Assembly (NCBI GenBank): GCA_951406725.2
Contig: OX597832.1
Span: 39,680,001 to 39,744,000 of the forward strand
Reading direction: 5' to 3'
Length of the DNA stretch: 64,000 nucleotides
Source: Octopus vulgaris
Taxonomy: Eukaryota
Below, in pieces: positions 1-64,000 of this stretch. Each line of letters opens with the position of its first letter. Within the stretch, counting starts at the first letter, position 1. Under the pieces are notes generated by a model, which made no database searches, had not been told where the DNA came from, and saw nothing but the letters and a program-made list of their open reading frames with translations. A program made the position numbers and the translations under genes.

Positions 1-128
1 GTCATGTACTGGGGACACCTTATTTAACTTATCGCCTCACCCAAAATTTCTGGCCGTATGCTTATGTATGTTTGTCTGTATTGATGTATGTGAGTGAGTG
101 AATGAGTGAATGAGTGGTAGACGGAAAT

Positions 129-168
<40 letters not shown>

Positions 169-214
169 GTGTGTGGTTGTGTCTGTGTTTGTCTCCTACA
201 CACACACACACACA

Positions 215-380
215 TATATATACAATTTCCGTCTACCAAATCAACTCACAAGGTTTTGGTCGGCCCGAGGCCCGAGGCTGTAGTAGAAGACAAATATCCG
301 AGGTTCCACACATTGGGACTGAACCCAGAACCATGTGGTTGGTAAGCAAGTCTCTTACCCCCACAGCTACGCTTGCGGCT
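215..380 (-). mobile_element. SINE family B, partial (tRNA-like head and central part)
   Basis: Matches the copies at 1303-1705 and 6818-7221 (tttccgtctaccaaatc...gggactgaaccc.gaaccatgtggttggt). Confidence 0.85.
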
Positions 381-489
381 ACTTATTTGTTTGCAACAAC
401 GGTGTTGGTCAAGTGTTACATATTTGTGCAGCAAATTGTAAAATGTGTTTCAAATATATTTTGGAAGAATATGTTTTATTTAACATTAC

Positions 490-887
490 GTGGAGGCGCA
501 ATGGCCCAGTGGTTAGGGCAGCGGACTCGCGGTCATAGGATCGCGGTTTCGATTCCCAGACCGGGCGTTGTGAGTGTTTATTGAGCGAAAACACCTAAAA
601 GTTCCACGAGGTTCCGGCAGGGGATGGTGGTGATCCCTGCTGTACTCTTTCACCACAACTTTCTCTCTCACTCTTACTTCCTTTTCTCTGTTGTACCTGT
701 ATTTCAAAGGGCCGGCCTTGTCACTCTCTGTGTCACGCTGAATATCCCCGAGAACTACGTTATGGGTTCACGTGTCTGTGGAGTGCTCAGCCACTCACAC
801 GTTAATTTCACGAGCAGGCTGTTCCGTTGATCGGATCAACTGAAACCCTCATCGTCGTAACCGACGGAGTGCTTCCATCATCATCCA
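490..887 (+). mobile_element. Full-length tRNA-derived SINE family C with (CAT)n tail and 85-bp flanking direct repeat
   Basis: A-box tggcccagtgg and B-box-like ggtttcgattccc; tail ...cgtcgtaaccgacggagtgcttccatcatcatc; flanked by 405-489 and 888-972 (2 mismatches). Confidence 0.9.
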
Positions 888-1302
888 TTGGTCAAGTGTT
901 ACATATTTGTGCAGCAAATTGTAAATTGTGTATCAAATATATTTTGGAAGAATATGTTTTATTTAACATTACATCCGCACTTTTTGGCAAGAAGCATAAA
1001 ACACAGAAAGTGCGCAAGTTCTGATGGACAGCAAATACCATAAATTAGATAACGTCGTAAATTTCTAAGGAAATATCAAAAAATGCAAGAGCAGAAATTT
1101 ATCTTTATCTATTTTAGTAACAAATAAAGTTTATTTCAGTCTGTTTGAATCTGTTTCTTTTACAAATTCTCAAAGAAGCAAACTTTATTATGGTTTATTC
1201 CAACGTAATAAATAATAATGTTCAAGGATTTATTACGATGTATTACTATACGTTATATTCATATAAAATATTATATTTCATGTATCGTACAAGGTACATG
1301 TA

Positions 1303-1705
1303 TTACTCTTTTACTCTTTTACTTGTTTCAGTCATTTGACTGCGGCCATGCTGGAGCACCGCTTTTAGTCGAGCAAATCGACCCCGGGACTTATTCTTTG
1401 TAAGCCCAGTCCTTATTCTATCGGTCTCTTTCGCCGAACCGCTAAGTGACGGGGATGTAAACACACCAGCATCGGTTGTCAAGCAATGCTAGGGGGACAA
1501 ACACAGACACACAAACATATACACACACACTTATATATATATATACATATATACGACGGGCTTCTTTCAGTTTCCGTCTACCAAATCCATTCACGGGGCT
1601 ATAGCAGAAGATACTTGCCCAAGATGCCTGCCACGCAGTGGGACTGAACCCGGAACCATGTGGTTGGTTAGCAAGCTACTTACCACACAGCCACTCCTGC
1701 GCCTA
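1303..1705 (-). mobile_element. SINE family B, near full length (internal CA/TA microsatellite, AGTAAAAG-type tail)
   Basis: Reverse strand has a tRNA-like head (ggagtggctgtgtggtaag...gggttcagtccc), a CORE-like ttgggcaagt motif and a tail ...gaaacaagtaaaagagtaaaagagta. Confidence 0.9.
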
Positions 1706-2269
1706 CAAAATAATAATGTTAAGAAAATATATTATAACGAAATTCTTAATTGAAATGCCATCAGATGACCATTTTGAAAGCGGACGCTAGTCGACTACGG
1801 CGCCTCAAGTACTCGACTAATACTTCTTTTATTGACCCCGAAAGTCGACCTCGGCGAAATATTTTACACATAGGTAAAATCTGGATTTTATCATTTAATT
1901 TGCACTCTCAGGATTTCGAGACTCGAAACAAATATGCCTTGTAAGCACCAGCTTACAATATAAACCTACTCTACGTTATTGAATATTTCGCCTTAAATTC
2001 CGGATACCCAAAAGAAAGATATTTTGCAACATCTTATTCACGTATTCACTTGAGATGCAGCACGAAGCTTTGTCAGTGAACAGGTCGCGGTCTCAAAGCG
2101 ACGAAAATATTTTGACAAATTAAATTTAAATGTTGAAGTGAATCTAACGGTTTTTGTGTGTTTCTTAAATGGCTTATAAACACCTTCCACGCTGCAATTG
2201 TTTTCGTTCCAGCACACGATCTCAGATCAAAACACTAGCTATGCAAGTACATCTCCGTTATTCACTTAG

Positions 2270-3071
2270 TCTTATATGTTTACCATTTTATCGCCTTCAG
2301 AATATTCTCCAATGCATCGGCTCAAACACGTTTTATGCTGCTCGAAACAGTCCTGGAACTCTTGCGAAGTGATACCTTTTAATGTCTCCGTCGCTTTTTT
2401 TCTTCACCTCTTCCATATCTGCAAAACGTTTTCGTGTGAGGCCTTTTTTATTAGGGGGAACAAAAAAAAGAGTCGCAGAGAGCAAGATTGGGTGACTGCT
2501 TTTGATCTTCTGAGCAAGCCATGTACAAATTTTATTGCAACTCTTTTCATTCGCAATTCTTCGTCCAAAATTCGTTAGCAGCAGATCCAGGGCACACCAG
2601 TCGTGTAAATTGTTCGGCGACGGTCCTCCAAGACCAGTTAATGAATTTTCGTGATGTTTTCCTACGTTCGGGAGGTCGACAGTCACCCTTAACGAAGTTG
2701 GTCTTCAAGCGACAAGTGGCAATTCATAAAACGTGACCACCACTCGTAAACTTGCATTTTGCTCATGGCAGCGTCCTTGTAAGCTGTTTGAAGCATGATA
2801 ACTGTTTCGGTCGCCGTTTTCCCTAACAGAAAACAGAATTTCACGGAAGCACGCTATTACTTCGTTTCAGCCATCGCAAAAACGGGCGAACATGGAAGAA
2901 GCACTGCAAAACATAGACGCAACACGTGCAGTACGACCTCACTGGACGACGCCAGTCACAGACTGATGCCTGCGGGTCGCATCAAGTGGCTTCTTGCGGC
3001 GGAAGCCTGAACTGCAAGGGGCTTGTCCTACAGAGAACGTTTCCGGTTACTTTTGGCTACCTTCTCGTATA
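2270..3071 (-). pseudogene. Decayed, internally deleted Tc1/mariner transposon
   Basis: Minus-strand peptide ...RKRFADMEEVKKK... continuing (with frameshift) ...QEFQDCFEQ...RCIGEYSEG resembles a mariner transposase C-terminus; a TA+cgag...ccaaaagtaaccgg TIR-like end lies at ~3040-3071. Confidence 0.75.
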
Positions 3072-4261
3072 TGTTTTAGAAAGATCTAAAGATTTGCAAG
3101 TTCATATCATTCCAGGAAATACTAACGTAAAATTAGATGCAACGAAACGTGCAGCTCTGTGTTAAATGTTAGTTGTTAATCCTTAAGCCACATAATAAGG
3201 TCAAATCCTGTTCTTCTGAACTATACGACGTTTTGGCGCAGACGTTTTGGTGTCGCTGGTTCAATGCTGACTTACTTGACATCAAACGTTCTGTTTTCTC
3301 TCTCTCTCTTTCTTTCTCTCTTTCTCTCTCTCTCTCCTTCTTTTTCGGTTTCTTTCTCTCTCTGTTCCTCTCTCTTACTAACTCTCACTCTCGCCCTTCC
3401 TTTCCCCCTCTCTCTCTCTCTTTCTCTTGCTCTTTGTGTATGTGTGTGAGCATATTTCTCCTTATGTGCATGAGGAGAGGAAAAGTGTCAAATGAACTGT
3501 AATGTCTCTCTTTCTCCTCCTCTTTCTCTCCCCCCTCTCTCTCTCTCTCTCTTTCTAGCTATCTGTATGTGCATAATTCTGCACACACGTGAGTGTGTTT
3601 GTGTCTGAGTGCTTGTGTGTGAGTGTGTGCTTGTGCTTGTGCTTGTGTGTGTGTGTGTCTGTCTGAGTGTGTATGTGTGTGTATGCGTATGTGTGTCTGA
3701 GTGCTTGTATGTGAGTGTGTGTTTGTGCTTGTGTGTTTGTGTGTGTGTCTGTCTGATTGTGCGTATGTGTGTCTGAGTGTGTGTGTGTGAGTGTGTCTGT
3801 ATGTGTGTGTGCGCGCGGCGTGTTTCAAGTGCCGAAATGTAATTGACGCCAAAATAGGTTGAATATCCAATCAGCGTTGCTAAATTGTCAACATCCAAAC
3901 AGCCAATCATTTCATTCCAATTCTTCTTCTACTTGAGCAAAACGCATAAAGACATATTCTCGGTAAAAAAAAAACAAAAAAAAATCTAATATTTCAATAC
4001 GCCTACGTAAAACAAACTCTGAAAGAAGAGAATCCTTACTTCAAATTCAGAATTTCTATGTCTTAAGCGACCGGAATTTACGCAAACAAGAATTTTCTTA
4101 TGTTTGTATCAAAGTAACTAATGACGTCATTATCTTTGATGTTATTTAGTCCCCAAGTTAGCCCTGCTTCAGCAGAAATATAATCAAATGCATTTCAAAT
4201 ATGAACAGCCAGTTAGTTTGTTTTTTTTTTCTTATATTTATTATTTCCCCGTGTGTTGTGA

Positions 4262-5100
4262 GACGGTAGATTCGTTAGCATGCCGGGCAAAATGCTTAGC
4301 CTCATTTCGTCTGTCTTTATGCTCTGAGTTCAAATTCCGCCGAGGTCGACTTTACCTTTCATCCTTTCGGGGGGGTTGATAAAATAAGTATTCTTCTCTA
4401 CTCTAGGCACAAGGCCCGAAATTTTAGGGAAGGGGACCAGTCGATTACATCGAATCCAGTACGCCACCACTGGTACTTAACTTATCGACCCCGAACGGAT
4501 GGAAGGCAAAGTCGACATCGGCGGAATTTGAACTCGAACGTAAAGAGATGCGAAATACCTATTTCTTTACTGCTCACAAGGGGCTAAACACAGAGAGGAC
4601 AACCAAGGACAGACAAACGGATTAAGTCGATTACATCGACCCCTGTGCGTAACTAGTACTTAATTTATCGACCCTGAAAGGATGAAAGGCAAAGTCGACC
4701 TCGGTGGAATTTGAACTCAGAACGTAACGGCAGACGATATACCGCTTAGCATTTCGCCCGGGGTGTGCTAACGTTTCTGCCAGCTCGCCGCCTTGATAAA
4801 ATAAGTATTAGTTGAACACAGGAGTCAATGTAATCGACTTACCGCCTCCCCCGAAATCGCTGGCATGGTACCAAACATCGGAATCAATATCAAAGACCAC
4901 AGTGAAGGCGGCGAACTGGCAGAACCTTTAGCACGACGGGCAAGATGCCTTAGCGTCATTTCGTCTGTCTTTATGTTCTGAGTTCAAATTTTGTCGATGT
5001 CGACTTTACCGTTCATCCTTCCGTTCCGGGGGTGGATGTAATCGACTTAGCCCCTCCCCCAAAAATTGCTGGCCTTGTGCTGAAAATTGGAACAATATTA
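4262..5100. mobile_element. Nested cluster of SINE family A copies: a minus-strand dimer (~4395-4793) inside a plus copy, followed by another plus copy (~4905-5100)
   Basis: Repeated ctgagttcaaattccgccgaggtcgactttgcctttcatcctttcggggtcgataa motif in both orientations; ttgataaaataagtatt occurs on both sides of the minus insert. Confidence 0.85.
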
Positions 5101-5479
5101 AAGACCATAGCTGTAACAACTTTTTGCTTTGTTTTGCTTTGTTTCTTTCTTGTCCCTTTTATTCCATTCCGTAATAGATTTTTGTATTGAAACTCCCCCA
5201 CCTTCTGACCCTCACTTCCATTTTGTTTCGTTTTGTTTGCGTTGTTGTTGTTGTTGTTGTTTTGCTTTGCTTTGTTTTTTATGTTCTTTTATGTTTCCCT
5301 TATCAGTTTATCGTTGTTGCTGCAATCATCTGCCAATAAATATATACTTGAAGGAAAAATAAATAACTAAAAACAAGATATGGCCATCACATCAGATTAC
5401 AATATTATCTTTTATATTTATTTATTTATCTAATTAGTGTATGTTGCTAATCCTATGTTTATTCATTGTTCACGGTTGC

Positions 5480-5647
5480 GACTACTACTACTACTACTAC
5501 AACTACTACTACTACTACTATTACTACTACTACTACTACTACTACTAATACTAATACTACTAATACTAATACTAATACTAATACTACTAATACTTCTACT
5601 ACTACTACTACTACAAATACTAAAACTACTACTACTAATACTACTAC

Positions 5648-5686
<39 letters not shown>

Positions 5687-5693
5687 CAACAAC

Positions 5694-5769
<76 letters not shown>

Positions 5770-5997
5770 CGGCGAGCTGGCAGAAACGTTAGCACGCCAG
5801 GCGAGATGCTTAGCGGCATTTCGTCTGCGGTTACGTTCTGAGTTCAAATTCCGCCGAGGTCGACTTTGCCTTTCATCCTTTCGGGGGTCGATAAATTAAG
5901 TACCAGTTACGCACTGGGGTCGATGTAATCGACTTAATCCGTTTAAAAGGCGGCGGAGCTGGCAGTAACGTTAGCACGCGGTGGCGGTAGTAGTAGC

Positions 5998-6046
<49 letters not shown>

Positions 6047-6048
6047 CC

Positions 6049-6110
<62 letters not shown>

Positions 6111-6132
6111 CAATAGTAGTAGTAGTAGTAGT
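5480..6132. repeat. (ACT)n-(AAT)n-(ATT)n microsatellites, a SINE A copy (5768-5945, +) and an (AGT)n run
   Basis: Direct reading of the sequence. Confidence 0.9.
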
Positions 6133-6309
6133 ATATACAGATTCCAATTCCGCTGGCACGGAGATAATTACGTAGTCAAGATACTTCCATAATTTCATGA
6201 CTTTAAGGCTTCTTGAATTGCAATCTTTCCTCTTTCTCGCCATTCGAGATAAAAGTCGCCATTGTATATCTATACATATGCGAGTGTATGCGCGTGTGTG
6301 TGTGTGTAC

Positions 6310-6350
<41 letters not shown>

Positions 6351-6769
6351 CGTGTGTATCTATCTATATGTATGTACGTATGCATGTATGCATACATGCA
6401 TACATATATACATACATACATACACATACACACAAACACACACGCTCACATATGCATAGGTGTATATATATCTATATATATATATATACATGCATATGTA
6501 CATATATATATACATATGTACGTACACATATATGCATACATATATACATATATATATACATACACACACACACACATATACATATATACACACATATAGA
6601 TACACATATATGCATATATATATATATACATATATATACAAATATTAATATATACATATATGTGTGTGTTTGAGTATAGGTATGTATATATACATATGTA
6701 TTAAATGTTCTCCGTATTTATCGCTTTTTCTCAGTCTATCTGTCTATCTTTCTCGGTCTCTCTTCCTGT

Positions 6770-6817
<48 letters not shown>

Positions 6818-6819
<2 letters not shown>

Positions 6820-7221
6820 TCTTTTTTACTCTTTTACTTGTTTCAGTCATTTGACTGCGGCCATGCTGGAGCACCGCCTTTAGTCGAGCAAATCGACCCC
6901 GGGACTTATTCTTTGTAGGCCCAGTACTTATTCTATCGGTCTCTTTTTGCCGAACCGCTAGGTGACGGGTACGTAAACACACCAGCATCGGTTGTCAAGC
7001 AATGCTAGGGGGACAAACACAGACACACAAACACACACACACATATATATATATACATATATACGACAGGCTTCTTTCAGTTTCCGTCTACCAAATCCAC
7101 TCACAAGGCATTGGTCGGCCCGAGGCTATAGTAGAAGACACTTACCCAAGGTGCCACGCAGTGGGACTGAACCCGGAACCATGTGGTTGGTTAGCAAGCC
7201 ACTTACCACACAGCCACTCCT
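6818..7221 (-). mobile_element. SINE family B, full length
   Basis: Near-identical to 1303-1705 and to the reverse complement of 15120-15540. Confidence 0.92.
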
Positions 7222-7241
7222 ATATATATTGTATGCATATA

Positions 7242-7382
7242 TTAGGTTGTCCCAAAAGTTCGTAAACACTTGCGAAAATTGAATTTTTACTCGCCAAGTA
7301 CTAACAAAAACAACAAAAATTATTCCTCAAAATAAAGACCATTATTTTCCAAGACTTTCTACGAACTTTTGGGACAACTTTA
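7242..7382. mobile_element. Mariner-type MITE (~141 bp)
   Basis: TIRs ttaggttgtcccaaaagttcgta / tacgaacttttgggacaacttta, with TA on both sides. Confidence 0.8.
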
Positions 7383-7406
7383 TATTATGTATCTTTACAT
7401 GTACAA

Positions 7407-7469
<63 letters not shown>

Positions 7470-7570
7470 TAGATATATATATAATATATATGTATATATA
7501 TATATATATATAGATATATATATATATATACATATATATGTATATATATATATATATATCTACATATACA

Positions 7571-7668
<98 letters not shown>

Positions 7669-7896
7669 GCATGTAGATATGTACATGTAGATATGTGTGT
7701 GTGAATTTATGTTTAAATGCATGTATACCTATCTACTTCATTCCTACACAAACATACACAAGGTGTATGCATTATTTTCATTCGTATTTTTTCCTACATC
7801 TCTTATGTGTGCATTTGAGGGTATATTTGTATAGATACATATGCGCAAGTCATATATATATACACATATATATATATTCATACGTACATATGTATG

Positions 7897-8001
<105 letters not shown>

Positions 8002-8078
8002 GCATACACATTCGCAAGCAGACACATATATGTTTACACACATACACACACACACACATAAATATATATACATACATA

Positions 8079-8111
<33 letters not shown>

Positions 8112-8231
8112 GCATATATGCATCAACGAGATGTATTTATATGAGTAAGTTTATCTGTTTATTTGCATGAATGTGTGTGTGTCTCTGTGTGTGCATGTGT
8201 GTGCGTGTGTGTGTGTGTCTGTATGTGTGTG

Positions 8232-8287
<56 letters not shown>

Positions 8288-8638
8288 AAACCTGCTCTGG
8301 GATTAAACCTCGAAAGTAGAAGCGAAAAAGATTAAAGTTTAATTAAATGTTTCAAAAGACAGATATAACCAAAAAAATTCCATTACTTTTAAAACACACA
8401 CGCGTATGTTTGTTTGTCTGTGTGTATGTGTGTGCCTCTGTGTATGTGCGCGTGTGTGTTTGTGGATGCGCAATGTAGAATTGGGTAGATAAATTAACAC
8501 ACGCACACACTGGTGACCGTCTGTTTTTACACTCGAAGAAAAACGTTCTCAATAAATCAAAGAAATTGTGTGTCTATCTTATTAGAAGTTTCTTGAATCG
8601 GAACTTCACATCGCCGATTATTCAAACTGTGTGTGTGT

Positions 8639-8680
<42 letters not shown>

Positions 8681-8730
8681 CTTAGCGGTCGTGGGTTCGG
8701 CTTCCAGACCAATCAGCGCGTCGCATTTTT

Positions 8731-8940
<210 letters not shown>

Positions 8941-9794
8941 TTATATCGTTTATGTTCGTTTATGGAAAAGGTTTTTGGGTGAGCTCATAAAATGTTTTTT
9001 TTTTCTGGCTACCGCTTATCATCCCCATCGTCAAACATGCAATAATGGCTCCCCTTAAAAAAACCATGGATATTGCAAATTAAATTTGTAAAGTCCTATG
9101 GATAGGGAATACAGCCACAAAAATCGTGTGCTTTGTAGAAACGTGCGTAGCAAAGCATTAAAGTATTTATGAATTTGCATCCTAAAGTTTTCATCATGGC
9201 TAATAACCATCCCCTATATATATATATATATATATATATTTACAATATACATACAATATACTTAAATACTTGTATATATTATATACATATATATATATTT
9301 AATATATATGGTGTATGTATGTGTGTATGCGTGCAGGAGTGTATGTATGTAGAACAGAAAGCGTCAAAAACTTTAATGAGTAAAAGTACTGTTTCTAAAT
9401 CTACTGGTTTCACTTTTTCAAAGATATTCATCGTTTTGTAATTAATAATGATTTAATTTCATCACTGCTTAACTTGTTTTAGGCAATATTGTTTTAATAT
9501 AAAAGACAGATATTGACAGTACCAGGGGAAGTAATATATTTTTATCAACAGAACTAGAGGCAGTAATAGAATATTAATTTACTTCCATTAAGAATAGTGA
9601 TAAATATATATATATAAATTAATTAAGCGCACATATTTCCGCTATTTTTCAGAGATTAGTCTCTCTCTTTATCTGCTATGGTGTAAATGTACTGTATGTT
9701 TATAGTGTATAAATGAATACATCCACATTCATAGAAACATGTGTGTGAATGAATATACAAATATAAATGCATATATTAATATATGTTTATATAT

Positions 9795-10020
9795 ATTGTT
9801 ATATTTCGGAATGGTCATATTGCCAGTTTAGCCAATAAAAACACACGCACTATATATTTGGTGTTATTTTGCTTCAGTGATATTTATTTTTTACATTAAT
9901 CTTAATTTTATTTCGGCCAGAGTTCTTTCGTCACACTCCTGTGACCGCATCAGTGGTCCTTTGTTTTCTTCTTTCGTATTTGTGCCTCTCCTTACTAACC
10001 GTCATTTGCGCATGCTTATA
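9795..10020 (-). mobile_element. Penelope-like pseudo-LTR, family P1
   Basis: Other copies at 34064-34440, 51278-51600 and a diverged one at 60308-60860; carries a hammerhead motif followed by AATAAA; sits inverted against a GIY-YIG C-terminal fragment. Confidence 0.75.
9915..9959 (-). ncRNA. Minimal hammerhead ribozyme motif with core variant CUGAUGC
   Basis: Minus strand: ggacca CTGATGC g gtcac aggagt gtgac GAAA g aa CTC tggcc. Confidence 0.6.
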
Positions 10021-10025
10021 TCTCT

Positions 10026-10163
10026 ATAGAGATTAAGATATTGTCCACACATAGAACAGATGCAACAATTAGACAAATTACAGAAGCTACACATATAATA
10101 GAAAATAAACCTAGCCTGAATAGAAAACTAGAATGGAGCAATAGCACACACCACAACATATGA
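10026..10163 (+). pseudogene. C-terminus of a Penelope-like GIY-YIG endonuclease
   Basis: Manual translation IEIKILSTHRTDATIRQITEATHIIENKPSLNRKLEWSNSTHHNI* fits the PLE endonuclease end pattern KIL...R.I.EA..I....P.LNR. Confidence 0.75.
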
Positions 10164-10265
10164 CGATAGAGGATCCCGAAAACATAATAAATAAATACAC
10201 AGATAAATAAACGAATAGAAATGAATAACTATATATATATGTATATATATTTATGTATGTATATG

Positions 10266-10317
<52 letters not shown>

Positions 10318-10321
<4 letters not shown>

Positions 10322-10657
10322 AGGCGCATGGTTCAGTGGTTAGAGCGTCGAGCTTACGATCGTGAGGTTGTGAGCTCGAATCCCGGACCGGGCTGCGTGT
10401 TGTGTTCTTGAGCAAGGCACTTTATTTCACGTTGCTCCAGTTCACTCAGCTGTAGAAATGAGTTGCGACGTCACTGGTGCCAAGCTGTATCGACCTTTGT
10501 CTTTCCCTTGGATAACACTGGTGGCGTGGAGAGGGGAGGCTGGTATGCATGGGCGACTGCTGGTCTTCCATAAACAACCTTGCCCGGACTTGTGTCTAGG
10601 AGGGTAACTTTCTAGGTGCAATCCCATGGTCATTCATGACCGAAGGGGGTCTTTACC

Positions 10658-10662
<5 letters not shown>
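10318..10662 (+). mobile_element. tRNA-derived SINE family D, full length, inserted in (TA)n
   Basis: A-box tggttcagtgg, B-box-like agctcgaatccc, central ttgagcaaggcactttatttcac...cactcagctgtagaaatgag; second copy at 49781-50051. Confidence 0.88.
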
Positions 10663-10725
<63 letters not shown>

Positions 10726-10896
10726 TATATGTATGAATATTTGTGCGTATATATTTATAAATGCATATATAATTTAACGTATAGCTGCATATATATGTGT
10801 TTATATGAGTATATGTTTATATGTGTGTGTATGTGTGTGTGCGCGCGCGTGCGTTTGTATGTCTGTATTTTTCCCCATCATCGCCTGAGAACTGAT

Positions 10897-11071
10897 AGGT
10901 ATTTCGCCTGTCGCTACGTTCTGAATTCAAATTCCACGAGGTCGACTTTGCTTTTCATCCTTTTAGAGTCGATAAAATAAGTACCAGTTGCATACTGGGA
11001 TCGATGTAATCAACTCATCGCCGCCCCCCAAAATTGCTGCCCTTGTGGCAAAATTTGAAACCATTATTAAA

Positions 11072-11124
<53 letters not shown>

Positions 11125-11525
11125 CAAAAGGCGTCGAGCTGGCAGAATCGTTAGCACGCTGGACGAAATGCGTAGCCGTATTTCGTCTGCCGTTACGTTC
11201 TGAGTTCAAATTCCGCCGAGGTCGACTTTGCCTTTCATCCTTTCGGGGTCGATAAATAAAGTACCAGTTACGCACTGGGGTTGATGTAACCGACTTAATC
11301 CGTTTGTCTGTCCTTGTTTGTCTTCTCTGTGTTTAGCCCCTTGTGGGTAGTAAAGAAATAGGTATTTTGTCTGCCGTTACGTTCTGAGTTCAAATTCCGC
11401 CGATGCCGACTTTGCCTTTCATCCTTTCGAGCTCGATAAACTAAGTACCAGTTGAGTACCGAGGCCGATGTAATCGACTAGTCCCCTCTCCAAAAAGTTC
11501 AGACCTTGTGCTTTTAGTAGAAAGG
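10897..11525 (+). mobile_element. SINE A partial copy (10897-11065), (ATT)n, then a dimeric SINE A (11128-11525)
   Basis: Family A consensus motifs; the body is repeated after a ...aagaaataggtattt junction. Confidence 0.88.
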
Positions 11526-11711
11526 ATTATTATCATTATTGTTGTTGTTGTTGCTGCTGTTTTCTCTATCCGAGCAGGAAATTGCAAAAAAATTAGGAAT
11601 ATTTTCTTTATGGCATTCAGTACACACCCCGTCGATTTCATAATGTAAATTCATCCTACTGGCTTCTTTGTTATTTTCTCTTGGTTTCTTTTTGTCTCAA
11701 TTAGAAATACA

Positions 11712-11778
<67 letters not shown>

Positions 11779-11838
11779 ATCGAAACAGAGAGAATAAGAG
11801 AGAAACAGTAGAGGGAGAGAGAATATACATACATACAC

Positions 11839-11994
<156 letters not shown>

Positions 11995-12719
11995 CGCCTG
12001 TCCTTCTTGTTTCTGTTGCAAGATACTTGTCGCCATACTGATTGAAAAACTACACTGAGAAACTATTTCCTCAATAATTATATATTCTTTATTCCTATAT
12101 ATATTTTTTAAATTTATATTTGTCATTATATTACAATTTCCTAATATAATTTCCTTTAGTTTACTAATATTTTCCTTTTGTCAAAATCTCTTCTCTGTTT
12201 TGCGAATAGGAAAAAGTGAAAGCGCGTCCTATACCTCCAAAATTAACAGAAACCTTATAAGAACTAACTAAAGTATTATGAAATATTTCTCATGTCCAAC
12301 GAACAAGATTTTTTTTATTTTTTTAACGTGATGTAACCAATTTGATCGCGAAATCCCTGATGTGGTTTATATACTGAGGCAAATTAATTCAGTCTCGTAA
12401 AAATAATTTTCAAATGAAAGCAAGTTTAAACTAAAATTTTAATTGCTTTTATCAATGAAATCTTAAAATCATGTTTTAAGGCAAAACAATTCAATCCAAT
12501 AAAATAACATTAAAAACATTGCAAATATTAGAATTTCTGATTTTCATAAAATATCAAAATTATTTTTGGGTAATGTAAATGTTGACATAAAACATTAAAG
12601 TAGATTAAATGTTTATCAGATATTAAAATGTGTAAGGTCACGTGGTAAATTTTATAAATGTGTTAATATTATGCCAGTAATAGCTAGTAATGCCGCTAGA
12701 ACGGGTGTGTGTCCGTACA

Positions 12720-12773
<54 letters not shown>

Positions 12774-12779
12774 TAGATA

Positions 12780-13030
12780 TCTTCAACTTGTTTCAGTCAT
12801 TAGACTGCAGCCATGCTGGAACACCATCTTCAAGAGTTTTTGTCGAATGAATCACCTCCAGTATTTATTTTTTTTTCTCTTAAAGCCTGGAACGAATTTT
12901 ATCGATTTCCTTTTCCAAAGCGCTAAGTTACGGGGACGCAAACATACTAACACTAGTTGCCAACCGGTGGGAAAGGGGTACAAACTCAGATACAAAGACA
13001 CACACACACGCAAACACGTATATTAATATA

Positions 13031-13088
<58 letters not shown>

Positions 13089-13205
13089 CCAAAATTGCGA
13101 GGATGATCCGGTTCTTGACTGAAGATTGAAGGCTTCGAATGTCCCGTCCGTGTTTTTTGTATCGTCTCCTAAATGTTTTGCGTTCTTGTCCCAGTTTGTA
13201 TGTTT

Positions 13206-13269
<64 letters not shown>

Positions 13270-13425
13270 GACTTCTTTCAGTTTCTGTCTACCAAATCCA
13301 CTCATATGGTTTTGGTCGGTTTGAGGCTGTAAACGAAGACACCTGCTCAACGTGCCATGTAGTGGGACTGAACCCGGAACTATATCGTTGGGAAGCAAAC
13401 TTCTACCACACAGCCACTCCTGCGC
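12780..13425 (-). mobile_element. Diverged SINE B whose internal TA tract carries an insertion
   Basis: Tail half at 12780-13010 and head half at 13265-13425. Confidence 0.8.
13086..13210 (+). mobile_element. Diverged terminal fragment of the family forming the 845-bp array at 45692-48399
   Basis: cagccaaaattgcgaggatgatccggttcttgactgaagattgaaggcttcgaatgtcc aligns to the reverse complement of the array unit start; flanked by (TA)n on both sides. Confidence 0.8.
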
Positions 13426-13756
13426 CAATACATATACATATACATCTATATACATACGCACACGCGCACATGCATACACATACACTCACACAGCACACAC
13501 AGCTACACCCAAGCTCATGCCCATGCACACACACACACACACACTGTTGACAGACATCCTTTGGGGAGAAACGGATTAACGTTTGTCACTTTTGATTTTT
13601 AGAAGAGAATTGTATAATTGCTTCGTAGGAGGAGAAAGACCATTAATTTGGCAAGAGATTTTTTCTCGTTTTTGCGAAAACTCAAACTGTAAGATATTGT
13701 ATTTTTTATATTGTAGATTATTTTTTCGTGTGTGTGTGTCTGTGCATGGGTATGTG

Positions 13757-13942
13757 CGTGTACAATTATATTTGACATGTTCGTGCACACTCGTTCGGGG
13801 AAAAACTTTCGCTGCGGAAACTAATTCGGAGAAAAAAATTTCTTTATGGACAATGTGTGTGAAAGCATATCACTGGTTATGTATTATGTCATCGAACCGC
13901 AGGACGTATGTATTTCTGCGTCGTTACGCTTCATCAGTTACA
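13757..13942 (-). mobile_element. Old hammerhead-bearing repeat, family P2 (motif at 13898-13942)
   Basis: Minus strand: tgtaa CTGATGA a gcgt aacg acgc a GAAA tacatac GTC ctgcg; the rest aligns with 14232-14391 and with the reverse complement of 14509-14696. Confidence 0.65.
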
Positions 13943-14231
13943 TATATGTGTCTGTCTGTCTGTCTGTCCTTCTTGTCTCTCCACTACTTGACGACTAGTG
14001 TTAATTTGTTTACGTCCCTGTAACTTAGCGGTTCATGAATAAAGACGGATAGAATAAGTACTAGGCTTTAGTAAAAATTTTTAAAAAAACAAATACAGGG
14101 GACGAATTGTTCGACTAAACCCTTCAAAGCGGTGCACTATCATGGCCGCAGGTTGATGACAAACAAGTAAAAGATATGCGTGAGTAATTATGTTTATTTA
14201 TATGTATATTAATATAAGTATGATACATGGG

Positions 14232-14696
14232 CGTGTACAATAAAATTTAATACGTTCGTGCAGTATCAGACTTGGAAACACTTTCGCAACGGAAATTGTC
14301 TCAGGAGAAAATTCTCCTTACAGACAATATATGTTTTAAAAAACCGTAGGACGCGAGCGTTTCTACATGCTTTTCAGTTCATCTGCTATGGACATTGAAT
14401 CTGTCATTCATAGCCCTGTAAGAAAGAAACCTTCTTACGTGTATTATTTTCTATTTGAATATAAGAGTGGTTGTTTCTTAATGGGCTAGGAACGAGGGAT
14501 TCGGTGTCCGTAGCTGAGGAGAGGAACGACACGGAAACATGTGTCTCCTACGAGGCAAAGACGTCATTCGTAGCCCGGTGATGTTTTCACACGTATTGAC
14601 TAAAAGAAGAATTTTTTCTCTCGAGACAATTTTCGCAGCGAAGGTCTTTTTCCACGTCCGAATGTAAACGGACGTGTTTAATATTATTGCACATAC
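14232..14696. mobile_element. Inverted pair of family P2 copies, each with a decayed hammerhead (14344-14391 minus; 14509-14552 plus)
   Basis: ccatag CAGATGA...GAAAC gctcgc GTC ctacgg (minus) and cgtag CTGAGGA...GAAAC atgtgtctc ctacg (plus); the arms are diverged inverted repeats. Confidence 0.6.
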
Positions 14697-14947
14697 ATAT
14701 ATTTAATAAATGCTATTAATGAACATCTTATATGTGTGTGCGCGCGTGCGCGCGCGTGTGTGTGTGTGTGCATGCATATCTGCGCTCTTCTTACGCTCTT
14801 CTTTTAACTCTTATTTCTAGCAACGTAGGTGCGTCGGCACTCTTAGTCACGCTTAGTGGCGATTGAATCTTTCCCTTATGGTGCCACATTGCGCTTAGCT
14901 GTTTGTATTAATTCTATATGTATGTGTGCGTGTGTGTGTGTGTGTAT

Positions 14948-15000
<53 letters not shown>

Positions 15001-15119
15001 CACGTATGTATGTTTTAGTTGCGTGTGAAATGCGGAGGCGCGTGCATTGTGTCTATGTATGCGTGCAGCGTATAAAATAAAGCCTAACTCATGTAACGTG
15101 CATTTTATACACATTAAAA

Positions 15120-15290
15120 GGAGCGGGAGTGGATGTGAGGTAAGTAGCTTGCTTACCAACCACATGGTTCCGGGTTCATTCCCACTGCGTGGCACCTTGG
15201 GCAAGTGTTTTCTACTAAGGCCTCGGGCTGACCAAAACCTTGTGAGTGGATTTGGTTGACGGAAACTGAAAGAAGCCCGTCGTATATATG

Positions 15291-15335
<45 letters not shown>

Positions 15336-15540
15336 CTGTGTCTGTGTTTGTCCCCCCCAACATCGCTTGACAACCGATGGTGGTGTGTTTACGTCCCTCG
15401 TCACTTAGCGGTTCAGCATAAGAAACCAATTGAAGAAGTACTAGGCTTACAAAGAATATGTCCTGGGTTGGATTTGCTCGACTAAAGGTAGTGCTTCGGC
15501 ATGGCCACAGTCAAATGACTGAAACAAGTGAAAGAGAAAA
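15120..15540 (+). mobile_element. SINE family B, full length
   Basis: Head ggagcgggagtggatgtgaggtaag through tail gaaacaagtgaaagag. Confidence 0.9.
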
Positions 15541-15635
15541 GAGAATTAAATCGTATGTCTTTTGTATGTGAATGTGTTGGCGTGTGTGTGTGCGTGTGTG
15601 TGTGTGTATGTGTGTGTGTGTGTGTGTGTGTATGT

Positions 15636-15804
<169 letters not shown>

Positions 15805-16329
15805 GCCTCTGCTATTTAACACCACGACACCGATGGTCCGGTAGACGTATGACTAAAATCGTTCCAGACATGTCCATCCCTGCGTCCAATGTGTTTCTTA
15901 GACAGTGATATGTGATTTGAAGGAAGTTAGGACATTTGGCATCTATTCCTAGAAGGTCGAGCAACATGGTAGAAGCTTCTCTTTTAATAAAAAGTCACAT
16001 GACATTTCGCTTTTTCTGTGGTCGTTGTCAGTGTTGTTGTTGTTATGTTTCTGTCGCAGTTGTTGATCATGTTTCTGTGTTTTTTTTTTTTTGGTTTTTT
16101 ACGATGACGATGATGACAATTGCGTTGTTGATGGCGATGGTATTTCTTCTAAAATAATTACTTCAGACGAGAAAAAAAAATGTAATTAAACATTAATTTC
16201 TTTCTGTTTATTTTTATTTTTCCTGTTTTTTGTTTTTTTCTTGTATTCAGTCTTTTCTTTTCTGACTTCTACTTTCTATCATCATCATCACCAGCATCAT
16301 CGACCTCGTCGTCGTCATCGTTGTCGTCA

Positions 16330-17069
16330 TCTTTTTCTTCTTCTACTTCTACTTCTACTTCTACTTCTACTTCTTCCTTTTCTTCTTCTTCTTTTCTTCT
16401 TCTTCTTTTTCTTCTTCTTCTTCTTCTACTTCTTCTTCTTTATCTACTTCTTCTTCTTTTTCTCCTTCTTCTTCTTTTTCTCCTCCTCCTTCTTCTTCTT
16501 TTTCTTCTTCTTCTTCTTCTACTTCTTCTTCTTTATCTACTTCTTCTTCTTTTTCTCCTTCTTCTTCTTTTTCTCCTCCTCCTTCTTCTTCTTTTTCTTC
16601 TTCATCTTCTTCTTCTACTTCTACTTCTTCCTTTTCTTCTTCTTTTTCTCCTCCTCCTTCTTCTTCTTTTCTTCTTCTACTTCTACTTCTTCCTTTTCTT
16701 CTTTTTCTCCTCCTCCTTCTTCTTCTTTTTCTTCTTCATCTTCTTCTTCTACTTCTACTTCTTCCTTTTCTTCTTCTTTTTCTCCTCCTCCTTCTTCTTC
16801 TTTTCTTCTTCTACTTCTACTTCTTCCTTTTCTTCTTTTTCTCCTCCTCCTTCTTCTTCTTTTTCTTCTTCATCTTCTTCTTCTTCTTCTACTTCTACTT
16901 CTTCCTTTTCTTCTTTTTCTCCTCCTCCTTCTTCTTCTTTTTCTTCTTCTTCTACTTCTATTTCTTCCTTTTCTTCTTTTTCTCCTCCTTCTTCTTCTAC
17001 TTCTACTTCTTCTCCTACTTCTTCTATTTCTACTTCTTTTTCTTCTTTTTCTTCTTCTTCTTCTTCTTC

Positions 17070-17070
<1 letters not shown>
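16330..17070. repeat. Compound (CTT/CTA/CCT)n pyrimidine tract with higher-order duplications, followed by (TAT)n
   Basis: Direct reading; this tract is the source of the low-complexity ORFs 16241-17248 and 16321-17214. Confidence 0.95.
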
Positions 17071-17116
<46 letters not shown>

Positions 17117-17340
17117 GCTGTTGTTGTTATTATTATTATTATTATTTTCTTTTTCTTCTCCTTTTCATCTTCTGCTGCTGCTGCTACTGCTGCATCTACT
17201 GTTGTTGCTTCTGACTGTTATCTTCTCAGCATTAACTTTTTCTTTTAATTATCATATACATTTATTTGTTTGTTATCTCGAGTCGCCTGTTTGCAATCTA
17301 CATCACCTGCCAATAGAATAACATGTTTTCCTACACATTA

Positions 17341-17391
<51 letters not shown>

Positions 17392-17594
17392 CATTATTTT
17401 TTTAACTGCATGTTTGTTACAATCACTTGCCGAGACACACCAAGCGTCCTAGGGCGAGTGAAGCATAAGAGATGCTACAGTTTGACTGAAAGTTTGAGGA
17501 GATGAAGTGGCAGAGGCAGTAGCGAAATATCTTCATGTACATTATTTACATTGTTTACAATTGACGGATATTTGTCCTCATCTTGTTTGTTGTT

Positions 17595-17640
17595 AACACA
17601 ACGTTTCGGCTGATATACCCTCCAGCCTTCATCAGGTGTT
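17595..17640 (-). ncRNA. Minimal type I hammerhead ribozyme with intact core
   Basis: Minus strand: aacac CTGATGA a ggctgg agggtata tcagcc GAAAC GTT gtgtt. Stem I is aacac/gtgtt, stem II is ggctgg/tcagcc, and stem III is the palindrome AACGTT. Confidence 0.85.
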
Positions 17641-17778
17641 TTGGGGAAATTTCGAACCTGGGTTCTCATTCCTAAGGCAGGCATTTTTTCGATGTTGTTG
17701 TTGTTGTTGTTATTATCATAATTATTATTTCGGAATCTTGGGGTTAGTAGCCTGCGCTCTTAACCACTACTCTATATG

Positions 17779-17820
17779 CACCTGATGAAGGCTGGAGGGT
17801 ATATCAGCCAAAACGTTGTG
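17779..17820 (+). ncRNA. Second copy of the P3 hammerhead, with G12-to-A substitution (probably inactive)
   Basis: cac CTGATGA aggctggagggtatatcagcc AAAAC GTT gtg. Confidence 0.7.
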
Positions 17821-19405
17821 TTAACAACAAACACGATGAGGACAAATATCCGTCAATTGTAAATAATGTAAATAATGTAAATAATTCCTAATTTCTTATA
17901 TATAAAAGTATATCTTCATGTAATACAACACAGCCATTTAAACTGATGGGTTTTCCTAAGGATGTAGGAAGTACTTGTCAGCACAATCTTTTGGATTTCT
18001 CTGAGACATGGTCCTCCTGGGATATTATCTAGATATTTTTGACATCCCTTCTTTATCGTACCTAGGGCACCTACAATAACAGGAACAGTTCTCGCTTTAA
18101 GATGCCACACTTTTTGTATTTCAATTTCCAGGTCCTTGTATTCACTTAATTTGTCAAATTCTGTTACAGGTGTATTTTTATCAGTGCGAAAACTTACGTC
18201 TATTAGTCTACAAGTATTTTCCTCTCCGTCTTTAATTACTATGTCTGGTCGCTTAGCCTGGATCTTTCTGTCGGTGTTGACTGGAAAATCCCAGAGGATA
18301 GTGACATTTTTACCTTCAATGACTGGCTCAAGATGATGTTCGTACTTGTAAGCAGGAGTGCTGAATTTGTAGTGTAGAGATTAACCCTAATCTCTACGAG
18401 AGGGTAGACAGTAGGGTAGGACACCCTACTGTCCTACCCTATCGTAGAGATTTTTTATTCGTTTGGTGTCAGCACAGAACATCCCTAGACGAAATGGTCT
18501 ACTGTTTCGTCAAATGTATCGTAGAATCTCAATTTAGGGTCACAACCGTTTTGAAGAACGTTAGCCTGATAGTTTTTGGGAAGCAAGCTTTGATCTTGTG
18601 CCGCCAATATGAAACCTTCAATCTCTGCTTTCAGTCCTGGATTGTTTCTAGGTCTACATCAGTATTTCAGCTTCGAAGTATATATTGTCCATGCAGAGGC
18701 TTCTGTTTCTACCACTCCTTAATATTCTGCCCGTGTCTGTTCGTTCATTTTTTTTTTTTTTGCAGCCTATTTGATCCGTTTTGCTCATTTGGTGACAGTG
18801 GTTTCAGTGTACCCAGGACTACATGCATTATCCAATATATAATTTTCTTTTTTTAAGGCAGTGACGTTTGCTTTGAAGAAGACTTGACTGTTGTTTCTAG
18901 CGACCATGTAAAGGTTCCTTCCTTGAATGTTATTCTAACACCGATGATACCAGTTGCTTTTCGATGAGAAAAAATAGCTCGAAGCTTAGTGAGAGGAATA
19001 CAAACAAACCGCTGATATCAGTGCCACCACCACCATTACCTCTATCACTGTCATCATCATCACTTCCACCAGCATCATCATCATCAACGACCAACATTAG
19101 TATTAACACTAGCATCATTACTACCACCACCACCACCACCACCATCATGACTCAATACATACAACTTATATAACCGAGTCAATAAACATAAAAACAATTT
19201 AAAGCCGTATTTCGAAGATAATATTTCCAAATTCTTTCATCTGTCTTTAGATAACGGTTTTTTGACGAGAGCGAGGGAGAAAAAAACTCACATGCATGTT
19301 GAAAAACTATCGACGACAGAAGAGTTAGAGTCTATGCGGAGTCATGTGATAACCCGTATTTAAAAATCAATAACTGCCTGATATCCTACTGACACAACAT
19401 ATAGG

Positions 19406-19812
<407 letters not shown>

Positions 19813-19931
19813 CATATATATATAGATATATATAGATAGATATATATACATACATATATGTATATATATATATATATTTTTTTTTTTATTCTAGTTTCAG
19901 CTTATGAGCTGTGGCCATGCTGAATGTATAA

Positions 19932-19977
<46 letters not shown>

Positions 19978-20685
19978 TATATATATATATATATATATTA
20001 AATATACATGTATGTGTGCGCGCGTGTGTGTATGTACATTATAAAATATTATGTTATAGAAACAATTATATTATACACTCGTAATGATGAAATTATCAGG
20101 CGTAAGACACTCAGGTGGATAGAAATAAGTAGAGGGAAATGTCAGCTGACTGCGCTTAAGTATTGGACATTTAGATACCTAGATAAAGGTTGGAGAGGAA
20201 AATGCACCAAAGAAGAAAATTGACCAACCGCAGACAGCCACATGATAATAGACCAACCACAGTCACGAGATAATATACACCATCACAATGATAAAATACT
20301 GATGTATAATTCTTCAACATCCTTGAATCTCTTTAGAGTAAAATAACTTTAAAGCATAAACTCGAGACATTGGTTGGAATATTCCATTATTGAAAACACG
20401 ACATCAATGAATCAATGAATAGGTCGCTGTGAAGTCACTCGACATGATAGAAATAGCGGCCGAGTATCCCTGAAGCTATTATTTTAGTACCTCCACCAAT
20501 CGTCTCTCTATTTGCCATCACTTATTTCGTAACTCCACCTTTCAAACCTAGCCATTTTATCTAGTCTTTGCTCCCCAGAACATCGACTCAGTAGAGTCTT
20601 GTCCTTGTTCATTGTTTTTCCAACATTTTGACATGTTGCAAGAGTTTAAACACAACATCAATGACAAGCTCATCGATTTCACATG

Positions 20686-21849
20686 ACTTCCAGACGTCAT
20701 GTATATTCCTCCAGGCTCAGTCATGTATATTCCTCCAGACGTCATGTGTATTCCTCCAGACTCAGTCATGTATATTCCTCCAGACGTCACGTATATTCCT
20801 CCAGACGTCATGTATATTCCTCCAGACGTCATGTATGTTCCTCCAGGCTCAGTCATGTATATTCCTCCAGACGTCATGCATATTCCTCCAGGCTCAGTCA
20901 TGTATATTCCTCCAGACGTCACGTATATTCCTCCAGACGTCATGTATATTCCTCTAGACGTCATGTGTATTCCTCCAGACTCAGTCATGTATATTCCTCC
21001 AGACGTCATGCGTATTCCTCCAGACTCAGTCATGTATATTCCTCCAGACGTCACGTATATTCCTCCACACGTCATGTATATTCCTCCAGACGTCATGTAT
21101 GTTCCTCCAGGCTCAGTCATGTATATTCCTCCAGACGTCACGTATATTCCTCCAGACTCAGTCATGTATATTCCTCCAGACGTCACGTATATTCCTCCAC
21201 ACGTCATGTATATTCCTCCAGACGTCATGTATGTTCCTCCAGGCTCAGTCATGTATATTCCTCCAGACGTCATGCATATTCCTCCAGGCTCAGTCATGTA
21301 TATTCCTCCAGACGTCACGTATATTCCTCCAGACGTCATGTATATTCCTCCAGACGTCATGTGTATTCCTCCAGACTCAGTCATGTATATTCCTCCAGAC
21401 GTCACATATATTCCTCCAGACGTCATGTATATTCCTCTAGACGTCATGTATATTCCTCCAGGCTCAGTCATGTATATTCCTCCAGACGTCATGTGTATTC
21501 CTCCAGACTCAGTCATGTATATTCCTCCAGACGTCATGTATATTCCTCCAGACGTCATGTATATTCCTCCAGACGTCATGTATGTTCCTCCAGGCTCAGT
21601 CATGTATATTCCTCCAGACGTCACGTATATTCCTCCAGGCTCAGTCATGTATATTCCTCCAGACGTCACGTATATTCCTCCAGACGTCATGTATATTCCT
21701 CCAGCCTCAGTCATGTATATTCCTCCAGACGTCACGTATATTCCTCCAGGCTCAGTCATGTATATTCCTCCAGACGTCATGTATATTCCTCCAGGCTCAG
21801 TCATGTATATTCCTCCAGACGTCATGTATATTCCTCCAGGCTCAGTCAT
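20686..21849. repeat. Minisatellite of interspersed 21-bp (gtcatgtatattcctccagac) and 24-bp (gtcatgtatattcctccaggctca) units, about 52 units
   Basis: Direct reading; ORFs 20557-21849, 20683-21873 and 20699-21853 are its translations. Confidence 0.97.
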
Positions 21850-22350
21850 TTAAAAAAGTGGCACATTGAATAATATAACTATTCTAGAATAAGATTAATT
21901 GATGGCTGGAATGGCTTTGATCATAAGTTTACTCCCTTATTCAAGATGAGGAAAATAAAAAATATGTTTGACAGCTAAGATGCGTAGTTTACGGTAACAT
22001 TCAGTAACATACTGTAAGTTGCTTATCTAAGCTGTCACACCTAATTGCGTGGTTTGAAAGCAATCAATTCTTTAATATACTTGAACATCAGTCTTTAACA
22101 TTGCAACAAGATTATAACTGTTGTTCGAAAAATCCGACTCGTGACTCTTACTTATTGGACAGTCCCTAAAACCCCTCCGTGTCCCCTTCCATGGTAATTG
22201 ACCCAACAGAAGGATAAGAAATAAAATTAGAATGTTCGAGAATTGCATTCAGAGCCATTAAGATACCTAACAAGATGCTAGATTACATTTAATCCAACAT
22301 TTTGTCTCTTTCCGTCACATCCCCACCGTTCAAAACTTAACGTAATATTG

Positions 22351-22561
22351 ATTTCAGATTCTGACACAGGGCCAGCAAGTTCGGGGGAGGAATCAGTCGA
22401 TTTCATCGACCTCCGTGCTCAGCTGGTACTCTTTTTATCGACTCCGAAAAGATGAAAGCAAAGTCGACCTCGGCGGAATTTGAACTCAGAACGTAAAGAC
22501 GGACGAAATTCCGCTAAGCATTTTGCCCACCGTGCAAACGATTCTGCCAGTTCGCCGCCTT
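22351..22561 (-). mobile_element. SINE A with ~19-bp TSD
   Basis: aaaac(t/c)taacgtaatattg at 22332-22350 and 22562-22580. Confidence 0.9.
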
Positions 22562-22590
22562 AAAACCTAACGTAATATTGGCGGAACGTT

Positions 22591-22809
22591 GAAGGCGGCG
22601 AGCTGGCAGAATCGTTAGCACAACGGGCAAAATGCTTAGCGGAATTTCGTCCGTCTTTACGTTCTGAGTTCAAATTCCGCCGAGGTCGACTTTGCTTCAC
22701 ATCCTTTCGAGGTCGATAAAATAAGTACCAGTCGAACACTGGGGTCGATGTAATCGACTTACACCATCCCAGAAAATTGTTGGCCCTGTGCCAAAATCTG
22801 AAACCAATC
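22591..22809 (+). mobile_element. SINE A with ~13-bp TSD
   Basis: ttggc(g/a)gaacgtt at 22578-22590 and 22810-22822. Confidence 0.9.
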
Positions 22810-23134
22810 TTGGCAGAACGTTAAGTTTGACAGAGCTTTACTAAAAAGCTGGAAAGGTGCGCACAGTGTTTGTTTGTTTGTTTGTATGTGAGCTGTAAAG
22901 AAAAAATATTTGCATGCGCAAGGCTTGTGCTAGAAAACTGCTCAACTACAAGATTTACTTGAATCCACATGAATTCCCAATGAATTCATCTCATCCAGAA
23001 ATCATCTTCCGTTCATAATCCTGGAATTTGAAAAACAAATTAATATATAATATATTAAATTGAATTTACAGAGTATATGACGCGATATACGAAATGGGTT
23101 TATTATCATCATTATTATTATTATAATAATAATA

Positions 23135-23167
<33 letters not shown>

Positions 23168-23333
23168 GCGTGTGCGTGTGTGTGTTTGTGTGTGTGTGTG
23201 TGAATGTACGTGTTTGTATATAATGATTTTGTTGCTTCAAGGAACACACAGCAGAGGTCTCTAATTAGCGATTCATATATATATATGTACATAAATATAT
23301 ATACATAAATATGTGAATGTCTATATGTATACG

Positions 23334-23385
<52 letters not shown>

Positions 23386-23403
23386 ATATAGGTTACATAT
23401 GTA

Positions 23404-23450
<47 letters not shown>

Positions 23451-23454
<4 letters not shown>

Positions 23455-24070
23455 TGAGGGAATATTAATCCTAACTTACAGGGACAAAAACTTAATTTAG
23501 AAATGCTAAATCAAATTTCACACAATATAATATATATACAAAAATTAGAAAAAATCACCTTTTATCAATTCAAAATGAACAATTAAATTACACCATCTAG
23601 AAAATTACATGTAATAGAAATATTAAAATTAAAATAACAATAAAATACCATTGATTAAGTAAATTGAAAAAAAAATAATAAAAACTTATATAATTGGTAG
23701 AATAACGAAACGTGTTTCGTGGCTACATTTAAGAAATGATTATAGTAAAAAAAATTAATAGTAGTAGTAAAATCACTTCGATATAAATATAGCCACTCAT
23801 CAGGTAAAAAATAAAATAGAATAATAAAATAATTAATTAATTAATTAATTATTTTATTATTCTATTTTATTTTTAACCTGATGAGTGGCTATATTTATAT
23901 CGAAGTGATTAATTAATTAATTAATTATTTTATTATTTTATTTTATTTTTAACCTGATGAGTGGCTATGTTTATATCGAAGTGATTGATTAATTAATTAA
24001 TTATTTTATCATTCTATTTTATTTTTAACCTGATGAGTGGCTATATTTATATCGAAGTGATTAATTAATT
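23451..24070. mobile_element. Penelope-like pLTR, family P4 (minus, 23451-23825), plus three tandem inverted half-copies (plus, ~23830-24070)
   Basis: aacctgatgagtggctatatttatatcgaagtgatt occurs three times on + and once on -; junctions are (ATTA)n palindromes; the left end abuts (TA)n. Confidence 0.75.
23703..23807 (-). ncRNA. Hammerhead ribozyme motif with an extended stem II
   Basis: Minus strand: ttac CTGATGA gtggctatattta...taaatgtagccac GAAAC acgt TTC gtta; a further pairing gaagtgatt/aatcatttc lies inside stem II. Confidence 0.7.
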
Positions 24071-24322
24071 CTATGTAGTAAGGTGCAGAAGTAGTATCCA
24101 GTGTTGGCAGAGAGAGGCCCAGTTGGTTAAAAGATTGAGCAAGCTTTGTTGAGTAAGCCTCCTGAATGGAATTCAAGGAATTATACCTGCGATAACATGT
24201 ACTGAGGGGTGAAAACACGTTTTCCTTTGACCATATGGTCAGAAAGTAAGATTATAGTGCAAGTGCCATGGAGAGCGACGCAAGGGGGATAATAAACGAG
24301 TATGTGTTTCTTTGTGTATGTT

Positions 24323-24372
<50 letters not shown>

Positions 24373-24800
24373 CGGTGTGTGTGTGTATGTGGTATGTGCC
24401 TTCTGAATTGCTTTGGTTGTGCAAACGTGCATGTATGTATGTCTGTGTACCTACATATACATATATGTATGTTTGTGTATGTTATTGAATATGTGCATGC
24501 ATGTATATCGATATATGTAAGCCTGTATGTGTATACAGACATACATACACACGCAAATATATTTACATATATATATAATGTATATATAGTACATGTATGT
24601 AATATACATGTATATATATATATATATATATACATATATATGTAGACATGCATATATATATACACACACACACATATATTACATACATATATGTGTGTGT
24701 ATGTGTGTGTGTGTTTGCGTGCGTTCGAATGTGTGTGTGTATTTGTATGTATGTATGTATGTATGTATGTATGTGTATGTAGACAGACATACAGACAAGC

Positions 24801-25050
<250 letters not shown>

Positions 25051-25672
25051 GTTTATCGATCTACACACATCCACCACACATGCAACCACACGTACCATAT
25101 ATTTATGAAACAGTCACCGCCGCCGCCTCCTCTGCTGCTGCTGCTGCTGCTGCCGCTGCTACCGCTGTTATTATTGCTGTTTTAAACTGTGACATGCAGT
25201 CGCATTGAGGGAAAATGTCAAAATTATTTCCAGAAATATACGGATGGCCTGTCATTGCTGCCATCTTTGCAAACATCAATTGCCATCTTAATATTCTTCC
25301 GTGAGGAATTCTTTGATTCTAATTCACGTAGAATTCTATATTGGTCAGAGCAATTTGCCAAATAAAACAGATTCATTTCCAACTCCATACAAAACGTTGA
25401 AATTCCGGTAGTTTTGTATTGTATACACATGTATTATATTTTTTTTTTTTCGTTTTTATTGTATTTATTTATATATCTGTTCTTGTGTTTTATTTTAGTA
25501 TGGAATAGTAATGAAATATCTTGATAGGAATTAAAGATAACGTATATATATATATATATATATATATAAATGGATTATTAATATGTGTGTTTATATATGT
25601 ATGTATACACACTTGCGTGTGTCTATGTGTGTATATATGTGCGTGTTTATGATATATATATATATATGTATG

Positions 25673-25733
<61 letters not shown>

Positions 25734-25828
25734 GTATGTATATATATGTATATATATATATGTATATATATATGTGTGTGTGTGTATGTGTGTATATATA
25801 TATATTGTGTGTATGTGTGTGTGTGTGC

Positions 25829-25862
<34 letters not shown>

Positions 25863-26075
25863 CACGCACATGCACACACACACGCGCGCACTCACACACA
25901 TAGAGAGAGATCAGGATCCACTTGTTTCACCCAGTTGCTACTCGGAGTTTCACTCGCGTAAAGTACACCTACATACATTGACACACACACACACGCGCAT
26001 ACACGCATATGCATAAACATATACGCATACATAGATACATAGATAAACATTTATGTTAGAGTGCATGCAAGTATA

Positions 26076-26106
<31 letters not shown>

Positions 26107-26179
26107 TACAAATATATATACACGTATATATATATATGTGTATATATATGTATATATATATATAAGTATTCATATACAC

Positions 26180-26327
<148 letters not shown>

Positions 26328-26670
26328 TATAAATATGCATCCGTCCTGCATATATATAGATATGAAAATGTATTTAGATGTATGTTCTAAATATCTTTTA
26401 TACGTGTATATGTGTGCGTGTCTGTATGCATTATAGGTGGAACATACAGACAATTTGCTTATCTATACAAAGACAGAATCATAGTCGCATATAGTAATAT
26501 ATTTCTATACATTAACAATGCAACATTTATATGTTTATATATCTATCTATATATGTGTGTGTGTGTGTGTGCGTATGCATGTATGTTTGTATGTATGTAT
26601 GTATGTATGTATGCATGTGTGTTTGTTTGTTTGTATGTATGTATGTGCGCATGTATGTAAGTATATATAT

Positions 26671-26722
<52 letters not shown>

Positions 26723-26799
26723 GTACATATATATATACTTACATACATGCGCACATACATACATACAAACAAACATACAAGCATACATACATACATACA

Positions 26800-26918
<119 letters not shown>

Positions 26919-27009
26919 TATATACAATGTGAGAGATTCTATATATAAATAAATAATTAGAGAGTTGCATATGCCGCAAGATAGATAATTTTTACTTTTT
27001 TGCTCTTTC

Positions 27010-27044
<35 letters not shown>

Positions 27045-27257
27045 AACGCAGAATTACATAAAACACTAAACACACACACACACGCTCACACAATCACAAA
27101 CGCACACACACACACAAAATCGCATTTCTTTCAATAACAAAAAAAATTCTTTAACTTGAAATCTAATAATAATCTAATATTTATTATTACGTACTTTCTT
27201 CCATGATTGTGTAACCCATTCGTTCGTACTGATGATTATATGTGTGCATATAAGTGT

Positions 27258-27290
<33 letters not shown>

Positions 27291-27638
27291 AGTACGTGTA
27301 CGTTTGTGTTTGTTTGTATTTGTATGTGTTATGTGTATCTATGTGTGTGTATTTATGTGTCTGCGTATGCATGCATGTATGTATGTATGTATGTATGTAT
27401 GTATGTATGTATGTATGTATGTATGTATGTATGTATGTGTATGTATGAATTTATGTATGTATGTTTTGTATGGAAGTAAGTATGTATGTATGTGTATGTA
27501 TGTTTGTATGTATATGTATGTAGGTGCGTACCAACGTATGTATGTATTCATGTATGTATGCATGAAAGTATGTATGCATGTATGTGTGTGTATGTATGTA
27601 TGTATATATGTATGCATGTATGTATATATGTATGTATG

Positions 27639-27672
<34 letters not shown>

Positions 27673-28122
27673 TGTATATATATGTGTTTATGTATGTATG
27701 TATGTATGTATGTATGTATGTATGTATGTATGAATGAATGTATGTATGTATGTATGTGTGTAATTATCAGTAAGTACGTATATATATTTGAAGCCAAAGT
27801 CTGACTATATGTTTCAAAATGGCTAGCTCTTTTTATTTTTGTTTTTTCTTTATTGACTAAAATCAGAAAAGATTATTTTGCTAATCGCCATCAGGTGAGT
27901 TCCAAACTGCTGTTGAGGTGAGTGCGATTAATTTTCAGAAAATTTGTGTCTCCACCGCACCACTTCCTGCCACTGTTGGCCCGGGGTTAAATAACATTGT
28001 CATCAACAACAATAGCAACGACTTCACCAGCGATAAAATTCCATGAGAATGAACTTCCTGTTGCAGAATGATTAGGTTTTTTTCTTTCCCTATTTTAGTT
28101 GTGTGTGAGAGAGAGGGAGGGG

Positions 28123-28174
<52 letters not shown>

Positions 28175-28779
28175 CTGAGGGAGAGAGAGAGAATATTTCT
28201 TTATTCACCATAAGGTTGAGAAAAAGAGGGGACGATACGGGGACAGAGAAAACAAACTTTGGGGTCAGGGTATCGAATGAGACGAAACGTATGAATAAAC
28301 AAACAATTAAAATACAATTAAATGAGAATGAGAGATTAACAAAAAACGAAGCGGAGGACACGGTTGACCCCACAAACCACAAACTCAAACTGAAGACTTT
28401 GCTTTCTCCTTTTTTACATTCTCGTTTAAACAGGTTCTTTCACTCGCAACATACTTGCTATAGACTTCTATCTTTTACGAAACACACTTTGCAACAGGCA
28501 TTTCTTCTCCAGCCTTATTTTCCGTTTCATGTGGAAAACGAAAAAGTCGATTTAGAGACGTTTGGGGGAGAATCATAGATATTGGGAGGAGAACAGATGT
28601 GTGTATATATCAGCTGATTTTGAACTAATATAGGACGTGGTAGTAAGTTCAGTAAAGCAAATATCCTTGCCAAGACAAATAAAAGAGTAAGCGTTGCTTT
28701 GCCTTAAGGAAAGACCAGAACCGTCATGGATTAATTATCATGGATTTGATAACTTCGTACTTTCGCTTTCTTTTTAGAG

Positions 28780-29065
28780 TAGTGGTTCTCAATTGGGGTC
28801 CATGTAAGATTTTGGAGGTGGGGTCCGCGTAAAAAAACTGTAAATTGAGGATCCACAATAGTTATTTAAAGGCCTTTCTGATGTATGTATTGCAAGAAAC
28901 TGCTGGGTTTCTTTCTCTAACATTTTACGTAGTTTAACCTACATAAGTGAATGTAGGAAAAACAAAACAGGGGTTTTAAAAGAGGTTTCTATAAGATACA
29001 TATTTAAAATTCGGATGGTTATGGTAGTCCACCAGAATAAAATACTAAACAAAGGGGTCCATAGA
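28780..29065 (+). mobile_element. Possible decayed hAT-type non-autonomous element
   Basis: Begins with agtggttctcaa (typical hAT TIR start) and carries repeated ggggtcc/ggatcc subterminal motifs; the right TIR was not found. Confidence 0.4.
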
Positions 29066-30229
29066 AGCTTGTTTTAGAGTATAAGGGTGATATCACGTGT
29101 TTGAAGATGGCTATTCTGATGTCTGGATAACCAATGTTACGTTAAACAATGTCTAAACACGATGACCAGTTTCATGCCATCGATGTTAAGCTGAGTTCGA
29201 TCGTGGTTGATGGAGATCTACTGCCTGAATACACATTAAATATTCTGTGATTTGTGCCTCGGAAAAGTCATTTTCATTCGTGGAACCAACACCATGAACA
29301 ACACCAGCAATAACGGCTCCAGCGAAAGAGTGGTGTGGGACACCTTGGTTCGAAGGTCTGAAGTGACCTAGGGCTGACCTACGGCTATACAATAACAGCA
29401 GCATCAACGCTAATGCCGCTGGCAATGCCAACACCCACACACCACTACCGCTAACATATCCGCCAACATGGACGACAACAATTTCATTGATATTATCACC
29501 GACGATACCGGCAGCTCCATCACTGCCAACAACATTAGCAACAATATCACCGAAAACACCCACACTGCCAACACAACTAACATAACACCACCAACACCAA
29601 TATCACCAGCACCGTCCCAACATCACCACCAACACCGACACCAACACTAATACCAACAACACCAACCATGCCACAAATAACAACCACCAATATAGACACT
29701 GCAGTAAATACAAACACGAAAATAATTACCGTCATATCCCAGAAACAAAATATATACAACTCGAATTACACATCAAAAATATCCAAGCTCGTAAAAAGCT
29801 GGGATAACCTCGAACACAATAGAAAGACAACTTCACACAACTGAAATGCAACTCAACATCAAACAAACAAAGAAGGATGCAACAAAGAACATAAGCCACA
29901 GGAAAAAAAAGCAGATAACTGGCAAACGTTTGTCTCCAACACAAACTACAAACGCAAACAGTGAAGTACCATAATCAGTATTGTAAACAACAACAGCAAC
30001 AACAGCAAAAACAACCAATAACAATGGTTACAGCCTACATCATGTCGTAGTTGCTCTATTTATGCGCCATGTTTGTTGTACAAGTGAAGGTAATCACTGA
30101 GTTTCGTAACAAACTGTCAAGATTTATGAATTTTTTCTTTTTTTCTTGGGGAAAGATACGGCAGTGGTTTCCTGTCGCCTGCTTCTGATATATTTAGTTT
30201 ATTCTGCGGAGTCGTCTGCTTTCTCGAAT

Positions 30230-30840
30230 ATACCTATTTCTTTACTACCCACAAGGGGCTAAACACACAGATGACAAATAAGGACAGACAAACGGATTAA
30301 GTCGATTACATCGACCCCAGTGCGTAAATAGTACTTAATTTATCGACCCCGAAAGGATGAAAGGCAAAGTCGACCTCGGCGGAATTTGAACTCACAACGT
30401 AACGGCAGACGAAATACCTATTTCTTTACTACCCACAAGTGGCTAAACACAGAGAGGACAAACAAGGACAAACAAACGGATTACGTAGATTATATCGACC
30501 CCCCAGTGCGTAACTGGTACTTATTTAATCGATCCCGAAAAGATGAAAGGCAAAGTCGACCTCGGCGGAATTTTGAACTTCGAGCGTAGCGACAGACGAA
30601 ATACCTATTTCTTTATTACCCACAACGAGCTAAACACAGAGAGGACAAACAAGGATAGACAAACGGATTAAGTAGATTATATCGACCCCCCAGTGCGTAA
30701 CTGGTACTTATTTAATCGACCCCGAAATGATGAAAGGCAAAGTCAACCTCGGCGGAATTTGAACTCAAAATGTAGCGGCAGACGAAATACAGCTACGCAT
30801 TTCGCCCGGCGTGCTAACGATTCTGCCAGCTCGCCGCCTT
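30230..30840 (-). mobile_element. SINE A multimer: one head followed by three tandem ~185-bp body+tail units
   Basis: atacctatttcttta.tacccacaa recurs at ~30230, 30414 and 30600; the head ends ccagctcgccgcctt at 30840. Confidence 0.9.
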
Positions 30841-30903
30841 TTTCTCGAATATACCCTCGAAGCATGGCAAGGAGGGCTGTTTCATGTGACGTCAAGGCAT
30901 GAC

Positions 30904-30944
<41 letters not shown>

Positions 30945-30957
30945 GTACATCTGTATG

Positions 30958-31037
30958 ACTCAGGTCTAGAGGTTAATCCTTCACCAAGACCTTAGCCACA
31001 AAAACCATCGGTGAAGGATTAACCTCTGGACCTGAGT
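30958..31037. repeat. 28-bp inverted repeat (hairpin) with ~24-nt spacer
   Basis: actcaggtctagaggttaatccttcacc / ggtgaaggattaacctctggacctgagt. Confidence 0.9.
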
Positions 31038-31549
31038 GTAATGATTAACCTCTTGACCATGTTCTGCTACTTTGGCCCATGCCGCTGCTCATGTCGCAAT
31101 TGCAACACTAAATCAAATACTTTTCTCACATAGCAGTCGAAGAATCCGACACCAAAAAAAAAAAAAACTCGCACAAACAAACCAGAAACATCAAACTAAA
31201 ATTACGCAGTTTCCTGTCTAGACTATGGTAGTGAACTCTTGACTTCATCCTATGATCAGACATCGGAGAAAACAACATGGAACCATGAACACACAAAAGC
31301 CTCAGGGCTGGGCAAAAATTATAGATAACTTACACACCTAAATTCCAAAAACGTCTGAAAGAATAAACCAAGAATAGTAAGAAAAAAAAATAATAATAAT
31401 CTTTTCTACTATACGCACGAGACCTGAAATTTGCGGGGAGGGATTAAGTTGGTTACATTGAGTTTCAGTGCGTGACTGGTTCTTTAATCGACCCCGAAAG
31501 GATTAAAGGCAAAGTCGACCTCGGAGGAATTTCAACTCAGAAGTTGATG

Positions 31550-32103
31550 CCCTGATGCAGTACCAGGCAGTGGCTCTCATGGCTTCTGATCTTAACTGAT
31601 TGGAAGTGTTATCATGTACATTGTTTTGTCTTGGTATAAAAGATGGGCTACAGCAAATATTCTGCTCAATACCACAGATTTGCTTGTCAGTTGTTTGACC
31701 TTAACCAGTTGAGCATGTCTCTTAGTGGCTGACGATATGTGCATCTCTGATCACGAGCAGAAGTAGTGGGGGAGCATCATAGCCATGTGTTGAGAGGGAT
31801 TCTTTGGGGTTTGAATAGTTCACCTCTGGAAACATGGGTGGTTCTTTCAACATCCTTAAGCAACCCTTATTCAGGGACCGTTTGAGCGGGATGGGCTACT
31901 CAACCTGAAGAAAATTCTAACTGGGCCCCACCTGCAAGGTCATGTGCTGTTTATCTTGATATGAGATCACCATGTCGCGCACATATGGTTGTGATGCATG
32001 TGCCTGGTGTACCTTTATCAGACGGGTAGTCATGATGGGTATATTGGGCTTCGTATATTTTACCCCAGTGTCACTTTGATGGCATGAACTGCTCTCTCAC
32101 TCA
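31550..32103 (+). mobile_element. Interspersed repeat family E (~555 bp, ends in (AAT)n, no tRNA head seen)
   Basis: Other copies at 34785-35005 (+, same 5' start) and 44040-44468 (-, same 3' end at a TAA tract). Confidence 0.85.
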
Positions 32104-32948
32104 ATAATAATAATAATGATAATAATAATAATAATAATAGGAGGAGGGGGAGAGGAGGAGGCGGGGAGGGGGTGAGGAGGTGAGGTGAGGAGGTGAGGAG
32201 GAGGACAGGAGATGAGGAGCAGAGGAGGGGAGGAAAGAAGAAGAAGAAGAAGAAGAAGAAGAAGAAGAAGAAGATGATGATGATGATGATGATGATGATA
32301 TCTACATTATCAAAATCCCGGAACTTGGAACAAGATAAAATTATATCAATTGAAAAACTCAACCAAAGCAACATCACATGTAACCATTTACACCTGACAA
32401 TAGAATTGAACAACGATGGGGGGCGGGGGCCTATAGAACGGAATGGGGATAGAGAGAGAGAGAGGGGGGAGAGGGAGAGAGGGAGAGACAGATAGATAGA
32501 CAGACAGAGAGACAGATTGATAGATAGACAGGCAGACAGCCTGACTGACAGATAGACAGGTATGTAGGTAGGTAGGTAGGTAGGTAGGTAGGTAGGTAGG
32601 TAGGTAGGTAGGTAGGTTTACACAGGTATGTAACAGGTAGGTAATCAGAAACACAAATAGTGGATAGGAGTAAAAAGGGAGGGAGGGAGAGAAAGAGTGA
32701 GATAGAAGGATAGAAAGCAAAGGATAGAGAGAAAAGAAAAGCAGAGAAGATAATAAGAAATGGAAAGAGGGGGAGAGAGAGAGAGGGAGAAAGGTGAAAG
32801 TAATGATTAGCCGAGTGTTCCGTAGTACGAGTCATAGATAAGGATTCTGTGAAGTTGAATGAAGAAAGTTTCTGCTGGAAATATAATTACGTTCTCTGGC
32901 TTCGGAAAATTTCACAATTGATTACATGTACTTTCTTCACACACACAC

Positions 32949-33013
<65 letters not shown>

Positions 33014-33857
33014 ACACATATACACATACATGCACACAACACACATGCACACAACACACACATACACACATACACACAACACACACACATACACACATAT
33101 ACATACAACACACACACACAGAAACACACACACACATACACACGCACACACACAACACACACACACGCATACACACAACACACACACACATATTCACATT
33201 ATCCATATACATTTACACACACATTCACATTATCCATACACATTTACACACATACACACACATTACAATATACTACACGTACTTTCACCCTCATCCACCA
33301 AATATCTACTCAAATACACACATAATACATGCGCGCGAATTACATTGTATCACACACACACACACTCACATACACCACACACACACATCCACTCACACAA
33401 CGTACACTTCCGTCTCACACGCACACATCATATCATACAACAGCACACTGTCACACACACACACCACGGCTGCATCCGACACTCCTCTCCCTACAACCAT
33501 CGTGTCCAGCTCTGTCTCTACCAAATCTGCCGCCATTTTTCTCCACCTCCCCGCCATCCTTGTTTATCCGGGATTCCTCCCACCACCGACATTCAACCCA
33601 ACCCTCAAACCACTCGACCATTTTCTCGATGACCGAACCGTCAAATCTTACAGACTGTCGATTACTTGACGCCATTAAACTGTCGTCTGTACCACGTGGA
33701 GCATTTAACGAGATGAATTGCCGTCCTTGATTAGCGTAAATACCCACGTGACCCGAAGTAAGCAATAAAAGCCTTAATGTTTTGACCAAGACAACCATAT
33801 TTAAACGTTTTTGATTCTTTTCATTCCGACTTTGCATATAATAATAATGATAATAAC

Positions 33858-33937
<80 letters not shown>

Positions 33938-33962
33938 TAATAATAATAACAATAATAAAAAT

Positions 33963-34031
<69 letters not shown>

Positions 34032-34063
34032 TAATAATCAATAATAATAATAATAATAATAAT

Positions 34064-34440
34064 ATTGTTATATTTCGGAATGGTCATTTTGCCAGTTTAG
34101 CCAATAAAAACACACGCACTATATATTTGGTGTTATTTTGCTTCAGTGTTATTTATTTTTTACATTAATCTTAATCTTATTTCGGCCAGAGTTCTTTCGT
34201 CACACTCCTGTGATCGCATACAAAATGGCTGACGGTTAGTAAGGGGAGACACAAATAAGAAAGAAGAAAACAAAGGACCACTGACGCGGTAACAGGAGTG
34301 TGACGAAAGAACTCTGGCCGAAATAAGATTAAGATTAACGTAAAAAATAAATAACACTGAAGCAAAATAACACCAAATATATGGTGCGTGTGTTTTTATT
34401 GGCTAAACTGGCAATATGACCATTCCGAAATATAACAATA
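34064..34440. mobile_element. Inverted pair of family P1 pLTRs (arms ~155 bp), with a hammerhead motif at 34275-34319 (+)
   Basis: 34064-34219 is the reverse complement of ~34283-34440; motif ggacca CTGACGC g gtaac aggagt gtgac GAAA g aa CTC tggcc. Confidence 0.85.
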
Positions 34441-34494
34441 TCTGTTTCAACACACGACTTCACATAAAAAATCTTGCACAACAAATATATAAAC

Positions 34495-34546
<52 letters not shown>

Positions 34547-34581
34547 TAATAATAATGATGATGATGATGATGATGATAATC

Positions 34582-34624
<43 letters not shown>

Positions 34625-34715
34625 CAACAACAACAACAACAATAACAATAACAATAACAATAATAATAACAACAACAACAACAATAATAATAACAATAAC
34701 AATAACAATAACAAT

Positions 34716-34782
<67 letters not shown>

Positions 34783-34784
34783 GT

Positions 34785-35005
34785 TCTGATGCAGTACCGG
34801 GCAGCGGCTCTCTAGGCTTTTGATCTTAACTGATTAGAAGTGTTATCATGTACATTGTTTTGTCTGGGTATAAAAGATGGGCTACAGCAAATATTCAGCT
34901 CAATATTCTGCTTGTCAGTTGTTTGACCTTAATCAATTGAGCATGTCCCTTGGTGGATAACGATATGTACATCTCTGATCATGAGCAGAAGTAGTGGGGG
35001 GGTGC
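34785..35005 (+). mobile_element. Family E, 5' part only, truncated by the Penelope element
   Basis: Aligns to 31550-31775. Confidence 0.85.
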
Positions 35006-35009
35006 ATCC

Positions 35010-35885
35010 TCAATTTTAGAGGATAAAACGGATTTGTACTGACACAGGGGATTACTGGAATCATGCAAATGCTTTTGTATGTCATTGTGTCAAACGCGGT
35101 TACAGTGAGTCACGAATAAAGGAAATATCAAAAGAAATAGCTAAGATTAGCAAAGATAGTCAAACCTACACGAATAATTTTAGCAAACACAATACAACAG
35201 ATGACAGAATTCCTTTAGTGATTAGCTGGCATCGACATTTCGCTGGCATTTCAAAAGTGTTCATGAAAGTTACCAGCATGTGGCGAAAAAATATTCTCGT
35301 TTCAAACAAATATTTCCTCAGCCGCCTATTGTAGCCTTTAGACGGAATAAGAATATTAGAGAATTATTGAGCTCTATATCTGACTCTAAGAAAACGAACA
35401 TTGGAGTATCTACACGCTGTACCTTAAAGAACAGCCGCAAGAGAGGTAAGCACTGTTCATTGTGCAACAACATGAGTGAAGTGAATTCTATCAGAAATCA
35501 TAACAGAAATGTTATGATTTATACAAAAGCTGGAACATGTAAAGATTCCCATTTGGTGTACGCTGCAGAATGTACGAAACACAACTTAATTTATGTTGGT
35601 TGCATAACAGAACAATTAAACAAAAGGTTTAATGGGCACAGATTCGACGTCAGGCACAAAAACAGTGGTTCAAAAGAACTTGCTGAACATTTCCTTTCAA
35701 GCGGCTGCAGTTTTGAAGAAGACTTGAAAGTGCATATTCTCAGAAAATATTCTGAATCTACTTCGCTTTCACTTCCCAGAATGTATGAGGAGAAATATGT
35801 TTGCAGGTTATTAACATCAGGCCCTGGAGGAATGAATAATGTGACAGGAGAATATCATCAAATTTATACAAAACTGTTTGATTAA
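35010..35885 (+). pseudogene. 5'-truncated Penelope-like element: RT thumb/linker plus GIY-YIG endonuclease, with one frameshift near 35260
   Basis: RIKRICT...KRGYS...DDRIPLVISW, then FPQPPIVAFRRNKNIRELL, CxxC, VYAAECTKHNLIYVGCITEQLNKRFNGHR...PGGMN. Confidence 0.92.
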
Positions 35886-36098
35886 ATATTCTTCTTTCTC
35901 TCTTTTTCTTTCCTTTGTTCTGTCGTCTTCTTCTTTCTGTTTTTTTCTGGGTTTTTTCTGTCTTTTTTCTTTTCGCCTGTTATAAAATTGTAACTGAAAA
36001 ACTGATGATGTTATTCCATCAACGTGTGGACGCTGGTTGCTCTCGTTCATACTTTACGTTTAAATTTCTGTAATTTTGAATTTTTATCACTTCTTATT

Positions 36099-36140
36099 TT
36101 GAACTTGACAAAGACAGACGTACTTTGAGATATCGTTCAA
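36099..36140 (+). ncRNA. Decayed hammerhead (U3-A8 variant) in the 3' pLTR of the Penelope element
   Basis: ttgaac TTGACAA agacagacgtacttt GAGAT ATC gttcaa; 6-bp stem I; AATAAA follows at ~36143. Confidence 0.6.
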
Positions 36141-36224
36141 CTAATAAAATATCTTAAAATCGAATCGCGCTCTTCGTCTTGACTGTTAACCTTTGTAAAG
36201 AGTTACGTCATTCTCTTTTTTAAA

Positions 36225-36314
<90 letters not shown>

Positions 36315-36354
36315 TAATAATAATAATAATAACAACAACAACAACAACAACAAC

Positions 36355-36800
36355 TGTTTCAAGAACTTGGTGGGCAATTACACGTAACAATGAAACCAGA
36401 TGCAGAGCATTCTGGACAGGGACCTGGGACCAACTTGTAGAGCATAATGATGAAGCGGAGTGGCAGCATGAAATCCAAGTTAGGTTAAGAAATATAGAAA
36501 GCCAAGAAGACATAAAAATAAACACAGAAATGATTTTTTTAAAAGTAGTTAAGAAAATTCACAAATTGGAAGAGTCCAGGACCAAATGGGGTCCAAAGTT
36601 ATTGGATGAAGAAGCTGAGAGGGCTTCAGGAAAGGATAGCGAAACTGCTAGATCAGTACCCAGCTGGATGACAAAGGGGAAGACATTGTTATGTGCCAAG
36701 GATCCTGAAAAGGGAAATTTTGCATCCAACTCTCGATTAATAACGTGTCTTCCACTAATGTGAAAACAACTGTCAAGTGATTTGACCGGTGAACTGTATA
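36355..36800 (+). pseudogene. R4/Dong-like retrotransposon fragment (region N-terminal to the RT core)
   Basis: [36 protein letters not shown] (alternate frame), [19 protein letters not shown]...RLITCLPLM; starts at an (AAT)n/(AAC)n tract. Confidence 0.85.
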
Positions 36801-36968
36801 GATACTTTCTTTTCTTAAATTCTGGTACTTTCCCCAACCGTCTTTCTGAAACCACTAAGTTACGGGGCTGTAAACAAACCAACATCAATTGTTTAAGAGG
36901 TGATGAGACAAACAAAAACAAAAATACACATACACACGTAAATGCACACGCGCCAGACACACACACAC

Positions 36969-37037
<69 letters not shown>

Positions 37038-37054
37038 CAGATAGATAGGCAGAC

Positions 37055-37123
<69 letters not shown>

Positions 37124-37285
37124 TAGACGACATGCTTCATAGTCTCCATCTATCAAATTTACTCAAATATCATTGGTCGGGCTGAAGCTATAGTAGAAGA
37201 CACTTACTTACCAAGGTGGTACGCATTAGGACCGAAACCGAAAATCACGGGCCTGCAAAGCGAGCTACTTAACGACACGGCCATA
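36800..37285 (-). mobile_element. Diverged SINE B with an internal (GATA)n expansion
   Basis: Tail half at 36800-36960 and head half at 37130-37285. Confidence 0.7.
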
Positions 37286-38632
37286 AAATTTATGTTCAAG
37301 AACTGAGAAGTCATCATCAGAGGTAGTGCTACTGTTGTGGGATCGATATCCATAAAACATCATTGATGTTAGCAAGGATATATAAAAAATGTTTACCTTG
37401 GTATATGTTGAGGGATTGTTGGACTCTGCCATAAGTCTTAAAGTATCCAATACCTGTTTTGCATTCTTCATTTTTCTTTCCCCAAACCCTAAGCTAAGTA
37501 AATCATAACTTACAACCGTGGCTCCCAAGCAGTTGAAATGACCATTGGTTTTCGTTCTTTCTCCATCCATACAGCAATTGGATGGATCGGTATAATCTAT
37601 ATTCGGCATTTCTACCTTTGAACAGTTAATAACCCAACCGACATTGCTTGCTTCTTATATCTTCCGTATAGCATGCTTGGAAGAAAGACTGTCCCCATAT
37701 ATATATATATATATATATATACATATGTGCGTGTATCAGATACATGCATACAGTTGTGTGAGTGTGTGTGTGTGTGAGTGTGTGTGTGTGTGTACACTCA
37801 CACACACATATCAAAGAGAAGGTGTAAATGCATGCGGATATATGTGTGTGCTTGTGTGTTCGTATGTAGGTGGAGAGAGAAAGAGAAACACAAAAGAGAA
37901 AGAAGAAAGAGAGACAGAAAGAGAGAGAGAGAAGATAGAGGGAGAGAGAATGGTGTATGTGATAAACTATTTTTTCGCGGAAAGAAAAACCCACTGACTC
38001 TATGATTGGAACAATATTTTCACTCGAATTTATTTGCTGATGTGATTTGTGCTCGGTCGATAAAGCTACAACAAACGAAGCACAAAACTATGTTGTCCTC
38101 TTAAAGAAAAAAAACGCTGGCGATTTCTCGGTGACGCCATTTTTAATATGGCCTCTCCTCTATAAAACCAGTGATAAGAGATGTCATCCATTCATGTGTG
38201 TTTCCATATTCTGAAATATGGAGCTGTTTCTTGATAGTGTTGTCATTGTTGCTTTGTTGTGTTTTTCAACCCCAGCCGAGCAGATCTGCAATGAAAATCG
38301 TTCCAGTCATAACCATCCTGTCTTTTATTCCCACAGTGTTTGTTTTGTGGGTTTTTTTTTTATCTTTTCGAAGGCTTGGCCTTGACCTTTGACCAGGATG
38401 TGTGGTGTTGGTTTGGAGGGGGTAAAGGGAGGAAGATATCTTCAAACCGAAGGCCTTGCATCAGTGATTTGGTCCCACTCCTTTGACCACTGCTTCGTCT
38501 CCCATATCTTCTAACAGGTGCTTCTGAAACACTGTCAGTGCTTAAGTTTAGGGGATGCAAACAAGCCAGCAACAATTGTTAAGAGGTGATGAGATAAAGA
38601 AAAGCAAAAAAGACACGCACGCACACACACAT

Positions 38633-38702
<70 letters not shown>

Positions 38703-38870
38703 CTACTCTCGCCATCCATCACACCAATGAGATCCAAACACTGCAACACCGATGTAAGAAATGTGTGGACTATGTTGAAAAATGCTCAACTGTTCACATT
38801 CCATGAGAGTATTTTAATCAGACGATGAACCTTTGAGCCGACATTCGTACATATTTATGTATATGCATAT

Positions 38871-38925
<55 letters not shown>

Positions 38926-39714
38926 ACACTAGTACACTACAATGAAAACTGCGGGCACATGGTACTAGAATTTTCTTAAGTATTGAAGCTAGAGAAGTAC
39001 TGGACAAGAAGGTAATTAAACCAGGTAAATTATAAGACAGGAAACAAAAACTTAAATATTGCTGCTGAAGTTAGAAATTGCTGTATAAATATCTGAAATC
39101 GTTCAGCAAATAGTGCGTACACTTTTTTTTTTTTTGCAAATTTAAATTTAAGTTAATATTTTTTATTTAAAAATCTCTTTGTATTAAGTTAAAATATTTG
39201 TCTTATTTTTAGCATTAAATTATTTTTTTAAATTTTCTTTTCTTAACAAATCTCATTATCCAAGAATTTTAAATCACAGATGTTGGTTTAAAATTAAACT
39301 TATGTCGAATATATGTAATTCAAAAATAAGAGTAAAAGATAGAATTTTTTCTTCTTTTTTTTGCGAATCAAAAGAATTTCTTTAAAGTTTGCATTATCAG
39401 ATAAAAGTATTATCTATTTACAGCCAGACTATTTAAAAATAAGAATTAACAAACAAACTTAGTGCAAAATATAGAAATGAGTCTCTAACTTAAAAAAAAA
39501 CTTTGGAGTTAATAAAACATTATCAATTTTGCTTAAATTGCTATTGTGTAATTTTTTAAATATATGAATTATGAAATTTGTAATATAAATTTTTAATCTG
39601 TAAACTTGCCGACTTTTCACTAAAATTGAGAATAAATACCTTCTTGGGTATTTTAATTTAAACATTTAGGTTAAAATAAAAAATATAAAAAGGCATTATT
39701 ACGATTTTAGTTTT

Positions 39715-40720
39715 TAAATTCTAACTTCAGTAGCAATATCTTAATATTTTTTCACCTTGTCATGTATTAATTTTTTTCCTTCTTGTCCAGGCTTAATTAC
39801 TCCTTGTCTTGAACTTCTCCAGGTTCAATTCTTAAGGATATTCTCGCACTCTGTTCCCGCATTTTTCTTTCTAGTCCACCCTTTTTTTTCTGTCAAGCAA
39901 CACTTCCATTATTATAATTAATTATATTTACTTTTATATTTTTCATACTAGTAATACTAAAAATAAGACAGAACTGTTTTTGCTTAGCACAAAAAAATTT
40001 TAAAATCAACTATTAACTTAGATTTTCTTTAATTTGCAATAAAAATCGAAAATATATTTTAAAAAAGCTTACGCACACTATTTCTTGAACAATTTGAGAA
40101 ATTTATTGTTGTCTAAATTTTCCCAAACACCTTTAGCTTCCTTTTTCTAAGATCTGATAGCTAGTCACATATCTGGTCAATATCGTATTGTTTTCTCCAA
40201 TATACTGACAGCCAACATTCGCCTGCCATATCAAAAGCAGTAAAGGATTGTGATCATTGATAAATTTTTCAGTTGATTTTCTTTGAAGTTGATGAAGCCT
40301 TTTAACATCTTTTCCATTTCATCTTATTTTGACACTTTCAGCGACAGCGGAGAAATTGAATCTTCCTTCAGCCTCAGGAAAGCCAAATCGACATTTGTTG
40401 ACCCCATTTTTTCCTTTTACACAAACGCTACAGTAAGTTTTGCTGCATGAATGCTTATGAAAACGACTGATGAAATTATAAATAATGAAGTTAAATACTG
40501 TACATGGTTATCTACAAGTAATATATTGTATAATTTTTGGGAATTTTTTCAAGAGAATCTTTCTCAAACAGCTGTTTCATCCACGCAATTTTTCATATGT
40601 ACCTGAAAATTAGAAAGAAAATGAGGGAAGCCAAATAGGAATGGATAGCAGTCCAGTGCAAAATAATCAAAACGGGGATATAGAAGGGTAACCACAAAGT
40701 TGCTTATAGAGCCCTCAAAA
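39715..40720 (-). pseudogene. Decayed Helitron/Helentron Rep (HUH) coding fragments
   Basis: Minus-strand translations HKHSCSKTYC...KCRFGFPE (~40370-40465) and INDHNPLLLLIWQANVGCQYIGENNTILTRYVTSY (~40155-40262) match the Helentron Rep motifs CRFxFP and NxYNPxLLxxWxANMDIQ. Confidence 0.7.
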
Positions 40721-40879
40721 TTCCAACGAAAACAAAGAAAAGCACCACCAATGATTTTGAGGACAAAACGTGCCTTTCATAGGTGGGAATGATGTCATCA
40801 AAAGACGGTCTGACTACCGCAAAGACTTTTAGAATCATAAATTCAAACATAACAGTAACACTCTAGACAATTCTAAAAA

Positions 40880-41352
40880 CAACAACAGAAAACTTGGGGA
40901 TACTCCAGTTCTCCAGGAGCAGAAGAGACAATGCGCATGCTCAAAGATGGGAAGTCCCCAAGAGTGGATAACGTCGCGTCTAAACTCCTAAATCATGGAG
41001 AGCCAAAGTTTATCAACGTACTAACAGTTACCTGTTAGAAGATATGTGAGACGAAGCAGTAGTCAAAGGAGTGGGCCCAATTCCTAATGATGCTCATTCC
41101 TAAGAGAGGCAACTGAAGACTCTGCCAGAATTATAGAACAATCAGCCTAACTAGTCATCCTAGCAAAATATTGCTAAGAGTACTGTTCAACAGACTTTAG
41201 GGGGAAGCGGAAGAAATCTTCGCAGAACAGACAGGATATAGGCCCCAAAGGAGTACTGTGGAGCAGATATTTAGAATTAGATTGCTCACTGAGGAACATC
41301 TGCAGCACCAGTCTGACCTTTATCACAATTTCATCAACTTCAAGAAGGCCTT
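40880..41352 (+). pseudogene. RTE-clade LINE reverse transcriptase fragment with several stop codons
   Basis: GKSPRVDNV...IPKRGN*RLCQNYRTISLTSHPSKILLRVLFNRL...EQTGYRPQRSTVEQIF...FINFKKAF. Confidence 0.9.
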
Positions 41353-41359
41353 TATAACG

Positions 41360-42980
41360 CTAAATGTCTTAAAATGACAAAATTATTTTGATTTGTTAAA
41401 ATGATCCCCTTTTTGGCGTCCCTTAAATCAACATCACTTTTTGTAGCGATTATTTTTTGACGAGGTTTTTACCATAAAATTATTTTCGTAGAGCTCTTAT
41501 CTGAGCGCAACTATCATATAGTTTCGGGGGGGGGGGGGGTTACAATATCTGAGCTATTTTGAATCAAAATCAATTTTGGGGTTTACTTTTTTTTGTCACT
41601 TAAAGCCACAATATATATTTGTAGCTAATATTTTTCAACGAATTATATTGTGTCTGGGGAGAGTCATTTTCTTTTTGTGCCTTATTATATAGCACACTCA
41701 CCGGTAAAATTTCCACGTTTTCTTATTTTTATTGTTCTAAAACGTTCGTTGTGTCTTGCAACCTTTTCAATAACCAAATCCCAAAACGAAATATTTTTCA
41801 ACGAAGTTTCCACCAAAAGATTCTTTGCAATGAGCACATCCTTTCAAAACCAATTAATCTATAATTTTCTTTAAAAGTAACAGAGATATTTTGATTTATA
41901 TTCAATGTTCGCCTTACCCTCACATATTTTGATCAGCCTTTTTTCTAATGAACCAAATTTCAATTATTTTATCTCCAAACGTAACTTAGGAATGGACCAT
42001 CATTACATTGAAAAAAACTTATTCAATTTGGTTGAGAACTGGGTTAGATATGAAGCCTAGAAGTGCTCCAGGGTGATTAAAACTTGACCTTAACAATATA
42101 TTCACCGTGGGTGAATGATATATTTTTATAAACAAATATTGAAGTGCCGAGTGAGATGGCATTTTACAGAAAATAAAGGAATTCTCGAATACAGAATAGC
42201 TGTGACAACAGTTTAGGGGATAGGGTAAATACCCTTAGAAAACGAAAAGGAGTGGCCATCAAGCCGCTATAGAGAATCGATCCGAAAATTCCGGTTAAGC
42301 GCTCCATACAATTAAGATAATTGACTGTTGACGTCAGATACCGTCTTCTATAATGTTAAATATCTTAGAGACAAAAAAATTTTGATTTGTTAAAGTGAGC
42401 ACCATTTTTTCTTTGTCACTTAAAGCCACGCCACATTGTTTTGTAGCTAATATTTTTTGTCGAAGTTTTCACCATAAGATTCCTCTCATGAAGCTCTTTC
42501 ATTTGAACACAACTATTGGATTGTTTTTGTTCTTTTTTACAATAGCTGAGATATTTTGGTTCAAAGTCAATTTGGGGGGTTACTTACCAGTTTTTCCGTT
42601 ACTACACTACTTTTTTCTTAGCTAATATTTTTCAACGAATTTTCCACCAAAAAATTTTTCTCGTTAATCACATTCTTTAAAATCCAATTAAACTATAATT
42701 TTCTTATAAAATAACTGAGATATTTTGATTCAAAGTCAATTTTTCGCCTTAATCTCCCAATTTTGACCTCACATATTTTGATCTAACTTTTTCTAATGAA
42801 TCAAATTTCAATTATTTTATCTCCAAATGTAGCTTACGGCTGAGCCATTATTGCTTTAAAAAATCGCACTCAATTTTATTGAGAACTGAATTAATAATGA
42901 AGCCTAGAATTGCTCGCAGGAGATTAAACGTTTGACCTTAAGAATATATTCACCCACTGCCGTAGGTGAATGATATATAT
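41360..42980 (+). mobile_element. Two diverged tandem copies (~41360-42120 and ~42130-42980) of a probable non-autonomous Helentron derivative (HINE-like)
   Basis: Long alignable segments between the copies; both end ttgacctta...tatattcacc-(3-10 nt)-ggtgaatgatata, forming a terminal hairpin; internal subrepeats. Confidence 0.55.
41643..41773 (-). mobile_element. Short pLTR-like insertion (family P5) with a decayed U3-A8 hammerhead at 41737-41773
   Basis: Absent from the paralogous copy; minus strand tta TTGAAAA g gttg caagaca caac GAAC gttt tag, followed by AATAAA. Confidence 0.55.
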
Positions 42981-43849
42981 TCGTTTATTAGGAAAATGTG
43001 TGGCATTTGTATTACTGTTAATAATATTTTTGTTGGAGAAACAGTTGAATATCAATCTTTTAAGGATTGTGAAGAATCGATTTTCACTAAATAATACTCT
43101 CACACTCCGTGGTTACTATGATATTAAATCCTGTTTTTCCAATTTTTCTACATTTGTTGGTTCTGGAGGAAGTTTTATTGTCCCTGACAATTGCAATCTA
43201 TTTATTACTGGTCAGCTTGATATTAATATTCTGCTTAAAGTTTTACAGGAAAAGCGTGTTCAAGAAAATTAGAGATCTGATATTAGGGAGAGAAAGAGAC
43301 GAGCATAATATTTAATGTGTGACCAAGTGGGTTGCAATACCAAGTGTGAGGAAAAGTGGATTGACGAGCAAGTGGTGGGGCCTGAGTAGTGGAGGTACGA
43401 GACTAAGCAATTCCGTAAAATAGAATCCATTGTAGTAGCGTTAGAAAAGATAAAGAGGAGAGAGTATTCCTGATGTCAAAGGTTGGATAGTGTCTGTTTG
43501 TAATTGAATAATAATTAGTCATGTGACCCTTCCCTTGATGCGGACCAGGATGTCTGTGTAAGCTGCAGTAGCTGTATCCCAGATATGGGAAAAGATTTGC
43601 ATTATAGGCCTCAATTAAGCCTTATGGATTGTCAACAGCTGATGGCGGGTAAAAATGGCAAACTCTCTGAAAGATCGTCCTTGTTATGAGGAGGAGGAGG
43701 GCTCTCGCCAGGAGCGAATTTCGGTTACAAAGTGTCTCAGCATTTGGTGCAAATGTAATGGATTTAGTTGGGTGACACTAGTGCGCACGTGGGTGTGTGT
43801 AATCTTATGGTTTCCTTTTGATGTGAGAAGTGTCTGCGCTTGTTGTCAG

Positions 43850-43995
43850 TTAATAGGATCAAATTCCACCGATGTTCACTTTACCTTTCATCCTTTCGAG
43901 GTCGATAAATTAAGTACCAGTGAAACACTGGGAGGTCGATGTTATTGACTATCCTCCTCCCCCAAATTTCAGGCATTATGCCTATAGTAGAAAGA
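43850..43995 (+). mobile_element. SINE A, 5'-truncated
   Basis: Family A body followed by an (ATT)n tail. Confidence 0.8.
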
Positions 43996-44036
<41 letters not shown>

Positions 44037-44039
44037 CAT

Positions 44040-44468
44040 TGAGTAAGTGAGTGAGTAGTGCATGCCATCAAAGTGACATTGGGGTAAAATATACGAGGCC
44101 CAGAATGCCCATCATGACTACCCGTCTGATAAGGGTACACCAGACACATGCATCACAACCATATGTGCGCGACATGGTGATCTCATATCAAGATAAACAG
44201 CGCATGACCTTGCAGGTGGGGCCCCTTTAGAATTTTCTTCAGGTCGAATTGTTCATCCCACTCAAATGATCCCTGAATAAGGGTTGTTTAAGGATGTTGA
44301 ACGAAACACCCATGTTTCCAGAGGTGAATTATTCAAACCCCAAAGAATCCCCCTCAACACTGGCTATGATGCTCCCCCACTACTTCTGCTCATGATCAGA
44401 GATGCACATATCGTCAAGCAACTGACAAGCAAATCTGTGGTATTGAGCAGGATATTTGCTGTAGCTCT
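44040..44468 (-). mobile_element. Family E, 5'-truncated, flanked by (TTA)n on both sides
   Basis: Reverse complement of ~31645-32103 with an internal deletion. Confidence 0.88.
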
Positions 44469-44519
44469 ATTATTATTATTATTAATATTATTATTATTAT
44501 TATTATTATTATTATCGTT

Positions 44520-45135
44520 ATTTACCTTTAATCTGCATGTTTGCTACAGTCACTTGCCGAGACACACCTAGCGTCCTGGGGCGAGTGAGGGATAAGAGGT
44601 GTTACAGTATGACTGAAAGCTTGGGGAGGGGAAGTAAACATTTAAATGGATAGCGTTTTTCTAAGGATCGGTGCACTACTTGTCTGTACAATCTTTTGGA
44701 GACATGGTGCTCCTGGTATCTTATCTAGATGCTTCTGACATCCCTTTTTTACCATACCTAAGGTACCTACATTTACAGGAACAATTCTCGTTCTAAGATG
44801 CCACATCTTTTGTATTTCAATTTCCAGGTCCTTATATTTACTTAGTTTGTCAAATTCCTTAACATATATTTTTATAAGTGGGTACACTTACATCTATTAG
44901 TCTACAAGTATTTTCTTCCCTGTCTTTAATGATTATGTCTGGTCGATTAGCCTGGATCGTTCTGTCGGTGTTGACTGGAAAATCCCAGGGGATAGTAACA
45001 TTTTTACCTTCAACGACTGACTCAGGATTATATTCAAACCAGAAAGCAGAAGTTCTGAATTTCTAGTATTTACCTATTTTCCAATATAAATATTCTCCTA
45101 CCCTATCGTGGCGATTTTTGTATTCGTTTAAAGAA
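44520..45135 (-). pseudogene. 5'-truncated R4/Dong-like RLE retrotransposon between (TAA)n tracts
   Basis: KEFDKLSKYKDLEIEIQKMWHLRTRIVPVNVGTLGMVKKGCQKHLDKIPG...ILRKTLSI*; 3' UTR shared with 17390-17526. Confidence 0.88.
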
Positions 45136-45139
45136 ATAA

Positions 45140-45209
<70 letters not shown>

Positions 45210-45212
45210 CTA

Positions 45213-45282
<70 letters not shown>

Positions 45283-45283
45283 A

Positions 45284-45324
<41 letters not shown>

Positions 45325-45691
45325 CATTATTATTATTATTGTTATTATAGCTGTTGTTATTGCTTGTTTTACTGTTTCGAGGAGTTTATATGGTTTTAAT
45401 GTTAAATTGGAATTGACTGCAAATATGTTTGAAGACTTTTTTTTTTTGTACAATAGCAGAAAATATCACCAATGGATCATATATGTCCGTTGTTTTAAAA
45501 TTGTAGATGACAAAAAAAGATTCTTGTTGATGGAAATCTTCTCAGGAATGATGCCAGTTTTGTTATATATTTTTTTTCATTTGTGATTTAACCTTTTCTG
45601 GTTTGTCGTGCCAACTGTAAGCGGACACAAAGGACAGTGTTCTACGCCACAAAAGAACATATATATATTTATATATATATATATATATATA

Positions 45692-48399
45692 TTAAGGTAT
45701 GTAGAAAAAAAATACAACATGGACAAGACCGTATAACTCTTAGAAGACGACACAATAAACACGGACAGGACATTCGAAACCCTCAGTCTTCAGTCAAGAA
45801 CCGGATCATCGTAGTAATTTCGGCTGATTAATCTTGAGATTACTAGATCACGGCCAGCCCTCCAAGAAAAACCAAGCAACGAGCATTAGAAAAACTAAGC
45901 TGGAAGCGTAGATTTCCTGGAAGAAGGATCGAATGCATACGAACACCAGGACAGCAAAAGGGACAGATATAAAAAAACAAAAAACAATAATGGAATACAG
46001 AAACATGAAATACAGAAGCATTAACGGTGAAAACAACAGTGTCTTACGACTGATAACAAGCAAACAAATTTTTTTCTCTGGCGCAATGGAAAAAGCCTTT
46101 ATAGTGGCGGACGAAAACAGCGATGTTAACAGAACGAGGGTCAGAGGCTGAAAGGCAGATTTCGGCCAACAGTCACGTGACAGAGAAGAGGGAAAAGAAA
46201 AGAAAGAGAAGCAAAGGAAGAGAGAGAGAGAGGAGGGACAAACGCAACAAAGAGAGAGAAGAGAGAGAAAGAAGGAATCAGAGAGGAGAAGGGATGGGTG
46301 TCGAAGAATGACCTGTGAGTGCAGAGCGAGACAAAGAAATAGGAGGGTAGTGGAAGACTAGACCAAAGAATCAGAGGAAAGAGAAGAGAAAAAGAGGATG
46401 AGTAGAGAGAAAAGAGAGAGAGGGGGACAGATCAAGTAAAAATGAGAGAGAGAGAGAGACAAACAGAGAGTCGTACCAATTATTAAGAATATGTGCTCAC
46501 ATAAATGTTAAGGGGGTACGGGGCGCCTGGAATATATGTTAAGGTATGTAGAAAAATACAACATGGACAAGACCGTATAACTCTTAGAAGACGACACAAT
46601 AAACACGGACAGGACATTCGAAACCCTCAGTCTTCAGTCAAGAACCGGATCATCGTAGTAATTTCGGCTGATTAATCTTGAGATTACTAGATCACGGCCA
46701 GCCCTCCAAGAAAAACCAAGCAACGAGCATTAGAAAAACTAAGCTGGAAGCGTAGATTTCCTGGAAGAAGGATCGAATGCATACGAACACCAGGACAGCA
46801 AAAGGGACAGATATAAAAAAACAAAAAACAATAATGGAATACAGAAACATGAAATACAGAAGCATTAACGGTGAAAACAACAGTGTCTTACGACTGATAA
46901 CAAGCAAACAAATTTTTTTTCTCTGGCGCAATGGAAAAAGCCTTTATAGTGGCGGACGAAAACAGCGATGTTAACAGAACGAGGGTCAGAGGCTGAAAGG
47001 CAGATTTCGGCCAACAGTCACGTGACAGAGAAGAGGGAAAAGAAAAGAAAGAGAAGCAAAGGAAGAGAGAGAGAGAGGAGGGACAAACGCAACAAAGAGA
47101 GAGAAGAGAGAGAAAGAAGGAATCAGAGAGGAGAAGGGATGGGTGTCGAAGAATGACCTGTGAGTGCAGAGCGAGACAAAGAAATAGGAGGGTAGTGGAA
47201 GACTAGACCAAAGAATCAGAGGAAAGAGAAGAGAAAAAGAGGATGAGTAGAGAGAAAAGAGAGAGAGGGGGACAGATCAAGTAAAAATGAGAGAGAGAGA
47301 GAGACAAACAGAGAGTCGTACCAATTATTAAGAATATGTGCTCACATAAATGTTAAGGGGGGTACGGGGCGCCTGGAATATATGTTAAGGTATGTAGAAA
47401 AATACAACATGGACAAGACCGTATAACTCTTAGAAGACGACACAATAAACACGGACAGGACATTCGAAACCCTCAGTCTTCAGTCAAGAACCGGATCATC
47501 GTAGTAATTTCGGCTGATTAATCTTGAGATTACTAGATCACGGCCAGCCCTCCAAGAAAAACCAAGCAACGAGCATTAGAAAAACTAAGCTGGAAGCGTA
47601 GATTTCCTGGAAGAAGGATCGAATGCATACGAACACCAGGACAGCAAAAGGGACAGATATAAAAAAACAAAAAACAATAATGGAATACAGAAACATGAAA
47701 TACAGAAGCATTAACGGTGAAAACAACAGTGTCTTACGACTGATAACAAGCAAACAAATTTTTTCTCTGGCGCAATGGAAAAAGCCTTTATAGTGGCGGA
47801 CGAAAACAGCGACGTTAACAGAACGAGGGTCAGAGGCTGAAAGGCAGATTTCGGCCAACAGTCACGTGACAGAGAAGAGGGAAAAGAAAAGAAAGAGAAG
47901 CAAAGGAAGAGAGAGAGAGAGGAGGGACAAACGCAACAAAGAGAGAGAAGAGAGAGAAAGAAGGAATCAGAGAGGAGAAGGGATGGGTGTCGAAGAATGA
48001 CCTGTGAGTGCAGAGCGAGACAAAGAAATAGGAGGGTAGTGGAAGACTAGACCAAAGAATCAGAGGAAAGAGAAGAGAAAAAGAGGATGAGTAGAGAGAA
48101 AAGAGAGAGAGGGGGACAGATCAAGTAAAAATGAGAGAGAGAGAGAGACAAACAGAGAGTCGTACCAATTATTAAGAATATGTGCTCACATAAATGTTAA
48201 GGGGGGTACGGGGCGCCTGGAATATATGTTAAGGTATGTAGAAAAATACAACATGGACAAGACCGTATAACTCTTAGAAGACGACACAATAAACACGGAC
48301 AGGACATTCGAAACCCTCAGTCTTCAGTCAAGAACCGGATCATCGTAGTAATTTCGGCTGATTAATCTTGAGATTACTAGATCACGGCCAGCCCTCCAA
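45692..48399 (-). repeat. Near-perfect tandem array of an ~845-bp unit (3.2 copies) inserted in (TA)n
   Basis: Unit starts (ttaaggtatgtag) at 45692, 46539, 47385 and 48229; the differences I noticed are mostly homopolymer lengths. Confidence 0.97.
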
Positions 48400-48856
48400 A
48401 TATATATATATATATATACATGTATGTATACGTGTATGTATAGGTATATATTCATATACATTTGTGTCCATATACGTATGCAAGAAACAGATACATATCC
48501 ATACGTACACACAAACACACATAGATATATATAGATATATAGATATATACACGCACACTTATGTACATATATATGTGTGTGTGTGTGTGCGCGCGCATCT
48601 GTGTGTGTGTGTGTGCATGCGTACAATCATATATACACATATACACATACACTTATGTACTTGTATATATAAATGTATTTATATACGTTTGTGCACACAT
48701 ATATATATATACACATATATACATACATAAGAATGTTTTATGTATATATGCATATATATGTCTGTTTGCGTGTGTGTATGTATATACGTGTATGAATACA
48801 TACATATGTACATACATATATACATACGTAAAATCATACATACATACATACATACA

Positions 48857-48890
<34 letters not shown>

Positions 48891-49159
48891 CATACATAAG
48901 TACATACATACATACATACATACATACATACATACATACATACATACATACATACATACATGCACGCATGCGTACACAGGGTAGGGTTTAAAACATAATG
49001 CGGGGGAAATAAAATGAAAAAATATCTTTCATGGAGTAAAAAAAAAATAGTTGCCTAGAAACTAAAACAAATTCGAGTCGTGTAGAACTTTGAATGATAA
49101 ATATCTTCCAAAAAGTTGGAGGCGGGTGGCTGAGTGCTAATGAAAGAAGAAACGAAATG

Positions 49160-49271
49160 AAGAAGAAGAAGAAGAAGAAGAAGAAGAAGAAGAAGAAGAA
49201 GAAGAAGAAGAAGAAGAAGAAGAAGAAGAAGAAGAAGAAGAAGAAGAAGAAGAAGAAGAAGAAGAAGAAGA
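49160..49271. repeat. (GAA)n microsatellite
   Basis: Direct reading; source of the poly-K and poly-S ORFs. Confidence 0.98.
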
Positions 49272-49780
49272 ATATGGAGAAAATATTCTTGTTTGTTTAT
49301 TTATTTTTAAAGAGCTGCAAGAAAATTGTGACAAAAGAAATTTCTTTTAAAAAAAAAGAGATAAAACACGGTGATAAAAATGAAGTAAAAATATCTGTAA
49401 AACGGTTGAATTTTGTTGTTGTTCTTGTTGCTGTTGTTGTGGTGGTGGTTTTTGTTTTTGTTTTTTTTGTTGTTTTTTTCATATATAGACATTTAAAAAC
49501 GACTCTGACTTCTGTTGAGCTGTTGCTGTCATGGCGATATCAATAAGGTGTTGAGTTGCCGTATTGATGGATATCACAGTTTGTGTTGGCATCGTTGTCG
49601 TCACGTCTGATATCACGTCGTCCATAGATATATATTTATCTGCCATGTAGGTGGTGTGGCACTCTTGCATGCCGTGTCGATATTACTCTGATATTCATAT
49701 CGATATACAGTAGACATCAACATCCACGTTGATATTTTATTATTGTCATGTTAAATGATCACTATCCTAGTAGTTATACT

Positions 49781-50051
49781 ATGAAGGCACATAGCTCAGT
49801 GGTTGGAGCGTCGGGCTCACAATCATAAAGTAGTGAGTTCGATTCCCGGATTGTACCCTGTGTTGTGTTCTTGAGCAAGACACTTTATTTCCCGTTGCTC
49901 CAGTTCACCCAGCTGTAGAAATGAGTTGCGACGTCACTGGTGCCAAGTTGTATCGGCCCCTTTGCCTTTCCCTTGTGCCTTGGAGGGGAACTTTCTAGGT
50001 GCAATCCCATGGTCATTCATGACCAAAGGGGGAGGGCGGTCTTTACCCTTT
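49781..50051 (+). mobile_element. SINE family D with an internal deletion
   Basis: Aligns to 10318-10662 but lacks ~10510-10590. Confidence 0.88.
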
Positions 50052-50244
50052 TAATATTACAGCATGACTGAGAGCAATGAGCTGGTAGAATCGTTAGCAC
50101 ACAAGGCAAAATGCTTAGTAACATTTCGCCTGTCGTCACGTTCTGAGTTCAAATTCCGCCGAAGTCGACTTTGCCTTTCATCCTTTCGGGATCGATAGAA
50201 TAAATACTAGTTGAGCACTAGGGTCACTACTTTCTACTAGTCAA

Positions 50245-50695
50245 GCAATATGGTCGGTGGAAGTTCTACAGTAGCAATATATAGAAATCTAGTGGCTGGT
50301 AAGAGCGATAACGTCCTCGGAGAAACTCGAGGCGTCAACGAGGATGAACTAGCTGGAATATTTCGGAAGACTTTGGGCCCGGTACCACCATGGATAATTC
50401 CCGGAAATCCCTGGCCTGGTAAGGCTCGGAAGCGCTGTCAGGCAGAAGTGTCCGAGATGCGCGTAGAGAGACGAAACCGTTGTGCGTGTACTCGTGCAAC
50501 GTCCGAGTATTGCTGACTTGTGCAGTTATGTCGAACAGACGTTATGGTGAGTAGGACGAATCCGAATCCATCGTGATGATCGCTCCACCACCCACCTTTA
50601 ACAAGGCAGGGCAGGCGGCGTTCCCCTGGCTAGTGGCTATGGCGAAAGAAGTTGTGGGTTGAACGATACTGAAAGGACTGAAGAAACACACGTTG
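50245..50695 (+). pseudogene. L1/Tx1-like LINE ORF2 C-terminal fragment (zinc-knuckle region), lying between two SINE A copies (50075-50225 and 50696-50910)
   Basis: GC-rich; frameshifted translation MDNSRKSLAW...KCPRCA*RDETVVRVLVQRPSIADLCSYVEQ...LVAMAKEVV resembles the CxxC...ET..H..C zf-RVT region. Confidence 0.6.
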
Positions 50696-50911
50696 AAGGC
50701 GGCGAGCTGGCAGAAACGTTAGCACGCCGGGCGAAATGCGTAGCCGTATTTCGTCTGCCGTTACGCTCTGAGTTCAGATTCCACCGAGATCGACTTTGCC
50801 GTTCATCCTTTCGGGGTCGATTAAATAAGTATCAGTTACGCACTGGGAATCGATATAATCGACTAGTCCCCACCCCATAAATATGAAGCCTGGTGCCTAC
50901 AGCAGACCAGG

Positions 50912-50984
<73 letters not shown>

Positions 50985-50987
<3 letters not shown>

Positions 50988-51110
50988 GTTTGAGTTTTGC
51001 TTTATATTTGTACAAGTTGGCTCCAAGTCTCACCCAGAGACCTCAAGAGACAACAGGTTGGAAGTTCATGTTGTTGTTATGCCTAGTGTGCCATATATTT
51101 GGGTGGGGGA
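50985..51110 (-). mobile_element. Probable 3' UTR remnant of another TAA-targeting RLE LINE
   Basis: Minus strand ...ctcttgaggtctctgggtgagacttggagcc...aaaactcaaacata(taa)n; similar layout to the R4-like 3' UTRs in this window. Confidence 0.5.
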
Positions 51111-51192
51111 GTTTTTGGTGTTGTACTAATGAATGTCTAAAAAAAAATTTTTTTTTTTCTCCTTTTAAACCGAAAATTATGTTTGTTTTAAA

Positions 51193-51274
<82 letters not shown>

Positions 51275-51277
51275 ATT

Positions 51278-51600
51278 TAGGAATGGTCATTTTGCCAGTT
51301 TAGCTAATAAAAACACACGCACTATATATTTGGTGTTACTTTGCTTCAGCGTTATTCATTTTTTACATTAATCTTAATCTTATTTCGGCCATAGTTCTTT
51401 CGTCACACTCATGTGACCTCCTCAGTGGTCCTTTGCTTTCTTCTTTCTTATTTGTGTGTCTCTCCTTACTAACGGTCAGCCAATTCCTATTGCATGTGTC
51501 TTCATTTGCGCATGCGTATACCTCTATGTGTGTCTATGTTTAGTTAGTGTGTGTGTGGGGGGAAGTGCCTGTAATATTTGTATCTCCTGTTTATATACGT
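51278..51600 (-). mobile_element. Family P1 pLTR copy
   Basis: Aligns to 9805-10015. Confidence 0.85.
51387..51431 (-). ncRNA. Minimal hammerhead ribozyme with intact core (family P1)
   Basis: Minus strand: ggacca CTGAGGA g gtcac atgagt gtgac GAAA g aa CTA tggcc. Confidence 0.75.
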
Positions 51601-51602
51601 TC

Positions 51603-51646
<44 letters not shown>

Positions 51647-51649
<3 letters not shown>

Positions 51650-51946
51650 CATCCTTTCTGTCTCGGGAGACAATGGAGTTGCGCATTTTTTTTTTTTTTT
51701 TTTCTAGGACTAGTCCGGCTGTTATATTTTATTTCCTGTTACATTTCTTGCTGTGGCTGTGTAGTCCTATCCTGGACAAACACTCCCTCTGGCAGGTACT
51801 GCAAATGTAGCGAAGACTGTTCCTGGCTGGTTGTAGTGCCATGGTCTCTTGTTTATGTCTCTTCCTTTCTTTCCATTTCTCCTCTCTCTTTCTGTCACTC
51901 CTCTGTATACCCTCTTTTACTGTACGTCGCCATTCTCCACGGTTGG

Positions 51947-51948
<2 letters not shown>
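51647..51948 (-). mobile_element. 3' end of an RTE-clade LINE (ORF C-terminal zinc finger plus 3' UTR) inserted in (TA)n
   Basis: ANRGEWRRTVKEG...YICSTCQRECLSRIGLHSHSKKC*; terminal hairpin tgtctcccgagaca followed by gaaaggatgcca. Confidence 0.88.
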
Positions 51949-52015
<67 letters not shown>

Positions 52016-52824
52016 TCAATGTATGTATACACATATATATATACATACATGTATATACACATACATGCATGCAGACATACATACATACATACATACATAA
52101 CACCACTCTATGAAATGACACCTTGTTCCTCTTCAACAGGTATCAATCAATACCGCCATGTTACCATTATTGTTGAGTTGATATTCCTGATATCATTTAT
52201 ATTAATGATATGTTGATACGCCATCGCTCGGATATCGATCTCATTTTTATAATCACTGTTACAGTGAAATCAGTGAATTGATCGAAACGACACAGATCAG
52301 ATGTAAATCTCGTACAGCATTTAGTATCAGCATTCTCCCTTTTGTAGTCTAATTACGCTGAGAATGACATTAAATTTTGTTCCCCAGGGCCGATAAAAAA
52401 AAATTAATAAACACCTAAGGCTAAGTAAAAATAAAATCGTATAATGAAGGTTCATTTTACATCAATATTATCTATCTTGCCTTGAGTCTTCAGTTTCTGC
52501 TATAATTGCAGGAATTGTGATGTGATACATTATGATGCAACGTGTCTTGGCTGAGCTCATCCCTTCTGCATCAGTCCACAGCTGCTTTCTTCCAGAGAGA
52601 AAACTATAAATAAAAAGAGCGAGTGAGAAGAATCGACTCCAGTATTGATCCGTCACTTTATTTATCGACCCCGAAAGGATGAAAGGCAAAATTGACTTTG
52701 GTGAGAATTGATCTTACAGTTAAAAGGACCGGAACAAAACCGCAGGATTGCTACTCTTTCCGTCGTTGTAACGACCCTGTCAATTTATTACCTAATCTAC
52801 AAGACCCTATATTGCTTTCAAGCT

Positions 52825-53010
52825 TTGGAACAAGGCCAGAAATTTCGAGGAAGGAGTATGTCGCTTACCTTGACTCCAGCGTTCAACTGGTATTTATTTT
52901 ATCCACTCCCAAAGGATGAAAGGCAAAATTGACCTCGGTGGAATTAGAACTCAGAACGTAAAGACGGACGAAATGCCGGCGCACTAACGATTCTGCCAGC
53001 TCACCGTTTT
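52825..53010 (-). mobile_element. SINE A, diverged
   Basis: Family A motifs on the reverse strand. Confidence 0.8.
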
Positions 53011-53031
53011 AGAATCTATATTACTGCCGAT

Positions 53032-53078
<47 letters not shown>

Positions 53079-53460
53079 CACACACACACACACACATACA
53101 CACACACACACACACACATACACTCACCCTAACAAAATCTGCCCTCATTAAAAACTGAGTGGGTAGCTGAAAAGAAAATGTATAAAGAATGTACTGATAC
53201 CGCTTACATTAACATTGAGAGCTCGATAAAATAAGTACCAGTTGAGAACTGGGGTCGATGTAATCGATTAGGCAATTTAACTCCCCGCAACATTTGTGGT
53301 TCAGCAAAAGAGATCGTTAGATTAAGTACCAATCCTACAAAATAAGTACTGGCGTTGATTTGTTCGATTCAAGGTGGTGCTACAGCATGGCCACAGTCCA
53401 ACGACGGAAACAAGTAAAAGATAACAAATGTACTGTGTCTGTTAAAAATTAAGATGGGCA

Positions 53461-55440
53461 AGCCATGACTGGACCATGGTCCTATTGCATCAGGGCTTGC
53501 CATGACTGGACTATGGTCCTGTTGCATCAAGGCTAGCCATGATTGGACCGTGGTCCTATTGCATCAGGATTTGCCATGACTAGATCATGGTCCTCTTGCA
53601 TCAGGACTTGCCATGACTGGACTATGGTCCTATTGCATCAGGGCTTGCTATGACTGGACCATGGTCCTATTGCATCAGGGCTTGCTATGATTGAACCATG
53701 GTCCTATTGCATCAGAGCTTGCTATGACTGGACTATGGTCCTATTGCATGAGGGCTTGCTATGACTGAACTATGGTCCTATTGCATCAGGGCTTGCCATG
53801 ACTGGACTATGGTCCTATTGCATCAGAGCTTGCTATGACTGGACCATGGTCCTATTGCATCAGGGCTTGCCATGACTGAACCATGGTCCTATTACATCAG
53901 GGCTTGCCATGACTGGACTATGGTCCAATTGCATCAGGGCTTGCTATGACTTGACTATGGTCCTATTGCATCAGGGCTTGCCATGACTGGACCATGGTCC
54001 TATTGCATCAGGGCTTGCCATGACTGGACTATGGTCCTATTGCATCAGAGCTTGCTATGACTGGACCATGGTCCTATTGCATCAGAGCTTGCCATTACTG
54101 GACCATGGTCCTATTGCATCAGGGCTTGCCATGACTGGACCATGGTCCTATTTCATCAGGACTTGCCATGACTGGACCATGGTCCTATTGCATCAGGGCT
54201 TGCCATGTCTGGACTATGGTCCTATTGCATCAAGGCTTGCCATGACTGGACCATGGTCCTATTGCATCAGGGCTTGCCATGACTGGACCATGGTCCTATT
54301 GCATCAGGGCTAACCATGACTGGACCATGGTCCTGTTGCATCAGGGCTTGCCATGACTGGACTATAGTCCTATTGCATCAGATCTTGCTATGACTGGACC
54401 ATGGTCCTATTGCATCAGAGCTTGCTATGACTGGACCATGGTCCTATTGCATCAAGGCTTGCTATGACTGGACTATGGTCCTATTGCATCAGGACTTGCC
54501 ATGACTGGACCATGGTCCTGTTGCATCAGGGCTTGCCATGACTGGACTATGGTCCTATTGCATCAGGGCTTGCCATGACTGGACCATGGTCCTATTGCAT
54601 CAGGGCTTGCCATGACTGGACTATGGTCCTATTGCATCAGGGCTTGCCATGACTGGACCATGGTCCTATTGCATCAGGGCTTGCCATGACTGGACTATGG
54701 TCCTATTGCATCAGGGCTTGCCATGACTGGACCATGGTCCTATTGCATCAGGGCTTGCCATGACTGGACTATGGTCCTATTGCATCAGGGCTTGCCATGA
54801 CTGGACCATGGTCCTATTGCATCAGGGCTTGCCGTGACTGGACCATGGTCCTATTGCATCAGGGTTTGCCATGACTGGACCATGGTCCTATTGCATCAGG
54901 GCTTGCCATGACTGGACCATGGTCCTATTGCATCAGGGCTTGCCATGACTGGACCATGGTCCTATTTCATCAGGACTTGATGGTCCTATTGCATGAGGGC
55001 TTGCCATGACTGGACTATGGTCCTATTGCATCAGGGCTTGCCATGACTGGACATAGTTCGCTGCATCAGGGCTTGCCATGACTGGACCATGGTCCTATTG
55101 CATCAGGGCTTGCCATGACTGGACCATGGTCCTATTGCATCAGGGCTAACCATGATTGGATCATGGTCCTATTGCATCAAGGCTTGCCATGACTGGACCA
55201 TGGTCCTGTTGCATCAGGGCTTGCCATGACTGGACTATGGTCCTATTGCATCAGAGCTTGCTATGACTGGACCATGGTCCTATTGCATCAGAGCTTGCTA
55301 TGACTGGACCATGGTCCTATTGCATCAGGGCTTGCCATGACTGGACTATGGTCCTATTGCATCAGGGCTTGCCATGACTAGACCATGGTCCTATTGCATC
55401 AGGGCTTGCCATGATTGGATCATAGTTCTGCTGCATCAGG
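53461..55440. repeat. 37-bp minisatellite (gccatgactggaccatggtcctattgcatcagggctt), about 53 units
   Basis: Direct reading; ORF 54020-54313 repeats every 37 aa (three units), confirming the period. Confidence 0.98.
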
Positions 55441-56241
55441 GCAGGTCAAATAACAAGAACAACAATACTATCTTGTTTGTAAAGACAAGACACGGAGCTT
55501 TTTTCATTTTTTTAAGGCAAAGCTTTTTGTAATTCGAAACTTTTTGAGTCGTTCCAAAGAACGAAACACACACACACATACACACACATACACACACATA
55601 CACACACACATACACACCCCTACACACACATATACATATAAAAACACACTCATACACATATGTAAACACATACACACATATATACAAACGCGTACATGCA
55701 TGCATATACATACACATACGCATACTCACGCACATACACCCACGCATACATACACATATACACATACACATGCACACACGCAATCATGCACACACACATA
55801 CTGACACTCACTTACACGCACACACACCCACGTATACACATACATACACGCACGAAATAACACACATACATACATATACATACACACACATGCACGCATA
55901 CATACTTTCTCTCCTTCTCTCTTTCTCTCTTTCTTTCCTTCTCTCTTTCTCTCTTTCTTTCCTTCTCTCCTTCTCTCTTTCTCTCCTTCTCTCTTTCTCT
56001 CTTTCTCTCCTTCTCTCTTTCTCTCTTTCTTTCCTTCTCTCCTTCTCTCTTTCTCTCCTTCTCTCTTTCTCTCTTTCTTTCCTTTTCTCTTTCTCTCTCT
56101 CCCTCTTTCACACACACACACACACACACACATACTGATACTCACTTATACGCATACACATCCACGTATACACATACATACACACACGAAATAACACACA
56201 TACACACATATACATACATACATACTTTCTCTCCTTCCCTC

Positions 56242-56294
<53 letters not shown>

Positions 56295-56324
56295 TTCACA
56301 GCATTCAAGTTGGTTCTGTATGTG

Positions 56325-56366
<42 letters not shown>

Positions 56367-57019
56367 GAGAAAAAGAAAAGCGATGAAGGAGGAGAGGAAG
56401 GAGACGGAGGAGCAGGAACTGAAGATTCCAAACGAGGTTTGATTTTTGAACATCTTCCATTTCCATTAAAACATGCACAACATATTCTGGTTTGTTCCAA
56501 CACGCTCAGAAGCCAGATCTCTTCTTTGAAATATTTAAGACGTTGTGCTAAGTCGGCATTCTTGCATGGCGTATATTGATTGGATTTAGCGTGAGAACTA
56601 AGAAACGCCATTACAATTTACCAGAAAACACCTTTATCGAAGAATCCCAGGAATTTTTTTTTTTCCCCCTTTTTATTATTATTATTATTAATCCTTTTGG
56701 GAGTTAAGATCAGTATTTCAATAAAATGCTATAACTCTTCCTTTTTTACTCTTTCTTCGTTTCTTTCTTTTTTTTCTTTTTCTTTTTTTTCTTTTTCGTA
56801 ATTAGAATAGTTTTTAGAAGTGTCGAGATGGAATGGTAAAAAATATTAAAAAAAAAAGAAAAGAATCAAATGAATGCAACAAACAAAACTTTTTTTTGTT
56901 TGTTGAATGTTTTCTCATAACAAACTCAGCACAAATTATTCTCACCAATTCAGTTTTGAAAACAGAAGAAAGGAGACTGATAATATATGTTTTGTGCACG
57001 CGCGCCTGTGCATATATAT

Positions 57020-57075
<56 letters not shown>

Positions 57076-57217
57076 ATATACAGATACATCTAGCTAATAT
57101 ATATGGATATGTATAAATGCATAAATCTACACACATGTATATATATATATATATGCACATATATATATATATATATATAACGCACACACAGACGCACACA
57201 TAAATATATATATATAC

Positions 57218-57270
<53 letters not shown>

Positions 57271-57336
57271 AATATATATATGTATGTATGTATGTATGTA
57301 TACGTATATATACATATATACTCACACATACATGTA

Positions 57337-57378
<42 letters not shown>

Positions 57379-57819
57379 GTTCTTGTTTGCTTCTTTCGTT
57401 TGTTTTTAACCGTTTCCCAAATCCCAAAGATATGTAGGGTTTTGAGCTTAAATTTGTATTCTTGGAGGATGTTGTATGCACGCGCGCGCGCGTGTGTCTG
57501 TGTGTGTGTGTTGTTTAGATAAATTCATTCGTTTCTTTTCAATGTTATTTGAATTAACATGAAAAATAAGTCTTATTATAGTATTTTATGAGAGATGTTT
57601 TGTAGCTCTATCCCTCTTGTACACCTTTTGTTTATTGTCATTTAAATTTGAATAAAATTTTACCTCTTTCCAGGCATATGATGATGGAGTACAATGTAGA
57701 TAAAAAATGAGCATTTTCAACGCCTGCTCTCTCTTCGCTCACAAGCAATGTTCCAAAGTAGCCAGTCCCTATCCAGATATTTGTGCTATGTACGAAGAAA
57801 GTGTAATTACTAAATGAAC

Positions 57820-58102
57820 TGCACTGGGGTCGATGTAATCGACTTAATCCGTTTGTCTGTCCTTGTTTGTCCCCTGTGTTTAGCCCCTTGTGGGCAATAA
57901 AGAAATAAGAAACGTTAGCACGCCAGGCAAAATATTTAGCGGCATTTCGTCCGACTTTACGTTCTGAGTTCAAATTCCACAGAGGTCTTTCATCCCTTTG
58001 AGGGTCAATAAAATAAGAAGCAGTTAAGTACTGGGATCGATGCAATTGACGTATCCCCTCCCCACAAATTGCTAGCTTTGTTCCAAAATTTGAAACCAAT
58101 AT
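57820..58102 (+). mobile_element. SINE A dimer remnant
   Basis: Tail of one unit joined to a second body. Confidence 0.8.
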
Positions 58103-58297
58103 TCTCAAACGGTTGTTATAAACAGTAGTAGCTCCCAGACTCGCCAAATTCATTGTTATATTACGCATCTGCTGCCTAATCATATTATTTGTCATTTATT
58201 GCACTCTCAAGGACTCAATTCTAGAATTGTGTTAAAAGTCCGTGAGTTAATTCAATGAACGAGTAATTCAAACTCCATTTACAATGCGTGAACGCGC

Positions 58298-58367
<70 letters not shown>

Positions 58368-58454
58368 GTAACAAACGTCATACATTTTCCAAAGACTGAT
58401 GTATTCCAGAGATTTTCCAACAACAGTTCCAGTCATTTTCTCCCAATTTTTTTA

Positions 58455-58660
58455 TCTTCTTACCTGTTTCAGTCATTGGACTGCGGCCATACTAGGGCAA
58501 CACCTTGAAAGGTTTTGTCGAACAAATCGACCCCAGTATTAATTTTTTTCTTCAAGCCTGGTAGGTGGTCCATAGGTTTGTTTGGCAGAATCGCTGTTAT
58601 AGGACGTAAACGAATCAACAGCAGTTATCTAGCGGTGGTGTGGAACTAACACAAGGAAAC
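58455..58660 (-). mobile_element. SINE B tail half, diverged
   Basis: tgtttcagtcattggactgcggccat...caaatcgacccc. Confidence 0.75.
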
Positions 58661-58734
58661 ACACGCACACACGCACGCACACACGCACACACACACGCAC
58701 ACACACATGTGTGACCTCAGTCGGTCAAGAGACG

Positions 58735-59300
58735 GTGAACTGCAACCACCACCACGACCACAGCAACCACCAACACCACCACACCCACTACCACCGCCAC
58801 CACTATAACCATCACAACCACCACCGCCACCATCACAACAAACATTACTACAATCACCACCACCGCCACCACTATAACCACCACAACCAACACCACCACC
58901 ACCACAACTACCACAAGCACCACCACAACCATCACCACCCTCCCCCACTATCACCACCATTATCACCAGTACCACCACCACCACCATCACAACAAACATT
59001 ACTACAACTACCACCACCGCCACCACTATAACCACCACAACCAACACCACCACCACCACAACTACCACAAGCACCACCACAACCATCACCACCCTCCCCC
59101 ACTATCACCACCATTACCACCAGTACCACCACCACCACCAGCACTTTTGCCCTCACAACCACCACCCTCCAATCACCACCACAACTACCACACCTACAAC
59201 CATATCTCCCCAGTCGACCATCACAAACTCATCGCTCATACCACCGCCACAACGCTCCCTACCATCACACACACACTCCCCCACCACCACCACCACCGCT
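58735..59300. repeat. Degenerate (CAC/AAC)n tract with internal block duplications
   Basis: Direct reading; the His-, Gly- and Val-rich ORFs here are artefacts. Confidence 0.9.
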
Positions 59301-59680
59301 GTCCCAATCACCAGAATTAACCACTACCACCGGCACCAATGTTGACAATACAAAACGGTTCCTGTAATTTTAGAACCATTGTTATTAGCGAAGGCGAAAT
59401 CCGAAAGAGACAAAAAGATTTTCTCTTCGCGAAAAATCTAAAACCGGAATTTACTTAATTTCCTAATGTTTAGATTTTATAATAAAGCTATAAATTGTGT
59501 GTGCGTGTGTGTGTCTGTGTGTCTGCATATATATACATATATATATGTGTGTGTAAGTATATATGTGTATGTATATACATATATATATATACATATATAT
59601 ATATACATATATATATATACATATATATACATATATATACATATATATATACATATATATACATATATATATATATACAT

Positions 59681-59998
59681 AGAAATATTAAAATTACTAA
59701 GTCTCTCTAAAGGAGATTACGGCAGCGTTACTGGATATTAATAGTTATCGCCAAACTAATATGGCAGTCCATAAATACAAGACTAAAGCTGTCGCTGATT
59801 AGCTCCATGAGGCCGTCGCCTCTAGCTAGCTATATGACACACGAACCTGCGTCCATTACAACCTTCGAACAGGGGAGGTCAGCCGCTTCACTTTGCTGGT
59901 CAGACATCTGCAGACATGTTTCAGGTTTGTTGCCCTTTATCAATGCAGCTTTAGTCTTATATTTATGGACTGCCATATTAGTTTGGCGATAACTATTA
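59681..59998 (-). mobile_element. Penelope-like insertion (family P6) in (TA)n, with 53-bp inverted repeats at 59739-59791 and 59946-59998
   Basis: The arms differ by one base; a hammerhead abuts the right arm. Confidence 0.8.
59908..59948 (-). ncRNA. Minimal type I hammerhead, U3-A8 covariant core
   Basis: Minus strand: ctgca TTGATAA agg gcaacaaa cct GAAAC at GTC tgcag; palindromic stem III ACATGT and GUC cleavage triplet. Confidence 0.8.
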
Positions 59999-60178
59999 TT
60001 ATATATATATATATACATTTATATATATACACATATAGATATATATAGATTAATATACATATAGATACATATAGATATATATTGATAGAAATGGCAAGAC
60101 AAAAAAAGGATGAAAGAGACCCCAATATTATGTAAATAGAGAAATTTATCGGTAAATATAATATTTTTTCGATGACCC

Positions 60179-60239
60179 GATAACTGAAGAGATGCCGGGG
60201 TGGGTTTCCATCCCGACATCCGAAAATCTGAGTTTTATC
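60179..60239 (+). ncRNA. Hammerhead motif with long stem II (family P7, element ~60075-60285)
   Basis: gataa CTGAAGA gatgccggggtgg gttt ccatcccgacatc c GAAA atctga GTT ttatc; stem I gataa/ttatc; one mismatch in stem III. Confidence 0.75.
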
Positions 60240-60307
60240 ATGGCTACCGAAAAATTGTCACATTATAGTTACAGATATATACATAAATATATATATGTAT
60301 ACACATA

Positions 60308-60553
60308 TTGCTATATTTCGGGACGGTCATTTTTTTTCTTGTCAAATAAACACACGCACTATATATTCGTTCTTCACACGTTCATTATTGTTCTTATTTT
60401 ATCTTATGTCCATCGTCTGGAAATCTTTCGTCACACGTCCGTGACCTCTCCATCGACTCTTGCATCTTACGTGTCTCTTCCTGTTCTGTTTTGTCCATTT
60501 TGTCTGTCTATGGTGTGTATCCTTATATGCGCATGCGTTTGCGCCTGTAGCTC

Positions 60554-60620
<67 letters not shown>

Positions 60621-60860
60621 GTGTATGTTTTGAACGTGTGCTTTGCACGTGTGTGTACGGCTGTGTTTACAATATCGTTCGTATCAGTACCCTTTATACT
60701 AGTATTTTTGTTTTCATTTATTTACTTATTTGTCTCTGTTTTTTTTTTATCATCTTACGTATGTATATGCGTGTCTTTTGTGAGTGCGCATATCGATGTA
60801 TGTATTATACTTTTTGCATCAATCTCTTTTTTTTTATTCCTTTCTGTCATATATATATAT
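60308..60860 (-). mobile_element. Diverged P1-related pLTR with a decayed hammerhead (~60416-60460)
   Basis: Same layout as P1; minus strand ...ggaga g gtcac ggacgt gtgac GAAA gatttc. Confidence 0.6.
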
Positions 60861-60925
60861 GCGTGTGTGTGTGTGTAGTGAGAGGGGGAGAGAGAGAAAA
60901 AGTTACACAGATTCACACGCATACG

Positions 60926-60968
<43 letters not shown>

Positions 60969-60986
60969 TCAGACATAGATTGATGA

Positions 60987-61027
<41 letters not shown>

Positions 61028-61369
61028 CACGCACATACAGGCACAGACCAACTTACACAAAAAAAAACACCAGCACCTGTACCGTGTGTTCTAAAAGGAC
61101 CCTGAATTTAAATAAATTACACATAAATATTAAAATATTCTATTTGCATAATAAACCACAATTTAAAAGGTTATGTTTTCTAGGTTAAAAATAAGCAATT
61201 ACTCATAAATATTTTGTTTTTTTCATTTGCATAGTAAATTGTAATTTAGAAGTTACCTTTCCATATTTATAATGAGCAAAATCTATCGGTGATATTGGAA
61301 ACAGTTATTTCGCACAGAAGTTCAATTCCACGGTTCACAACAAGAGTGAGATTGAGGAAAGATTGTGTA

Positions 61370-61407
61370 TCTTTCTGTCGAAGAGCGTAGGCTCGAAACA
61401 TAAAAGA
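61370..61407 (+). ncRNA. Minimal hammerhead-like motif with core CUGUCGA (family P8, element ~61290-61500)
   Basis: tcttt CTGTCGA a gagc gtag gctc GAAAC ATA aaaga; stems I and II are perfectly paired. Confidence 0.65.
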
Positions 61408-61622
61408 CTTTTTTCTATTCCTGAGTGCCATACTAATACATTTGTTTGTTTGTACTCCACCTGCCTTCGTCTTTTGTTTATTTTCGTAAACTTTCCCGTT
61501 AGATATATATATATATTTAAAATAATGAGGGTGAAAAATTGAATATTAATTTGATTAATATCAATTTAAAACCAGTGGTCTAGCATATAGAAAAATCTGA
61601 AGATTCAGAAAAATTACATAAT

Positions 61623-61699
<77 letters not shown>

Positions 61700-61701
<2 letters not shown>

Positions 61702-61952
61702 TACGTAACCGACCAGACCATCAGATGTTGTTACACATCGCTGGTCACAATGCGTTCGCATTGTTTTAGCCTTCGAATGACGCCATCCCGCTGGCTAAGC
61801 AAGCAGGCCAACAGAAGAAAGACTGAGAGAAACAGTGGTGAAAGAGTACAGCAGGTATCACCACCCCCTGTCGGAGCCCCGTGGAGCTTTTAGGTATTTT
61901 CGCTCAATAAACATTCACAACGCCCGGTCTGGGAATCGAAACCGCGATCCTA
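61700..61952 (-). mobile_element. SINE with family C head/central region but a different 3' tail
   Basis: 61820-61952 is the reverse complement of ~535-690; 61700-61815 does not align to 700-887. Confidence 0.85.
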
Positions 61953-62341
61953 CATACGCACGTGCATATGTATATATGGATGAATAGATATGTACGTGTG
62001 CGTGTGTGTGTGTTTCTGTGTATGTGTGTGTGTGTATGTGTGTGTGCAGATATGCGTATGGATTTGTGTGGTCATAAAACGTTTACAGTAGCGTTATGCA
62101 TACATGCTTATGTAACTTATGTGTGTACGATCCATACAAACACACACACATATATGTATTTGAATGTATATAAAAAGTATATATACGTGTGTGTGTGTGT
62201 AAGTATGTATGTGGGTGGGGGGGGGTGTACACATATATATAAAACTGAGGTAAGAGAAATAAATCAGTGACCAGTGACAAATATTTAAAAATAGACACTC
62301 TCACACATACACACATACACACATACATATATATATACATA

Positions 62342-62383
<42 letters not shown>

Positions 62384-62606
62384 TATGCATATATATACAT
62401 ATATATGTATGTGTATATATATATATGTGTGTGTATATATATATATATATATATACATATTCATATATATATATGCATACATTCATATTCATATATATAT
62501 ACATACACACACATACACACATGTATATATATGTATATATACATACACACACATACACACATGTATATATACATACACATACACACATGAAATATATGTA
62601 TATTTA

Positions 62607-62683
<77 letters not shown>

Positions 62684-63184
62684 TATATACATATATACAT
62701 ATACATACATATATATATGCATATAGGAGAGTATATACAGGCATATATATATAAATGGGTAGACATTTAATTCATACGTAAGGTTATCTAAGAAGTACAT
62801 TTACGGCATTTTGCAATATCGTCAATGAATGTTCATAAATATTGCTTAAATTCTCAATAGTCAAATTACATTGATAGAACTAAATCCTGGTCCCTTTCTT
62901 CCTAACCTATCGCTCTCCCTTCACCCCCACCCCACCCCCATCCCCCGCTCACCTTTTCTATCGATGAAGTTGTATACTCGGTGATTAACGAACTCTATTC
63001 AGAAACATCTTTTGGGGAAAGATTTCCAACATGCGACCTGCTCAATGGCGACCTTGGTTCACGAGGTTTCTTTCGTCCATTATTGGCAGATTGGTTGGCT
63101 TGATGGCTGGTTGGGGTAGGTGGGTGGATGTCTGGGTCGGTCGGTTTGTTTGTATGCTGATTGATGACTTGGTTTCGTGAGTGA

Positions 63185-64000
63185 CTGGGTTGTTTGGCTG
63201 GTTGGTTTGTTACTTGGTTCATTGCTTGTTTGGACTTTTGGTTGATCGATTTATCGGTTGGTTGGTTGGTTGGTTGGTTGGTTGGTTGGTTGGTTTGTTG
63301 GTTGGTTGGTTGGTTGGTTGGTTGGTTGATTGGTTGGCTGGTTGGTTGGTTGGTTGGCTGGCTGTTTGTTTGGTTGGTTGGTTGGTTGGTTGGTTAGTTG
63401 GTTGGTTGGTTGGCTTGTTGGTTGGTTGGTTGATTGGTTGGTTGGTTGGTTGGTTGGCTGGGTGTTTGGTTGCTTGGTTGGTTAGTTGGTTAGTTGGTTG
63501 GTTGGTTGGTTGGTTTGTTGCTTGGTTGATTTGTTGGTTGGTTGGTTGGCTGGTTGTTTGGTTGGTTGGTTGGTTGGTTGGTTGGTTGGTCGGTCGATTT
63601 ATCGGTTGGTTGGCTGGTTGGTTGGTTGGTTGGTTGGTTGGCTGGTTGTTTGGTTGGTTGGTTGGTTGGTTGGTTGGTCGATTTATCGGTTGGTTGGCAG
63701 TTTGGTTGGTTGGTTGGTTGGCTGGTTGGTTGGTTGGTTGATTGGTTGGTTGGTTGATTGGTTGGTTGGTTGGTTGGTTGGTTGGTTGGTTGGTTGGTTG
63801 GTTGATTGGTTGTTTGGTTGGTTGGTTTGTTTGTTGGTTGGTTGGTTGGTCGATTTGTTGGTTGGTTGGTTGGTTGGTTAGTTGGTTGGTTGGTTGGTTG
63901 GTTTGTTGGTTGGTTGGTTGGTCGATTTATCGGTTGATTGGTTGGTTGGTTGTTTGGTTGGTTGATTGGTTGGTTGGTTGGCTGGTTGGTTGATTGATTG
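63185..64000. repeat. Degenerate (GGTT)n microsatellite with a recurrent ggtcgatttatc variant
   Basis: Direct reading of the sequence. Confidence 0.97.

Follow-up and report, generated by a model that had tools for sequence, protein, structure and literature searches.

Penelope-like elements (PLEs) are described, in the available text of the published reports, as leaving inverted truncated copies with an optional tail (PMC8557442), and pairs of hammerhead ribozymes lying on opposite strands 100-700 bp apart have already been traced to truncated PLEs (PMC4209133). For PAc, the Poseidon element of Anolis, two-strand cleavage and two internal priming sites were reported (PMC11167929). The only PLE promoter that was mapped in vivo is TATA-less and LINE-like, overlaps an intron and implies transcription by Pol II (PMC2377424). 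Type I hammerheads that originate from the pLTR of PLEs are also found in animal non-LTR retrozymes, which form head-to-tail arrays that make circular RNA (PMC7229834, bioRxiv 10.64898/2026.07.22.740005). The SINE-like schistosome elements Sm-alpha and Sj-alpha combine a Pol III-type promoter with a downstream type I hammerhead, occur at high copy number and are described as non-autonomous tandem repeats without a coding parent (PMC6765202, PMC2770079, PMC8490949). Finally, the TRIMp3 elements Cassandra, Helenus and Ajax, which are non-autonomous LTR elements, carry a small-RNA-derived Pol III promoter in their terminal repeat; this promoter was proposed to arise by SINE insertion, and the autonomous partners of TRIMp3 were argued to need Pol II (PMC10886601).

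The locus analyzed here matches the PLEs in the form of its insertion, which is already known; its unusual part is a tRNA-derived head inside the pLTR of a coding PLE. In the window, i.e. the whole stretch of 64,000 nucleotides of Octopus vulgaris DNA that was analyzed, the initial annotation had pointed out a 370-bp insertion with a 13-bp target-site duplication, inverted-repeat ends of about 100 bp and two outward-facing hammerheads, which splits a LINE. All of these features were confirmed. The insert (17540-17909) lies inside 13-bp direct repeats, and the 13-mer has only two matches in the window compared to 0.02 expected. The inverted arms (17535-17638 and 17779-17882) span 104 nt and are 96% complementary, and the last 5 nt of the left duplication also fit the tail repeat of the element, which represents junction microhomology. 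All seven other copies of the host LINE contain the 13-mer region once and lack the insert; BLAST aligned across the left flank in six of them, while the seventh is truncated and was matched by eye near the insertion site. The LINE stop codon (17918-17916, minus strand) falls within the duplicated target. The host LINE is presumably a member of the R4/Dong group ('R4-like'), a label based on a PD-(D/E)xK-type motif, and no match was obtained in Pfam or PDB. A nested hairpin of 19-nt and 12-nt inverted repeats is located at 18389-18452, where the open frame of the LINE ends, and is perhaps a small MITE-like insertion.

Coordinates of the features in and around the insertion (positions within the window)
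Feature	Position	Strand	Basis
Host LINE 3' UTR, beyond the insertion	17400..17526	-	directly follows the ORF in other LINE copies
Left target-site duplication, 13 bp	17527..17539	+	single copy in 7/7 other LINE copies
Left arm, pLTR copy, head +3 to 'short' 3' end (~+255)	17540..17779	-	alignment to family reference
Minimal type I hammerhead, intact core, predicted cut 17600/17599	17595..17640	-	motif and fold
(AAT/AAC)n tract, belongs to family pLTR	17693..17729	-	family-reference alignment
tRNA-Arg(ACG)-derived head, +3..+52; A box 17774-17764	17730..17779	-	family-reference and tRNA alignments
Right arm, pLTR copy, ~+162 to 'long' 3' end	17779..17909	+	alignment to family reference
Second minimal hammerhead, G12A at 17810 (CpG site)	17779..17822	+	motif, family-reference alignment
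Optional PLE 'tail' extension, one arm only	17883..17909	+	family-reference alignment
Right target-site duplication, contains host LINE stop codon	17910..17922	+	repeat match, translation
Host LINE ORF 3' end, restriction-like endonuclease motif	17919..18380	-	translation; 2371 genome candidates

Alignment to the family reference resolves the 370-bp insertion into two truncated pLTR copies joined head to head, which abut with an overlap of 1 nt. The hammerhead of the left arm retains the core sequences CUGAUGA (17635-17629) and GAAA and a GUU cleavage triplet. The core of the right arm has been altered, and as G12 sits in a CpG, ordinary CpG decay is the likely cause of the G12A change. Both are minimal motifs without helix III, and since they reside on opposite strands, no single transcript contains both in sense. 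The 44-nt hammerhead stretch has 951 exact matches in the genome. A minimal type I hammerhead is present in the pLTR of the family by motif and predicted fold, and Rfam reported a hammerhead neither for the insertion nor for 10 loci whose heads are intact. The missing helix III, a palindromic 15.2-16.2 segment and an extra base before stem II are shared with metazoan PLE hammerheads; the ribozyme itself is thus the same, and the available text of that study does not mention a tRNA head (PMC4209133). About one quarter of the copies carry a T/A variant at +169 (core position 7), which is common to both arms of pairs and marks subfamilies. A weak hammerhead-like pattern match near 51425 (minus strand) is unrelated to the Penelope-like family.

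The insertion is routine for its Penelope-like family. For the left arm, 3173 candidates were counted in the genome (2.8 Gb), and 40 of them were scored. The element was present in 3 of 20 arbitrary 10-kb stretches, which extrapolates to some 40,000 insertions (Poisson range from about 9,000 to 120,000). Among 90 loci chosen on the hammerhead alone, 50 contained head-to-head pairs, and 38 of these 50 combined one long and one short 3' end. Flanking words of at least 10 nt (10-15 nt) were shared in 20 of the 50 head-to-head loci compared to 3 of 500 mismatched pairs, three of the 20 words being simple repeats. Both-strand cleavage by the PLE protein accounts for two outward arms, according to the available text on PAc. 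The protein would cut both strands with a stagger and so generate the target duplication, as deduced from that system (PMC11167929), and reverse transcription primed at either of two internal sites would yield long and short 3' ends that both face outward. An element with terminal inverted repeats, such as a MITE, was rejected, as there are no fixed terminal inverted repeats and the inner ends of the arms range from -108 to +247. A non-LTR retrozyme was rejected as well: the family resembles these in its type I hammerhead and PLE pLTR origin, but 89 of the 90 loci are single or head-to-head (the remaining one is tail-to-tail) and head-to-tail short arrays of the retrozyme kind did not stand out in the BLAST maps of the loci. 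The words 'tRNA', 'Pol III' and 'promoter' do not occur in the available text of the retrozyme preprint (bioRxiv 10.64898/2026.07.22.740005).

The minus-strand stretch from 17779 to 17730 that the initial annotation had likened to a tRNA proved to be real and represents positions +3 to +52 of a family head. This head aligns without gaps to a genomic tRNA-Arg(ACG) with 47 of 73 identical positions (z=12.5 against 200 shuffles), with the homology starting precisely at +1. A comparison with 51 different tRNA sequences of the genome, which cover 11 isotype-anticodon classes and not all isotypes, gave tRNA-Arg(ACG) as the best fit, closely followed by Arg(TCG). The family head contains A and B boxes. 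The B box is absent at this locus due to a 23-nt deletion between 17730 and 17729, whereas the wider family does possess it: an intact B-box motif was found in 19 of 40 loci selected on the head. Given its start at +3 and the loss of the B box, this copy is likely to be a dead product. ARAGORN did not identify a tRNA in the window, and neither the Rfam tRNA model nor ARAGORN matched the insertion or 10 loci with intact heads; both also missed a neighbouring SINE head in locus L018, which indicates low sensitivity. A cloverleaf fold of the head was not obtained. Tandem clusters of tRNA-Arg genes are located at C2:211.89-211.91 Mb, C20:5.23 Mb and C1:130.86-130.90 Mb, with a spacing of about 206 bp (C2) and 450/680 bp (C20).

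The hammerhead region followed downstream in 32 of the 40 head-selected loci. This co-occurrence across the family, together with the 3173 arm candidates, leaves next to no credence for a one-off template switch at 17540-17909 in which a piece of tRNA was fused with a Penelope tail, the chance event that had been named as the outcome that would undo the original proposal; nothing but the missing B box speaks for it.

Several arm matches extended upstream into an open frame. A search with this frame returned 150 scored matches, of which 30 loci were examined, and the layout of the element was found to be ORF, stop codon, spacer, tRNA head with A and B boxes, (AAT)n, body, hammerhead and tail. 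In 27 of 30 loci selected on the ORF C-terminus, one of which is the locus of the query itself, part or all of the head directly follows the stop codon as judged by eye, and the head starts 32 nt past the first base of this codon. In tandem copies the tail continues straight into the ORF N-terminus, and a direct pLTR is located immediately 5' of it in 49 of 70 N-terminal loci. Head and hammerhead are therefore the 3' UTR/pLTR of a coding Penelope-like element. The earlier proposal of a Penelope reverse transcriptase as the mobilizing enzyme is borne out, and that of an independent SINE/retrozyme hybrid was not sustained.

RVT_1 scored above the cut-off in 2 of 5 frames scanned. Pfam gave no direct GIY-YIG match on three C-terminal frames; the ORF C-terminus is 33% identical (E=1e-37) to protein P0024 across the Pfam GIY-YIG stretch of the latter. 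Homologues with a single ORF of 507-929 amino acids display one architecture across the 120 listed, one octopus locus (L108) is near full length, and all 30 loci returned with a distant PLE protein as query belong to this family, so that no second PLE family was found among them. Every PLE feature that could be tested was present. Domain order and motifs suggest an assignment to Penelope/Poseidon.

An intron may exist near the start, as a GT..AG candidate was seen by eye in the tail repeats, but the unspliced frame is open too and no such joint occurs among the 15 joints listed out of 54. The ORF frame extends without interruption from an ATG that precedes the hammerhead, across the ribozyme and the 9-nt tail repeats, to the coding body (pLTR +130 to the ORF start; window 17674-17540, minus strand). 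A related protein that is 54% identical over the RT region (P0005) starts with a similar peptide, which suggests that the hammerhead is probably coding as well, as in PAc. As far as the available text allows comparison, the octopus element resembles PAc and Penelope of D. virilis in its single ORF with RT and C-terminal GIY-YIG-type domain (PMC11167929, PMC2377424), in a pLTR hammerhead overlapping the ORF start, in tandem and inverted truncated copies and in the optional tail at one end. It differs from both in that its pLTR contains a tRNA-derived head with A and B boxes and displays a sharp pile-up of 5' ends, and this head is unlike the LINE-like, TATA-less promoter with an intron of Penelope (PMC2377424). 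Nine distant loci related to the element were found in metagenome contigs. One of the four that were inspected (L251) has a 3' hammerhead and a T-rich UTR without A and B boxes, and the other three were uninformative.

The 5' ends of the copies were mapped relative to the head. Among 92 arms that bear a hammerhead, 33 extend as far as +9. Of these 33, 27 stop between -13 and +9, whereas the truncation rate of the neighbouring region predicts 14% (p=3e-18). One group of ends lies exactly at +1 and a larger group at -7 to -5. Ordinary truncation is common too: in 15 of 48 arms the end lies within the head, and in many it is located further 3'. The hammerhead cut site does not generate a clear pile-up (5 of 49 ends at +195 to +202), and most of these five ends reach upstream past the cut. 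The spacer, which the coding element has between stop codon and head, was detected in only 6 of the 40 head-selected loci, and genome counts of 24-mers amounted to 2733 for the head versus 699 for the spacer. Corrected for the match rates where both are present (9 of 47 for the head, 11 of 47 for the spacer), about 14,000 heads face about 3,000 spacers, an approximately fivefold excess.

Type 2 Pol III promoters direct transcription from a site shortly before the A box, which is followed by the B box. A pile-up 7-14 nt before an A box and then a B box fits this arrangement. Our preferred reading, to which we assign a probability of roughly 0.6, is that the head acts as a Pol III promoter and that its short transcripts serve as templates for the enzyme encoded by the element. 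The position of the copy ends (-13 to +9) would then reflect the transcription start 7-14 nt before the A box, and Pol III transcripts from pLTRs would be the templates of the about 14,000 SINE-like heads. The A and B boxes are not better conserved than their surroundings (4.5-4.9% versus 4-5.6% non-CpG divergence); equal divergence is expected of dead copies and thus lends no support to the Pol III reading. The CpG of the B box is retained more often in short arms (62 of 75) than in ORF-linked arms (32 of 55, p=0.003), a contrast that was left unused because short arms are younger and were picked on sequence.

The pile-up could also be an artefact of reverse transcription, with the tRNA piece as a passive relic that never recruits Pol III. 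A palindrome at -6 to +5 lies where the ends pile up and could by itself be sufficient to produce them through fold-back; in a variant of this explanation, the enzyme stalls on a long RNA at the imperfect hairpin of -13 to +10, for which -7.1 kcal/mol was calculated. Many junctions are mirror images centred on the palindrome, and another palindrome 3' of the hammerhead forms the junction in locus L365. Nevertheless, the cDNA hairpin from -6 is weak (-1.3 kcal/mol), many copies start at +1 to +3 beside unrelated flanks (L050, L153, L186 and L194), and in 4 of 5 pLTRs that lie upstream of an ORF the sequence continues through the head (p=0.012 compared to 27 of 33). This read-through argues against an obligatory stop of the reverse transcriptase at the head, a contrast that comprises five loci in which the upstream pLTR may stem from a separate insertion. 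We regard the artefact as unlikely. Under the Pol III reading, the palindrome would instead let the finished cDNA end fold back, which may account for the frequent mirror junctions. The spacer before the head (-13 to +10, e.g. in L062 and L064) is an imperfect mirror of the first 10 nt of the head, which gives the impression that a fold-back insertion had captured the head itself.

RNase P cuts tRNA precursors at +1. A defined RNA 5' end could accordingly arise without Pol III, through RNase P cleavage at this position or a Pol II start in the pLTR that happens to coincide with the head. One group of ends is found precisely at the RNase P position, and PLE starts were located in the pLTR in the available text of two studies (PMC2377424, PMC8557442). 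The larger group of ends is situated upstream of the RNase P site, and the head lacks a cloverleaf fold and is missed by the Rfam tRNA model, all of which speaks against this explanation. Such an origin of the ends is considered distinctly unlikely, and a Pol III start remains the preferred reading.

Short copies that begin at the head are about five times as frequent as ORF-linked ones and look like SINEs, and the available text on schistosome Sm-alpha (PMC6765202, PMC2770079) provides a precedent for an independent non-autonomous hybrid of SINE and retrozyme that borrows only tail and enzyme from Penelope. The sequence variants of the arms point in another direction. The ORF-linked arms (63) and the short arms (79) have non-CpG variants at +64, +169 and +238 in common, and these positions also tend to be identical within a pair. 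No diagnostic variant separated short from ORF-linked arms at the non-CpG positions +64, +160, +169 and +238; position +254 in the tail repeat does differ (p=0.03). The shared variants and the agreement within pairs suggest that short copies derive from the same sources as long copies. In addition, the head is also part of the coding element, and the RT of PAc needs RNA beyond the tail, inside the ORF, according to the available text (PMC11167929), which solo short copies lack. A hybrid of this kind is therefore highly improbable, and a tRNA-derived SINE with its own lineage was rejected on the same grounds of shared variants and a head within a coding element. With Pol III transcription from the pLTR, the SINE-like heads would be made from the element's own copies without a separate SINE lineage. 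If RNA beyond the tail is needed as in PAc, transcripts across the junction from pLTR to ORF would serve as templates, and synthesis primed in the upstream pLTR would produce copies that end at the start site by run-off.

A further possibility, which we find rather doubtful, is that the autonomous element is itself transcribed by Pol III, the head of the upstream pLTR giving rise to a 2.6-kb T4-free, uncapped and translated RNA in addition to the SINE-like offspring. The sense majority sequence contains no T4 run in 2652 nt; this depletion is not significant, as 61 and 172 of 1000 shuffles also lacked T4 and G4 is absent too. No RNA records matched the ORF N-terminus, the only query used. In contigs of three probable RNA runs, the proportions of head, hammerhead and ORF were about those of a presumed DNA run, which is uninformative on Pol III. 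If true, a protein-coding retrotransposon would depend on Pol III, and a Penelope element could give rise directly to a SINE or Sm-alpha-like repeat.

Promoters of PLEs have been mapped in very few cases and are taken to be Pol II promoters. Under the preferred reading of a Pol III head, the about 14,000 copies that begin at the captured head would constitute a natural record of PLE transcript starts and suggest a route by which SINE-like hammerhead repeats such as Sm-alpha arise from PLEs. The family also implies that some repeats annotated as SINEs in the octopus genome are PLE ends. Octopus tRNA-derived retroposons were reportedly described by Ohshima and Okada in 1994. It is possible that the short form already has an entry as a SINE, for example among OK, OR1 and OR2 or in Repbase; OR2 is classed as a CORE-SINE in the available text of PMC4758252. 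With Sm-alpha and Sj-alpha the family shares the order of a Pol III-type promoter and a type I hammerhead at high copy number; in octopus, however, this module is part of a coding element, and the short copies are single or head-to-head, unlike the tandem Sm-alpha. With TRIMp3 it shares a small-RNA-derived promoter in the terminal repeat, but here the autonomous element itself bears the head. Searches of openly accessible full texts, and term searches within PLE and retrozyme papers, revealed no autonomous PLE with a tRNA-derived head.

The 5' end lies within the (AAT)n tract (+75 to +88) in 21 of the 92 arms (examples are L045, L052, L054, L055, L057, L142, L145, L156, L164, L223 and L244). 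Some of these are joined to the (AAT)n tails of other repeats, which resemble LINE 3' ends, and the ends probably result from annealing to microsatellites in the target.
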